DNA from: an uncultured delta proteobacterium
GTDB taxonomy: Bacteria; Myxococcota_A; Polyangia; Polyangiales; Polyangiaceae
Reading direction: 5' to 3'
NCBI GenBank assembly: GCA_963841435.1
Contig: CAWJCS010000006.1
Span: 768,001 to 832,000, forward strand
DNA length: 64,000 nt
Position 1 is the first letter of the stretch. Each line of letters starts with the position of its first letter. A program made the translations under genes and the position numbers. The notes below the pieces were generated by a model. It was not told the origin of the DNA and made no database searches. It saw nothing but the letters and a program-made list of their open reading frames with translations. Positions 1 through 64,000 of the stretch are shown here, piece after piece.

Positions 1-609
1 ACGTACGCCATCGTCGAAGCGGCGAGCTATCCGCTGATCGAGCCGTTCGTTTCGCCGATCGGCTCGAACCTGGTGCTCACGGATACCAGTGCTGCGAGGA
101 CGCCCGTCAACTTCATCCGGCTCGTGGGGTCCCTTCCCACGCCTCCCAACGTCCACGCTTCAACTGGGCACGTGTACGAGCTTGGCCGCAAGAGCGAGAC
201 GAACAGAGACTTTCTGATCTTCGACCTAATTTTGGTTCTTACGACCGTCCTTGCGGCCATTGGCGTCGCAAACCAGTTGATTCTCGCTGTCCATACGCGC
301 CGCCGCGAGCTCGCCCTTCTCCGCGTGCTCGGAATGACGGCCGACCAGATCCGCACGATGCTCCTTCTCGAAGGCGCGTTCGTCGGTCTACTCGGGGGAA
401 CGCTCGCCGTACTCCTCGGCGTACCGCTCGGGCTGGCATCCCTTGCGGCGCTCAAGCTGGTGTCCGCCTTCGAGGTGCATTTCGCGCTGCCGTTTCACTA
501 CGTTCTGCTGACGATCGTCGGAGCCGTCGCGGTGGCGGTCCTGGCGGCCGTCTACCCGGCGCGCCGCGCCGCGAGCGCCCACTCCGCGGAAGCCGTCCAC
601 TACGAGTGA
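1..609 (+). CDS. ABC transporter permease, FtsX/MacB-like C-terminal part (5'-truncated by the window)
   Basis: Frame 1 is open from base 1. It has the motif 'RRRELALLRVLGMT..QIR.MLLLE', four hydrophobic helices and a terminal 'YPARRAA'. Confidence 0.85.
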   Translation, partial: TYAIVEAASYPLIEPFVSPIGSNLVLTDTSAARTPVNFIRLVGSLPTPPNVHASTGHVYELGRKSETNRDFLIFDLILVLTTVLAAIGVANQLILAVHTRRRELALLRVLGMTADQIRTMLLLEGAFVGLLGGTLAVLLGVPLGLASLAALKLVSAFEVHFALPFHYVLLTIVGAVAVAVLAAVYPARRAASAHSAEAVHYE

Positions 610-628
610 AGCCGGGGCGCTACGACGG

Positions 629-905
629 CTAATTGAGGCAGCCGTCGGTCATGGCGCCGCTGATCATGTCTGCCGTGCAAGGGTACTGCACGGGGTCCGG
701 AGGTGCGAACGACGTGGCCCACGCCTGGGACGTGCCGCGGTACTCGGTGACGGCGAGGGCCGAAAGGGACTCGATGTAGTGACCCATGTTCACCACGTAG
801 TTGCGGGTCGGCATGTTGCTCATCGCGTCGAGGTCCGGCGCCGGGATGTTGTCCAGCTTGGCCATCGGCAACGCGTAGAGGGTGAACGAGTAGCTGTCGA
901 TCACT
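629..905 (-). pseudogene. C-terminal fragment resembling a YbhB/YbcL (PEBP/RKIP-like) protein
   Basis: 'YSFTLYAL' matches the late strand of YbhB/YbcL proteins. No N-terminal half lies upstream, and the similarity starts next to a CTAG at 905-908. Confidence 0.4.
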
Positions 906-1210
906 AGGCTGCACGCGAATCGCACGTGCGCACACCGCGCAAGTGCTCAGCTGACGGAACCCAAAGACAGATGTGTTATTTCACACCGGTTCCGGGCCGC
1001 GCCGGGGTCGGGTGACGAGAAACTCGAGCGAAACCACCACCACACTGGCCGAGGGTCGCCGAAGCTCCGTGAGCGCGACGGGCAATGAGCGCGAGCCAGC
1101 ATCGGAGTGCAGAGGACATGCCGATGCCGCAGGGGGCGTACACGACCCCGCGTTCTTGACGGGAGTTGCCAGTCCCGGGGGTCAGCCTCGAAACCAGCAC
1201 GACCTTCGGC

Positions 1211-2170
1211 TCAGCGTTCCCACTCGCAGAGGTAGCTGGTCGGGATGCTGCCGTCGTCCCACGTGCCGTCCTCGAGGAACTTACCCCAGCGCTCGTTCGC
1301 CGGGTTGTCGGGCTGCCCTGGCTGCCAGTTGACGTACGTGACGGGACTGCCGTTGACCCAGATGTAGGTATTGACGTCGGCTAGGTTGTTCAGGCCAAAC
1401 CAGGGTTTGGCGCTGCCGGCGAGCGTCACCAAGAACGCGTTTTCGGCCTGACTCTCGACGCAAGCGAGGTAGCCGCCGGTGTTCTCACACAGGGCTTCCG
1501 CCTCTGCGCCCCCGATCGAGGCTTGCGTGAAGCGATACCAGTGGCCCCCGAACGAGACGGCGTCGTTCGGATGCGCTCCGCCGCCGCCCGCCCCTGCCGC
1601 GCCACCTTGACCAGACCCGCCACCGACGCCGCCCATGCCACCGACGCCGCCCATGCCACCGACGCCGGCGCCGCCGCCCTTGCCAGCGTCACCGGTTCCG
1701 CTGGATCCGCCGCTCCCAGCACTGGTACCCGCTGCGCCGCCGTCGCCTGCCGCACCGCCGCTGCCCGCTGCGCCGCCGAGCCCGGCGTCACCTCCGAGGC
1801 CGGCCCCGCCGTTGCCGGCGGCACCGCTTCCTGCCGCCCCACCCGCGTTGCCCGCGCTACCGCCGTCACCCGCCACGCCACCGAGCCCCGACCCGGACGC
1901 ACCGCCGCTGGTGGCTCCCGCCGCGCCGGCGTTGCTGACCCCGCCGCCGCCAGCGTCGCTGCCACCGGTGCCCGCTGCGCCGCCGCCGCCAGCTCCAAGG
2001 CCGGCCGTGCCTGCGGCGACGCTACCGCCGCTCGCGCTCGTCGCCGCGGCGCCAGCGTTCGTGCCGGGGTCCTGGCCGCTGCAAGCGAGGAACGCCACGC
2101 TCACGGCGAGCCGCGGAGCTTGCCGCAGCGAAGCGCCAATTCTCGGTTTTCTAGGCGTCGATTGGGTCAT
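1211..2170 (-). CDS. Lipoprotein with Gly/Ala-rich stalk and C-terminal C-type lectin domain (319 aa)
   Basis: The ATG overlaps the upstream TGA (ATGA, 2167-2170). Lipobox 'AFLAC'. CTLD motifs 'GGHWY..AEALC..GGYLA..WFGL..NWQPGQPD..WDD..YLCE'. Confidence 0.85.
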   Translation of the reverse strand: MTQSTPRKPRIGASLRQAPRLAVSVAFLACSGQDPGTNAGAAATSASGGSVAAGTAGLGAGGGGAAGTGGSDAGGGGVSNAGAAGATSGGASGSGLGGVAGDGGSAGNAGGAAGSGAAGNGGAGLGGDAGLGGAAGSGGAAGDGGAAGTSAGSGGSSGTGDAGKGGGAGVGGMGGVGGMGGVGGGSGQGGAAGAGGGGAHPNDAVSFGGHWYRFTQASIGGAEAEALCENTGGYLACVESQAENAFLVTLAGSAKPWFGLNNLADVNTYIWVNGSPVTYVNWQPGQPDNPANERWGKFLEDGTWDDGSIPTSYLCEWER

Positions 2171-5100
2171 TTTTGAAGCTCGAGGGTGGCCGCCTGGATG
2201 TCCGCTGGGCCAAGGCTGCCGACTCGCCAGGGTGGCATCTGCGTTCGGCCGGTCGCGTTGATTCGCAGGATGGCAAGGTCCTTTTCGGCGCGGTCCATCT
2301 GTTCCAGCCTTAGGACGTTCGAACCGTGCCTTGCCGAGCTGGGGATCGGCGCGGCCGTCGTGGCAGCGGGCGCACATCTCGAGCAGGATCGTCTTGCCGT
2401 CCGAGCCTTGCTGCGGAACGAAGCCGAGCTTCTCCGTCGCGTCCGCGGAAAAGACATCGCGAAGGTCGACCAGGCTCGCGCGCGGAGCGCCGCCCTGCAC
2501 CACGTCGAGGTACGAGCGGACGGCGGCCGCGCGCTTCGCTTCGTCCGTGACGTCGACGCCGGGGTAGGGAACCGCGATCGCCTCGCCCGAAAGGTGCGCT
2601 TGGAAGCGGGTGGCCCACGTGGGGCTCTGGCCGGTGCGCAATTCCGCGGCAATCTGCCCGTCGAAGGGATTGGGTTGATCGCCGAATCCTTCGGAGCGCA
2701 CCAGGGCTTCGAGCTGGGCACCGCTGCCTTCGTCGAGCGCATTCACGATCGTGGCGATGGGGATGCCCCCGTAAGCCGAGTCGCTCTGGTGCGCCTCGGC
2801 GAACTCGGCGAGAAGGACGCGATCCGACTCCGTGCGCTGGCCGAACCGTTGCGGAAACCAGTGCATCCACGGGGCCACGAGCTCCTGCATGCGGAGGATC
2901 CGGCCCGTGCCCTGCCCGCCGGGTCGATGGCAGGACAGGCAATCGAACGACGTTGGCTCGAGATCGTCTTGGTCGTAGACGCTATACGCGGTCCAGCCGT
3001 GCTCGATCTCTTCGGTGAACAGCGCCGCGAGATCGCAGCCGCCGGAGGTGTAGTTGCAAGGTTGCTCGAAGCTCAAGAGATAAAAGTTGAGATCGGCGCT
3101 GACCGGGTCACGGCTCACGAGCTCGACGAATTGCTCGCCGCGCACGAAGCCGACCGCGACGAGGCTTTCCGGTGGGCTCAAGTCGGTGCCAACGCGCGGA
3201 AACACGATCAGCCGCGGGTTGATGGCCGAAACGCTCTTCGAGACCAGCGAGGTCGAGTTGCCCGTCAGCGCGAAGGCGCGGCTCACGTCGAGACCGACCA
3301 GCTGCAACACCGCGGCGACGCCGTCGATCGCCGGGGGCTCTCCCGTTTGGCACAGCGCGCGGGCGAACACGTCTGCTCTCCCGCGCGCGCAGACGCGCTG
3401 AATCGTCTCCTCTCGACTGCCGAGCGCGACGAGCTCGGGGTCCGGCGTCGTCTCGGCCGGCAGGCTCGCCCAGCCGTCCGATTCCGGCGGCGGCTCGTCC
3501 TGGTGCTCGGCCGCCGGTTGAGAGCAGCCGAGTAGTGAAAGCGCGAGCGCGACGGGAAGCGCTACCGTTGCTCTCGTGGTGCGCTTCCGCCGCAGCGCGA
3601 GCGTGGCCATCAGGGCGAGCAACAGAGCTCGCCACGCCGCGGCTCCCGGTGCCACCCGCCGAGGTCCACCGACCGCACAGGTGCAACCGAGTGGGTCGTT
3701 GCCCGGCGCGCTGGCGTTGCCCGCGGTCGTGGTCCCGGCTTGCCCGCCCTGTCCCACGGCGCTTCCCGCGCTCCCGCCCATTTCGGCCGGAGCCGTTCCC
3801 GCCCCGCCACCGAGCCCCGCGCTTCCGGCGCTGCCCATCGGCATCGGCGGGGGGTCGAACGGAAGCGGGTTCGGGGGAAGCCCGTCGTCGATCTGGAGCA
3901 GGTAGGCGACGAGCATATCGACCTGCTCCGAGGAAAGCGAGCTCACGAAGCCGTGCAGGTCGTCGGGGTTCTTCGTCGTGAGCACGTCGCGCAGCGTCGG
4001 TGCCGAGCCGTCGTGGAGATAGGGAGCCGTCTCCCAGACGCCGCGCAACGTCGGCGTGTCGATGCCGAACAGCGGAGCTCCTGCGTGCATGCCGGAGAGC
4101 GCCGTGATGGTGCCGACATCGTGAGGGGAGCCGCGGTCGCTGTCGGTGAGCTCGGGGCCGCCGTGGCAGACGCCGCAGCCGACCTTGTCGAACAGCGCTT
4201 TGCCGGCCACGCCGTCGGGCGTGAGGGAGCCGTCCGCGTTGCGGTAGGGGCTCGGGTTGACGTGCTCGAGCGACGAAAGATAAGCGGCGAGCGCATCGAG
4301 CTCCGGGCTGAGCCCCGCCTTCGGATCACCGAGCGGATCGGCCCGCGTTCCCACGGCGATCACGTCGTCCGGAATGAACCCCGTGCCACGGAACAGCTCG
4401 CGGATCTGGTGCTCGAAGTCCTGGACCTCGTCGAGCGTCCCAGTCCAGTTCAGCCGCCCCTCGCCCATCCCCTTGTGACCGATGAGGGAGATGGTGTTCC
4501 TGAGTCCTTCGCCGCGCGTGCTAAAATCGTAGGTTCGGCCGTCGTCCATGCCCTCGAAGTGGCAAGCGCCGCAGCTCAAGTAGCCCTCGAGCGCCATGCG
4601 GGTGTCCTCCGCGTCGTGGAAGATCTTCTTGCCGAGTAAGACGTCCGGCGAAAGCTTCTCGTTGGCGACGGCGAGAATCCGAGCGAGCTCCGGCGGCGTT
4701 GACTGGTCGAAGTCGTGCAGCAGCGCCGACATGTCGTAGACCAAGACCTCGCGGCTCAAGGCGGCCTGCACGAACAGTCGCCCGTTCGGCGCCAGCACCG
4801 AAGCGCGTGGAAACGCGCCAACGTCACCGATCGCCGTGAAGACCTGCGTCGGCTGGTTCACGTCCCGGATCTCGATGCGACTCGAGCCGCCGAGCGCGAG
4901 GATCGCAAAGTTGCCTTCTGGGGTGAACTCGACGTGGACGGGCTGGCTGCGGTCGTCGAGGTCGACGCGGTTGGCGAAGATTTCCCGCTCCGTCTGGGTG
5001 TCGATCACGGCCGCGAGCGGCCTCACCGTCGTGTCGTGCGTGAGCTCCTGCCCGTCGAGGAGCCGACCGCGCAGGATGTTGTCCTTCTTTCCCGGAACCC

Positions 5101-6076
5101 AGGCTTGCCGGCCATCGGGTGAGAGCGCAACGGAGAAGAGGTAGTTCGGAAGCCCGCGCGCCTTCTGGTCGCCGTCCACCGTCTCGCTGTCGAGCGCGAG
5201 GACGATTCGGGTCGCCACCGTCATGGTCGTGGCGTCGACCTTGACGACCTCGCCACCCGTGTCCGGTGAGATGAAGCGCGTGACGTAGACGTCCAGGCCG
5301 TCGTAGGAGACGGCGATGCCGCGCGGCTGTGGTCCGACCGCGACCTCGCCCAGCACCGCGCCGCTCGTCGGGTCGAGCTTGATGAGCTTGCCGAGCGCCG
5401 CCAGGCTGACGTACGCGGCGTCGCCCGTCGGGCTCATCGCGATCCCGACCGGCTGCGACGCGTAGGGTAGGCGAAAACCGCGCTCGATCACGAACGAGTC
5501 CGGATCGACGACGGCTACGGCGTAGTCCTCCTGGTGGACGACCCACAGCTTGCCGTCCGGAGCGAGCGCGAGCGACTCGGGCTTTCGGTACACCGCGAGC
5601 TCGCCGAGCTTGACCAGGTTCTCCGGGTCGACTGCCGTGATCGAGTCGTTGTCTTGGTTGACGGAGTAGATCCGGTTGCGCGCGGCGTCGTAGACGATGG
5701 ACGACGAGGACGACGGCTTTTGCGGCGTCGACGGGTAGTGGACCAGATACCGAAAATAGACGCTCGCCGTGTAGCCGGTGGCGTCGGTTGCGACGACGTC
5801 GACGCTGTAGAGGCCGGGCGCCGGGAACGTGTGCGACATCTCGGCGCCGCCCATCTGGTAGTCCTCGGCATCGCCGAAGCGCCACTCGTACGTGACCGGC
5901 TCGACGGCGTCCGTGACGGTGGCCGCGAAGACGTGCGCCTCGCCGACCAGCGCTGGCTCGTCGTGAGGCACGTCGAGCGTCATGGCGGCGGCCGGCGCCG
6001 CGAAGAGCACGAGCGCGAGCAGCGCAGAAGCTCCTGCGAGCGCCGACGTCGTGTGCCGAGAGCCAGCCCGCGCCAT
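2167..6076 (-). CDS. Secreted multihaem protein: PKD + YVTN-type propeller + di-haem cytochrome c peroxidase-like region + internal MYXO-CTERM + second lipoprotein-like dihaem module (~1302 aa after correcting a +1 frameshift at ~2318)
   Basis: Signal peptide, PKD 'YEWRFGD..SHTFPAPGLYSV', CxxCH motifs CGACH, CGVCH, CLSCH and CARCH, and 'TPTLRGVWETAPYLHDG'. Removing one base gives '..ARFDVLRLEQMDRAEKD..MPP..LELQK*'. Confidence 0.75.
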
Positions 6077-6108
6077 GCGCGCTCGTCCGAGAATCGCGCG
6101 AAAGCCGA

Positions 6109-8037
6109 CTAGTTCGTGGTGAACGTCGACTTCCATTCGGTGGTCAAGGTGTTGCCGACGTAGTCCGCGATTCCACCCTTTGGCAGTACGACCTCGTACG
6201 TCGTACCGGGCTCTAGATCCTGGTCCGGATCGAAGTTCACGACGCTCATCCGCACGCCGTACCTGCCCGAGAGCGGCTGCCCGCCCACCGGTCGAACGAT
6301 GAAGCTTGCCGTGTTCACCGTCGCGAGCTCGATGTTGTCGGAGAACGTCACCCCGATGCGCGACTTCGTGGAGGCGCCCGTCGACGCATTGCCGGGAATG
6401 ACCGTGTCGACCACCGGGGGCGTGGTGTCCGGAGCCGTCTGGTGGACCCCGATTACCCAGCCCTTGTACGGGGACTGATCATCGGCAATGACGACGAGAT
6501 TTGCCACCGGCAGCACGAACTGATCGTCGTTGTACGTCGTATCCATCCGACCCCAGATGCGGTCGACGACCTTGATGCTCTTCGGGTCCGAGAAGGTGAG
6601 CTTCGAAGCGCCGGGCGTGTTGCTAATCTCTTGCCGCGCATGCCCGAGGAACAAGAAGTCGTCCTGGAAGGCGAGGTACTCGGCGTATTCGTTGTTGAAC
6701 GTCGCGAGCGGCGAGCTCCCCGAGCCGATGTTCTTGGGGTTGCTGAGCACGTCCCAGACGCGAATCGGGCCGAGCATGACCGCGTAGTGTCGGTGGAACT
6801 GCGTGATGTACGATTTGGTGCCCGACGTGAGCGAGGCAAGCCTCGTCGGCTTCGTCGGATCGCTGATGTCCAGCGTGGCGATACCAGCGCTTTCCTTCGG
6901 CGTCATGACGACGAGGACGTTGCCGATGGCATCGAGCGGCCCCGCGCTGACGCCTCCGTAGCTCGAGGTGGAAACTTCCGCGACGACCTTGAGATTCGCC
7001 GGATCGGCCGCGTCGACCACCTTGATGCCGTTGTTCGTGGCGCCCACGTAGATGTATTGCCCTTGCCAGGTCACACCCCAAACGGCCTCGGTGTAGTCGC
7101 CGTAGTTGACGCCCGAGAGCTTGATCTGCCCGAGGTGCTTGGGAGCGGTGACGCTCGTGACGTCCCAGGTGTCGATCCCGGTGCCGCCCAGCGTGGCCAT
7201 GTAGAACGTGTCGCCGGAACGAGCGAACGAGATCGTGTGCGACTCGGCCTCGCCCCCCGCCCGCCGGTTCGGCGTGCTCATCTTCGAGAGCTGCTTCGGC
7301 GAGCTCGCGTTCGATAGGTCGTAGAAGAAGAAGTCTTCGTTGCCGGCCGTCATCAGATAGCCGTTGACTACGGCGGGCTGGTTCAGGTGAGTTCCCGCGA
7401 GCAGCGAGGGAGAGATCAGGCCCTGCTGCCACTGTGACTTCTGCAAGTTCGTCGTGGACGCCGGCTGCTGCGTGTTCTGAATCGTTCCCTCGGCGTGTTG
7501 GAACGTCGCCGGAGCACCGGCTCCGCTGCCCGCGTCGCCGCCCGCGCCTGCGCCTGGATCGGTCCCCGCGCTGCCCGACGCTCCGCCCATTCCGGCCGCC
7601 GCTCCCGCGGAACCGCCGTCGGCTCCGGACGCGCCGGCGCTGCCCGCGGCAAGCCCGGCGCTGCCGCCCGCACCGGCCGCGGCGCCAACCCCGCCGCTTC
7701 CCGCTGTCACTCCGGCGGTACCCCCGGTGGCGCCTGCGCCACCGCTCGCCGTCGCGCCACCGCTCGCCGTCGCGCCGCCGCTCGCCGTCGCGCCGCCCAG
7801 CGAGCTCGAACCGCCGGAGGTCGCCCCACCCACCGAGCCCGCGGACCCACCACTGCTGGTCCCCGCGCTACCGCCGACCCCGGAGCTGCCGCCCGTCGCG
7901 GTAAAACCGCTGCTTCCGCCCGTATCGGCGGCCTGGGTCTCCGCAGGAGACGCGCAGGCACCGGCCAGCGCGACGAGCGGCAGGGCGCTCAGGCAGAGCC
8001 GGAAGGTCATCGGTACGGCAGTCGATTTCTTGGTCAC
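6109..8037 (-). CDS. Lipoprotein with Gly-rich linker, LVIVD-like repeats and C-terminal Ig-like (Big_5/SbsA) domain
   Basis: RBS GAGGAGG precedes a GTG at 8037. Lipobox 'LAGAC'. Repeats 'IKVVDAADPANLK' and 'IATLDISDPTKP'. Ig-like 'DTTPPVVDTVIP..IGVTFS..LEPGTTYEV..FTT'. Confidence 0.8.
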   Translation of the reverse strand: MTKKSTAVPMTFRLCLSALPLVALAGACASPAETQAADTGGSSGFTATGGSSGVGGSAGTSSGGSAGSVGGATSGGSSSLGGATASGGATASGGATASGGAGATGGTAGVTAGSGGVGAAAGAGGSAGLAAGSAGASGADGGSAGAAAGMGGASGSAGTDPGAGAGGDAGSGAGAPATFQHAEGTIQNTQQPASTTNLQKSQWQQGLISPSLLAGTHLNQPAVVNGYLMTAGNEDFFFYDLSNASSPKQLSKMSTPNRRAGGEAESHTISFARSGDTFYMATLGGTGIDTWDVTSVTAPKHLGQIKLSGVNYGDYTEAVWGVTWQGQYIYVGATNNGIKVVDAADPANLKVVAEVSTSSYGGVSAGPLDAIGNVLVVMTPKESAGIATLDISDPTKPTRLASLTSGTKSYITQFHRHYAVMLGPIRVWDVLSNPKNIGSGSSPLATFNNEYAEYLAFQDDFLFLGHARQEISNTPGASKLTFSDPKSIKVVDRIWGRMDTTYNDDQFVLPVANLVVIADDQSPYKGWVIGVHQTAPDTTPPVVDTVIPGNASTGASTKSRIGVTFSDNIELATVNTASFIVRPVGGQPLSGRYGVRMSVVNFDPDQDLEPGTTYEVVLPKGGIADYVGNTLTTEWKSTFTTN

Positions 8038-8181
8038 GGATTCCTCCTCGTCCACGGCGAGATGGCTTGCTGACTCGCGGGGGCGCGAAGAGCGGCCAAG
8101 GAACGACCGCCCACGGTGGGAGCCCGCGCGAAGCCGCGTCTTGCCTGAAAAATTCCGCGGTTGACGGATGGACGCAGGACG

Positions 8182-9705
8182 CTAGCGGCGCGTGAGGACG
8201 AAGAGGCGGTCTACGCCGTATTCGTGGGGCCCATCGGGGCCGTCGTAAAACGAAACCGGCAAAACGGCGCCCGCAAGCTTGAGCGCGAAGAGATCCTTGC
8301 CGGCGGGGACCAGGGTGCCCGAGCCCGCACCGAGTGGTTCGAGCGCGGGGATGTTCACCGTGAGACGCTGGCCGACGAGCTCGATGCTCACGTCCCCGAG
8401 GTTCGGATCGGTGAAGGAGCCGGTGTAGCTCTCGAGATCCTCGTCCGGCTCCCCGAGCAGATCGGGCTCGCCCACCGGGGCGGGTAGACGATCCCCGGCG
8501 CCAACCTCCAGCGTGACCTGTGTCACGTGCAGGATGTCTTCGCCGACGCCGTTGGCGAGTACGTTCACCGCGACGCGCTGCTCGGGAAGCATGAACGAAA
8601 GCAACGTCATCGTGAGCGTGCCTCCGTCGTGCGCCACGAACGGCACCTCGTAGAACCCGTCGTCGGAGCCCTGATAAAACCTCTGCACCGAGAGGCCGTA
8701 GCCGTAGCCGAACCCCTCCGAGTGATTGTAGACGCTCACCTGCTCGCTCATCATCGCGCGGCGAAGCTCGTCGGAGAGCACGTCCGGATTGCCGTCGATG
8801 AGGAAGCCCAAAAGCTTTGCTTGATCCGAGGGCGTCGACCAGACGAAGCCCGCCGGGCGCGTGAAGGCGTTGTCGATCTCGTCCTCGGGGGTCACCCACT
8901 CGATCTTGGGCTCCGGAAGCGCGATGAGCTCGAGCAGGTCGAACGTGTCGAGCGGCTCGCTCGTGCCACGCGCGCTCGCCAGATCAACCTCGTGGGTGAG
9001 CGCGTCGTCGCGCCGCGCGTAGGTGTGCGATAGACCGAGCGGCGCAAACACGTCGTCGCGCAGGACATCGGCAAAGGGGCGAGAGTCGAGGGCCTCGATC
9101 AAGAGACCGGCGAGCGCGTAGTTCGGATTGCTGTAGTTGAAGCCCACGCCCGCCGGCATCAACGCGTACTCGTTGTCGGCAAAACGGCCGAGCGCGATGG
9201 CCTCGAGATCGTCGTCCGAGGGCGCCTCGAAGAAGCCGGCGTAGTCGAAAAGGCCCGTGGTTTGTCGCAGCAAATCGCGCACCGTCACGGTCTCGAGGAA
9301 CGCCCGGTCCGAGGCGAGCTCGAGCGCAGGGAAAAGCTCGGCGACGCTTTGCGAGAGCTCGAGCTCGCCTCGTTCGACCTTCTGGAGCAAGGCGAGGGCC
9401 GTGATCTTCTTCGTGTCCGAGCCGATTTGGAAGAGCGTGTCGGACGTTGCGGGCGTGCCCCGCGAATCCTTCTCGCCGAACGCTTCGGCGTAGATGACGC
9501 GGCCGTCTCGAAAGAGGGCGACGCTGTACGCCGTGGCGTTGCCCCTGCCGAGGCTCGCAGCGACGGCGTCGTGGATACGGCTGATGTCGGCAGTGGAGAG
9601 CGCCGCGTCGTCGCCTGGCGAAGGACCGTGCCCGTCATCTCCACTGCAACCACCGAGCAGACCCACCGCCAGCGCGACACCGGCCGCCCACCACCTTGCC
9701 ACCAT
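8182..9705 (-). CDS. Serine hydrolase, beta-lactamase/PBP-like (class C/S12 type) lipoprotein
   Basis: Lipobox 'LGGC', SxxK 'IGSDTKK', YxN 'NYSNPNY' and 'HDGG'. Confidence 0.88.
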   Translation of the reverse strand: MVARWWAAGVALAVGLLGGCSGDDGHGPSPGDDAALSTADISRIHDAVAASLGRGNATAYSVALFRDGRVIYAEAFGEKDSRGTPATSDTLFQIGSDTKKITALALLQKVERGELELSQSVAELFPALELASDRAFLETVTVRDLLRQTTGLFDYAGFFEAPSDDDLEAIALGRFADNEYALMPAGVGFNYSNPNYALAGLLIEALDSRPFADVLRDDVFAPLGLSHTYARRDDALTHEVDLASARGTSEPLDTFDLLELIALPEPKIEWVTPEDEIDNAFTRPAGFVWSTPSDQAKLLGFLIDGNPDVLSDELRRAMMSEQVSVYNHSEGFGYGYGLSVQRFYQGSDDGFYEVPFVAHDGGTLTMTLLSFMLPEQRVAVNVLANGVGEDILHVTQVTLEVGAGDRLPAPVGEPDLLGEPDEDLESYTGSFTDPNLGDVSIELVGQRLTVNIPALEPLGAGSGTLVPAGKDLFALKLAGAVLPVSFYDGPDGPHEYGVDRLFVLTRR

Positions 9706-9765
9706 GGCTGCCAGTTTTACGTGGGAGCCGTGCGCGCGGCAAGGCCCGGAGTGGCTCGGGCGACC

Positions 9766-10497
9766 TCAGCAGCGAAACCAGCGGCGGAGGCCGGGCCGGA
9801 TCACCTCGTCGAGCGTCTCGTAGAAGAGCGTTCGGCCGTCGTGGCCAGAGCAGAGGCCGAAGGCGGCACCGCCTTCGGGCGCGTCGCGATCGGGCAGGTG
9901 GGCGAGCTCGTGAGCTTCGAGATGCGCGAGCGCGGTCGGCAGGTAGCGCTCGATCGCAGTGCGCTCGTCCGTGGATAGATCGCCAGCGCTCCGCTCGAGC
10001 AGCCGCCAGCCGAAGCGCGCGTGACCCACCTCGTCAGCCCAGATGCGTGTGAGCAGGCCTCGCAGCGCGCCGTTGGGCATCTCCAGCCGCTCGGCGCCGA
10101 TCAGCGCGACGGCCACCGTTTCGCTCATGCAGCACACGTGGATGACGTTCCGGAGCGCGCGCGCCCGGGGCGGCGCATCGTCGTGCGCTGGGTAGTCCGG
10201 GCTGGGCCTGAGCGCGGTCCTTGCCTCGCCGCCGGCTGCCTCGACGACGGCGCCGCACAGCGTGCCATGGCGTCGCTCCTCGGCGGCAAAGGCGCGGCAT
10301 TCGCGCGCGTGCTCGTCGCTCCAGTGCTCGTCGAGCTGTTCAGCGAGCGCCTCGAACACCGATGACGACGAGTACTCGTTCAGCATGCGCGCTCGCCACG
10401 TCGCAACGCAGGCGCCCCGCAGGGCGTCAGGCAGTGCGCCGAGATCCGGCATGAGCGAGCGCGCCGGCTCGCGCAGATCCAGCACGGCCGCGCTCAC
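9766..10497 (-). CDS. Ferritin-like (diiron-carboxylate) domain protein (243 aa)
   Basis: The GTG start overlaps the upstream TGA (GTGA, 10494-10497). Ligand pattern 'LNEY', 'EERRH', 'SETV', 'DEVGH'. Confidence 0.85.
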   Translation of the reverse strand: MSAAVLDLREPARSLMPDLGALPDALRGACVATWRARMLNEYSSSSVFEALAEQLDEHWSDEHARECRAFAAEERRHGTLCGAVVEAAGGEARTALRPSPDYPAHDDAPPRARALRNVIHVCCMSETVAVALIGAERLEMPNGALRGLLTRIWADEVGHARFGWRLLERSAGDLSTDERTAIERYLPTALAHLEAHELAHLPDRDAPEGGAAFGLCSGHDGRTLFYETLDEVIRPGLRRWFRC

Positions 10498-11093
10498 GCG
10501 ATCACCAGGGCGGGTGGCACCGGCGGGCCCCAGGGGCTGCAGTACGGCGCCCAGTAATCTTCCACTGAAAGGAGCTGCCCGGGAACGGCACAGCACGCGT
10601 TGTGCGCAACGCTCGCGTCGAAGTTGCCGACGTAGGCGAGCAGGCGGCAGCAATTCAGCACGGAGGGATCGGCCTGGCCGTTCTCCCCCGTCCATACCTG
10701 GCCCGCGTTCACTGCCGTCTCCACGTAGGATTCGCAGCAGGCTCTCTCCTCGGCGCCGACGGTCGTCGTGAGCGCTCCCTTTTCGACGTTGACGGCCGCG
10801 AGGCAAGCGAGCACCGGCTCGGGCTCGGGTGGCGGGGACGGTTCTGTTGTCGCCGACGCGGTGGGCGCCGGGGGGGACGGCTCCGTCGTAGCGGAAGCGC
10901 TGGGCGCGGGTTGCTCCGTCGTGGCCGACGCGCTGGGCGCGGGTGGGCCGCCGGAGCCGTCCAGGTCCGTCGCGCGGGTGCTTCCGCCGTCCTGGCTGAG
11001 CCCGCCACAAGCGCTGCTTACGGCACCCAGGCAGCAACCGAGAGCAATCTTCGCCGCGCTATCGAGCGCGCGCCGTCGCGTCGAGCTTTTCAC
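10494..11093 (-). CDS. Cys-rich lipoprotein with C-terminal CSPWGPPVPP motif
   Basis: RBS GAAGGAGG, N-terminal 'TRRRAL', lipobox 'VSSAC', three ASATTE repeats, three CC pairs in the mature part, and the end 'YCSPWGPPVPPALVIA'. Confidence 0.75.
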   Translation of the reverse strand: MKSSTRRRALDSAAKIALGCCLGAVSSACGGLSQDGGSTRATDLDGSGGPPAPSASATTEQPAPSASATTEPSPPAPTASATTEPSPPPEPEPVLACLAAVNVEKGALTTTVGAEERACCESYVETAVNAGQVWTGENGQADPSVLNCCRLLAYVGNFDASVAHNACCAVPGQLLSVEDYWAPYCSPWGPPVPPALVIA

Positions 11094-11204
11094 CGTGGGC
11101 CTCCTTCGAGTCAGGAGTAACAGCCGGTGACTGGTCTGAGAATCAGGATTTTCTAAACGATATTGTTCGCATTATCAGTACAATGCCGGACTCTCACCGT
11201 ACGA

Positions 11205-11410
11205 CTCGTACCAGATGGGTCACGACCAGGCGCGCTCCTGGATGCTCACGGGGAGATCCGGGCGCGGCCTGCGCTCGAGGCGCACGGCGTCGTACGTGGA
11301 CCAGCGGGCGTGGGGATTTGGAGCACGCGGGCCGTAGTGGAAGGCATGCTCGCTCGGATCGAAGTCGGGGTTCGTCCACGCCAACGAGAGCTGGGGCGCG
11401 CCGATCTGCC
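11205..11410 (-). pseudogene. Remnant of a DUF3604-family C-terminus
   Basis: 'IGAPQLSLAWTNPDFDPSEHAF', then 'ARVLQIPTP' in another frame, then 'RWSTYDAVRL..SIQERAWS*PIWY'. It has frameshifts and an in-frame TGA at 11220-11222. Confidence 0.75.
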
Positions 11411-11642
11411 CGGCAACGCCGAGCGTCGCGTCGAGCGCGGGCCCGGTTGGAACGGGCGATCGAATGGCGAGCGGGGCGAGCAACGGAATCGTTCCGAAGA
11501 AATGACTACCGTGAGCGGCGTCCGCAAGGGCAGCTGTGTGCGAGGCTGTGCTCCGATGCCGTTCTCGGGTGTGGGCCGTGAGAACAAACTAACCATTGGT
11601 CTTCCACCTCACGAATGGCTAGGCTGGGCGCTCGGATCGTTG

Positions 11643-12926
11643 ATGAGTCAGGGAGCACAGGGAGTGGTCTCGGCGCGAGCCGTTAAGTCTTTCGCGGAAG
11701 CGGTGGAACGGGAGCTCATGCGGGCGGGTCGGGCCGGAACAGCCGAGGTGGACGCCACTTCGCCGGAGGTGACGACTGCCTGCGAGCTCCTGCGCCGGGC
11801 TTTGCAAGCGATCAAGGAGGAGGACGCGGGCGACGGAGTCCTCTTCGTACCGGACGACCGCACCGCGGCGCTGCTGATGAGCTTCCTCGCCGAGCGGTTA
11901 CCCGCTCCCGGCTCGACCGAGACCCACTACGAGACGGAGTTGGCTTCGGACGACCTCGCGGGTTGGGTGACCCGCTTCGTGCCGAGCTGGCTCAAGGGTC
12001 GTTTCAACAAGCACGCGTTCGAAATGCCGGACGACGTGCCGACGCTCATGCCCGTGGACTTTCGTCTGGCGATCCTGGGCGATTGGGGCAGCGGCCTCTA
12101 CGGCGCGCCCGTCTCCGCTTCCAGCATCCGCAGTGCCGTGCCGCGCTTCGACGCGGTGATCCATCTGGGCGATGTCTACTATGCCGGGACCCCCCGGGAA
12201 GTCACGGAGCGCTTTCTCAATCTGTGGCCGAGCATTCCGGGAGCCAGCAGCTGGGCGCTCAACTCCAATCACGAGATGTTCTCGGGGGGCGCCGGCTACT
12301 TCGACACCACGCTCCGCGACCCGCGGTTCGCGCTGCAGCGCGGCTCGAGCTGCTTTGCGTGGGAGAACGATCACTTCGTGTTCCTCGGCCTGGACACGGG
12401 CTACCACGATCATGACCTCGGCCCGGAACAAGGCGGGTGGATTCGCCGTTGTGCGGCGGCGGCGCACGATCGAAAGCTCGTTTTGTTCTCGCACCATCAG
12501 CCGTTTTCCGCTTTCGATCGCCAAGGCACGAAGCTCGTGGAGGCCCTGCGCGACCTGCTCGAGGAGCGGCGCGTCGTGGCGTGGTACTGGGGGCACGAGC
12601 ACCGCTGCGTCTTTTTCGGCAAGCACGCCCGCTGGTCAACGTGGGGGCGCTGCGTCGGGCACGGTGGCTACCCCCAGGCGCGCGACGCCTTTCCCACGCC
12701 TGCGGATTCCGTCAACGCTGACGGGTCGAGCTGGCGCGAAGTATCGCGCGAGGGGGTGCCCGATGCCTGGGTGCTCGATGGGCCGAACCGTTACGTCGTG
12801 GGGCACGCCGAGAAATACGCCCCTCACGGCTACGTGAGCCTGCACTTCCACGGACCGATGATCCACGAAGCCGTCCACGCGCCCGACGGCTCGCTCCTCT
12901 TGCGTCATCGAATTCCCGAAGGTTGA
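11643..12926 (+). CDS. Calcineurin-like metallophosphoesterase with helical N-terminal extension
   Basis: Motifs 'GDWG', 'LGDVYY', 'NSNHE', 'SHH' and 'WGHEH'. The start is placed at ATG 11643 because the longer ORF overlaps the DUF3604 remnant. Confidence 0.85.
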   Translation: MSQGAQGVVSARAVKSFAEAVERELMRAGRAGTAEVDATSPEVTTACELLRRALQAIKEEDAGDGVLFVPDDRTAALLMSFLAERLPAPGSTETHYETELASDDLAGWVTRFVPSWLKGRFNKHAFEMPDDVPTLMPVDFRLAILGDWGSGLYGAPVSASSIRSAVPRFDAVIHLGDVYYAGTPREVTERFLNLWPSIPGASSWALNSNHEMFSGGAGYFDTTLRDPRFALQRGSSCFAWENDHFVFLGLDTGYHDHDLGPEQGGWIRRCAAAAHDRKLVLFSHHQPFSAFDRQGTKLVEALRDLLEERRVVAWYWGHEHRCVFFGKHARWSTWGRCVGHGGYPQARDAFPTPADSVNADGSSWREVSREGVPDAWVLDGPNRYVVGHAEKYAPHGYVSLHFHGPMIHEAVHAPDGSLLLRHRIPEG

Positions 12927-12953
12927 GAGCCGGCGGGGCGGGGCACCCAGCGG

Positions 12954-14930
12954 CTAGGTACGCGGGTCCGCGCCCGCCGGGTCGTCCGAGCTCGATGGGG
13001 TGGACGCAGGCGGGTCGAAGGCGCAGAGGAGCGCCGCGGCGTCCAGCAGCCCGAAACCGCGGTCCGCTTGCCAGACGCCGACCATCTGGGCCGCCGTTGC
13101 GATGAGCGCGGCGCGGGCCTGCAAGGCGTTCGGCCAGTCGCGCCCGAGCCGGGCCTGTTTCGAAAACAAGCGGGCGAGTGCGCCGGTCACGTGGGGCGCC
13201 GCCATGCTCGTGCCACTGAGCACGACGGTGTCGGAGCGCGTGCCCGCTTTCGCGGCGCGGATCTGCAAGCCCGGGGCGAAAAGCTCGGGCTTCTTCCGCT
13301 CGTCCCGCGTGGGCCCGAGTGACGAGCTCTCCGCGATGGCCTGGCCAGTTCGATCGCCCGAAGCCACGGTGATCACGCTGCGGGCGGTTCCGGGCATGGT
13401 CAAGGTGCGATCGACGGTCGCCCCCTTGATGATGGTGAGTGGTCCTTCGATCCACAAGTCCGTCTCGCCGGCCCCGCGCGTGGCGACCCCGGACAACTCC
13501 AGGGTGAAGCCCGCGTTGGTTGGCGGCAGGCTCAGGAGCAGCAGTGAGTCCCCGTTGTCGCGGTGGAAGCGTTCGTAGCTGGCCCTGGCGGTGCCGAGCT
13601 CTGTCTGGAGCTCCAGGACCGGGCTCGCCGTTGACAGGATGATCGATTGCGCGCGCGCGGTCTCACTGAGCTTCAGCTCGAGCTGATGCGCCGAGGAGAA
13701 CCACACCTCGACCAGCGTGGGGGCTCGGTCGCGGGTGACCGGCGGACCGAGCTTGACGAGCACGGTGGCGCCCTGGGCGACGTTGAAGCGCCGGAAACGA
13801 GCGCTGTCGCGCGCATTTCCGGCGGACTTGACGATGGCTCGTCCGGGCGCGTGCCCGCCCTTCGTGAACGCGTCGAAGCCGGCCTCGAGGAGGGAGTTTC
13901 CGTCGTGCGCCCCCGCGGCGATTCCTGCGCTGACGTTGACGACGACCGGCTGTCGGCTGGCGTGCGCGATGGAGTCGATGAGCTTCAGGGCGTCGACGTG
14001 GCTCTTCGCGAAGCCTTCGCTGGGGCGCCCCTGTCCGGAAGATCGCAGGGCGGGAACCACGAAAATGATGGGCGCGTCAGGGGCCATGCCACCGGCGAAA
14101 CGATGCGCCTCCTGCGCAGCGGGCGCGCTTCGGCCCGCGGCGATGCTGGCTACGTGGGTGCCATGGAGTCGGCCGTCGTCGGTCGCCGACATCGGCGGGA
14201 GGGCGCGCCGACCGGCGAGCGCTGCATCGATGTCCTCGGCGGTGTAGAGGACGCCGTAGTCGGCCTCGAGGGTGCCATTCACCTGGTTCGGCGTTGGCCC
14301 CTCGGTGGCCGTCTGATCCCACACGTAAAGGAGGCGCGTGCGACCGTCGGCGCCGAGAAATGCGTCATGCAGGGGATCGAGCCCGCCGTCGATGATACCG
14401 ATCAAACAGCCGTCCTCGGGTACGGCTCCCTCGGGGGCTTCGACAGGGTTGCCCTTGACGGTGGGGACCGACTGGTCGAGCTCCCAGGTGCCGCCCTCCC
14501 GACTCACCTCCACGACGACGCCAGGCTGCTCCCCGATCCGCATGAGAGCACGCTTCGAACCGCGGCCACTCAGCACGTTGTCGAGCCGCACGCCCTTCAC
14601 GAACTCCGGAATCTGCGGGAGCTCGAAGTCTTGGGTCGGCAGACGCACGAGCGCGGGCCACCAGCGACGCCGAGCCGATGCGACGGCCCCGACGCTTTCC
14701 AGTGCACGCCCACGGAGCGTCGTTTCGCTCGAGTCGTCGGCCCCCCGTCCCCCGTCCCGCGCGCCGTCGCCGTCGCCGTCCTCGCCCCCGTCTTCGTCGC
14801 GCTCGACCGGGCGAATGCCTTCGAGCTCGTCGGAGGCGGGCGTCTCCCCCCGGGAAAGCGTTCTTTCCCCGGCTGGCTCGGGATCTGGAACGTGAAGCAG
14901 GAAAGGGTCGATACCTGAGGGTCGGTTCAT
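12954..14930 (-). CDS. Cytoplasmic S8 (subtilisin-like) serine peptidase with insertion domain
   Basis: 'GIIDGG', 'HGTHVASIAAG', 'KSAGN' and 'SGTSMAAPHV'. No signal peptide and an acidic N-terminus. Confidence 0.92.
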   Translation of the reverse strand: MNRPSGIDPFLLHVPDPEPAGERTLSRGETPASDELEGIRPVERDEDGGEDGDGDGARDGGRGADDSSETTLRGRALESVGAVASARRRWWPALVRLPTQDFELPQIPEFVKGVRLDNVLSGRGSKRALMRIGEQPGVVVEVSREGGTWELDQSVPTVKGNPVEAPEGAVPEDGCLIGIIDGGLDPLHDAFLGADGRTRLLYVWDQTATEGPTPNQVNGTLEADYGVLYTAEDIDAALAGRRALPPMSATDDGRLHGTHVASIAAGRSAPAAQEAHRFAGGMAPDAPIIFVVPALRSSGQGRPSEGFAKSHVDALKLIDSIAHASRQPVVVNVSAGIAAGAHDGNSLLEAGFDAFTKGGHAPGRAIVKSAGNARDSARFRRFNVAQGATVLVKLGPPVTRDRAPTLVEVWFSSAHQLELKLSETARAQSIILSTASPVLELQTELGTARASYERFHRDNGDSLLLLSLPPTNAGFTLELSGVATRGAGETDLWIEGPLTIIKGATVDRTLTMPGTARSVITVASGDRTGQAIAESSSLGPTRDERKKPELFAPGLQIRAAKAGTRSDTVVLSGTSMAAPHVTGALARLFSKQARLGRDWPNALQARAALIATAAQMVGVWQADRGFGLLDAAALLCAFDPPASTPSSSDDPAGADPRT

Positions 14931-14977
14931 CGCTACCTCCGCCGGTTGGGCACCAGCTGGTTCGCCCAGGACCTAAA

Positions 14978-15865
14978 TCACCCCGTCGGCCGTTCGGCAA
15001 CCTGGAGGTCGATGCCGTAACGCATCAGCACGTCGCCGACGCCACCATCACTCACGAGCGCGCTGCTCTGGCTTTCCAAAAACTCCAGGGTGCTCGGGTC
15101 CGTGCTCGCGCGGAGCCGACGAACGTTCCTCACGCCAAGGTGCTCATGGGCGAGCGCATCGATTTGACCGGCCGCCGCATTCACGTCGAGCGCATCAATC
15201 TCGCGGTCGTTCTTCAACCACCCCTGCATCGCTTGGAACACGGCCTGGTGGAAGTGTTCTTCGGCGAGCGTCGTGGCGAACTCGTACTCCGGAATGACGC
15301 CGTAGCCCGAGCCCTTTCCGGCGGTGTCGAGCATCTCGAGCAGCTCGATGATCCGACGGTAGCCGTTGCCGGCCGTGAGCTCGAGCTCCGCCGAGAGCTG
15401 GAAGAATCCGAGCAGCGACTCGGCTTCGAGATGCGCGGTGAACGGGGGCGCCGCATTGAACACGCGCGTTGTGCCGATTGCGGCTCGTGCGATGGTGCCG
15501 AGCAGTCCTCCCGAGGTCGCCCAGGACGTCATCAGACCCTCGATCGAGCCCTGTGCACCTTCTGTGGTCCAACGGGGGTCGTCCAGCTTGCGCAGCGAAT
15601 CCATCAGAGTCGCGTGGGAGGTCTCTTGCGCCCAGACACTGCCAATGGTGTCCCTCACGAGCTTCACGGCTTCTCCCTCGGGACCCTTTTGATCCGGGAT
15701 CCGCCGCTCGAGCTTTAGCGCGTCGTAGATTTGGACCACCATCGCCTCTCTTTGGTGCGCCGTCGCGACCCAACAGTCGAGCTCGCCCTTGGGATCTCCG
15801 TCGAAGCGCTGCCGCAGCTCGGTCGCGATCCCTTCGGTGTGCTTCAAGATCTCGTTCGGCTTCAC
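14978..15865 (-). CDS. Divergent ferritin-like diiron protein
   Basis: E..ExxH..E..ExxH pattern ('QREA', 'QETSH', 'ELEL', 'EEHFH') with helical character. Confidence 0.6.
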   Translation of the reverse strand: MKPNEILKHTEGIATELRQRFDGDPKGELDCWVATAHQREAMVVQIYDALKLERRIPDQKGPEGEAVKLVRDTIGSVWAQETSHATLMDSLRKLDDPRWTTEGAQGSIEGLMTSWATSGGLLGTIARAAIGTTRVFNAAPPFTAHLEAESLLGFFQLSAELELTAGNGYRRIIELLEMLDTAGKGSGYGVIPEYEFATTLAEEHFHQAVFQAMQGWLKNDREIDALDVNAAAGQIDALAHEHLGVRNVRRLRASTDPSTLEFLESQSSALVSDGGVGDVLMRYGIDLQVAERPTG

Positions 15866-16027
15866 GGCGTTCGTGCCCGATGCTCGTCCGTTTCGGAGTC
15901 TCGTTCAAGGAGCCAAACCGGCCATGGTCATTTTTTGGAGCGTCGCTCCCGGTGGCTTGTGCCGTCAACCGTCGAGTGAGAGGATCGCAGGTGCTCCTAC
16001 CGAAAACCGCAAGAGATCGAGGATCCC

Positions 16028-17143
16028 ATGGCCATTCCGGACGACGCTCGACTCGACGCGCTGCGCTTGGTTGGGGACCCACTGATCGACCCGCTGGTCG
16101 TGCAGCATTTTCGGGACGATCGCCCCGGCTTGGGCAGGCTCATTGGCCAGCTCTTCAGCGCGACCGAGATGCCGAGTCACCCCTTCGTCGAGACGTTCCT
16201 GGCGGCACTGCCGAACGTGACCCTCGATGAACCGCCCCGTGTCAGACAAGGACAAGCGCTGTTCGCGGAGTTCGGTCCGGAGGTGCTCCTGAGCCTCGGT
16301 TCGTGCGCCCTTCCGCTCGCCTATGCCGCCGGGAAGGGCGTTCAGGCCGTCTGGCGAGCCCGACGACTCAAAGAGGATCCGATCCGGCGCTTGTGTGACA
16401 CGGCGCAGATGGTCATCAACGTGATGGAGCCCGACGAGCTCACCGAGGATGGCATCGGCTGGCTGTCGGCGCGCAAAACCCGCCTCATCCACGCCCTGAT
16501 CCGCCATCACATCGCCACGGATCCGGCACAGCCCTGGCCCGCGGAGTACGGCGTGCCCATCAATCAGGAAGATCTGACTGGGACACTCCTCTCGTTCTCG
16601 ATTGCCGTTCTGCAGAGCCTGCGTAAGATCGGCGCGCGCGTCTCGCCCGACCAGGGCGACGCCTACGTTCATGCCTGGGTCCAAATCGCAAAGCTGCTTG
16701 GACTCGACGAAACCGCGCTGCCGCGCGACGAGGCGGAGGGGTTGGAGCTTGCCTTGCGCATCGGGAGGCGCCAGATAGGGGCGACGCCGGAAGGGCGGGC
16801 ACTGAACGACCAGCTGCTGGACGCCGTCGGCGTCGTGCTCTTCACTAGGGGCTACGCCGCCAACTTGAGTCGATTCCTGTTGGAAGGCTCGGCGTTCGGA
16901 CAAGACGTGGCGGAAAAGCTCGCCATTCCTTCGCCACCAATCTCCCGCTTCTTCGTGCGGCTGCGCGCCGTCCACAAGCGGCTCATGTTCGACCTCATGG
17001 AGGCCGTGCCCGGCGCGAAGCGCCGGCGCCGTCGCGTGGCCGTTCGCTTCGTCCAACGGCTTTTGATTCTTCGCCGTGGGGGCGACGGTCGCCGACCGTT
17101 CGCGGTTCCGGCGCGCTTGCGCGTCGAATGGGGCATCACGTAG
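16028..17143 (+). CDS. MpaB/Lcp-like (DUF2236) haem oxygenase-family protein
   Basis: 'LRLVGDPLID', 'LPLAYA', 'RRLCDTAQMV', 'RLIHALIR', 'GVPINQED..GTLLSFS' and 'YVHAW..I..LLGL'. Confidence 0.85.
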   Translation: MAIPDDARLDALRLVGDPLIDPLVVQHFRDDRPGLGRLIGQLFSATEMPSHPFVETFLAALPNVTLDEPPRVRQGQALFAEFGPEVLLSLGSCALPLAYAAGKGVQAVWRARRLKEDPIRRLCDTAQMVINVMEPDELTEDGIGWLSARKTRLIHALIRHHIATDPAQPWPAEYGVPINQEDLTGTLLSFSIAVLQSLRKIGARVSPDQGDAYVHAWVQIAKLLGLDETALPRDEAEGLELALRIGRRQIGATPEGRALNDQLLDAVGVVLFTRGYAANLSRFLLEGSAFGQDVAEKLAIPSPPISRFFVRLRAVHKRLMFDLMEAVPGAKRRRRRVAVRFVQRLLILRRGGDGRRPFAVPARLRVEWGIT

Positions 17144-17184
17144 CGCCCTTCAAGGGAACGATTGCTCGACCCCTGCCGGGCTAG

Positions 17185-17381
17185 CACTACTGTCAGAGTC
17201 TTGGAGGAACAGATCACGATCCGGCAGAGAGAACATGAGCCACGAAAGCAACTGGCGAGGCCAGCGGGCGGCCGTCTTCGAGCACGAAATGGACGCAAGA
17301 CGTGGGCGCCGCCGTCCGAAAAGTTCGCCGCTCGCCAATCTGCGAATTTCTCGAAGGAAACGCGAATCTCTGACAGTAGTG
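17185..17381. mobile_element. 197-bp MITE, copy 1
   Basis: Perfect 14-bp TIRs CACTACTGTCAGAG/CTCTGACAGTAGTG, flanked by CTAG (17181-17184) and CCAG (17382-17385). Three mismatches to copy 2. Confidence 0.88.
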
Positions 17382-17391
17382 CCAGGCGTCG

Positions 17392-18393
17392 CTACGCGCC
17401 CGTTTGCCGCGCCACCTGCAGGAGCTCCTCGCGGGTCTTCACTCCCAACTTCGAAGCAGCACGTGCCATCAACACCCGAACGGTGGAGTCGGCAATGCCA
17501 AGCTCGTAGGCGATGAGCTTGTTGTGGTGTCCAAGTAGCGCGTAGCCGATGACCTGGCGTTCCCGGTCGCTCAATGCCCCGGGCCCAAGCGCCTTGGGCT
17601 CGTTTTGCCGTGCGACGATGTAGCGGCGCCCGTCGTGCTCCAGCTGGTCAACGAGCGACCATTGTCCGGCGACCAACGCCCGCCATTCGCCCAGCGCGCG
17701 GTCGGGATCGCCGATTCGCTCGGGGCCGCGCACCTTCTCCATCGTGAGCACCGCGCTGCGAAGCGATTCGCGAGCCAGTGCCTGGCTTGCCGCGCCCGTC
17801 GCGTCGTGCAATTTCCCGTTGGGGTCAAAAATAGCAGCGGGCTGCTCCGGGCTCGGGTCGGACCGGAGCCGAGTCCGGAGGCGTACCGCGCTCGAGAGGT
17901 GGGCGGCAATCCGCCCCCAGCGTCTGATGTCTCGTTGGGACGCCCAGGCGATGCGCTTGCGCCCCGCATGGAACCCACAGCCGTGACCCGTCGGATCGGT
18001 CGCGGTGATCCAGATCGAATCGAACATGCCGAAGCGCTGCAAGCCCTGCTTCATTTGGGGAAGCTCCGCAAATTCCTCCCTCATACCCATCATCTGGCTG
18101 CCGGTGACGCAGGGGCCCATCTCGAAGGGACGCTGTCGCAGCGTCGGGTCCATGTTCGCGAAGAGCTTCGGGTACGTTGCCGCCAGGGGCTCCGGCATCC
18201 ACAAGTGCTGGCTCTGCAACATCTTGGGAGGCTGGTGCGGAGCGCGAACGAACTCGAATGCAGCAAGGCCGAAACCCTCGTCCAAATGGGGCCTGATGGC
18301 CTCCGCAATCGCCCGAAGCCACACGTCGCCGGGAACGTCCAGCTGGTACGCCGCCTCCACGATGCTCAAGAGATCGAAACGGTCACGTGACAT
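17392..18393 (-). CDS. LuxR-family HTH transcriptional regulator
   Basis: C-terminal 'LSDRERQVIGYALLGHHNKLIAYELGIADSTVRVLMARAASKLGVKTREEL'. Confidence 0.9.
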   Translation of the reverse strand: MSRDRFDLLSIVEAAYQLDVPGDVWLRAIAEAIRPHLDEGFGLAAFEFVRAPHQPPKMLQSQHLWMPEPLAATYPKLFANMDPTLRQRPFEMGPCVTGSQMMGMREEFAELPQMKQGLQRFGMFDSIWITATDPTGHGCGFHAGRKRIAWASQRDIRRWGRIAAHLSSAVRLRTRLRSDPSPEQPAAIFDPNGKLHDATGAASQALARESLRSAVLTMEKVRGPERIGDPDRALGEWRALVAGQWSLVDQLEHDGRRYIVARQNEPKALGPGALSDRERQVIGYALLGHHNKLIAYELGIADSTVRVLMARAASKLGVKTREELLQVARQTGA

Positions 18394-18656
18394 CGAAGCT
18401 CCGGTCGCGCGCCGCACACTACATCTTAGGGGCTCGCCTCACCAGTGCCGTGCCCAATCGACCGCTACCCCGCGAGAATGTGGCTCAGAACGCCTGTTTA
18501 CGGGTTTCGTGTAAGCCCGTCTTTTCTTGAGTTTGTCGGCGGCTCGCTGCAGCCTGTGCTCTGCAGGCACGTTGAGAAGTCGGCCCCGTCGGAGACACGC
18601 GGGCGGCGGAACGGGAGGGGTGCGCCCGCATTGGACGAGGATCGGAGGTGTGGATC

Positions 18657-19424
18657 ATGAGCGAGCAGAATATTTCGGAGCTGCGGACCCTGGTGATGCG
18701 AGCCGATGGCGTGCCGGCGACCATACAAAGGTCCGCAGAGCTCTGGTTCGGGCTCGTGCGCGGAGAGCTGGAGGTGGCGGGACGCTTCATGACGAGTGAC
18801 CGCGAATATCTGGTTCTCGGTGAACGACCAGATCGTCAGACGCCCCTCTGCGGGCGCAAGCTCGACATTTTGCAGAGCGTGCTCGTCGGCGTCAGTCGCA
18901 AGGTCGTGTCCTTCGACTTCGAAATCTCGCCCTCCACGGTCGCACTGGCCCTCAGCGCTGCGCTGCGTGATTTGGGGCTCGATTGCTCACCAGGGCGCAT
19001 CCCGCCACTGCTCGTGGTGCTCGCGCGTGCGGCTCGCGGCGACCGGGTTCGCTCGGTGGTGACCATCGCCGACATCGAGCACGGCGGCCTGCGCTATCAC
19101 GTGGTGGCAAGGGACGTGGACAGTCCGCTCTTCGAGGTGCTCGCCCCGGCACAGCGAGCCGTGCTGAGGCAATTGATCCAAGGCAGCACCTATGCGGATA
19201 TTGCCGCCCGCCGGCGCACGTCATCACGCACGGTCGCCAATCAGGTCGCCGCGGCGTGCCGTCGGCTCGGCGTGTCCGGGCGGTTCGACCTCGTCCAGTT
19301 CGTCGTATCGGACGATGTCGTCACCGATGGGGCGCATCCGTGGCAGGCGCCCCGTTCGGCAATGTCGCCAGCGGCCGATTCAGTGCCGAGCGACAGAGGT
19401 GCCGGCGTCGGCGCTCAAGGATGA
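18657..19424 (+). CDS. Regulator with two tandem LuxR-type HTH domains
   Basis: 'LCGRKLDILQSVLVGVSRKVVSFDFEISPSTV' and 'LAPAQRAVLRQLIQGSTYADIAARRRTSSRTVANQV'. Confidence 0.8.
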   Translation: MSEQNISELRTLVMRADGVPATIQRSAELWFGLVRGELEVAGRFMTSDREYLVLGERPDRQTPLCGRKLDILQSVLVGVSRKVVSFDFEISPSTVALALSAALRDLGLDCSPGRIPPLLVVLARAARGDRVRSVVTIADIEHGGLRYHVVARDVDSPLFEVLAPAQRAVLRQLIQGSTYADIAARRRTSSRTVANQVAAACRRLGVSGRFDLVQFVVSDDVVTDGAHPWQAPRSAMSPAADSVPSDRGAGVGAQG

Positions 19425-19534
19425 TGGTCGTGCCGCAGATTGCATCCTGGTGGCTGGCTCCGTGCTCGCCCTCGGAAAGAACACCATTGCGCCATCGTGC
19501 ATGACGTGGTGAGGAATCGTTCCCGGGAAACAGC

Positions 19535-21239
19535 ATGGCCAAGTCCAGCGATCCTCGAGCTCTGGAGCTACTGAACGCCGTGGAACTAGCCACCCCCTTC
19601 GGGTGCGACGCCGCTGCGCCGCACGTCGAAGAGCTGACGGCGCTCGTCAACGCGTGGTCGGAGCCCGAGGCCCGCCGGCTGCTCGATACGCTGCGAAAGA
19701 GTCGCTGTTTCGACGCAATGCTGCGCGCTTGTGATGCGCTTCTTGCAGCGGATGCGGAGTTTCCCTACCTGCGCCGGCAGTATGCGCAGGCAATGATCGA
19801 GAGAGGGCTCTTCACGCAAGCGAAGCGTGAGCTCACGAGCCTGCTCGCGGATCTGCCGGAGGCGACCGCCGCAGAGCACGCCGAAGGACGCCGCGAGCGT
19901 AGCGAAGCTCTCGGCCTCTTGGGTAGACTCCACAAGCAGACGTTCGTGGCACAGGTTGCGAACGCCCCGCGCGCGGCGCGCGAGCTCAACGCAGCAATCG
20001 AGTGGTATGCCACGGCGTACCGCGACGATCCGGCGTGGCACGGCGCAAACCTCGTCGCGCTCCTGCATCGCGCCGAGCGCGATCGCATCCCGCTCCAGTC
20101 GGGCCGCCGCTCGGAGGACGCCGCCAGGGCGCTGCTGAAGGATCTGGGTGCGCCGAGCCGTGCTTGGTCTGCCTGGACTTTTGCCGGAGCGGGCGAAGCC
20201 TACCTGGCGCTCTCGGACTGGGGAAATGCCCGCTACTGTTACGGCCGATTCGCCCAACACGAGTCCGTCGATGGGTTCGCGATTGCGGGCGCAACCCGAC
20301 AGCTGCGCGAGATCTGGCTCGTGGACCCGGACGACAGCGAGCCGGGCGCGATTCTCACTGCGCTCGAGGCGCGTATCCTGTTCAACGGGGCGCGGCGGCG
20401 GGCTTTCGTCTTCGCCCGAGCATCTCGAACGCTTGCTTACCGCGCTGCGCCGGGCGAGCGCCGGACCGCAGGAGGCGCTCGAGGCAATCCTCGGCGAGAC
20501 TCGGGAGATCTCGATTCACGATGTGCTCGGCTTGCTCGACGTGGCTCGCGTGGTGGGACAGGTCGTCAATCGGTACCAATTCGAAAAGCGGATCCCCACC
20601 GGTGGCACGGGCTTCTTGATCGATGGTGGCGCCCTCCGGGAGGACTGGCGTGGACGCACGCTACTGCTCACCAATCACCATGTCCTCAGCAAGGACGGGG
20701 CGGACGGGAGCGTGGCCGGCGCCGACGCCGACGTACTCTTTCAATTCTGGAATGGCACCCGCAGCGTGAGACGGTTCAGAGTCGGTGAGATCGTCGCAAC
20801 GTCGCCGAGGGCGGATTGCGACTTCGCCCTGGCCGCGCTCGAAGGCGACCGTGCCGAGCTCACCGAGCATCACCCCGTGCTGGAGATGGGCGCGAACGCG
20901 CTCGGCCCGCGCGGGAGCAAGCCAAAAGCGCGGATCTACGTGGTGGGTCACCCCAGAGGGCGCGGTCTCGAATTCAGCTTGACCGACAACGAGGTCCTCG
21001 ATCACGAGCTTGCCACGGGCGGCGTCCCGCGCCGTCGCATTCACTACCGGGCTCCCACGGAAGAAGGCATGTCCGGAAGCCCGGTCCTCGATGCCCAGCG
21101 GCTCCGTGTCGTGGGACTGCATCGTTCGAGCACGAGGTCTCCACTCCTCGCCACGGACGGACCGGCGGGCTACCGCGCGAACGAAGCCATCTGGATCGGC
21201 TCGGTGAAGGAAGCCTGCCTACGGGTCCCAAACAGCTAG
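19535..21239 (+). CDS. TPR-sensor-like (TPR-S/DUF4071-like) domain fused to a trypsin-like (V8-type) serine protease (~567 aa; +1 frameshift near 20381)
   Basis: N-part 'RQYAQAMIE', 'EALGLLGRLHKQ', 'AIEWYATAY..WHGANLVAL' and 'GEAYLAL'. C-part 'GTGFLI', 'TNHHV', 'DFALA', 'TEEGMSGSPV' and 'VGLH'. The two halves are in adjacent frames. Confidence 0.8.
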
Positions 21240-21317
21240 ATCAGGCGGGACCGCCCTTTTCGGGGCGAGCGAGCCATCGGGTAAGCTCGGCGAGCTCGCG
21301 CCCCGCGAGCTCGAGTC

Positions 21318-22571
21318 ATGGCGACGACACGCATCCTCGTGAGCCACCCCGCGGGACCACTCGGGGAGTCCCTTGGTGATCGAGCGCAGATGGCGCTCGA
21401 GAAGGCCTTCCCCGACGCCGTGGTCGTCGCCTCGCACTCAGTGCCCGCGGGTGAGGTCGAGTCCGACGCGGAAGCGGAGCGCTTCGATCTGGTGGTCGTG
21501 CTGATGGATGCCGAGTGGGTCTCGACGTTCGCCAGCCGCCCGGATGATGGGGTTCTTAGGACCGTCGAATGGGCGTTGGCGCGCGGGTTCCAGCTGTCGC
21601 CCGTACTGCTCGACAACACGGAACTGCCCGCGGAGAGTCTGCTCCCCGAGAGCATCCGCGGCCTTTGGGCCTACAAGCACCATCGCCTGCGCAGCCGCGA
21701 TGAATTTCGCACCACCATGACGTCGCTCGTGGGTGGATTGAGGCGCGGGGCCCTGGCCCGGCAGGAAGCTCGAGGTGCCCGACGGCGACGGACGCGGCTT
21801 CTCGCCGTCGGCGTGACCGCGGCAGCCATCGTCGCTGCCACGATCGTCGTGGCGCCGGCAGGTCGCGGACCGCTTCCCGACGCGGCTCTTGCAGCGCTCG
21901 ACGACGCCGGTGCTCCGCCTCCGACGGCCGGGCCGCCGCCGCCAACCACCGCCCCGTCCGAGACCTCGTCCTCGTCGCCGGCCACCCCACCCCCGTCGGA
22001 TTCCGGGTCGAAAGCGGAGCCGAAGGAACAGACTTTCAAGCGCTCGCCGCCGCCCCCCGCCAACGTGGTCCGTTCCGAAGTGGCCGCCGCAGGACCCGAG
22101 ACCCCGTCGAAACCGCCGACGGACGAGGACTGTCGCAACTCGTCCGGGTGCCGCCAAGCGGCCCGCTGCACCGCGAAGAACGGCCGCTGCGAGCGAGCGT
22201 CGGACGCGGACTGTGAGCGCTCGGAGCTCTGCAAGAACGGCGGGTTGTGCGTGTTCCACTACGACCGCTGCGCGACGAAATCGCACGAAAGCTGTCGGCG
22301 CTCGGCGTACTGCGCGAGCCAGGGCTTTTGCACCGCCAAGGACGGCCTCTGCCAGCGCCTCTCGAGCGAGGACTGCCGGCGGTCCGCGCTCTGCAAGCAC
22401 GACGGGCAGTGCTCGCTGGCGAGCGAAGTCTGCGTTGCCCGCTCCGACTCGGAGTGCCGAGCGTCGGAACTATGCGCGCAGGAGGGCAAGTGCGTCGCCT
22501 ATCAATCCGTGTGCGTCACGGCCGAAGCGAAGAAGGCTCGACTCGACGCGGAGGCGGCGCTCTTCGACTAG
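21318..22571 (+). CDS. Degenerate TIR domain + TM helix + Pro/Ser stalk + five 27-aa Cys-rich repeats
   Basis: The N-terminus aligns by eye with the neighbouring TIR ('LVVVLMDAEW..DDGVLRTVEWAL..PVLL..LP..LP'). TM 'LLAVGVTAAAIVAATIVVA' follows an Arg run. Repeats are C-x5-C-x5-C-x6-C-x7. Confidence 0.75.
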   Translation: MATTRILVSHPAGPLGESLGDRAQMALEKAFPDAVVVASHSVPAGEVESDAEAERFDLVVVLMDAEWVSTFASRPDDGVLRTVEWALARGFQLSPVLLDNTELPAESLLPESIRGLWAYKHHRLRSRDEFRTTMTSLVGGLRRGALARQEARGARRRRTRLLAVGVTAAAIVAATIVVAPAGRGPLPDAALAALDDAGAPPPTAGPPPPTTAPSETSSSSPATPPPSDSGSKAEPKEQTFKRSPPPPANVVRSEVAAAGPETPSKPPTDEDCRNSSGCRQAARCTAKNGRCERASDADCERSELCKNGGLCVFHYDRCATKSHESCRRSAYCASQGFCTAKDGLCQRLSSEDCRRSALCKHDGQCSLASEVCVARSDSECRASELCAQEGKCVAYQSVCVTAEAKKARLDAEAALFD

Positions 22572-22654
22572 CCGGCGCGACAAAACTACTAGTGACGCGC
22601 GGCTCCACCGCACCTAGCATCCGGCGGGCGGAGTCGCCCCGCAAGTTTGGACTC

Positions 22655-24413
22655 ATGGCGATCTTCATCTGTTACCGCCACAGCGAGCTGGGTGATGCCG
22701 TCACCGGGCGCATCCAGGATTGGCTCGAACACAGGTTCGGTGCGGTGAAAGTCGTTCGGGACGTTCGAGCACGTCCCGCCCGGCGTGGGTTTCGCCGAGC
22801 AGCTCGAGCGCGCACTGGCTTCGTGCCAGGCGCTCCTGGTCGTCATCGGAGAGGACTGGTCGCTCGAGCGCCTGCAGTCGCCAGACGACTTCGTGCGCAT
22901 CGAAGTCGAATCTGCCGTCGCGCACGGCGCGTCGCTGATCCCGGTGGTGCTGCCGGGGGCGAAGGTGCCACCCCCCTCCGCGTTGCCTCCCGGCATGCAG
23001 GCACTCTCGGCGAGCGAGGCTTACCCCCTGCGCCTTCCGAAGTCGGAGTTCTCGGCGGACATGCAGGCCATTCAAAAGGCGATCGCGCCCTCGCTCCGTC
23101 CGCCGCCCCGCGAGCTCTGGCGTCGCCGCGTCCTCATCGGCGCCCTCGTCCTTTCGACGCTCGCTGCCACGCTTGCCGTCGCGTTTGCGGCCGTCCGCTT
23201 GCTCCCGCGGGTCCTCGCGTCCTTCTCCGGGTCGGCGGGTGCCCGCCCCGACCCAGCTCCCCCCGTCGAGCGGCTTACCGTCGAGCCAACGAGGCCGGAT
23301 GCCTCGCCAGCGCCGGTGGCCGCCACTGGAGCACCGCCGACCGCCCATGGCCCCGCGGCGCGACCCGCGATACCGCCTTTTGCGCCAGCCGGAGCGGCGC
23401 GGGCGACTCGCACCATTCCTGGCGCCATCGCGGGCGATACGTCGTGCCTCGACTCGACGCTATGCAAGGAGAGCGGCCTGTGCGTTTCCGTGAAGAACGA
23501 CGGTGGGGGCGCGGCGTCCGTGATCTGTGTCGCCGGGTCCGACCGCGACTGCAGGGCCACGACCGAGGCTTGCCCCATCTACGGTCAATGCAGCCTCGGG
23601 GAGCGACGCTGCATCGCGAAGTCGGACGCGGACTGCCGAAACGCGAAGGTCTGTGCGCAGCAGGGAGAATGCAGCGCTTCAAACGGTTTCTGCGTCGCGA
23701 CCGCCGACGCCGACTGCAAACGGTCGGTGGCCTGCCACCTCGAAGGTTCCTGCACGGCGAAGGATCGCCGCTGCGTCGCCGGCTCGGACGAGGACTGCCG
23801 CGCGTCTGAGCTGTCGTGCCAGAAGAGGGGCAAGTGTACGGCCAAGAACGGGGTGTGCATCGCCGCCGCACGGGCGGACTGCGTGGCGACCCTCGATTGC
23901 AAGGAGCGGGGATGGTGCACGCCGATCGACGGCGCGTGCCATGCGGGCTCCGACGCCGATTGTCGTGAATCGAATCGGTGTCCCGCCGACGCCCTATGCA
24001 GCCTGGCGCGGGAGGGCAGCTCACCCTCCTGCAAGATCAAGTCGAACGAAGACTGCAAGCGCTGGGTGAAGTGCAAGGAAGTCGGGAAATGCAAATGGAC
24101 GGGCCAGGAGAGCTTCACGGCGGTCAACGTCTGCTACCCGGGCTCGGACGCGGATTGCCGGCGTTCGGTCGCCTGCAAGAAGGACGGGCGCTGCGTGATC
24201 GACAAGCTCGAGCCGCAGACGTGCACGATGCCGCCGCCGCCCATCATCGACGGCGATGCCCCGAGGGCAGGAAAGCCTGCCGGTGCTTCGAAGCAACCCG
24301 CGCCATCCACTAGCGACGGGACCACGAGAACCGCATTCGAGAAGGATCGCAAAAACAACAAGGCCGAAGACGAGCCGCCCGACGGGCAGGCCTCCGAGCC
24401 GAAGAAGGAGTGA
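22655..24413 (+). CDS. TIR (TIR_2) domain + TM helix + Pro stalk + nine Cys-rich repeats (~585 aa; +1 frameshift at ~22764)
   Basis: 'MAIFICYR..RIQDWLEHRFG..RDVEHVPPGVGF..LLVVIGEDW..DDFVRIEV..IPVVLPGA..LP'. TM 'VLIGALVLSTLAATLAVAFAAV'. Repeats 'GSDADC'. Confidence 0.85.
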
Positions 24414-24544
24414 CGCGGACGGCGGATCGCCGCTCCCGATGACCCACCCGCGGCCGGAAACCGAAAACGCAGTCAATTCATGACTTCAGCGGGTCTCGTG
24501 ACCGAGCGGCAGGGCCTCGGACCACCTTTCCATGCTGAGGCACC

Positions 24545-26299
24545 ATGATATCCCACCCGATCGCCCGACGACTGCTGGAGCTCCTCTTCGCCGCCGGCCT
24601 CCTTCTCGGGGCGCGGAATGCCGCGGCCACCGACTACTACGTGGCCACGACCGGCGACGATTCGAACGCCGGCACCAGCATCGATCAGCCGTTTGCCTCG
24701 CTGCAGCGAGCGCACAGCGCCGTCATGGCGGGCGACACCGTGTACATCCGCGGTGGGACGTACGCGATCGTCACGCCCGCCACGTCCAGCGCGGGGGTCT
24801 CGATCACGAAGAGCGGGACCTCGGACACGAACCGCATCAAGTTCTGGGCGTACAACGGCGAAGTGCCGGTGTTCGACTTCGCGATGCTCCAGATCTCCAC
24901 GAACGGCTACACGAACGGCTTCACCGTGAGCGGGAGCTTTCTCCACTTCAAGGGGCTCGAGATCAAGAACGTGCCGATGAACACCAACTCGAACAACGGC
25001 ATGTCGTCGAGCGGCAGCAACAACGTCTTCGAGCTCATCAATTTCCACCACAACAACGGCACCGGCCTGTTCATCAACGGTGGCATGGGGGGCAACCTCA
25101 TTTTGAACTGCGATTCCCACGACAATTACGACCCCACCTCTTCGCAGGGCGACGGGCAGAACGCCGACGGCTTCGGTGTGCACTACCAGATGAGCGGCGC
25201 GAGCACGGTCATCAGCGGTTGCCGCGCGTGGTGGGACTCGGACGACGGCTACGATCTCATCAACCACGAAGTTCCGGTCACCATCGAGAACTCCTGGGCC
25301 ATGGGCAACGGCTACATCAATTCGGGTGCCGCGCGGCCCGCCGACGGAAACGGCAACGGCTTCAAGGCGGGGAGCAGCAAGACCGGCGCCCGGCACATCA
25401 TCCGGAATTGCCTCGCCTGGGGGAACGTCGCGTCCGGCTTCTACGCCAACCATTCCTTGGGCGGGAACACTTGGTACAACAACACCTCGTACCGAAACGG
25501 TACGCAGTACAACATGCTCGCGACCGACCCGACCGACTCGACCGGCGTCAAGGTCACCCTGATGGGTGACAAGGTCCACATCATGCGGAACAACATCGGC
25601 TATCCCAACAAGAACAGCAACATGGAGGGCGTCGACACGGCGCAAAATAGTTGGGATCTCGGTATCACGCCCGCCGACAGCGACTTCGTGAGCGTGAGCG
25701 ACATGGGCTTCAAGATGGCCCCGCGTCAGGCGGACGGGAGCCTGCCGAACCTGGACTTCATGAAACTCAGCGCCACGGGCAACATGATCGACAAGGGCGA
25801 GGACGTGGGCCTGCCTTACGCCGGCACCGCGCCCGATCTGGGCTGCTTCGAAACGGGCCTGCCGAGCGGCGGCACGGGTGGATCTGGAGAGTCTGGAGCG
25901 GGCGCCGGGGGAACAGGAAACGGCGGCGCCGAGACTGCGGGCGGCGGGGTGGGCGGAGCGACGGCCGGTGCCCCGGCGACGGGTGGCTCCAACATGGGAG
26001 GCGCGTTCACGGGCGGCGCGGGATCGAACGCGGGTGCAACTGGGGCGGGCACGGGTGGCGCCGGCGGCAGCGGCGGCGCCAATGCCGGAACCGGGGGCAG
26101 CGTTGTCGCGAGCGGCGGAACGAGCACGGGCACGGCCGGTGCGTCGGGCGCGACGGCAAGCGCAGACTCCGCATCGGATCAAGCTGGCTGCGGCTGCGAG
26201 CTCGTGGGCCGCCGAAGCAGCTCTTTTGGTGCCGCGCTCGCCGCGCTACTACTGGTTTCGCTCGGCGCGCGCCGACGCCGCTCGATCGACACGCGCTAG
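24545..26299 (+). CDS. Polysaccharide lyase family 9 (pectate lyase-like beta-helix) with MYXO-CTERM anchor
   Basis: 'YYVATTGDDSNAGT..PFASL', 'NADGFG', 'SDDGYD' and 'GNGFKAG'. C-terminal 'GCGC..LAALLLVSLGARRRR'. Confidence 0.88.
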   Translation: MISHPIARRLLELLFAAGLLLGARNAAATDYYVATTGDDSNAGTSIDQPFASLQRAHSAVMAGDTVYIRGGTYAIVTPATSSAGVSITKSGTSDTNRIKFWAYNGEVPVFDFAMLQISTNGYTNGFTVSGSFLHFKGLEIKNVPMNTNSNNGMSSSGSNNVFELINFHHNNGTGLFINGGMGGNLILNCDSHDNYDPTSSQGDGQNADGFGVHYQMSGASTVISGCRAWWDSDDGYDLINHEVPVTIENSWAMGNGYINSGAARPADGNGNGFKAGSSKTGARHIIRNCLAWGNVASGFYANHSLGGNTWYNNTSYRNGTQYNMLATDPTDSTGVKVTLMGDKVHIMRNNIGYPNKNSNMEGVDTAQNSWDLGITPADSDFVSVSDMGFKMAPRQADGSLPNLDFMKLSATGNMIDKGEDVGLPYAGTAPDLGCFETGLPSGGTGGSGESGAGAGGTGNGGAETAGGGVGGATAGAPATGGSNMGGAFTGGAGSNAGATGAGTGGAGGSGGANAGTGGSVVASGGTSTGTAGASGATASADSASDQAGCGCELVGRRSSSFGAALAALLLVSLGARRRRSIDTR

Positions 26300-26496
26300 C
26301 ACTACTGTCAGAGTCTTGGAGGAACAGCTCACGATCCGGCAGAGAGAACATGAGCCACGAAAGCAACTGGCGCGGCCAGCGGGCGGCCGTCTACGAGCAC
26401 GAAATGGACGCAAGACGTGGGCGCCGCCGTCCGAAAAGTTCGCCGCTCGCCAATCTGCGAATTTCTCGAAGGAAACGCGAATCTCTGACAGTAGTG
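26300..26496. mobile_element. 197-bp MITE, copy 2
   Basis: Same TIRs as copy 1, with CTAG on both sides (26296-26299 and 26497-26500). The left CTAG contains the PL9 stop codon. Confidence 0.9.
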
Positions 26497-26528
26497 CTAG
26501 GTAGGCGTTTCCCGTGCGCTCGCGTGGA

Positions 26529-26996
26529 CTACTCCAGCAGGCTCCGCAGCATCCACGCCGTCTTCTCGTGCACCTGCATGCGTTGCGTGAGTAGATCGCA
26601 CGTCGGTTGGTCGCTCGCCTGCTCTGCGGCCTTGAAGATCTCCCGTGCCGTGCGCGCGACCGTCTCGTGCGCCTCGACGAGGCGCCGAATCATGTCCTGG
26701 GCCGCTGGTACGCCCTCGTCTTCCGTGATCGCCGAGAGCTCGGTGAATTGCTTGTAGGTGGCGGGCGCCGCGAAACCGAGCGCCCGAATGCGTTCGGCGA
26801 CGAGGTCGACCGCGAGCGCGAGCTCGTTGTACTGCGTCTCGAACATGAGGTGCAGGGTCTGGAACATGGGCCCCGTGACGTTCCAGTGAAAATTGTGGGT
26901 CTTGAGGTAGAGCGTGTAGGTGTCGGCGAGGACGCGCGACAAGCCTTGCGAGATCTCTTCACGCTTGGCGGCTTCGATCCCGATGTCGATGTTCAT
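26529..26996 (-). CDS. dps: Dps DNA-protecting/ferroxidase protein
   Basis: '[44 protein letters not shown]'. Confidence 0.97.
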
Positions 26997-27048
26997 CTTG
27001 GACTCTTTGGTGTGTTTGCCTATTGTCGTGGGTGACGCTGGCGCGGGC

Positions 27049-27717
27049 CTACCTGGCATGGATCAGGAGCCCGGACTGGTGGCCGGACGGCGCTGGCGCG
27101 AAGTGGAGAGTGTGCCGGCGCTCGTGATGCTCACGGTGCTGCTCGCACCAGAGCTCATTGCCGTACGTGGCTCGCCGTGTCTCCACACACTGCGGACATG
27201 GCGGCTCGATTTTCGGGACGCCCGCATCTGGAGGGCGGACGACGAGGACGTCGCAGGGGGCGAGCCTCACCGTCGCTTCGGCAACCGAGCCGAACACGAA
27301 CCGCCGAGCCCCGCGGTGTCCGTGCGTGCCGACAATTACGAGCTTTGCGTCGAGGTCGGACGCGAGCTGGGCTATCGACTCGGCTGCGGGCTCGAATCGG
27401 ATGTGCGTCGTCAACCGCTTGAATGACGGCGGCGCGGAGTGCGTCTCCCGCCAGCGCCGAACGACTTGCTCGACGTGCTCACCCAGGTGCACTGATGGCC
27501 GAGTCAGGTCGCCGCTCGAGGCTTCGCCTGGGGAGGCGAGTGCACTGGCGCCAGGCAAGCTCGAGCTTCGTGCTTCGGCATGTACGACGTGCAGATGGGT
27601 TTGCCGGTGGGCCGCGGCCAAGTCGCAGGCTCGCTCAAGCGCGAGGTCGCTCAGCGCGGAGAAGTCGATGCCAACAACGATGGCAAAGGGCTCTTGTTGG
27701 GATTGGGTCTCATTCAT
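27049..27717 (-). CDS. Universal stress protein with C-terminal Cys/His (zinc-ribbon-like) tail
   Basis: 'IVVGIDFS', '[23 protein letters not shown]' and tail 'CPQC..WCEQH'. Confidence 0.9.
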
Positions 27718-27733
27718 GTTTTGCTCTGGGGAC

Positions 27734-27749
27734 TGCACGATCGGTGCCA
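27734..27749 (-). promoter_or_regulatory. sigma54-type promoter of usp
   Basis: Minus strand TGGCACCGATCGTGCA (GG-N10-GC), just upstream of ATG 27717. Confidence 0.6.
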
Positions 27750-28195
27750 GAGACGCCCGACACGCGAGCGGACGGCCATTTTTGCCCCGCGGTGTCCCTT
27801 TGTGGGCGCAAGGCACTCGCTTCTCGGTCATCGCGGTCGCTCCCGCCCACCGTCATCGAATTGAGAGACCGGCCTCATCACTCTGATTGAATGGCCTCGG
27901 CCCGCAGAGCTGTGGCGCTTTCGGGCCCCGGGTGTGGCGCGAATCCGCACATCACGAGGCCGAGAAAATGCCGACCGCAATTTCTCCGGAGCACCGCTGA
28001 AGCTCCTTCGAAGACGGTGTTCGGTGCCGGTCGCAGCGCCGGCACCCGTGAGAGGGGAAGGTGGCGACAAACTGAGCGCATGGCTTGCGCGATTTTTGGT
28101 GCGAGAACGCTGGTCCACGCAGGATCTTCTGGGAATGCACCGACGGTGTTCCCGGCGCTCGTCCTCCCGAGGGAGCGGCGCCGTCTTGGGTCGTG

Positions 28196-28209
28196 GGCAC
28201 GGGACTTGC
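28196..28209 (+). promoter_or_regulatory. sigma54-type promoter of the glgP-N-ATPase operon
   Basis: GGCACGGGACTTGC (GG-N10-GC with TTGC), about 90 nt before the glgP ATG. Confidence 0.6.
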
Positions 28210-28301
28210 GTTAACTGGGCATGCCCCATGCCCCAGGGGAGGTAGGTCCATGGCCGGAGAGACGCGGCTGCCGCGGATAGCCCCGATTGCGTTCAACGAC
28301 C

Positions 28302-30848
28302 ATGATCAAACCAATCCGCGCCAGCCACCCGCTCTACGGCCTCTTGCCGACGGAGATCGACGGCTTCGATTCCCTGGCGGAGCTCGCGCTGGACATGTGT
28401 TGGTCGTGGAATCACGCCACCGACCAGGTCTGGCGTCAGCTCGATCCCGGGCTGTGGGAAATCACGCACAACCCCTGGGTCGTCCTGCAAACCGTGTCGC
28501 GCGACCGCATCGAGCGGGTATTGGCCGATCCCGTCTTTCGCAAGGATGTCGATCGCCTGCTGCAAACCAGGCAGCGAGTGGAGGAGGCGCCAGCCTGGTT
28601 CCAGCGAGCGCACTCGACCGCGCCCCTGACCTCAGTCGCGTATTTCAGCATGGAGTTCATGTTGAGCGAAGCCTTGCCCATCTATTCGGGTGGGCTCGGC
28701 AACGTGGCCGGCGATCAGCTCAAGGCCACGAGCGACCTGGGCGTGCCCGTGGTCGGCGTGGGGCTCTTGTACCAGCAGGGCTATTTCCGCCAGGTGATCG
28801 ACAAGGACGGAGCGCAAGAGGCCCTCTTCCCTCACAACGACCCCGGGCAGCTGCCCATCACTCCCGTTCGCCAGGCCAACGGCGGGTGGTTGCGGTTGGA
28901 GATCGCTCTGCCCGGCTACTCGGTCTGGCTGCGCGCTTGGCAGGTTCGCGTCGGCAGAGTGAGGCTGTACCTTCTGGACAGCAACGATGCGGCAAACGTC
29001 CCCATTCACCGAGGCATCACCAGCGAGCTCTACGGCGGCGGGCCGGAGCTGCGGCTCAAGCAAGAGCTCCTGCTCGGGATCGGAGGATGGCGCCTCCTCG
29101 TTTCGCTAGGGCTGAAGCCGGAGGTGTGCCACCTGAACGAGGGACATGCGGCATTCGCCGTGCTCGAGCGCGCTCGTAGCTTCATGCAAGAGACCGAGCA
29201 ACCCTTCGAAGTCGCGCTGGCCGTCACCCGAGCCGGAAACCTTTTCACGACGCATACGGCAGTGGCCGCGGGCTTCGACCGGTTCGCGCCCGAGCTCGTC
29301 GAGCACTACCTGGGTCGGTACGCGCAAGAGAAACTGGGCATTTCAGTCGAGGCGCTGTTGGCGCTGGGCCGCGCGAACCCGAACGATTCGTCGGAGCCCT
29401 TCAACATGGCGTACCTCGCGGTTCGTGGAAGCGGGGCGGTCAACGGCGTGAGCCGCCTGCACGGGAAGGTGAGCCGCCGCCTCTTCGAGCCGCTCTTCCC
29501 TCACTGGCCGGAAGACGACGTGCCCGTCGGACACGTGACGAACGGGGTTCACATGCCGACGTGGGACTCCGCCGCGGCCGATGACCTCTGGACCGAGGGC
29601 TGCGGCAAGGACCGCTGGCTCGGCACGGCGACCAACCTGGAGAGAAGCATTCGCCGGATATCGGACGCGAAGCTCTGGCACCTGCGCACCGACGCCAGCG
29701 CGGCTCTCGTCGAATACGTCCGCGGCCGCCTGTCGCGACAACTGATCGTTTCGGGAGCGACCGCGGACGAGGTGGAAACGGCGAAACATCTCTTCGACCC
29801 CCGAGCACTCACGCTCGGCTTTGCGCGACGCTTCGCCAGCTACAAGAGACCGAACCTCGTCTTGTACGATCCAGCGCGCTTGCTCCGCCTCCTGACCAAT
29901 CCGGAACGGCCGGTGCAGCTCGTCATCGCCGGCAAGGCCCACCCCGAAGACCGGGCGGGGAAGGCCCTGATCCAGGAATGGATACGCTTCATCCGCCGGC
30001 CCGAGACCCGCCCCCACGTCGCTTTTCTGAGCGACTACGACGTCATGCTCGCGGAGAGACTCGTGCAGGGTGCGGACGTTCGGATCAACACCCCGAGGCG
30101 ACCTTGGGAGGCGAGCGGGACGAGCGGCATGAAGGTGCTGGTCAACGGTGGCATCAATCTGTCGGAGTTGGACGGCTGGTGGGCGGAAGCCTACACGCCC
30201 GAGGTCGGCTGGGCGCTCGGGGACGGTCTGGAGCACGGTGACGATCCGGCGTGGGACGCCGTCGAGGCCAACGCGCTTTACGACCTGCTCGAGCGCGAAG
30301 TGATCCCCGAGTTTTACGCTCGAGACGCGGACGGCATCCCCACCGCTTGGGTGAAGAGGATGCGGACCAGCATGGCGGAGCTGACTCCGCGCTTCTCCGC
30401 CGACCGGGCGGTGCGCGAATACACCGAGCAATACTATCTCCCGGCTGCCGCCCGATACCGGGAACGCGCGGCGAACCAGGGCGCCGGAGGCAAGCGGCTC
30501 TTGGACTGGCAGCGCGCCGTGGATCGAGATTTTGGCTCGCTCCGCTTCGGAGAAGTGCGTGTCCAGGCCGGCTCAGCCGAGCTCGTATTCGAGGTTGATG
30601 TCTTTGCGAACGCCCTGGACCCGAGCGCGCTCCGGGTCGAGCTCTACGCAGACGGCATCAGCGGTGGAGCGCCGGTGCGGGAGCCCATGACGTGCGAAAG
30701 CCCGCCGCGTGACGCGTCCCGCGCTTGCGTCTATCGCGCAACGGTACCCGCTACACGACCGGCGCGGGACTACACGCCGCGGGTGATCCCCGGCCGCTCC
30801 GGTCTGGCGGTGCCGCTGGAGTCGGCTCGTATCCTGTGGCAGCGATGA
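28302..30848 (+). CDS. glgP: Alpha-glucan (glycogen) phosphorylase
   Basis: 'AYFSMEF..YSGGLG', 'HLNEGH', 'FARRFASYKR' and PLP-lysine motif 'EASGTSGMK'. Confidence 0.96.
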   Translation: MIKPIRASHPLYGLLPTEIDGFDSLAELALDMCWSWNHATDQVWRQLDPGLWEITHNPWVVLQTVSRDRIERVLADPVFRKDVDRLLQTRQRVEEAPAWFQRAHSTAPLTSVAYFSMEFMLSEALPIYSGGLGNVAGDQLKATSDLGVPVVGVGLLYQQGYFRQVIDKDGAQEALFPHNDPGQLPITPVRQANGGWLRLEIALPGYSVWLRAWQVRVGRVRLYLLDSNDAANVPIHRGITSELYGGGPELRLKQELLLGIGGWRLLVSLGLKPEVCHLNEGHAAFAVLERARSFMQETEQPFEVALAVTRAGNLFTTHTAVAAGFDRFAPELVEHYLGRYAQEKLGISVEALLALGRANPNDSSEPFNMAYLAVRGSGAVNGVSRLHGKVSRRLFEPLFPHWPEDDVPVGHVTNGVHMPTWDSAAADDLWTEGCGKDRWLGTATNLERSIRRISDAKLWHLRTDASAALVEYVRGRLSRQLIVSGATADEVETAKHLFDPRALTLGFARRFASYKRPNLVLYDPARLLRLLTNPERPVQLVIAGKAHPEDRAGKALIQEWIRFIRRPETRPHVAFLSDYDVMLAERLVQGADVRINTPRRPWEASGTSGMKVLVNGGINLSELDGWWAEAYTPEVGWALGDGLEHGDDPAWDAVEANALYDLLEREVIPEFYARDADGIPTAWVKRMRTSMAELTPRFSADRAVREYTEQYYLPAAARYRERAANQGAGGKRLLDWQRAVDRDFGSLRFGEVRVQAGSAELVFEVDVFANALDPSALRVELYADGISGGAPVREPMTCESPPRDASRACVYRATVPATRPARDYTPRVIPGRSGLAVPLESARILWQR

Positions 30849-30921
30849 CGAAGACTCCGAGCGTCATCCTGCCGGCCTGGAGATCGAAGGCTCGAAGCTC
30901 GGAGCCACCGTGGGAGCTCCC

Positions 30922-31560
30922 ATGAAACGAGCCGTTCCGATCACGACGCTGTTCCTCGACATCGGCGGGGTCTTGCTCACCAACGGGTGGGATCATCATG
31001 CGCGCAGGCGGGCGGCGCGGGCCTTCGAGCTCGAGTGGGGCGAGATGGAGGAGCGCCATCAGCTGACCTTCGACACCTACGAGGAAGGCAGGCTCTCGCT
31101 GGAGGGATACTTGGGTCATGTGGTCTTCTACCAAAAGCGCTCGTTCACGCGGCTTCAGTTTCGACGCTTCATGTTCCTGCAGTCGCAGCCACACCCGGAG
31201 ATGATCGAGCTCGTCCGGGAGCTCAAGGCCCGGTACGGCCTCAAGATCGCCGTGGTCAGCAATGAAGGGCGTGAGCTGAACGAGTATCGGATTCGAAAGT
31301 TCAAGCTCGACGAGCTCGTCAACCTCTTCATCTCGTCTTGTTTCGTCCGTGTTCGCAAGCCGGATGCGGACATCTTTCGGCTGGCGCTGGACATCAGCCA
31401 AGCGCGTGCCGAAGAGGTCCTGTACATCGAGGACACCGCGATGTTTGTCCGAATCGCGGAGGGTTTGGGCATTCGCGGCATTCGGCACACGGACTACGCG
31501 TCCACGACAGGCGTGCTGGATTCCCTCGGATTTCGTGAGCACCCGAAGGGCGCGTCATGA
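30922..31560 (+). CDS. HAD-superfamily phosphatase
   Basis: 'FLDIGGVL', 'VSNE', 'RKPD..IF' and 'YIED'. Confidence 0.9.
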   Translation: MKRAVPITTLFLDIGGVLLTNGWDHHARRRAARAFELEWGEMEERHQLTFDTYEEGRLSLEGYLGHVVFYQKRSFTRLQFRRFMFLQSQPHPEMIELVRELKARYGLKIAVVSNEGRELNEYRIRKFKLDELVNLFISSCFVRVRKPDADIFRLALDISQARAEEVLYIEDTAMFVRIAEGLGIRGIRHTDYASTTGVLDSLGFREHPKGAS

Positions 31561-32774
31561 AGCCGGGCGCTCCGCAGATCCTGACGATCAACGGCGGCTC
31601 GTCGAGCATCAAGTTCGCGCTGTTCGAGGCGGGCGCGTCATTGCGGCGAACGCTGGGTGGCTCGCTCGAGCGAATTGGAGCGCCCGAGGCCAGCTTGCAG
31701 GTGAAAGGCACGAACGAGGCGGCCATCGCTACGCATGCGGTCACGGCGCCGGATCACACTGCGGCCGTGGGCGTGCTGATGGACTGGCTCGAGGAGCACA
31801 TCGGACGGAGTGCGCTGACCGCCGTGGGCCACCGCGTGGTGCACGGCGGACCGAAATACAGCGAGCCTGCGCGCGTCACCCCGGGCATGCTCGCGGAGCT
31901 CCGTCGACTGAGTCCCTTCGACCCCGAGCATCTACCCGAGGAGATCCTGCTCGCCGAGGCGTTTCAGCGCCGATTTCCGAAGCTACCTCAGGTCGCATGC
32001 TTCGACACGGCGTTCCACCACGACCTGCCGCGCGTGGCTCGGCTGTTGCCGATCCCGCGCCGCTACGAAGCGCAAGGGGTGCGGCGCTACGGTTTTCACG
32101 GTCTGTCGTACGCGTTTCTGATGGCGGAGCTGGTGCGGCTCGGCGATCCCGTGGCGACCCGCGGTCGCGCCATCCTCGCGCACCTCGGCAACGGAGCGAG
32201 CATGACGGCCGTGCGTGACGGCAAGAGCGTCGACACCAGCATGGGCTTCACTCCGACCAGCGGACTGGTGATGAGCACCCGCACGGGCGACCTGGATCCG
32301 GGTCTCGTCTACTACCTGGCGCGCACCGAGGACATGACCGCCAAGCGATTTCAGCAGATGATCAACCACGAGTCCGGGCTAGTCGGTGTGTCGGAATCGA
32401 GCTCCGACATGCGTGATCTGCTCGCACGCGAAGCCGGGGACGTACGGGCGGCGGAGGCCGTAGCGCTGTTTTGCTATCATGCGAAAAAGTGGGTCGGCTC
32501 GTTCGCAGCCGCGCTCGGCGGTCTGGACACGCTGGTCTTCACCGGCGGCATTGGTGAAAATGCGCCGGCGGTGCGTGCGCGCATCTGCGAGGGACTCGGG
32601 TTCCTCGGCATCGACCTCGACGAGGCGCGCAACGCGGACAACGCCGGGGTGATTTCCGCGGCATCGAGTCGAGCCACGGTTCGCGTCATCCCCACCGACG
32701 AAGAGCTGATGATTGCGCGTTCGGTTGCAGAGCTATTGCATGGCGCTTCTGGCCAACCAGAGGACAGCGCATGA
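31557..32774 (+). CDS. ackA: Acetate/propionate kinase
   Basis: 'INGGSSSIK', 'GHRVVHGG', 'FDTAFH', 'YGFHGLS', 'HLGNGAS' and 'FTGGIGEN'. Confidence 0.95.
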   Translation: MKPGAPQILTINGGSSSIKFALFEAGASLRRTLGGSLERIGAPEASLQVKGTNEAAIATHAVTAPDHTAAVGVLMDWLEEHIGRSALTAVGHRVVHGGPKYSEPARVTPGMLAELRRLSPFDPEHLPEEILLAEAFQRRFPKLPQVACFDTAFHHDLPRVARLLPIPRRYEAQGVRRYGFHGLSYAFLMAELVRLGDPVATRGRAILAHLGNGASMTAVRDGKSVDTSMGFTPTSGLVMSTRTGDLDPGLVYYLARTEDMTAKRFQQMINHESGLVGVSESSSDMRDLLAREAGDVRAAEAVALFCYHAKKWVGSFAAALGGLDTLVFTGGIGENAPAVRARICEGLGFLGIDLDEARNADNAGVISAASSRATVRVIPTDEELMIARSVAELLHGASGQPEDSA

Positions 32775-33688
32775 GCATTGAAGCACCGCGTCGGCTCGAC
32801 GAGCCAATCCAGCCCGACCACGGGGTCCGCAGAGCCTCGAGGGTACTTGCTCTGGCGGTGAAAAAGTTCGTGAAAATCGACGGCTCGCAGTCGGCCGCGG
32901 CGTTCGCTCACAACGCATTCTTCTCGTTGTTCCCGCTGATCGTCGTGCTCGTCGCCATTGCCTCCGTCTTCGTCGATCGAGACCTGGCCGGGCGGAAGGT
33001 CGTCGCGTACGTCGAAGCCTACGTTCCGCTCGACGGTGGCATGAGGCGTCACGTCTTCGACACCATCAGCGGGGTAATCGAAGCGCGCCAGCAGGCCGGT
33101 GGTTTCGCGGCGCTGATGCTGGTTTGGACGGCCACGCAATTCTTGACGACGCTGATCAGCGCTACCAACCGAGCTTGGGGGGCCGAGGCGTACAATTGGT
33201 GGCGGCTGCCGCTGAAGAGCCTGGCCCTGTTGGCCACGCTGCTCGGCGCGGCTCTGCTCGGCGGCGGGCTGCCCATGCTGGCAACCGTTGCGAAGGACTG
33301 GCTGCTTCCGGCGCGAGAGTTCGGCCCCTGGGTCTACGCGCTGGGGCGCTTCGTCATCCCGGTGTTGGTGGCCTTTCTCAGCTTGAGCCTCTTTTACAGA
33401 ATGGCTCCGAGCCGTCCCACGCGCATGGATCAAGTATGGGTGGGGGCCCTCTGCGCGACGTTCCTGTTGCAGGTGGGCGCAACCCTGTTCCTGATTTACT
33501 TGCAGCGTTTTGCCACGCTCAACGCGGTCTATGGAGCACTGGGTGGGATCATGGCCCTGCTGTTGTGGGTCTACCTGTCCGGCTGCATCTTCATCTTCGG
33601 CGCGTGCCTGTGCGCCGCTCAGGCTGAAGCGCGTTCCATGCCGTTGGGCCGCGCCGTGGCGTTGAACCAAGGGACCATCGAGGCATGA
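32771..33688 (+). CDS. YihY/virulence factor BrkB family membrane protein
   Basis: '[13 protein letters not shown]' and '[24 protein letters not shown]'. Confidence 0.9.
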
Positions 33689-36051
33689 CAAGCACCATTT
33701 CCAAGGACTTGCTCGAAAAGATGGACGCGTACTTTCGCGCCGCCAACTACCTGTCGGTCGGCCAGATCTACCTCTACGACAATCCGCTCCTGAAGCGCCC
33801 GCTGGCAGTCGCCGACGTGAAGCACATGCTGCTCGGCCACTGGGGTACCACCCCCGGACAGAACTTCATCTACGTGCACCTGAACCGTATCATCAAGCAA
33901 TACGACCTCGACATGATCTACGTCTCCGGCCCCGGACACGGCGGGCCGGCGGTCGTCGCCAACACCTACCTCGAGGGGACCTACAGCGAGATCTATCCCG
34001 ACATCAGCCAGGACGAGGCCGGTCTAAGAAAGCTCTTTCTCCAGTTCTCCTTCCCCGGCGGCATTCCGAGCCACGCCTCGCCCGAGTGTCCGGGCTCGAT
34101 CCACGAGGGCGGCGAGCTTGGCTATTCCCTGAGCCATTCGTTCGGGGCCGTGTTCGACAATCCAAAGCTCGTGGTTGCCTGCGTCGTGGGCGACGGCGAG
34201 GCGGAGACCGGGCCGCTGGCGACCGCCTGGCATTCGAACAAATTCCTCGACCCCGTCACGGACGGCGCCGTGCTGCCGATCTTGCACCTCAACGGCTACA
34301 AGATCGCCAACCCCACCATTCTCGCGCGCATCACGCGCGAGGAGCTGGCGCAGCTCCTCCGCGGCTATGGCTGGGCTCCGCTGTTCGTCGAGGGCCACGA
34401 GCCCGCCCTGATGCACGAGGCGATGGCCACGGCGCTGGATAGGGCAGTCGAGCAGATCAAGAAGATCCAGGAGGACGCCCGCGTTCACGGGAAGTTCGTG
34501 CGGCCGCGTTGGCCGATGATTGTCCTCGCCTCACCCAAGGGGTGGACGGGCCCCAAGGTCGTCGATGGTTTGCAGATTGAAGGCACTTTTCGCGCGCACC
34601 AAGTGCCGTTGTCCAACCCGGCGACTCATCCCGAGCACCTCGAGCTCTTGGAGGATTGGCTGCGGAGCTACCGGCCCGAGGAGTTGTTCGACGACGAGGG
34701 CCGTCTGCACGCCGAGCTCGCCGAGCTGGCGCCGAAAGGCGAGCGACGCATGGGCGCGAATCCGCATGCCAACGGCGGCATGCTGCTGCGCGACCTCAGA
34801 ATGCCAGACTTCCGGGAGTACGCGGCAGACGTTCCGTCGCCGGGCGTCCGCGGTATCGGCGACACGCACGTCCTCGGACCGTTCCTGCGCGACGTGGCGA
34901 AGCTCAATCAATCGCAGCGAAACTTCCGCGTCTTCGGCCCTGACGAGACGCTCTCGAACGGCCTCGAAGCCCTGTTCCAAGTCACCGAGCGCCAATGGGA
35001 CGCCGCGACGCTGCCAAATGACGAGTTTCTCGCCCCCGCGGGCCGCGTGATGGAGATGCTCAGCGAGCACCAGTGCGAGGGGTGGCTCGAGGGCTACCTG
35101 CTCACGGGGCGGCACGGCATCTTCAACTGCTACGAGGCGTTCATCCACATCGTCGACTCGATGTTCAACCAGCACGCCAAGTGGTTGAAGGTGACGGCGC
35201 ACCTGCCGTGGCGCCGCAAGATCGCGTCGTTGAACTACCTGCTCGCCTCCCACGTCTGGCGCCAAGATCACAACGGCTTCACCCACCAAGATCCCGGCTT
35301 CATCGACCACGTCGTGAACAAGAAGGCCGAGGTGGTGCGTGTCTACCTTCCTCCAGACGCGAACTGCCTGCTCTCGGTGATGGACCATTGCCTGCGCAGC
35401 CGCCACTACGTCAACGTCGTGATCGCGGGCAAGCACCCGGCCCCGCAGTGGCTCACGATGGATGCCGCCGTCAAGCACTGCACGGAAGGCATCGGCATCT
35501 GGCAGTGGGCCAGTAACGACCAGAACGTCGCGCCCGACGTGGTCATGGCCTGCGCGGGCGACGTCCCCACGCTGGAGACACTCGCGGCCGTGTCCATCCT
35601 GCGCGAGCATTTGCCCGAGCTCAGGATTCGCGTGGTCAACGTGGTCGACCTCATGCGCCTTCAGCCGCAAAGCGAGCATCCACACGGGCTCTCCGACCAG
35701 GATTTCGACGAGCTCTTCACCAAGGACAAGCCCGTCATCTTCGCCTTCCACGCCTACCCTTGGTTGATCCACCGGCTCACGTACCGCCGTACCAATCACG
35801 CCAACATTCACGTTCGCGGCTACAAGGAAGAGGGCACCATCACCACGCCGTTCGACATGCCGGTGCTGAACGAGCTCGACCGCTTCCACCTCGTGATGGA
35901 CGCCGTCGACCGCCTACCGCGGACCGGTGACCGCGGCGTCTACTTGAAGCAGCAGCTCAAGGACAAGCTCATGGAGCACAAGCTCTACATCGACGAGCAC
36001 GGCCAAGACCTGCCTGAGGTCCGGAATTGGAAGTGGGAGGCTTCAAGATGA
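33685..36051 (+). CDS. xfp: Xylulose-5-P/fructose-6-P phosphoketolase
   Basis: 'GHWGTTPG', 'HEGGELGY', '[16 protein letters not shown]' and '[12 protein letters not shown]'. Confidence 0.97.
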
Positions 36052-38042
<1,991 letters not shown>

Positions 38043-38050
<8 letters not shown>

Positions 38051-38381
38051 AGATTCCGGCCAGGAACCCACGACCGGTGGGCAGGGCTTCGCCGAACAGG
38101 TCGGCGCGAAGGCCGCGCGCAAGCTCAACGCGAGGCGCCATCCCGCGCCAGGTGTCTGGTTCGGCCTGGGCATGATGGGTCTCGTGGGCTGGTCGGTAGC
38201 GGTGCCGACGCTGCTCGGGGCCGCACTCGGCTTTTGGTTGGACGAGCGGCATCCTGGGAAGCACGCGTGGACGCTCGCGCTGCTCGTGGTCGGGCTCGCG
38301 ATCGGTTGTTTGAATGCATGGCGCTGGGTGAGCAAGGAAGACCGCGCCATGCGCCAAGAAGAGGAAGATGGCGATGAATGA
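38043..38381 (+). CDS. atpQ: N-ATPase AtpQ (AtpZ/AtpI-like)
   Basis: 'VWFGLGMMGLVGWSVAVPTLLG..G.WLD..GCLNAW.W'. Confidence 0.85.
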
Positions 38382-38697
38382 AATGCTGACACTGACGCTT
38401 TCGTGGCTGGCCGGCGGCGCGCTCGGCGCAGGCTTCTTCGGCGGTCTTTGGTGGACCGTTCAGAGGAGCGTTCGGTCCAGACGGCCGGAGCTCTGGGTTC
38501 TCGGCAGTCTGCTGGGGCGGATGAGCCTCATGCTGGTCGGATTGTATTTCGTATCGGGCCGCGACTGGAGGCGGCTCCTCTCGTGTCTCTTGGGAGTGCT
38601 GATGGCCCGCGTCGTCGTCACTTGGGTGACGCGTAGAGGCAGCGAGAGCCGCGCCCCAGAGCTCCCGGAGGCCGGTCATGCGCCTTACTCCCGATGA
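38374..38697 (+). CDS. atpR: N-ATPase AtpR subunit
   Basis: 'G.LG..FFGGLWWTV..SLLGRM', in the canonical operon position. Confidence 0.85.
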   Translation: MNEMLTLTLSWLAGGALGAGFFGGLWWTVQRSVRSRRPELWVLGSLLGRMSLMLVGLYFVSGRDWRRLLSCLLGVLMARVVVTWVTRRGSESRAPELPEAGHAPYSR

Positions 38698-39367
38698 GCT
38701 CGTCTTCTGGCAACACGGGTTCATCAAGCTCAACGCGACGATCGTGTTCACGTGGGGGCTGATGCTCGTATTGACCGTCGGCTCCAAGCTCGTCACGCGA
38801 AAGCTCTCCGTCGATCTCGAGCGTTCCCGCTGGCAGAACTTCTTGGAGATCGTCGTCACCGGCATCGAGAAGCAGATCGCAGACGTCGGCCTTCCCAACC
38901 CGGAGAAGTACATCGGCTATTTGGGCACGCTCTTCCTGTTCGTCGCCACGGCGAGCATCTTCACCGTGATTCCGGGCTACGAGCCGCCGACCGCCTCGCT
39001 GTCGACCACGCTCGCGCTCGCGCTGTCCGTGTTCGTGGCCGTGCCGCTTTTCGGCATCGAGGATCAGGGTTTCGTCGGCTATTTCAAGTCCTACGCGGAG
39101 CCGACCGTGATCATGTTGCCGTTCAACGTCATCAGCGAGCTTTCACGCACGCTGGCGCTGGCCGTCCGCCTGTTCGGAAACATGATGAGTGGGGCCATGA
39201 TCATCGGCATCCTCCTCACCATCACGCCGTTCGTCTTTCCCATCGTCATGACGGCGCTTGGTCTTTTGACGGGCATGGTTCAGGCCTACATCTTCAGCAT
39301 CCTGGCGGCGGTCTACATCGCCGCCGCCCTGCGCAGTCGCAAGCCCACGCCGGCTCCGACGACCTGA
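38678..39367 (+). CDS. atpB: N-type ATPase subunit a
   Basis: 'SRTLALAVRLFGNM' and 'QAYIFSILA'. Confidence 0.95.
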   Translation: MRLTPDELVFWQHGFIKLNATIVFTWGLMLVLTVGSKLVTRKLSVDLERSRWQNFLEIVVTGIEKQIADVGLPNPEKYIGYLGTLFLFVATASIFTVIPGYEPPTASLSTTLALALSVFVAVPLFGIEDQGFVGYFKSYAEPTVIMLPFNVISELSRTLALAVRLFGNMMSGAMIIGILLTITPFVFPIVMTALGLLTGMVQAYIFSILAAVYIAAALRSRKPTPAPTT

Positions 39368-39397
39368 GATGACAATGAACCCAGCGAAGGACCCACC

Positions 39398-39679
39398 ATG
39401 GACAGCATGACAATGATAGCAGTCGCATCGATCTTCACCGCAGGCCTCACGATCGCCGTTGGCTGCATGATGCCCGCGTTCGGTGAAGGGCGCTCCGTCG
39501 CGACGGCGCTCAGCGCGCTGGCGCAGCAGCCGGACGCCTCCGCGACCATCACTCGCACTCTGTTCGTCGGTCTGGCGATGATCGAGTCGATGGCCATCTA
39601 CTGCTTCGTCGTCTCGATGATTCTCATTTTCGCCAATCCGTTCTGGAATCACGTCATCGCTCAAGCCGCGGGGAAGTAA
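39398..39679 (+). CDS. atpE: N-type ATPase subunit c
   Basis: 'PAFGEG..AQQPDA..LAMIESMAIY', with two membrane Glu residues. Confidence 0.95.
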   Translation: MDSMTMIAVASIFTAGLTIAVGCMMPAFGEGRSVATALSALAQQPDASATITRTLFVGLAMIESMAIYCFVVSMILIFANPFWNHVIAQAAGK

Positions 39680-39680
39680 C

Positions 39681-40529
39681 GTGCTCATCGATTGGTTCAC
39701 GGTCGGCGCGCAGGCGCTCAACTTCGTCATCTTGGTGTGGCTGCTCCGGCGCTTCCTGTACAAGCCAATCGTCCTCGCCATCGACGCGCGAGAGAAGCGG
39801 ATCGCCCAGGAGCTCGCGGACGCCGGTGCGAAGCAGGCCGATGCAAAAAAGGAGCGCGAGGAGTTCCAGCACAAGAACGAGGAGCTCGACCGGCAGCGCG
39901 CAGAGCTCCTGAGCCGGGCGAAGGACGAGGCCAACGTCGAACGTCACCGGCTGATCGACGAAGCGCGCCAAGCGGCTGACGCCTTGAGCAAGAAGCGAAA
40001 GGAAGCGCTGAAGAACGACGCCCGGAACCTGAACCAAACCATCGGTCGCCGCGCCCAAGAGGAAGTGTTCGCCATCGCGCGAAAGGCGCTGACCGACCTC
40101 GCCACGACGAGCTTGGAGGAACGCATGGGCGAGGTGTTCACCCGCCGCCTGCGGAGCATGGACGACCCGGCGAAGGCGCGCCTCGCCCAGGCCCTCGACG
40201 CGGGGACCGAGCCGGCACTCGTGCGCAGTGCCTTCGACCTGCCCGCGGAGCAGCGCGCCGCGATACAGAAAGCTCTCAATGAAACCCTCTCTATGGCAGC
40301 CCGCATTCGGTTCGACACCGCTCCTGAGCTCATCAGTGGCATCGAGCTCGCGGCCAATGGGCAGAAGGTCGCTTGGTCCGTCGCGGACTACCTCGTGTCG
40401 CTCGAGAAGGGTGTCGCCGAGCTGCTCAATGAGCAGGACCGACCTGAGCCCAAGGCCGACCCCAAACCCGAAGCCAAGGCCGAGCCCAAACCCGACGCCA
40501 AGGCGGAGCCCGCCTCCAAGAGCCCATGA
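39681..40529 (+). CDS. atpF: N-type ATPase subunit b (long, with delta-like C-terminus)
   Basis: '[25 protein letters not shown]' and 'LISGIEL..QKVAWS..YL'. Confidence 0.93.
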
Positions 40530-42112
40530 GCGCGACGCCGGAAAGCCTGCAGCAAGTGCTGGATGGCGCATTCGCGACCATCGGCCGGGCGCGCGAAGGC
40601 TTCACGCCCGAGCTTACGCCACGTGAAGTGGGCACCATCGCGACGATCTCGACCGGCATCGCAAGAATTTCCGGCCTGCCCAATGTCGGCTTCGAAGAGC
40701 TAGTCGCGTTTGCCGGCGACGTTTTCGGCATCGCGTTCAACGTGGACGAGGACGAAGTCGGCGTCGTGCTGCTCGGTGCATACTGGCATTTGAACGCGGG
40801 GGACGAAGTAGAGCGCACCGGCCGGGTCATGGACGTGGCCGTCGGCGACGAGCTCTTGGGACGCGTCGTCGATCCGCTGGGGCGGCCGCTCGATGGCAGG
40901 GGGCCACTCGTGACGAGCAAGCGGTTGCCGATCGAGCGCCCTGCCGCGCCGATCATGGACCGTGCGCCGGTCACGGTGCCGCTCCAAACCGGCGTGAAAG
41001 TGCTCGATGCGCTCATTCCCATCGGGCGCGGGCAGCGCGAGTTGATCCTAGGCGACCGACAGACGGGCAAGACTGCCATCGCGCTCGACACCATTTTGAA
41101 CCAGCGAGGGCAGGACGTCGTGTGCGTCTATTGCGCCATCGGCCAGCGCGCTGCCGCCGTCGCAAAGGCCGTGGCCGCCCTACGGGAGAAGGGCGCCATG
41201 GACTACAGTGTCGTGGTCGTGACCGAGGGCAACGACCCGCCCGGTCTCGCCTACATTGCCCCCTACGCCGCGACCAGCATGGCGGAGCACTTCATGGAGG
41301 CGGGCCGCGACGTGCTGATCGTTTACGACGACCTCACGCAGCACGCTCGCGCCTACCGCGAGCTTTCGCTCTTGCTCCGCCGACCGCCTGGGCGGGAGGC
41401 GTTCCCGGGTGACATCTTCTACATCCACTCGCGCCTGCTCGAGCGTGCCACTCACCTCCGCCCCGAGCTTGGCAACGGCTCGCTCACCGCGCTGCCCATC
41501 ATCGAGACCGAGGCGCAGAACATCTCTGCGTACATTCCTACCAACCTGATTTCCATCACGGACGGGCAAATCTACCTCTCGCCGTCGCTTTTCGAGCTCG
41601 GGGTGCTGCCGGCGGTCAACGTGGGCAAGTCGGTGTCGCGTGTCGGCGGCAAAGCCCAACGGGCGGCCTATCGAGCGGTAGCGGGGGACCTCAAGCTTGC
41701 CTACGCGCAGTTCGAAGAGCTCGAGACCTTTGCGCGGTTCGGTGCCCGTCTGGATGAACGAACCCGCAAGAGTATCGAGCATGGGCGGCGCATCCGCGCC
41801 TGCTTGAAGCAGCCGGAATCCTCCCCAGTGTCCGTGCCGGCACAGATTGCCGTCCTCTTGGCGTTGAGCGCTGGACTTTTCGACACAGTACCGATCGAGC
41901 AAATGACGCAGGCCGAGCAGGCCGTGCACGAAGCGGCGACGAACCTGCCTGCGGAAGTGCGCGCGCGGTTCGAAACCGCGAAGGAGCTGAACGACGAGGA
42001 CCGCAAGACGATTGTCAACCTCGCCCGCCAAGCGCTCGCGCGCTTCCAGCCCAAGCCCGAAGCAGAAGCCAAGCCCGAAGCAGAAGCCAAGCCGCGGGAA
42101 GAGAAGTCATGA
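40526..42112 (+). CDS. atpA: N-type ATPase subunit alpha
   Basis: 'GDRQTGKT' and '[15 protein letters not shown]'. Confidence 0.97.
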
Positions 42113-43015
42113 GCGACACCACGGCGAGCTTGCGCCGGAAGATCACGAGTGCCGGGGACCTTCAGTCCGTGGTCCGTACGATGAAGACCCTGGCCGCTTC
42201 GAGCATTGGGCAATACGAAAAATCAGTCGCCGCGCTCGCGGACTACTATCGGACGGTCGAGCTGGGGCTTGGAGCCTGCTTTCGCGACATCGAGTCTGTC
42301 GCGCCGCAGTCGGACCCAACAGAGCGAAGCCGCGGCCGTACGATCGGTGCCGTCGTCTTCGGTTCCGATCAGGGCCTGGTCGGTCAGTTCAACGAGGTGG
42401 TGACGGAGCTCGCGATCAAGACGCTAGAATGCATGCCCGGCGAGCATCGAGTCTGGGCCGTCGGTGAGAGAGTTCAAGCGCGCCTTTCGGACGCGGGTCT
42501 AACCCCGATGAAGCTTTTCGCCGTTCCGAATTCCGTCAAAGGCATCACTCCGCTCGTCGGGCAGATTCTCCTGGAGAGCGAGACGCGGACCGGCGCACGC
42601 GAGGTGACGGAGCTTCATCTCTTTTACAACCGCCCGAACGCCGGAGCCGCCTATGTGCCCGTGGAAAAGCGGTTGCTCCCGCTGGACGACGACTGGCGCC
42701 GGAAGATTTTCGAACGACCCTGGCCGACCGCAGCCTTGCCCGAGGTGATCGGTGGCACCGGGACGCTGCGCGCGCTCGTCCGCGAGTATCTATTCATCTC
42801 GCTCTTCCGCGCCTGCGCCGAATCCCTCGCGAGCGAGAACGCCAGCCGCCTCGCGGCGATGGAGCGGGCCGACAAGAACATCGACGAGTTGCTCGAGACG
42901 CTCACCGGGACCTTTCATCGTTTGCGTCAGACCGGCATCGACGAAGAACTGTTCGAACGTCATCTCTGGCTTCGAGGCCCTGTCCAAAAAGAGGGTGCCT
43001 CGCAGCGCGGGGTGA
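42109..43015 (+). CDS. atpG: N-type ATPase subunit gamma (+1 frameshift at ~42956)
   Basis: 'VVRTMK.LAA', '[11 protein letters not shown]' and '[10 protein letters not shown]'. The correction restores '[15 protein letters not shown]'. Confidence 0.93.
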
Positions 43016-43040
43016 CCCTGCAAGATCGGACCCCAAGAAC

Positions 43041-43910
43041 ATGAAACTCGACATCGATGACTTTCGGGTCGCTGCCGGCAAAAAGGTCAATCTCGACAAG
43101 TGGCCGACGCGGGTGGACCCCGTCTACGATTCGAAGGAGGAGTACAAAAAGTGCCTGCAAAAACAGGTGGAGGAGCTGAGCGCGCTGCAGCGGCTTCATT
43201 ACGCGTCCAATCGCTACGCGGTGCTCTTGATCTTTCAGGCGATGGACGCCGCCGGGAAAGACGGTGCCATCCGCCACGTGATGTCTGGCGTCAACCCGCA
43301 GGGTTGCCAAGTATTCAGCTTCAAACATCCGAGCGCCACGGAGCTCGACCACGACTTTCTGTGGCGCACCACTCGCTCGCTGCCGGAACGTGGCCGGATC
43401 GGGATCTTCAACCGGTCCTACTACGAGGAAGTGCTGATCGTGCGGGTGCATCCCGAGATCCTGCGCACCCAGAGGCTGCCGGACGAGCTCTTGGACGAGA
43501 AAACGGTGTGGCGGGGGCGCTACCGCTCGATCGTGCAGCTCGAAAAGCATCTGCGCCGGAACGGAACGCGCATCGTCAAGTTCTTCCTTCACCTCTCCGA
43601 GGAGGAACAGCGCAAGCGGTTCCTTTCCCGCATCGACGAGCCGGAGAAAAACTGGAAGTTCACCCTTGCCGACATCAAAGAGCGAGCGTTTTGGAAGGAC
43701 TACATGAAGGCCTACGAAGCCTGCCTGAGCAGCACGAGCACCAAGCATGCACCCTGGTACGTGGTGCCCGCGGACGACAAGGAGAACGCGCGCCTGATCG
43801 TCTCCGAGATTGTCGTCGAGCTATTCAAGGGGCTGAAAATGGCGTATCCGAAGCTTGCCGAGCAACGGGTGCGGGAGCTTCAGGAGATACGTCAGGGGCT
43901 CGCGAAATGA
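43041..43910 (+). CDS. ppk2: Polyphosphate kinase 2 family phosphotransferase
   Basis: '[11 protein letters not shown]', 'FNRSYYE', 'KFFLHLS' and '[11 protein letters not shown]'. Confidence 0.93.
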
Positions 43911-43955
43911 CTGCGCATGGCTCGAGCCAGCGCCGCGTGGTCGCTTACGAGGTGC

Positions 43956-43971
43956 TGGCTCGAGTCTTGCA
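43956..43971 (+). promoter_or_regulatory. sigma54-type promoter of the hpf-like gene
   Basis: TGGCTCGAGTCTTGCA. Confidence 0.6.
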
Positions 43972-44025
43972 ATGGAAGCGGGGGAGACCCATCGGTCGAA
44001 TCGCAACAAAAGGAAGGAACCGGTT

Positions 44026-44349
44026 GTGCACATTCAAGTCAATACCGACCACAATATCGAGGGGCACGAGCGGCTCACCGCGCACGTGAAGGGGGTGATC
44101 GAGGATTGTCTCGGCAATGCCAGCGAGCGGGTCACCCGTGTGGAGGTCCACCTCAGCGATCAGAACGCCGAGAAGCGGGGCACAAACGACAAGCGCTGCA
44201 TGATGGAAGCTCGCCTCGAGCATCACCAGCCCATCGCGGTCACGGACGAGGCCGCAACCTTGGACGAGGCCGTTCAGGGCGCCGCTGAGAAGTTGAAGAG
44301 AGCTGTCCATCACCTCCTGGCGAAGCTTCATGATGGCGATCGAGCTTGA
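44026..44349 (+). CDS. HPF/RaiA-family ribosome-associated protein
   Basis: RBS AAGGAAGG plus GTG. 'HIQVNTDHNI..VTRVEVHLSD..DKRCMMEAR..GAAEKL'. Confidence 0.88.
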   Translation: MHIQVNTDHNIEGHERLTAHVKGVIEDCLGNASERVTRVEVHLSDQNAEKRGTNDKRCMMEARLEHHQPIAVTDEAATLDEAVQGAAEKLKRAVHHLLAKLHDGDRA

Positions 44350-44399
44350 TCCAATATGAAATGAGGGGCGACTAGCCGGCTGTTTCCCACCCAATCGTG

Positions 44400-45273
44400 G
44401 GGCTCGAGGGACCGGAACACCAGGGCGCAGTCGCGCCCGTGGGACGTTCGGAGCCTCCAGGTAGCGGAGCAGCGACGCCGCCAGAGCCTGGGGCCGTTCC
44501 CAGTGCAAGAAGTGCCCGGCTCCCGGAAAGCGCTCGAGCGTGCAGTTTTCCAGCATCGAGCAGAGTGCCTCACCCTGTCGGATCGGGATGATGCGATCGT
44601 TCTCGCCCCAAAAGAGCGCGATCGCCGGCAGAGCACGGATCTCCCGCGCTCGGTCCAGCACGTTCCGCGTCTGGCCGCGCCAGTCGATGACGTCGCGCAC
44701 GGTTCGCGCGAAGGCTCGAGCCGAGCCCGGCGCGGCATTCATACGGCTCAACAGTCGCCGTTGATCGGCGGGGAGCGAGCGACCGTTCAAGAAGGTCTGG
44801 AGCCAGGTGACCGCGCGCATCCACGGTTGGCCGGCATGTTCCACCACGAACGGGAGCGCCGCCAGGCGAAGCTCGATCGCCACATCCTTACCAAGGCCGC
44901 CCGGCGCGATGAGCGCCAGCCGGCGGATCGCGTCGGGGCGATACAATAGAAGCCACAAGGCCAACCCACCGCCATACGAATGCGCCACAACGTCGCATGT
45001 CGTCACGCCGATGTGGTCGAGCCAGGCCGCGACCAGCCTGGCCTGCCAGTCGAGGCGGTAGCTCGCGTCCGGGCGTGCCGACAGTCCGCACCCGGGCAGG
45101 TCGAGCCCGAGGACGCGATGTCTCCGCCCGAGCTGAGCCATGACCGGCCACCAGGTGCGCTCCGAGTCGGCGAGGCCGTGCAGCACGACGACGGTGCTGC
45201 CCGCCCCTCGCTCCGACCAATGGAGCTCGACGCCTGCGACGGAATGGCGAAAGGAGCTGGGTTGGCTCGACAT
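44400..45273 (-). CDS. Alpha/beta hydrolase (3' end uncertain)
   Basis: 'VLHG', 'DLPGCGLS', nucleophile elbow 'AHSYGG', 'WGENDRII' and 'AGHF'. As written the frame runs on to 43945, antisense through hpf. Confidence 0.85.
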
Positions 45274-45292
45274 CAGCTGGCGGGGGCCTTCC

Positions 45293-45307
45293 GCAAGGAT
45301 CGTTCCA
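45293..45307 (-). promoter_or_regulatory. sigma54-type promoter of the hydrolase
   Basis: Minus strand TGGAACGATCCTTGC, about 20 nt before ATG 45273. Confidence 0.5.
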
Positions 45308-45463
45308 ATCGAGGCGCCCGCAGGTCCTCTGCCCTGGCCGGCGTGCGTGAGCGCGGCGCGGCTCGCATCGGCGCGCACGATGCGAGCGCACGTCCTGCAC
45401 GCCGGCCCGACCAGGCGCATCCGATGCGCGGCACGACCCCTCGGACCAGGTGCGCGGGGTAGC

Positions 45464-47177
45464 ATGGCGCCGATGAAGCCCGTCACCCCGCGTCTGGTCG
45501 TCGGGCTGCAGGACCGGCTCGTGCGGCTCCTGGGGAGCAGCGCTGACGGCCGGTCCGATCTCGTGGGCGTGATGGTCCGCAGGGATGCGAGTGAAGCAAC
45601 GTCTTACTGGCTGCAGCTCGTCGTCTCGATCGGAATCGCGACGCTCGGCCTCGTCGTCGGCAGCAGTGCCGTCGTGATCGGCGCCATGCTCGTCGCCCCG
45701 CTCATGCGGCCGATCGTCGGACTGGCCATGGGGCTCGCCTCGGGGTCGCCCTTCCTCGTCCTTCGCTCGGCGGGGCGCATCGCGCTCAGCGTGGTCGTGG
45801 GCATCGGCGGCGCCGCCTCGATCACTCTGCTCTTGCCGTTCCACGAGCTGAACGCTGAGATTTCGGGGCGAGCATCACCGACCGTCCTCGACCTGATCAC
45901 GGCGGGCTTCTGCGCGCTGGCCGGCGTGTACGCGTCGCTGCGCCCTGGCTCCGACACCGCGGCCACGGCGGCGGGGACGTCGATCGGCATCTCGCTCGTG
46001 CCGCCTCTCTGCGCTAGCGGCTACGGCCTGGGGACCGCCGCGTGGCCGATCGCGGGGGGCGCAGCGCTGCTGTTTCTGACCAACCTGGTCGCCATCGTCG
46101 CCGTCGGGACGGTCTCCTTCGTCGCGGCGGGCTTCAACCGCGTCAACGTGGTCGGTCTCGAGCGTGATGAGCTGGCTCGGGAGTCGAACGGGGTCTCCGA
46201 TCGCTCGAAGGCTCGCCCAGAGGCTCTCGCGCTTGTTCGAGTCCCGCTTGGGACCAGCGCTCCGTTTCCTGATGCCGTTCATCCTCCTCGCCTTGGTCTA
46301 CGTGCCACTCAGGCGGGCGCTCGACGAGGTCGCATGGCAGGTCCGCGTTCGCGCTGCGATTCGCGAGGCGCTCGCACGCGAACCGTCGCGCGTGGTGCAA
46401 AGTCGAGTCAGAGTCGAACGTCACGAAGTCGAGGTGGTCGTCGTGCTCCTCGGCAGCACGAAGGACGCAGACACGGCCCGCAAGCGGCTGGGTGCCGCAA
46501 TCCATCCGGTCTCTGGGGTCACACCACACCTCGAGATCTTCGCGGTTCCCGACGCTGCTTCCTTCGCCGGGCTCGAGTCGACGCTCCTCACCCCTCACGC
46601 GGTGACACAGCCCGTCACGCCCGCTCCCTCCGCCGACGAACAACTCGACGCCGCGAGGAAGAGAATTCGCGGCGTCGTCGAACGGCTATGGCCGACGACT
46701 ACGGCCGGTGAGCCACTGGTCATCAACGTCGGCACTGCCGAGACTGGGCCTTTGCGAATCCGGGTCGTGCACATCGGGCAGGCGCTGAGCACCGACGGCT
46801 CCGAAGCGCTCCGACGCGCGGTCGAGTCGGGGCTCGACCGCGAAGCACGGCTCGTCAACGTGGCGGTCCCTCCCGGAGAGCTGACCCGCGAAGGGGGAGA
46901 CCTAGCGCTCGTGGCAAAGGTCGCTTCGGCGGTTCGTGCCACCGCGGGTGTTCCCAGCATCAGCGTCTGCGTGCTTCGTCCGGAACCGCCAGCGCCCGCG
47001 AAAACTCCAGTTCCTTCGGATCTCGAGCTGGCGCGTGCCCTGGAGCAGGCCCTGGCGGCTCACCCGCGCGTCACGACCACGGCCGGCAGCTCGTGGGCCA
47101 TTCGCTTCGTGCGGGGCGAATGCGATTCCCCCACACCCGCGGACGCCGGGGTTCCCGACGCGTCTTCATCCGAGTAG
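45464..47177 (+). CDS. DUF389-family membrane protein with C-terminal soluble extension (+1 frameshift at ~46187)
   Basis: 'IATLGL..SSAVVIGAMLVAPLM.PI', 'ISLVPPL' and 'LLFLTNL'. The protein continues in ORF 46164..47177. Confidence 0.85.
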
Positions 47178-47401
47178 TGGAGCTCGCGAGGAGAGCGTCG
47201 GAAGTGCTCGTCGGTGCCCCTGACGCGCGAGGGCGATACGGGCTCGCCGTGCAGTCAACATGATGCACCCATCGTTCAATTCGATGAGGTTCGTTTTCAC
47301 GCGCACCGGGGGAGACCCCGATGTCCGGTATTTTCCCCTCGCGCGGCGTGGCGCGCCACGCCCCCCTCCGTCGTCTTCCGCAAATCCTCCGTCGCTGCGC
47401 A

Positions 47402-47417
47402 TGGCACGCCGCTTGCT
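47402..47417 (+). promoter_or_regulatory. Consensus sigma54 promoter
   Basis: TGGCACGCCGCTTGCT, 14 nt before ATG 47432. Confidence 0.75.
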
Positions 47418-47431
47418 CTGGTAGCGGTCCT

Positions 47432-47936
47432 ATGGATGGACGGAAGCTCGCGCCTGTCACCGGTCTGCTCGTCCTCCTCGTGATTTTGTTCGGCGAAAGC
47501 GCTGCGCGGGCCGAAGAGTCGAACCGTTCGCGACGTGGACCGCCATCCCCACTATTTGTTCGAGGCGGAGCCTCACGCGCTACTCGGCCTCTTCGAGCCG
47601 CGCGCCTACGGTGCCGGCTTTCGCGGAACCATCCTGCTGTCGGACTCCGGGTTCATCCCTCGCGTGAACGACACGGTTGGCCTCGGCTTCGGCTTCGATT
47701 GGACCCGCGGCACGACCTGGGTGCCGATCGTGATGCAGTGGAATTTCTGGCTCAGTGACCACTGGTCGGTCTTCGGTGAGCCGGGCATCGCGCTTCGGCT
47801 GCGTGACGCCTACCGCGACCGTGGCCCCGATCTCACCCTCTATGCGGGCGGGCGCTGGGCGTTCGCTTCTAGCGCGACGCTCACGATACGCATCGGTTAC
47901 CCCGCGCTCGCGCTAGGCATCTCTTTCCTTCTCTAG
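47432..47936 (+). CDS. Small putative outer-membrane beta-barrel protein (+1 frameshift at ~47522)
   Basis: Signal peptide 'MDGRKLAPVTGLLVLLVILFGESAARA', amphipathic aromatic strands 'MQWNFWL..WSVFGEPG' and C-terminal 'LGISFLL'. Confidence 0.7.
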
Positions 47937-48009
47937 CGCGTGTTCGCGAGCGCGCGCTGGCCCGTGCCGGTGCGCCGATCACCTCGGCTGAACGTTGGGA
48001 CCTGGCATC

Positions 48010-48225
48010 GACGAATCCGCCGACGGTGCCGGCCCAACCGCCGCTCGAGCTCCGGTTCTTGTCGACAACGTCTCCCCGGTAGATGCCCTTGTACAAGAAG
48101 AAGGCGCTCGCATCGGTGCAGCAGCTCATGTAGCCGACGAGGCCGCCTGCGTGACCATGGCCCGTCACGTTGCCGACGGCGTAGACGTCGTGGATGTCTG
48201 CGCCGTACGCGTATCCGACACAGAC
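48010..48225 (-). pseudogene. Fragment of a GLUG-motif surface protein
   Basis: 'DVYAVGNVTGHGHAGGLVGY', isolated without a start or signal peptide. Confidence 0.5.
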
Positions 48226-48453
48226 CACCGGCCACGACGGTGGCGGCCGTATTCGACGTGTCGGGGTTTCGGCACGCCACGTCGAGCGCGCGCAAGGGCA
48301 GAGGCCCGACTTGAAACCGTACGCGCGCCGACTAAGTTCCGAATGCTCGGCACGTTGCGCCCAGCCGTTCGGCGCGCAGTCTGGATCGCGTGGCGACGGG
48401 TGGGGTGAGCGCGCCTGGTACGCCGGCCGACGGCGTAGCGCGGCCCGTGCGAG

Positions 48454-49668
48454 CTACTGGGGCTCCGAGTACGAGAGGCCCATACCCGCGAAGTAGAGGC
48501 GATCGCAGGCGGTGTTCGGTTGTACCGCGAAGACCCCGCCGAGGGTCTCGAACCAGTCGAACGGGTCGCTCGTCGTCTGCCGGTAGGCGGCGCGCGCGGT
48601 TGACCGCCACGCATCCCAGTAAAACAGCGTGAGCCCGTCACTGGAGATGCCCGTCGGTCGCACGCCGAGCCCGTCGAACGCCTGAAACTCGCACGTGGCG
48701 ACCTCGCTCCCGGGCGGGAACGGCTCCGTGTCGCTGCGCACGGAGACGCGCAGGGGATGGTCGGAGCCCCCCGCGGGAGCCGCCGTGTAGAACAACGTGA
48801 GGTCGTCGGCCGACAGCACCGCGGAGCCGAGCAGAAGGTCGTTCGAAACGGCGTCTGCGTCGATGGCGCTGAATGCGCCTTCGCCGGGTGTGCCGAAAAC
48901 CCCGCTGCGAGCCCCGCGAAGTGACTCGTAGAAAAGCCCGTCATCGCCCCGCGAAAGCAGTCGGAGACCGTCGGCGCTCAGCCCGACGACGTTGGGATCA
49001 CCCAGCCGAACGGCAGTGCCGAACGCGTCGTCGCTCGTCGAGCAATCGGCCACGTACGCGACGCCCGTCGACGAGCCGGCCGCGACCCAGAGGATCGAGA
49101 GCTCGTCCGGCGTTATCGCGATGAGCGAGTCGGCGTCGCTCGAGCCGGCGCCGGCGCTCATCGCGGCACCCAGCGTTCGACCTGGCTCGCACACGCCGAA
49201 AGTCGAGGGAGGCGAGCCGGGTGACGTGTCGGAAGGGCAGTCCATACGCTCGGGAAGGCCACCGCTGCCCGAGTCTCCCGAGCTGCCGCTCTGGGTGCCG
49301 CCGCTCCCGCCGTCGCTACCCCCGGCGCCACCGCCAGCCGCTTTGCCGCCGCCGCCGTCTCCCGAGGAGGCACCGGCGCCGCCGCGACCGCCGCTGCCGC
49401 CCGAAGACTCGCTGCCGCCCGCTCCGAGGCCCGCCTCCCCCGCTGCGCCTGCGTCGTTCGCACCACTCTCGCCACCGCTGCCCCCGCTCGCGGCGGCAGT
49501 GCCCCCGAGCCCGCCCGACGAGCTACCACCCTTGCCGCCCGTGGCTCCGCTGCCGCCCTTGCCGGAGCCGCTCCCCTTGCCGGGGGGAGGCCGTTCTGCC
49601 GAGCTGGAGCAAGCCGCCGCAGCTGCGATGGCCAGTAGAAGGATCGACCCGTGACGCAGGGCGCCCAT
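48454..49668 (-). CDS. Lipoprotein with Gly/Ser stalk and PD40/WD40-like propeller
   Basis: Lipobox 'AAAAC' and repeats 'ITPDELSI', 'LSADGLRL', 'LSADDLTLFY', 'ISSDGLTLFY'. Confidence 0.75.
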   Translation of the reverse strand: MGALRHGSILLLAIAAAAACSSSAERPPPGKGSGSGKGGSGATGGKGGSSSGGLGGTAAASGGSGGESGANDAGAAGEAGLGAGGSESSGGSGGRGGAGASSGDGGGGKAAGGGAGGSDGGSGGTQSGSSGDSGSGGLPERMDCPSDTSPGSPPSTFGVCEPGRTLGAAMSAGAGSSDADSLIAITPDELSILWVAAGSSTGVAYVADCSTSDDAFGTAVRLGDPNVVGLSADGLRLLSRGDDGLFYESLRGARSGVFGTPGEGAFSAIDADAVSNDLLLGSAVLSADDLTLFYTAAPAGGSDHPLRVSVRSDTEPFPPGSEVATCEFQAFDGLGVRPTGISSDGLTLFYWDAWRSTARAAYRQTTSDPFDWFETLGGVFAVQPNTACDRLYFAGMGLSYSEPQ

Positions 49669-49669
49669 G

Positions 49670-52600
49670 TTACTCGGCCGGCAGGCAGTCGTAAATCTGA
49701 CGCCACTGGTGGAGCGTCGGGGCGGTCGAGGAGAGCGGGGGAGCAGTCGGATTCAGGGTGATCGTGATGCGCAGGTAGTCGAGCGACGCACGCGGCGGCA
49801 TCGCGGCCGCGAGCGCTTGATCGACCGTGCCAGCACGGTACCAGGTGCCGGGCCCCGTTCCACTCGCTGGCTGCGCCGTGGCGACGAGTACGGGGGTGGC
49901 CGGCAGGTAAGTCGCGGCCAACGTCGCTTTGGTCTGAGCGAGGAACTGGATGCTGGTGCCGGTCGGAACGGTCGCCTGCCACTCGAAGGTGCGCCAAGCG
50001 ACGTGCGTCCCGGTGGGACAGCTCGCCACGTACTCGCGCGTCATGCTGGCCGCAGCGTACGTGGGCGTGACGACCGGCGGCGGCACGAAGCACACGCCAC
50101 CTCCGGTCGGGCACGTGCCGGTACAACAGTCGGCCGTGACGCTGCACGCGGCACCGATCGCCGAGCACGCGCTGATGTCTTCGCACTGGCGCGTGAGCGG
50201 GGAAGCGTTGGTGATGCGGCACTGTCGCGTGGCAGACGAGCCGCTCGCGAGGCAACAATCGTCGTCGCTCGCGCACGACGCGCCGAGGCCGCCGCACGGG
50301 CTGCTCACCCAGTCCGCGTCGGAGTTGCCGGCTCCGAGCTCCTGCCCGGGGAGGTAGAAGGCGGGATGGCTCGGGTCCAAGCCCCCCAACGTCCACGTCC
50401 CGTCGATGGCGGCGACCCAGAGCTTCTTCGTGGGCGGCACGCCCGAGTAGCAGGGCTCGTTGGGCTGGGCGTCCCAGGGATCGTCGTAGGCGATGTTGCC
50501 GAACATGCGCCGCGACGTGAAGACGACCCAGGTGTAGCCGCCCGCCTGCGTCGGGGCGACGGACGGCAGGTAGTTCAGCTGGTAGTCGTTCACACCCGTG
50601 GCGTTGCCGGTGTTGCCGCAGTTATCCGACTGCGCGATCGTGAAGGAAGCGTTCGTCGCGTGGTACTTGGTTTGGGCGGGGCTCGCTAGGCGTGACGCCG
50701 TCGGCAGGTAGGTTGCGGTGCCCGCGGCGTTCACGCCGTTCAGCGCGTTGAGGCGCATGGGTATCGCCGTCGTGCTCGCGTTGGCGGGGATGCTGGAGAG
50801 CCAGATCTCCGCCAGGGCACCCGCGACCGTGTTGATGTCGGAGGGCGACCAGCCGCCCGCCAGCACGCCGCCGCCCGAGGAGCTCTGCGAAGTGCGATAC
50901 TGGCGCTGGTAAAGCAGGCCGCCGTTCGCCGTGGCGCCGTTGGGCATGAAGGCGGGCCAGGCGACCTGCTCCCCGACGCCTGGGGTCACGTCGCGCGCGT
51001 TCGTGACATTGAAGCCGCTCGACGACGAGCCACACGGCGGGGAGCTGCACGAAAAGTCCACGACGACGAGCCGCGTGCCCCCGGAAACGGCAGACATTTT
51101 TCGCGGGTTACCCGAGCACGGCGATGGCGCCGTGGTCGTGGGGGTGCACGGCAGCTTGACGCCGCTGGCGCCCCAGAAGCCGAACGCGAGCATGGTCCCG
51201 TCCGGGGCGAAGCGCGGCGTCACCGCGGAAACGTTGGTCCAGTTCGTCACCGTGAGCGCCGTGACGTTCGTTGCGTTGAGCGAGTTCCCGAGCAGGTAGA
51301 GCCGCGAGTAGTCGGGCGGCGCGCGCCAGTTGTGGTCGCCGTTCCAGGACGAATTACCGCCGTGGGTCATGTAGAGCGACCCGTTGCGGTAAGGCGCCCC
51401 GAACGTGAAGCGGTCGCCCTGGATGTCGGCGTCGGCCGGCCAGTCCGAGCCCGCGCCGTTGTCGTAGTTGTTCAGCACCGGGACGGAATAGGGGGCGACG
51501 GACGAGTTGCTGATGTCGTACCGGCGGGACTGATTGAAGGTAATGCCGCCCGTGGGCCGGGCTCCGTTGGTGATCAAGCGCGTGCCGTCGTCGTTGACGG
51601 TGTGGCAGGCCGTGCACTTCTTCGTGCCCGACGAAAGCGAGTTGGATGTCGGCTGTACGGCGACCGTCGGCGTCGTGGCGCCGGGAGAGATGCGCATGAC
51701 CGCACCGGTGTCTCCGGCCTGGGGCGAGGTGTACGAGTTGTAGAACACCGTGCCCTTGAGCTGCCCGTCGACGAAATGGATCGAGCGGCTGATCTCGCGC
51801 TCGAGCGTGCCGCCGCCCGTGCGGCGCTGCACCCAGAGGTCCGCGTTCTGGCCGCGCGCCGTCTGCTCGAAGTACTGCCAAGCCGCTTGCGGGATCTCGA
51901 TCTGAGGATCGAGGCGGCTCGCGGTGACGCCTGCGTACGTCTTCGCCGCCGTGTTCTGCTCCTGGACGATGAGCGAATAGTTGAACAGCGTGTTCGGGTC
52001 GATGGCAGTCAGCCCGGTCGGGTAGCGGAGCGATACCTTCACGGCGCCGGCGGTCGACGAGGCGGATGCCGAGCTATAGAGATATTGGATCCAGGGAGCG
52101 GGGAGCCCGAGCGGCAGGTAGGTGGCGGCGTACGGGTAGAGCCACGTGGCGCTCGAGGCGGTGCCGGGAAGGTTCGGTGAGTTGCGGCAGTTCGCGGTGA
52201 CTGTGGGCGCGCACGCGTTGGCCACCGTGGAGAAGGCATTCACCACCGCATAAGGAGAAGTCTTGGAGGCCGGCGCGTTGGGGGTTGCCGTCGCATCCGA
52301 GATCGGCGCCTCGACGACGTTCACCTTGAACAGGATGTCGGTATACGCGCTCAGGCCGAGCGCGTAGGCGGTAACCCTCACCGAGCCGGCGACGGGCACG
52401 TTGAGCGTCAGCGCCCCGTTCGTGTCGTTGCTGCCCGTGACGGTGGCGCGGTCAACCTTGTCGAGGACCCAGGTCGTGCTGAAGGGGCTCGTGAACACGC
52501 AACCCGGGGGGCCGGGGGTGAGCGTGAAGGTCACGGCGCCCGCCGGGCTCGTCGTGAGGGGCGAAAAGGCGCTCACGGTGACGGTCGACGCCGACGGCGT

Positions 52601-53200
52601 GAGCGTCAGCGACGAACAGGGGACGCCCGCGTCGCCGCTCGCGCTCAGCGTGATCCCTCCGTCGGCGTTGGCGAGACCGGGGCCCGCGTCCAGGCCGGCC
52701 GGTGTATCCGACGTGACGTTGCAATACGGATCGCAGGGATCGAACTCCACACCGGCATCCTTGGGACAGACGGCGGGGGAGCCGAGCCCCTGCGGTCGCA
52801 GGCCGCCCGATCCCGTCAACGACTTCACCGTGACACGGTCGCCCGTGCAGGCGCCCCAAGCGCTGTCCGTACAGGTGCGCGTGCCTGACTGGCACGTGAC
52901 GTAGTCGTCGAAGACCTCGGACAGGCGACCGCAATCGACCGTTTCGCCCTCGGTGTCGCAGGGGCAGCCTTCGTTCGGGGTCACGCAGCGCTCGATCTCG
53001 CCGGGCCCGCCCGCGCCGCTGCTGATGGAGACGGCGGGCACCTTGCGCTCGGCGTCTCCACACGCGACGACCATCGCAACGGAAGTGAGCGCTCCCAGGA
53101 GGAGCGCGGTGAGATAGCGGCGCGTTGCGCGGCTCGGGGCGGCGGCCTCGCGAAGCCTACGCCACGCCCTGCTCACGAACTCAGCATGCCGGGCACTCAT
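49670..53200 (-). CDS. Large Cys-rich lipoprotein with TolB-like propeller (1176 aa)
   Basis: Lipobox 'VVAC', Cys-rich ends, a CTACH motif, 'PRFAPDG', 'WVVFTSRR' and 'KKLWVAAID..DPSHPAFYLPGQ'. It ends 1 nt from the next gene. Confidence 0.75.
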   Translation of the reverse strand: MSARHAEFVSRAWRRLREAAAPSRATRRYLTALLLGALTSVAMVVACGDAERKVPAVSISSGAGGPGEIERCVTPNEGCPCDTEGETVDCGRLSEVFDDYVTCQSGTRTCTDSAWGACTGDRVTVKSLTGSGGLRPQGLGSPAVCPKDAGVEFDPCDPYCNVTSDTPAGLDAGPGLANADGGITLSASGDAGVPCSSLTLTPSASTVTVSAFSPLTTSPAGAVTFTLTPGPPGCVFTSPFSTTWVLDKVDRATVTGSNDTNGALTLNVPVAGSVRVTAYALGLSAYTDILFKVNVVEAPISDATATPNAPASKTSPYAVVNAFSTVANACAPTVTANCRNSPNLPGTASSATWLYPYAATYLPLGLPAPWIQYLYSSASASSTAGAVKVSLRYPTGLTAIDPNTLFNYSLIVQEQNTAAKTYAGVTASRLDPQIEIPQAAWQYFEQTARGQNADLWVQRRTGGGTLEREISRSIHFVDGQLKGTVFYNSYTSPQAGDTGAVMRISPGATTPTVAVQPTSNSLSSGTKKCTACHTVNDDGTRLITNGARPTGGITFNQSRRYDISNSSVAPYSVPVLNNYDNGAGSDWPADADIQGDRFTFGAPYRNGSLYMTHGGNSSWNGDHNWRAPPDYSRLYLLGNSLNATNVTALTVTNWTNVSAVTPRFAPDGTMLAFGFWGASGVKLPCTPTTTAPSPCSGNPRKMSAVSGGTRLVVVDFSCSSPPCGSSSSGFNVTNARDVTPGVGEQVAWPAFMPNGATANGGLLYQRQYRTSQSSSGGGVLAGGWSPSDINTVAGALAEIWLSSIPANASTTAIPMRLNALNGVNAAGTATYLPTASRLASPAQTKYHATNASFTIAQSDNCGNTGNATGVNDYQLNYLPSVAPTQAGGYTWVVFTSRRMFGNIAYDDPWDAQPNEPCYSGVPPTKKLWVAAIDGTWTLGGLDPSHPAFYLPGQELGAGNSDADWVSSPCGGLGASCASDDDCCLASGSSATRQCRITNASPLTRQCEDISACSAIGAACSVTADCCTGTCPTGGGVCFVPPPVVTPTYAAASMTREYVASCPTGTHVAWRTFEWQATVPTGTSIQFLAQTKATLAATYLPATPVLVATAQPASGTGPGTWYRAGTVDQALAAAMPPRASLDYLRITITLNPTAPPLSSTAPTLHQWRQIYDCLPAE

Positions 53201-53218
53201 CGACGGTAGGCGGAGGGT

Positions 53219-53232
53219 GCACGTTGCATGCC
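53219..53232 (-). promoter_or_regulatory. sigma54-type promoter
   Basis: Minus strand GGCATGCAACGTGC, 18 nt before ATG 53200. Confidence 0.5.
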
Positions 53233-53469
53233 GAAAAGGTTTTGCTCCAACCCATTGAGATTACGGAGAAAGCGGGCATCCCGTCCAGTGCTCGCAGCGC
53301 AGAATTGTCAGTCGTCCGCAAAAAGTAGCGCTCCGCCGCATGTAGGGTGATGCAGGAAGCGGTGGGAAAGCGGGGGCCTGGTTTTGGGGCAGTCGCTACA
53401 GCTCGCGACGTAGCACGGTCGATGCCCAGGGCAGCAAGTGGAGGCTGCCGCCTACCGGGCCCTGCATCT

Positions 53470-53665
53470 CTCGGGAAGCCGCCCAAGAAGCAGCGCTTGC
53501 TCTCGTCGCAAAGGCCGCTGTAGTAGGTCGTGACGAAGGTGCCGCCGGCCTCGACGAAGCGCGTGATGCGCTCGACGACGCCCGGCGCGAGCAGTCGAAG
53601 CTGCGGAGCAATCACCAGTTTGTAGCCACCGAACGCGAAGCGTCGGCTGTCGTAAATCGCATCTT
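53470..53665 (-). pseudogene. Remnant of a GH42 beta-galactosidase trimerisation domain
   Basis: 'GYKLVIAPQL..VVERITRFVEAGGTFVTTYYSGLCDE..CFLGGFP', with no catalytic domain nearby. Confidence 0.75.
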
Positions 53666-53922
53666 GGTGCAAGTTGTCGCCATGGCGATGGCCCGGCTCC
53701 GTGAGGTGAGGGAAGTGATGGTCGTAGCTGGGCTCGTCGCCGAGTAAGCCAAAGACCGCGTTCCGCAGGCGAGGCTCGCCGAACGTCGCCCGAATTCCGT
53801 CGGCTCGTGGCCAGGCGTCGGCGAGCCGCCATGTCGGTGAGCACGTTCACCTCCGGCGCCCTGTGGAGCGCGGTCATCGTTTCGTGATCGTTTGCGACTG
53901 ACCGGCACGAGCCCGGCGCGTC

Positions 53923-53961
53923 GTTGCCCGAGTTGCTCGAGTTGTCCGAGTTGCCCGAGTT
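53923..53961 (+). repeat. Intergenic 9-bp tandem repeat, about 4 copies
   Basis: gttgcccga gttgctcga gttgtccga gttgcccga gtt. Confidence 0.7.
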
Positions 53962-54114
53962 GAGTGGCGAGACCGAAGCCCCGCTATTTTACCGGAGCAA
54001 CGGCGCACGCGCCCGAGCGCTGCCCGAGTTCGGCGCCGCAGGTTGCCGTGATCCGCGCGGCGTCGTTGCGGCGACAGGCCCGTTTGCGCGGTGGTTGTCC
54101 TCCACCGTCGAGCG

Positions 54115-54128
54115 GGCATGCGGCTTGC
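54115..54128 (+). promoter_or_regulatory. sigma54-type promoter
   Basis: GGCATGCGGCTTGC, about 40 nt before ATG 54170. Confidence 0.6.
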
Positions 54129-54169
54129 ACACGGCCCGACCTTCGCATCCAAACGCAGTGAGGGCCCCA

Positions 54170-57100
54170 ATGCGCGTGAACCGAACATCTTACTCCGGCC
54201 TGGTCGTGATCGCCCTGCTTGCCTCCGCGTGTGACGGCAAGCTGACGGACTCGTTCCTCGGCAAAACGTTCCGACGAGCTGAACGGTACCGACGCGAACG
54301 CCACGCTCGAGGGCCCGGGGCCCATCGTCAACGCCGGAGTCGAGAACCTCGGCGGAGGAACGGGTCCAGAAGATCGCCTGGTCTCGGGCGCCGTGCAGAC
54401 GGTCCTCGCTCACCCGACCGATCGGGAGCGATTGGTCATCGGTGCCGTCAACGGCGGGATCTGGACCACGCACAACGCCTACGCGGGCAATCCGCCCACC
54501 TGGACTCCGCGTACGAACACGCAACGCTCGCAGTCGATCGGAGCGATGGACTTCGACCCGATGAACCCGGAGAGTCTGCTGGCGGGCTACGGCGCCGCGA
54601 GCAGCTACGGCTTCGTCGCCGGGGAGCTCTCCGGACTGATAAGGTCGCCCGATTTCGGCGACACGTGGAGCCGGGTGGATGTGGCGTCCGCCGTCACGCC
54701 CGTCGGACGTGACATCCATGGCGTTGCGATCCGCGGTAACCTGATGCTGGTCGCCGACCGGCGTCCGCCGTCGGGAGAGGCCGGCGTGTTGCGCAGCGAC
54801 GACGGGGGGCAGAACTTCAGTCTCGCGGGTGTTCCAGCGGGCTCGGTGATGGATCTCGCGGGCGACCCTTCGGATCCGCAGCGCTTCTACGTCTCGATCG
54901 CCGGCGCCGGTATCTACACGACGGGCGATGGGGGGCAGATGTGGACGCCCGCGAGCGGACCGACGACTTGCCCGGGAACGCCGCCCTGCCTCGAGAACAG
55001 CCTGTACGACATCCTGATGAACACTGGGCTCGGCGAGGCATACACGGAGCTCGCCGTCGGTGGTGAGGGCAGGGTGTATGCCATCACCGTCCTTCAGGGG
55101 CAGCCCTGGTACATCGGCTACTCCGACAATCAGGGCGATGATTGGACCAGGATGGATATCCCGCGCATCCCGGTGGGACCGAACCTCACGATCCAGGATG
55201 TGTCCAACGACCCCATTGATCCCATCCAGATCACGACCGCTGCGCCCCACGGCCTCGAGGGCCGCGAGGAGGATCGGATCCACATCGAGGGGGTGCAGGG
55301 CAACGAGGCGGCCAACGGGGACTTTCGCTTCACGGTCGTGGACGACGACACGATCGTGCTCGCCCAGTGCCTCACCTACCCGGGCTGCCCCATCGTGGGG
55401 AACGTGCCGTTCGAGGCCAGCACGGCGATTCTCCTACCCTACACCGACACGAGCCCGGGCGAGGAAGGGGAGGAGATGGAGGATGAGGAGGACGAAGGCG
55501 CGCCCGGTGGCTCGGGTTCGGAGCACCTCTCGATTGGGGTCGATCCGACCGACCAGACCATCGTCTACATCGGCGGCGACTATCAGCGGCGGCCGACCTG
55601 GGACAGCACACTCGGCGCCTGGACCAACATCCTCGGCGCCCTCGCGCCGTCGGGCAACCTGTGGCGTGGCGAGGCCAGCGTGGCCCCGTCCGGCCAGCCT
55701 CCTGGGCAGGACCCGGGCCCGAACGGGCGCGTTCCGTCGCCGCAGTGGAAGAACCTGACCCACAACGCGCTCACGAGCCCGCCGGAGCTCGTTGGCGGCG
55801 GCACGTTCAGCGGCAGCGCGCCCCACGCCGACTCGCGCGACATGACGTTCGATTACTACGGCAATCTGATCGAGGTGGACGACGGGGGCATCTTTCGCCG
55901 AACGGGCCCGACGACGAGCCTCGGTGATTGGTACAGCCTGAACGGGAACCTCAGCATCACCGAGATCGCCTACCTCGCGTACGATCCCATCAGCGATCGA
56001 CTGATCGCCGGAGCGCAGGACGTGGGCAGTCCGCAGTCGCAGGCGCCGGTCGGAACGCCCGGAGCGGTCGTCTGGTACGACGTGAGGCCGGGCTCCGACG
56101 GCGGGCCCGTCCAGGTGGACGCGACGAACCCGAACCGCTCCGAGCGCTACACCTCGTATCAGGAGTGGGGATCCCCCACGCGCTGCGGGTACAACCCCCA
56201 GGGTCAGCCCGTGGACGTGGGCGGCAATGTCGTCGACGAGGGGCTGAACTGCCGCGAGCTGCCGCTGGGCATGCGGTGCGCCAACGTGCCCACCTGCTCC
56301 GATACGGGGCTCTCGTGCGACGCTGGCAAGTGTTCTGCGGTGCCGCGCGACCCCGGCTGCGAATGCGCCGCGTCCGCGACCTGTGAGCAGTGCGACGGCA
56401 GCGTGTTCCCGGTCGACGACCTGCCGACCGGCTATCCTTTCGGGCCGACGCTGGCGCTCAATCAGGGATCGAATCGTTTCGTGATCACCGCGCTCAACTC
56501 GCTGTACGAGTCGATCGACGGCGGCGAAAAGCTGTTCCAGGTGCACGACAAGGACGGCGGTCCGGCCGGCGCGACCAGCTACGACGCTCCGATCGTCAAC
56601 GGGCATGCCGACGACAGCGAGCTCATCTACATGGGCATCTGCAGCACGTTCCTGGTGCGTACGGTTCGACAAGCTCTCGCTCGATCCGGCGCCGTTCGCT
56701 CCCCTTGGGCGCCGCATCAACGATCTGGACGTTTCACCGACGGACAGCAAGGTCGTCTTCGCCGTCGCCTCCGACCAGGGCGGGTGCCCCGACGTGACCG
56801 GCCCCAACCGAGTCTCCATGACGACCGACGGGGGCCAGACTGCCTGGACGGATCTGACGGGTGACCTGTACGACCCGATGCAGTCACAGTCGGCGGGCAA
56901 TCTGTACGCCGTGCGCTTCGTGCCGGGAAGCCCGGATCGTCTGTTCATCGGGACGACGGGCGGCATCTTCGTGATGGCCATGAACGCGCCGGGGTTTTGG
57001 AACCAGCTGCACCCGAGCGACGCTGCGCTCGGGCTCCCCAACGTCATCGTCAAACGACTGGTCTACGATGCGCCCGGCGACAACCTGTTCGTAGGGTCCA

Positions 57101-59394
57101 TCGGGCGCGGTGCCTGGGCCATCACCCAGCCGACCCAGATCAATCTGCCGCCAGCGGCGAGCTGTGTGACGAGCGTCGAAAAAGTAGCCGACCAGGCGTG
57201 TAGCGCGACCCTCACCGTCACCGACGTTGATGACGGCTCGATCGATCCGGAAGGGGCAAATATGAACCCGACGCTCAGCGTCACGGGTCCGCTCCCATTG
57301 GGAGAAGGGGTCGTGACCCTGACCCTGAACGACGGGGACAACAACGAGACCTGCACCAGCGACTACAGCGTCGTTGACAAGACGCCCCCCGTCTTCGTCG
57401 ACACGGATCTCGCCCCGCTCGTGATCCCGCGTTGTGACTTCTCGAACCAGAACGTGGTGCTCGAGTTCCCCGTGGCCATCGACAATTGCTCGTCGTCGTC
57501 GGAGGTCACGGTCATCGGCACGGTCGCCCAGAGCACGAATCCGGCTTTCCCGCCGGGCGCGCTGTTGACCGACCCGAACGTGGCCCTTCCGCCGGGAACC
57601 TACACGGTCGAATGGATCGCCGTGGATGCTGATCTGAACCAGACCCCGGACCCGCTCGTCCAGACCATCTCCGTGCAACCCGCGCTCTTCGCGGGCCAAT
57701 CGCTGTTCGTGAACACCGGCTCCACGGTGCGCATCGCGGGGAGCCAGGCGCTCGGGAGCGTCGCCAACGCGGGCGGCGGGGTCACCGCGATCGGCAACGA
57801 CGCCTACGTGGGCGACGTCCGGAGCGTCGCCAACGTCAGCATCGGTGACCGCGCCATTGCCGGCAACGTCGTCTCGGCAGGCTCCGTGACGGTCGGCTTC
57901 GGCGCTCAGCTGCCCCCGGTTCAGCAATTCACGCCCGTCTCGCTACCGGCCCCGCTGGATCTCGCGGGCGTGCCTGCGCCATCGGGTGGGCCGCCCGTCA
58001 CGCTGGGCTCGACGCCGCTCCAGCCGGGCTCCTACGGGCAGACGACCGTGAACTCGGGGGAGGTTCTGACCCTCGGAGCGGGCGTGTACTCGTTCCTGTC
58101 CCTGACGCTCAACGATTCGGCGATCGTCACCGCCAGCGACGACACCGTGCTCTACGTGGGCACGAGCCAGCAGTGGCAGAGCTCGTTCCGCACGACGACC
58201 GGCACGCTCGCCCACGTGACCGCTGGCTATTTCGGCACGGACCTGCAGATGTCGGCGGATTTCGCCGGAACGCTGGTCGCGCCGAACGCCACCGTCCACA
58301 TGGGAACGAGCAACGCGCAAGCGTTCAGTGGCATCGTCCACGCAGCCACCATCGTGCTCGAGAACGACGCCGACTTCACGTGCGACCCCACGGCCTGCGC
58401 GTCGAGTCTCTGCGGCGGCCCGGTCGACGCTTGCTCCAACGGGCAAAAGGACCCCGGTGAGGAAGGGGTCGACTGCGGTGGTTCTTGCCCGAACGCCTGC
58501 AGCACTGCGTGCAGCGCCGCCACCTACGAGGCGGAAACCATGACCCAGTCAACGGGAGGTGCCTACTACGCCCAAGGTAGCCAGGTCCCCACGGGCTGGA
58601 ACATCTGGAGCGACGGGTACGTCTCGACTCAGCACGTCTTCACACCCGGCCCTGCACAGATCACGGTGCGCGCGCTGGGCGAGCAGGCCTTGGGTGTCCT
58701 GCCGCACATGGTCGTCAGTGTGGGCGGTACGACCGTTGGCGATGCCACGGTCGTGACGGGCACGTTCGCCGACTACACCTTCGCGTTCATGGCGAGTGGC
58801 GGTCAAAAGGAGGTGCGCGTCACTTTCGACAACGACGCGTACCAGCCGCCCCAGGACCGCAACCTGATCGTGGACAGCGTGACGGTGGACTGCGCCCCGG
58901 TGTTTACGATGGTAAACGGCTCCGTTTCGATGGAAGCCGAGCACTTCCACGGCACCACGCAGAACGGAAGCGCGGATCGCTGGTCCGTTCAGGGGGCGAG
59001 CCAGGCGTCCGGCGCCGCCTGCATGTCGATTGGGCCCGACAGCGGTGACATCTGGACCTCCAACGTGCAGAGCACGGCGCCGCGGCTCGACTTCAACGTC
59101 AGCTTCGATACCAGCGGCACCTTCTACCTGCACGTGCGGGCCGATGGAGCGAACGGTGCCGGCGATTCGTGCTGGGGCGGCGCTGACGCTTACCTCAACA
59201 CGAGCCACTTCGACTTCGCCGACAATCCCAACACCTGGGGCTGGATCACCCGGACCCTGCCGATCGCGACGCCGGGCCTCCACACCGTCCGCCTTTGGGC
59301 GCGCGAGGACGGGCTCCGGGCGGACAAGATCGTGATCAACACGAGCGCCACCCCTCCGGTCGGCGGTGGCCCTCCCGAAAGTACCCAGCAGTAG
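54170..59394 (+). CDS. Giant surface lipoprotein (~1740 aa after two +1 corrections at ~54254-54270 and ~56665): BNR/Asp-box propeller, HYR/Ig-like, beta-helix, CBM60-like and further CBM-like domains
   Basis: Lipobox 'LASAC' and Asp boxes 'RSPDFGDTW', 'RSDDGGQNF', 'TTGDGGQMW', 'YSDNQGDDW', 'TTDGGQTAW'. Also 'VVDKTPPVF', 'VTFDNDAY..DRNLIVDSV' and 'VSMEAEHF..REDGLRADK'. Confidence 0.75.
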
Positions 59395-59461
59395 GGCGCT
59401 TTCGGCTTGCCACGGCGATGACGGTCATTGCCGTCGCCCCTTCGCAGTGGCGGGATGCCGC

Positions 59462-59785
<324 letters not shown>

Positions 59786-59905
59786 CGAAACTCCTTTTCT
59801 AATGGCAACGGGTCGTTGCCATTCGTATCGGCGAGGCTACCGTGGCTCCGGCCTGAAGGCAACGCAGCGTTGCCTTCTCGAAAAGGACGATGCTAGCGTC
59901 CGACC

Positions 59906-60583
59906 ATGCGTCGTTCCGCCGGGTCAGCGCGTCGCACCCAGGGGCTCCTCGGGGGACGGAGCGAGCAGGTGGTGCGTCGCGTGCTCGATGCCGCGATCGT
60001 CGAGCTCGCACGTTCGGGCTACGCCGGCTTTCGGATGGAAGGCGTTGCGTCTCGGGCAGCAGTCAACAAGACGACGATCTATCGGCGCTGGCCGAGCCGT
60101 GTGGCGCTTTGCGCTGCGCTCGTGAACCGGATGCGGACGCCCCTTCGCGAGACGCCGCTGCCGGACACCGGGCGGCTCGAGAATGATCTCGTCGAGGCAT
60201 TTGCACGCCGATTCGCCTTCGGTCGAAAGGTCGAGGGCCAGGCCTGGGCACGGCTGCTCGACGAGCGACACAGCCCCGAGGTCGAAACCATCATCGGAGC
60301 TACCGTGGACGAGCGTCGCGACGAGTGGAGGTCGATGGTCAAGCGCGCCATCGGCCGGGGTGAGCTGCCGCCCGGGACCGATGTGCGACTCGTGTTGGAT
60401 TTCGTCCGCGCCATCGTGGATGCCCGCAGCTCATCCCAACGACTCGATAGGACCTGGCTGACCCTTGCGGTCCGCACCGTGATCGTCGGCGCGCGCGCCG
60501 GAGCGCTGGTGCGAGGCCGCAAGACACGCTCGTCGGAGCTGTCCCCGAGGACGCCGCTAGCTAAACCGCGACTGTTACGCTAG
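59906..60583 (+). CDS. TetR/AcrR family regulator
   Basis: 'VLDAAIVELARSGYAGFRMEGVASRAAVNKTTIYRRWPS', divergent from the membrane protein. Confidence 0.92.
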   Translation: MRRSAGSARRTQGLLGGRSEQVVRRVLDAAIVELARSGYAGFRMEGVASRAAVNKTTIYRRWPSRVALCAALVNRMRTPLRETPLPDTGRLENDLVEAFARRFAFGRKVEGQAWARLLDERHSPEVETIIGATVDERRDEWRSMVKRAIGRGELPPGTDVRLVLDFVRAIVDARSSSQRLDRTWLTLAVRTVIVGARAGALVRGRKTRSSELSPRTPLAKPRLLR

Positions 60584-60616
60584 CCTTCGGCGCATCTCGT
60601 GCGGGAGGCCAAGGAG

Positions 60617-62302
60617 ATGAAACGGCAACGGGATGAAGCGCCCCGCCATGTGGCTGCCCTCGGCGTCTCCGTGCTGGCCGTCGCAGGGTCGGCGCTCCTT
60701 TCCTGTGGCGACCCGGAACGCGGGCCGGCGAGCGGCGCTGGCACCAGGGGCGAAACGTCGTCCGCCTTCGACCCCGGCCGCAAGGACATGCATCGGCTGA
60801 ACACGGTCGAGTACAACGCGACGGTCGCGGACGTGCTCGGTACCAAGCTGCAGCCGGCCAACGCCAACTGGCGGGGCGGGGAGCTCGCCGGCTTCGACAA
60901 CATGGCGTCCGTGCTCGGCGTCGACGAGGCCCAGTACGCCCGCTATCTCGAAGCGGCGAAAACCCTTTCTACCGAGCTGTTCGCGGATGACGTGCTTCGC
61001 GCGCAGTTCGTCTCGTGTGACCCGAGTGACGCGGACTGTGCTCGCGGGAGCGTGGAAACCGCGGGGCTCCGACTGTTCCGTCGTCCCCTCGCGGCGGACG
61101 AAACCGAGACCTACCTCGGGGTGTATCGGCAGGCGCTCGCACTCGGCGACCCGCCGCTCGCCGCGCTCGAGCTTTCGTTCCAAGCCCTACTCGCGAGCGC
61201 GGAGTTCCTGTACCGCATCGAGCTCGACCCCGAACCGGAATCGAGCAAGGCCCACCCACTGGGAGGCTTCGAGCTCGCCTCTCGGCTATCGTACTTCCTG
61301 TGGAGCAGCGCCCCTGACGAAATGCTGCTCGGCGCGGCCGCCGACGGTTCCCTGCGACAACCGGAGACCTTGTCGGCAGTCGTGGATCGTATGCTCGACG
61401 ACCCGAAATCGGAGCGCTTCGTCAGCGAGTTCGGAGGGCAATGGCTCGGTGCTCGCCTCGTGGCGACGCATCCCGTCTCTCCGGATTTCTTCCTCTGGTC
61501 GCCGCAGGTGGCGCGCGCGGCCGGCGACGAGATGCTCCTCTACTTTGCCGAGTTCGTGAGGACCAATCGCTCGTGGTTCGAATTTCCGGTCGCGGACGTG
61601 AACTACGTGAACGACTGGCTCGCCATCTTCTACGGCATGCCTTCTGTGCAGGTCACCACGCGCGTCGAGTACACGGGAGACCAACGTGCGGGTTTCTTCG
61701 GCCTGGCTGGGTTTTTGGCTCTCTCGTCCTTCGACCGGCGCACCTCGCCCTCTCTGCGCGGGCGCTGGATCGCGAGCAACGTGCTGTGCACCGCGCCCCC
61801 GGATCCTCCACCCAACGTCCCCAAGCTCGAGGACGACGGTGTCGATCCCTCGAAGCTCAACATTCGCCAAGCCATGGAGCAGCACCGCAACACGCCTGCT
61901 TGCGCGAAATGCCACGAGCTGTTCGACGCCTACGGGCTCGCGCTCGAAGAGTACGACGCCATCGGCCAATTCCGAACGACGTACCCGGACGGGTCGCCCG
62001 TGGACGCTTCGGTGCGGCTGCCCCCGTCCGACGCCCATCCCGAAGGCATCGAGTTCGAAGGGCTGTCGGGACTCTCAAACGTGGTGGCGACGGACCCCAA
62101 CTTCGGAAAGTGCCTGGCGAAAAAGCTCCTCACCTACGGACTCGGTCAACCGGTGACGGCGAGCGACGAGCCGTTCCTGGAGCAGGCCGCCACCGACTGG
62201 CTCGCCCCCGGCGAAACACCGAGCATCCGGCGCCTCGTCCGCGCGCTCGTCTCGACGGAGGCGTTTCGTTCTCGCCGCGGCGAGCCAGAAGGGCAGCCAT
62301 GA
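60617..62302 (+). CDS. DUF1592/1588/1595/1587/1585 (PSD-type) cytochrome-like lipoprotein
   Basis: 'HRLNTVEYNATV.D', 'GFDN', 'FELASRLSYFLWSSAPD', 'TSPSLRG.W' and 'CAKCH..G.ALE.YDAIG.FR'. Confidence 0.9.
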   Translation: MKRQRDEAPRHVAALGVSVLAVAGSALLSCGDPERGPASGAGTRGETSSAFDPGRKDMHRLNTVEYNATVADVLGTKLQPANANWRGGELAGFDNMASVLGVDEAQYARYLEAAKTLSTELFADDVLRAQFVSCDPSDADCARGSVETAGLRLFRRPLAADETETYLGVYRQALALGDPPLAALELSFQALLASAEFLYRIELDPEPESSKAHPLGGFELASRLSYFLWSSAPDEMLLGAAADGSLRQPETLSAVVDRMLDDPKSERFVSEFGGQWLGARLVATHPVSPDFFLWSPQVARAAGDEMLLYFAEFVRTNRSWFEFPVADVNYVNDWLAIFYGMPSVQVTTRVEYTGDQRAGFFGLAGFLALSSFDRRTSPSLRGRWIASNVLCTAPPDPPPNVPKLEDDGVDPSKLNIRQAMEQHRNTPACAKCHELFDAYGLALEEYDAIGQFRTTYPDGSPVDASVRLPPSDAHPEGIEFEGLSGLSNVVATDPNFGKCLAKKLLTYGLGQPVTASDEPFLEQAATDWLAPGETPSIRRLVRALVSTEAFRSRRGEPEGQP

Positions 62303-63759
62303 ACCGTCGTCTCACCCGTCGAGCCGTGCTGCGCGGCGCCGGGGTGGCGCTCACGCTGCCCTTCTTGGAGTCCCTGGCGCCGCGAACCGTCCGCGCGCAG
62401 GCCGCAGCGCGGCGCGGACGTTTCCTCCCGATCTTCCTGCCGAACGGCGCCGCCGACTACTGGCGCCCGATCGGCGAGGGACAGGGCGACGCCTGGCGGC
62501 TCTCCTCCGTGCTCGAGCCGTTCGGAGCGTCGATCAAGGCGAAGCTCAGCATCTTGACGAACCTGGAGAACGGGTCGGTGTTCAACCCCGACGCGTCCCC
62601 CACCATCGAGCCGAGCCACAGTCGCCTCGCGGGCGCCTGGCTCACCTGCGTGAACGCGGAGGAAGCCCGGGCGTCTCTTGCGACGGGCGAAGCCAACGGC
62701 ATATCGCTCGATCAGGTGTTGGCACAAGGGGACGCCTTCAGGAGCGAGGCACCCATCGCCTCCTTGCAGGTCGGGCTCTCCACACCGCTCAGCAGCTGCG
62801 AGTCCGAACCCTGCTCCAGCAGCCGCAGCGTCTCCTGGGCGAGCACCACCCAGCCGATGTACAAGCAGGTGGACCCGCTCGAAGTGTTCCAGCGCATCAC
62901 CGGCGTGCTCGAGCCGAGTGATCCGAGCGATCCGGCTGCGCTCGAAGCAGACAAGCGCATCGCCCGCAACCGGAGTGTCCTCGACGCCGTGCTCGAGAAC
63001 GCGCAGCGGACGCGGACTCGCCTCGGGGCGAGCGACCGACGACGCATGGACGAGTTCTTGGATTCGGTGCGCGCGGTGGAGCGGACGGTGACGAACGTGT
63101 CAGCCGGCATGGGCGGACTCGCGTGTAACCCGAGAACGGCGCCGACCATGGCGCGGATCGAGCAGTCGGCGCTGGCACCGCGCCAGACCACGGAAACGTA
63201 CGACAAAGGCCTCCACGCCGACGCCATGAACGATCTGATTGCGATGGCATTCGAGTGCGACGTGACCCGTGTCATCTCCTACATGCTGGAGGACGAGCGC
63301 TCGGAGTTCACCTACGACCACGTGCAGAGGCGGGAGTTCACGGAAGAAAGCTCGACCCCCACGAGCGGCACCTGCCCCGAGTATCACCTTTCACAACACC
63401 AGGGCGGCGACGTCTTCGCCAGCATCACGTGGTGGAACGTAGGCAAGGTCGCGGAGCTTTGCCGCAAGCTCGACGCGCTCGAGGAAGCCCCGGGCGTAAG
63501 CGTGCTCGACAACACCGTCGTCTTCTTCGGCGCTTGCATGCACGGCGGCAATCACCTGGCCGAAGAGCTCCCGGTCGCGCTGATTGGCGGGAAGAATCTA
63601 GGCTTGCAGAACGATCAGCACCGCGTGCTCGAAAAGCGCCCGCTTCGGGACCTCTACTTCACGCTAATGAACGACGTGTACGGCCTCGGCGTGAGCGACT
63701 TCGGTCGGGATCTGACCGGCAGGCCGGCGGCGGCCATCGGCGAGATATTGGCGACGTGA
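62299..63759 (+). CDS. DUF1552 family Tat-exported protein
   Basis: ATGA overlap with the upstream gene. 'LTRRAVLRGAGVALTLPFLESL', 'RSVLDAV', 'SVRAVE', 'CDVTRV' and 'VLDNT'. Confidence 0.92.
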   Translation: MNRRLTRRAVLRGAGVALTLPFLESLAPRTVRAQAAARRGRFLPIFLPNGAADYWRPIGEGQGDAWRLSSVLEPFGASIKAKLSILTNLENGSVFNPDASPTIEPSHSRLAGAWLTCVNAEEARASLATGEANGISLDQVLAQGDAFRSEAPIASLQVGLSTPLSSCESEPCSSSRSVSWASTTQPMYKQVDPLEVFQRITGVLEPSDPSDPAALEADKRIARNRSVLDAVLENAQRTRTRLGASDRRRMDEFLDSVRAVERTVTNVSAGMGGLACNPRTAPTMARIEQSALAPRQTTETYDKGLHADAMNDLIAMAFECDVTRVISYMLEDERSEFTYDHVQRREFTEESSTPTSGTCPEYHLSQHQGGDVFASITWWNVGKVAELCRKLDALEEAPGVSVLDNTVVFFGACMHGGNHLAEELPVALIGGKNLGLQNDQHRVLEKRPLRDLYFTLMNDVYGLGVSDFGRDLTGRPAAAIGEILAT

Positions 63760-63894
63760 TGCCCCCGGGACTTGGGGCGGGGTGGGGGGATGGACCTCGA
63801 CTCGCTGGTCGAACGCTTCGGACCGGTGCCGGCGGAACGTTGGCCTGATCTCGCGTTGATGGGGCAGCTGCGCTGACGCTGTCGGGGTGGAACC

Positions 63895-63908
63895 GGCATG
63901 GTTCCTGC
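63895..63908 (+). promoter_or_regulatory. Possible sigma54-type promoter
   Basis: GGCATGGTTCCTGC, upstream of RBS GGAGG and ATG 63942. Confidence 0.45.
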
Positions 63909-63941
63909 TTGAGCGACATCGAATCCAACTCGGAGGGTCGT

Positions 63942-64000
63942 ATGGATCACATCGCCAAGGTTTCCGATACGGTGGAGGCTCCCATCGCTCGGGTGTGGGA
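63942..64000 (+). CDS. SRPBCC/AHSA1-like protein (N-terminus only)
   Basis: 'MDHIAKVSDTVEAPIARVW', preceded by GGAGG. Confidence 0.6.
   Translation, partial: MDHIAKVSDTVEAPIARVW

Follow-up and report, generated by a model that had tools for sequence, protein, structure and literature searches.

A candidate Thoeris-like cassette with membrane-spanning TIR proteins and a TPR-S/trypsin-like protein in a myxobacterial genome

Three co-oriented genes on the + strand (19535-24413) of a 64,000-nucleotide stretch of DNA, here called the window, encode a TPR-S/trypsin-like protein and two proteins of a common architecture: a TIR domain, a basic patch, one transmembrane (TM) helix, a Pro-rich linker and 27-residue four-Cys repeats, with five copies in gene 1 and nine in gene 2. 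Our best reading is that these genes form a Thoeris-like cassette that couples membrane TIR sensors to a signal-gated protease effector, and we give this reading about an even chance of being correct. We consider that it fits better than the stand-alone co-receptor pair proposed in a first-pass annotation of this DNA. The host is probably a soil myxobacterium.

Architecture of the cassette

The features of the cassette are collected in Table 1. The TPR-S/trypsin gene ends 79 nt before the start of gene 1, both being on the + strand.

Table 1. Positions in the window of the cassette features and flanking elements
Feature	Position	Strand	Basis
LuxR/GerE-type regulator gene	18648..19424	+	Pfam GerE, 39.5 bits at aa 164-218
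TPR-S/trypsin gene, first frame, TPR-S (Tetratricopeptide Repeats-Sensor) part	19535..20401	+	Pfam TPR-S
+1 frame break (one extra base, G-rich run) in TPR-S/trypsin gene	20384..20403	+	GC3 plot and relative
TPR-S/trypsin gene, second frame, trypsin-like serine peptidase part	20400..21239	+	Pfam Trypsin_2
Gene 1, degenerate (pseudo-)TIR domain, aa 1-143	21318..21746	+	hhalign, BLASTP against gene 2
Gene 1, basic patch (aa 142-160) and single TM helix (aa 161-181)	21741..21860	+	Translation, hydropathy window
Gene 1, Pro/Ser/Thr-rich linker (aa 182-268)	21861..22121	+	Translation
Gene 1, five 27-residue four-Cys repeats (aa 269-403), C-terminal helix, stop codon	22122..22571	+	Cys spacing, HMM, AlphaFold2
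Gene 2, SARM1-like TIR domain (aa 1-145), one extra base at ~22766-22769	22655..23090	+	TIR_2, PDB profile search
Gene 2, TM helix, preceded by basic 'RELWRRR'	23130..23195	+	Translation, hydropathy
Gene 2, nine four-Cys repeats	23436..24224	+	36 Cys, nine HMM repeats
Gene 2, Pro- and Lys/Glu-rich tail and stop codon	24225..24413	+	Translation
210-nt MITE-like element, copy 1 (brackets segment, context only)	17177..17386	.	
210-nt MITE-like element, copy 2 (brackets segment, context only)	26292..26501	.	

The first-pass annotation had described two adjacent co-oriented genes of like architecture with five and nine repeats, and the translations, the Cys spacing and an HMM all agree with that description. 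The 20 Cys of gene 1 recur at spacings of 6, 6, 7 and 8 and make up five 27-residue units; the 36 Cys of gene 2 make up nine, with insertions in some. An HMM built from seven canonical units likewise found 5 repeats in gene 1 and 9 in gene 2. The two genes are diverged tandem paralogues. The same annotation placed the N-terminus inside the cell and the repeats outside, and other proteins with this repeat (two in this genome, others in the loci retrieved from relatives) start with a signal peptide and lipobox Cys, so that genes 1 and 2 would have an N-in, single-pass topology with extracytoplasmic repeats.

We also analyzed 80 TIR ORFs from 77 metagenome loci. A TM segment follows the TIR domain in 54 of the 80, and is single in 45 of these 54; in the gene 2 TIR subfamily, no layout is more common than an N-terminal SARM1-like TIR with a TM helix after it. 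The C-terminal partners among the 80 ORFs vary (FGE-sulfatase in 8, WD40 in 9, DUF4189 in 1). Among the nearest relatives of the gene 2 TIR, fusion to FGE-sulfatase/FGS is frequent, being seen in 12 of 48 in a separate set besides the 8 of these 80.

Gene 2 encodes a SARM1-like TIR domain

The start codon of gene 2 is ATG 22655; its reading then passes into a second frame, which is open over 22749..24413. A frameshift had been annotated near 22764; we place the switch at about 22766-22769 and attribute it to one extra base. Relatives read 'VFRDVDAIPPGV' and 'IFYDLVHIPPGQ' across this point. Read through with an X at the break, the 585-aa product (P0001) matches Pfam TIR_2 (PF13676) with 37.1 bits (cut-off 28), and the score falls to only 20.5 bits when the first 37 residues are removed. 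The nearest relative, P0063, has a similar Pro- and Lys/Glu-rich tail. A start at the internal GTG 22785 (542-aa form, P0002) was rejected as the source of a functional product because the first TIR strands would be lost.

The claim that the second TIR domain keeps its catalytic Glu holds: the domain contains 'DDFVRIEV', whose Glu (E83) is shared by all 16 sequences of an alignment of the nearest relatives. The pocket residues Y7 and R8 of the first strand are also kept and, the extra base aside, so are 25 of the 25 invariant TIR columns. A profile of gene 2 and 15 relatives matched only SARM1/TIR-1 in the PDB (19/19 distinct sequences, best E 5.2e-7). Two SARM1 elements, the first strand of 'SYRR' type and the 'DWVHKE' Glu, align with 'CYRH' and E83 of gene 2, respectively; the SARM1 catalytic residue is, we presume, the one numbered E642, the numbering offset having been derived from the PDB profile alignment. 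Gene 2 is unlike SARM1 in having no ARM or SAM domains and in carrying its TIR at the N-terminus, tethered to the membrane and accompanied by an ectodomain. In a section of one earlier study, the catalytic Glu lies between strand C and strand D, as E75 (PMC7075850), and a bacterial TIR clade that contains SARM1 is described in part of another (PMC13142454).

Gene 1 encodes a degenerate TIR domain

Gene 1 is an intact 417-aa ORF (21318..22571, +) that matched 0 Pfam families. Its N-terminus aligned over 142 columns with a TIR profile of gene 2 relatives (hhalign probability 97.4%, E 1.1e-11). It also scored 36.1 bits against our own HMM of the TIR subfamily, and BLASTP against gene 2 gave 33% identity over 80 aa (E 2e-9). 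Because of these Pfam and profile scores, we regard gene 2 as a TIR_2 member and the gene 1 N-terminus as a real but degenerate, divergent TIR homologue by profile.

The departures from the canonical domain are those that had been annotated, namely a Thr in place of the Glu and a degenerate first strand. In 'DDGVLRTV', Thr82 occupies the catalytic-Glu column, and the first strand reads 'ILVSHPAG', compared with 'IFICYRHS' in gene 2, so that the 'SYR(R)' pocket residues are replaced by H and P at the Y7 and R8 columns. Altogether, 11 of the 25 invariant columns are kept and 14 are lost, including Y7, R8, R81 and E83. Gene 1 is predicted to be enzymatically dead and could not be an NADase.

A search with aa 1-150 of gene 1 found no relative beyond the locus at E<=0.01. 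With the whole protein, none of 8000 scored candidates passed, probably because low-complexity words swamped the search; PADLOC likewise reported only PD-T4-6, a low-complexity match at aa 143-288. The branch leading to the gene 1 domain is ~3.6 times longer than that of gene 2. For such an orphan on a long branch, decay fits as well as a regulatory role.

The four-Cys repeat is a large family of Myxococcota

The repeat is present in 43 of 301 genomes of the phylum, and a search at E<=1e-10 with a query that also contained most of the TIR domain returned 1,854 cluster representatives. It is attached to varied N-termini, including lipoproteins, Pkinase, CHAT, Amidase_2, FGE-sulfatase and OmpA, and most of its occurrences are in lipoproteins or alongside OmpA, Amidase_2, Lcl_C or kinase domains. 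It is thus a promiscuous extracytoplasmic module of Myxococcota. Given that it is joined to kinases, CHAT proteases and TIRs, knowledge of its ligand would bear on many myxobacterial receptors.

Tandem Repeats Finder detected no DNA-level tandem repeat, which indicates that the units are old and diverged. In a confident AlphaFold2 model of the gene 1 repeats (pLDDT 92.4), each unit consists of two short helices and a beta hairpin; in our best reading, the repeats would form a disulfide-type extracytoplasmic rod. Searches with the model were empty: Foldseek returned 0 rows from the PDB at E<=10, and the best Z from VIA-align over 48,161 chains was 2.0. However, a rod of 153 residues built from small units makes a poor fold query, so these results are no proof of a new fold.

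By sequence profile, no PDB relative of the repeat was found, and the ESM Atlas yielded no usable match to the ectodomain. Pfam returned only EGF_2 on the repeats, at 14.9 bits and below its cut-off of 22.1. NCBIfam, which we take to include TIGR04201, contained no repeat model matching genes 1 and 2 at E<=1. The 27-residue four-Cys repeat is a large family without a Pfam, NCBIfam or PDB counterpart. It resembles the TraA-type TIGR04201 repeat of Myxococcales in being myxobacterial, extracytoplasmic, tandem and Cys-rich; the latter is described, in part of its source, with three invariant and two marginal Cys (PMC3325183).

The upstream gene links the cassette to TPR-S proteins fused to TIR domains

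The gene at 19535-21239 encodes TPR-S followed by a trypsin-like protease and is split by one extra base; a GC3 frame plot shifts frame at ~20250-20340. The first frame matches Pfam TPR-S with 54.4 bits (cut-off 27.6) over aa 59-177, and the second matches Trypsin_2 with 73.7 bits (cut-off 27.6). Both pieces are colinear with one 795-aa protein of genome G364, which carries TPR-S, Trypsin_2 and TIR_2: aa 43-267 of the first frame correspond to its residues 127-350 (34% identity, E 1e-21) and aa 108-361 of the second frame to its residues 389-625 (35% identity, E 6e-24). The first-pass annotation missed this upstream gene, which is the better candidate partner.

Similar associations occur elsewhere. 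TIR_2 is fused to TPR-S in G414, and in G581 a TPR-S protein has TIR proteins on both sides, so that 3 of 17 TPR-S matches (15 other genomes of the phylum) have TIR in the same protein or next to it. The other 14 have no TIR within 4.5 kb, and TIR_2 matches number only 2-9 per TPR-S genome. Two further TPR-S/trypsin proteins (G590 and G411) have no TIR_2 on their contigs, and the TIRs fused to TPR-S in other genomes belong to other TIR_2 subfamilies. In the metagenome set, a TPR-S protein (67.1 bits) is encoded on locus L101, 2.6 kb downstream from a gene of the TIR-TM layout; this was the one clear TPR-S neighbour among 77 TIR loci, whose median length is only 4.3 kb. The cassette copy is the single TPR-S gene of the host genome. 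A literature search found no paper naming TPR-S or PF20308 in this sense.

A Thoeris-like reading

The TPR domain of the Thoeris effector ThsI belongs, we presume, to the Pfam TPR-S family. According to part of a recent study, the TIR product of Type IV Thoeris activates a caspase-like protease, and the TPR domain of ThsI, the type VIII effector, is presumed to perceive cADPR (10.64898/2025.12.03.692087). The likeness to the present locus is that TIR genes adjoin a gene joining a putative ligand-reading TPR domain to an effector enzyme. The effector here joins TPR-S to a trypsin-like peptidase rather than being a caspase-like protease or a CMP hydrolase. Unlike those of Thoeris, the TIR proteins of the cassette are membrane-anchored with an outside domain. 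The NCBIfam Thoeris models gave only ThcB4 at 12.7 bits (cut-off 220), and PADLOC reported nothing for gene 2 and only generic matches for the protease and HTH parts. The configuration could be among the 29 putative Thoeris types tabulated in that study (10.64898/2025.12.03.692087).

We propose that engagement or clustering of the ectodomain at the envelope would switch on the SARM1-like TIR of gene 2, which would then cleave NAD+ and/or make a signal derived from ADP-ribose. This signal may be read by TPR-S in the upstream protein, which would thereby release the protease as effector. Gene 1 would at most co-assemble with gene 2 or add a second ectodomain specificity. The domain layouts, homologies, residue states and distribution, and the TPR-S fusions and adjacencies to TIR in other genomes, are observed; topology, activation by clustering, signal production, signal reading by TPR-S and any role of gene 1 are inferred. 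If the mechanism is correct, a TPR-S-gated protease would be a second protease-type Thoeris effector, and a membrane-spanning TIR with an ectodomain would offer, together with it, a testable case of TIR signalling started at the envelope.

A more far-reaching version, which we regard as doubtful, is an outside-in TIR pathway consisting of an envelope-facing receptor in the form of a disulfide-rich surface rod of a hitherto undescribed kind, a TIR nucleotide signal, a trypsin-like protease unleashed through TPR-S, and a dead TIR as specificity or restraint partner. The last element is likened to plant sensor/executor TIR pairs, with the dead TIR setting specificity or restraining the active one. 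If true, this would be a receptor, for immunity or kin sensing, with which a bacterium reads the cell exterior rather than the cytoplasm; to our knowledge, the bacterial TIR systems examined to date detect infection from within the cell.

Toll-like receptors have a like layout (repeat ectodomain, one TM helix and cytoplasmic TIR). However, the order is inverted here, with an N-terminal TIR and type II topology; the ectodomain is of the four-Cys helix-hairpin kind rather than LRR, no LRR family being matched by Pfam in gene 1 or gene 2; and the TIR of gene 2 is of the enzymatic SARM1 kind, whereas that of Toll-like receptors is a scaffold. We therefore treat the resemblance as an analogy and do not place the proteins in that family.

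Predicted bacterial conflict systems in which lectin-type sensors (FGS/CLec, NPCBM) are coupled to TIR, trypsin or caspase effectors are described in parts of two studies (PMC7159879, PMC8195603), and DGR-diversified CLec sensors in part of a third (PMC10907252); some of these sensors would be put in the periplasm by a TM segment (PMC7159879, PMC8195603, PMC10907252). The nearest TIR relatives of gene 2 are, as noted, often fused to FGE-sulfatase/FGS domains. TIR and trypsin-like effectors and enrichment in multicellular bacteria are common to the Kaur et al. systems and the cassette, whose sensor, unlike their lectin-type ones, is a different, unmodelled Cys repeat. No vWA, MoxR AAA+ or STAND NTPase was detected in the 7 + 16 ORFs scanned (1.2-59 kb of the window). 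Our literature searches on transmembrane bacterial TIR receptors returned no description of the present architecture.

Frame breaks and alternative explanations

Among the genomes searched, the cassette is confined to one. Forty other genomes, including 24 from the genus, gave no match in which the TIR and the repeats are joined. The protease part did not turn up in any of 46 other genomes of the genus, and the gene 2 TIR had a match at E<=1e-8 in only one other genome among 300 of the order. This restriction, and the fact that two of the three genes are broken in the assembly, temper the value of the finding.

Are these breaks real? All nine breaks that we examined in the assembly are of the +1 type (three in Pkinase domains, four in RND transporter genes and two in the cassette), so both cassette breaks are probably assembly errors; overall, we consider insertion errors the probable explanation, with real mutations a smaller but appreciable chance. 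Matching sequencing runs were three soil-metagenome contig sets, none of them RNA. One run (X1) yielded three identical small contigs at 21714-21878, 22062-22325 and 23019-23169, which cover neither break, so the sequencing data decide nothing on this point. A crude genome-wide count of same-strand overlapping ORF offsets (182 at +1, 227 at +2) is dominated by true neighbouring genes and hence uninformative on the type of frameshift. Programmed frameshifting was judged unlikely, no slippery heptamer being seen by eye at either site.

Should both breaks prove real, the cassette would be non-functional in this organism. It would then be a decaying remnant with gene 1 as a degenerating duplicate, an explanation that we consider unlikely. 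It would account for two breaks within 4.9 kb, where the background of ~7 breaks per ~127 kb of sampled domains gives P ~0.03 by our own Poisson estimate, and conserved neighbours are whole (phosphoketolase of 807 aa, acetate kinase, ATP synthase alpha and glycogen phosphorylase). It is also consistent with the loss of 14/25 invariant columns and the lack of relatives of gene 1, and with a strain-specific cassette whose GC3 (0.75-0.87) lies below that of the downstream gene (0.9-0.97). However, the breaks are uniformly +1 (9/9), several are concentrated in one transporter gene, and we know of no such one-sided +1 bias in natural indels. Moreover, in gene 1 all 20 Cys remain in register and the 417 codons form an open frame, and gene 2 retains every invariant TIR column apart from its single extra base.

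The first-pass annotation proposed a receptor/co-receptor heteromer of an active TIR and a pseudoenzyme that senses an external ligand; in this form, which we regard as quite unlikely, the pair would itself deplete NAD+ and so kill or arrest the cell, no separate effector being involved. Adjacent paralogues that differ in repeat number, and of which only one has the catalytic Glu, agree with it. Parts of published work describe a heteromeric TIR pair, RRS1-R/RPS4, in plants (PMC13732033) and NAD+ depletion by SARM1-type TIRs alone (PMC7075850). Tandem TIR-TM gene pairs also occur on 3 of the 77 metagenome loci (L050, L054 and L073); however, both copies keep 'DDFVRIE' in each, so that none of the three is an active/dead pair, and the search pattern itself demanded that motif. 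The suggested survey for conserved TIR-TM-repeat pairs found no second genome with a pair among those searched. The idea of a conserved unit was further weakened by a test set in advance, in which the repeats proved to sit on many unrelated N-termini, and by the orphan status of the gene 1 domain. Nor does this explanation account for the TPR-S/protease gene next door or for the fusion of such a gene to TIR in another genome.

A non-conflict role as envelope or surface components (adhesion, matrix or developmental signalling), with a structural rod and the TIR as assembly scaffold, agrees with the general extracytoplasmic use of the repeat (43/301 genomes of the phylum, mainly in lipoprotein, OmpA, Amidase_2, Lcl_C and kinase proteins) and with ordinary neighbours such as a Pel9A-like lyase and a ferritin-like protein, but is very unlikely given that gene 2 keeps 25 invariant columns including the catalytic Glu and 'YR', that its solved relatives are only SARM1 NADases, and that it lies near a TPR-S/protease gene of a type fused to TIR in another genome.

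Surroundings of the cassette

A promoter and terminator scan of 18300-24700 found none within the cassette, and Rfam and tRNA scans of the whole window were empty. The LuxR/GerE-type regulator gene is co-oriented and directly upstream, and its N-terminal 160 aa matched no Pfam family; whether it is part of the cassette is uncertain. Genes of ordinary kinds, including those for the Pel9A-like lyase and the ferritin-like protein, lie nearby. The closest orthologue of the former, in genome G325 (75% identity), has no further neighbour in common, so synteny could not set the island edges. The two 210-nt MITE-like copies are 98% identical and have the same orientation.

Architecture of the tandem genes

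The first-pass annotation had described two adjacent, co-oriented genes sharing a TIR domain, a basic patch, a single transmembrane (TM) helix, a Pro-rich stretch and five and nine Cys repeats, respectively, and this description was borne out by the translations, the Cys spacing and a repeat HMM. In both proteins, about 145 N-terminal residues are followed by an Arg run, a single hydrophobic helix, a Pro/Ser/Thr-rich stretch and the Cys-rich repeats. The 20 Cys residues of gene 1 show the spacings 6,6,7,8 five times, and the 36 of gene 2 fall into nine units, some with insertions; the HMM detected five and nine copies. We also looked for a DNA-level repeat behind the Cys units of the two genes and found none. 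When one four-letter step at 22766-22769 is read as X, gene 2 yields a 585-residue protein, P0001.

Coordinates of the cassette genes, flanking elements and split genes elsewhere in the genome (C3 to C6, contigs)
Feature	Position	Orientation	Remarks
Gene 1	21318..22571	+	Uninterrupted frame, 417 codons
Gene 2	ATG 22655; frame open from 22749 to stop 24413	+	37 codons in first frame; frame break between
TPR-S/trypsin-like gene	19535-21239	Co-oriented, upstream of gene 1	TPR-S (54.4 bits) and Trypsin_2 (73.7 bits) in different frames
Frame junction of TPR-S/trypsin-like gene	20384-20403		G-rich run
210-nt element, two copies	17177-17386 and 26292-26501	Same orientation	98% identical; 18-bp terminal inverted repeats, CTAG ends
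Split kinase and RND transporter genes	C3:1525160-1525934, C6:960866-961643, C4:257305-258067, C6:429667-432691, C5:417006-420731		7 breaks, all +1

An intact and a degenerate TIR domain

Truncated gene 2 scored only 20.5 bits against Pfam TIR_2, whereas P0001 scored 37.1 bits (cut-off 28). Its closest relatives share 36-46% identity with it and combine TIR_2 with diverse C-terminal partners. An alignment of the gene 2 TIR with 15 of these relatives contains 25 invariant columns, including Y7, R8, D78, V80, R81 and E83, and in the PDB every one of the 19 distinct sequences matched by its profile was a SARM1/TIR-1 chain (best E 5.2e-7), 'DFVRiEVeaAL' of the profile being aligned with 'DWVHKEIVTAL' of SARM1. 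A search with the single sequence gave the same outcome weakly (SARM1 in 7 of 7 rows, E 0.037). The Glu aligned with E83 is described in one report as critical for NADase activity (PMC7075850); the second TIR was rightly said to keep the catalytic residue.

Gene 1 gave no Pfam match at E<=1. Its N-terminus had nevertheless been proposed to be TIR-related, and profile comparison showed homology to TIR along the whole length (hhalign 97.4%, E 1.1e-11, 142 columns); BLASTP aligned genes 1 and 2 at 33% across 80 residues. Of the 25 invariant columns, gene 1 retains just 11. As had been noticed, Thr replaces the Glu and the first strand is degenerate, with His-Pro in place of Tyr-Arg; R81 is also changed, to Leu. 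A FastTree of TIR domains, whose support values were not inspected, groups gene 1, gene 2 and a metagenome protein, P0063, with a terminal branch of 2.92 for gene 1 versus 0.81 and 0.70 for the gene 2 and P0063 members. Relatives of the gene 1 TIR-like domain were not found in a collection of 5.8 billion proteins. Taken together, the TIR matches, the states of the Glu and the invariant columns, the branch length and the lack of gene 1 relatives suggest that gene 2 is a plausible enzyme and that gene 1, judged by its sequence, is a copy that evolves fast and has lost catalysis.

Many related proteins share the TIR-TM layout. Scanning metagenomes with two motifs of the gene 2 TIR gave 289 relatives, of which the best 80 were examined (80 TIR ORFs at 77 loci). 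Among these best 80, a TM segment follows the TIR in 54 ORFs (a single one in 45), seven ORFs are ended by the contig edge and six have a C-terminal TIR; Pfam partners are WD40 (9), FGE-sulfatase (8) and DUF4189 (1). Tandem TIR-TM gene pairs occur on three of the 77 loci, with the Glu motif in both copies, as the search pattern required. On one of these three, metagenome contig L054, the tandem TIR-sensor pair consists of two neighbouring genes, each of which encodes a SARM1-like TIR, a long coiled region and a WD40 propeller. Contig 2 of the same genome as the cassette encodes a further TIR-TM protein with an unrelated ectodomain, and ordinary TIR-TM proteins are also present in two relatives. 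A 707-codon frame on contig 5 (C5:845424-847544; L143:2425-4545, minus strand) contains TIR_2 at residues 398-534 and neither another Pfam family nor a TM segment.

The Cys repeat as an extracytoplasmic module

The Arg patch preceding the helix suggests, by the positive-inside rule, that both proteins would be oriented N-in. The two other repeat proteins of the genome, and those from relatives, carry an N-terminal signal peptide and a lipobox Cys; therefore, the repeat is an extracytoplasmic module. AlphaFold2 (gene 1 residues 265-417, 56 sequences; pLDDT 92.4, pTM 0.69) predicted two short helices and a beta hairpin for each unit, and neither sequence-profile nor fold searches found relatives of the repeat in the PDB.

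A phmmer search at E<=1e-10 with gene 2, a query that also covers the greater part of the TIR, returned 1,854 cluster representatives. With the repeat as sole query and a threshold of E<=1e-8, matches were present in 43 of the 301 phylum genomes, among them 20 of the 23 genomes of one family. The named records are Myxococcales/Polyangiales/Polyangiaceae MAGs, and we assign the window to Myxococcota. Of the 149 best matches other than self, 148 were run against Pfam (P0161 was omitted for size), which has no model for the repeat itself. Partners among these 148 were Pkinase (7), FGE-sulfatase (4), TIR_2 (3, two of them TIR-kinase-TM-repeat) and OmpA (2), and, once each, CHAT, Amidase_2, LRR, Lcl_C, CsgG/FlgO, pentapeptide and PDZ (weak). 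Given that the repeat stands behind TIR-Pkinase-TM (P0078, P0116) and CHAT-Pkinase-TM (P0051), several death or signalling domains of the cytoplasm have it as their outside module. A recurrent family of about 650-720 residues (in P0064-P0090) has an N-terminal TM segment, a domain of about 200 residues without a Pfam family, a second TM segment and 11-16 Cys repeats. The nearest relative is P0063, a fragmentary protein from a contig of 2.6 kb; it aligned with gene 2 from TIR through repeats in one stretch (37% identity) and retains 'DDFVRMELE'.

A putative protease and a Thoeris-like reading

The first-pass annotation, right in its observation of the gene pair, passed over the TPR-S/trypsin-like gene upstream, where Pfam matched both TPR-S and Trypsin_2. 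Both pieces of this gene are colinear with a single 795-residue protein of another genome, G364, in which the order is TPR-S, Trypsin_2, TIR_2. Searches detected TPR-S in 16 of the 301 phylum genomes and in none of 14 control genomes. The 17 matches in 15 other genomes include fusions to Trypsin_2 (3), guanylate cyclase (3), TIR_2 (2, including G364) and patatin (1); in G581, a TPR-S protein is flanked on both sides by TIR proteins. Since TIR_2 matches are so few (2-9 in each of the five TPR-S genomes searched), three TPR-S/TIR linkages in 17 matches are far above chance, roughly estimated at about 0.1 expected. At one metagenome TIR-TM locus, L101, a TPR-S protein lies 2.6 kb downstream. The fusions to adenylate/guanylate cyclase domains (three genomes) and to a patatin-like phospholipase (L136, L137, L142, L129) appear to be alternative effector heads for one and the same presumed sensor, TPR-S.

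We take Pfam TPR-S (PF20308) to be the TPR of the type VIII Thoeris effector. In the account of 10.64898/2025.12.03.692087, that TPR domain, which Burroughs and Aravind had already predicted, is presumed to perceive cADPR, and type IV Thoeris has a TIR-activated caspase-like protease. The pair had been proposed to act as a Toll-like receptor and co-receptor, which is fair as an analogy; however, the best-supported reading is instead a strain-specific Thoeris-like cassette of two membrane TIR proteins (one dead) and a putative TPR-S-gated protease.

Restricted distribution and genomic setting

The TIR-plus-repeat layout turned up in none of 40 other genomes in one search and in none of 300 others of the order in another. 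A similar, SARM1-like TIR was found in only one of these 300 (L021:1276-2160, G256), fused to CD225 (interferon-induced transmembrane protein/dispanin) and lacking the repeats. Searching 46 further genomes of the genus gave no match to the protease part of the upstream gene.

Between the two 210-nt elements lie 9.1 kb holding two LuxR genes, the cassette and a Pel9A-like gene. Near-full copies number 17 in the genome, with identities of 97.5-100%, which marks the element as a recently active MITE-like family; two pairs lie less than 10 kb apart, against about 0.35 expected by chance. GC content at the third position is 0.75-0.87 in the cassette genes (18500-24400) versus 0.9-0.97 in the Pel9A-like gene directly downstream (24545-26299), a difference that would fit a foreign origin or low expression.

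Assembly error or decay

The two frame breaks of the cassette could reflect decay or error, and we found no reads spanning either. Conserved genes within the window are unbroken. Elsewhere in the genome, all eight AMP-binding domains are whole, three domains among 127 Pkinase matches are split across frames, and the eight RND transporter loci comprise five whole, one split once, one split at least three times and one fragment only. A one-sided indel bias is expected of systematic insertion error, not of natural decay. All nine breaks examined, including the two of the cassette, share an identical +1 offset equivalent to one extra base, which suggests that the assembly carries systematic insertion errors of a single base; the cassette breaks are therefore probably artefacts. 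At the kinase junctions, the extra base is apparently a doubled base.
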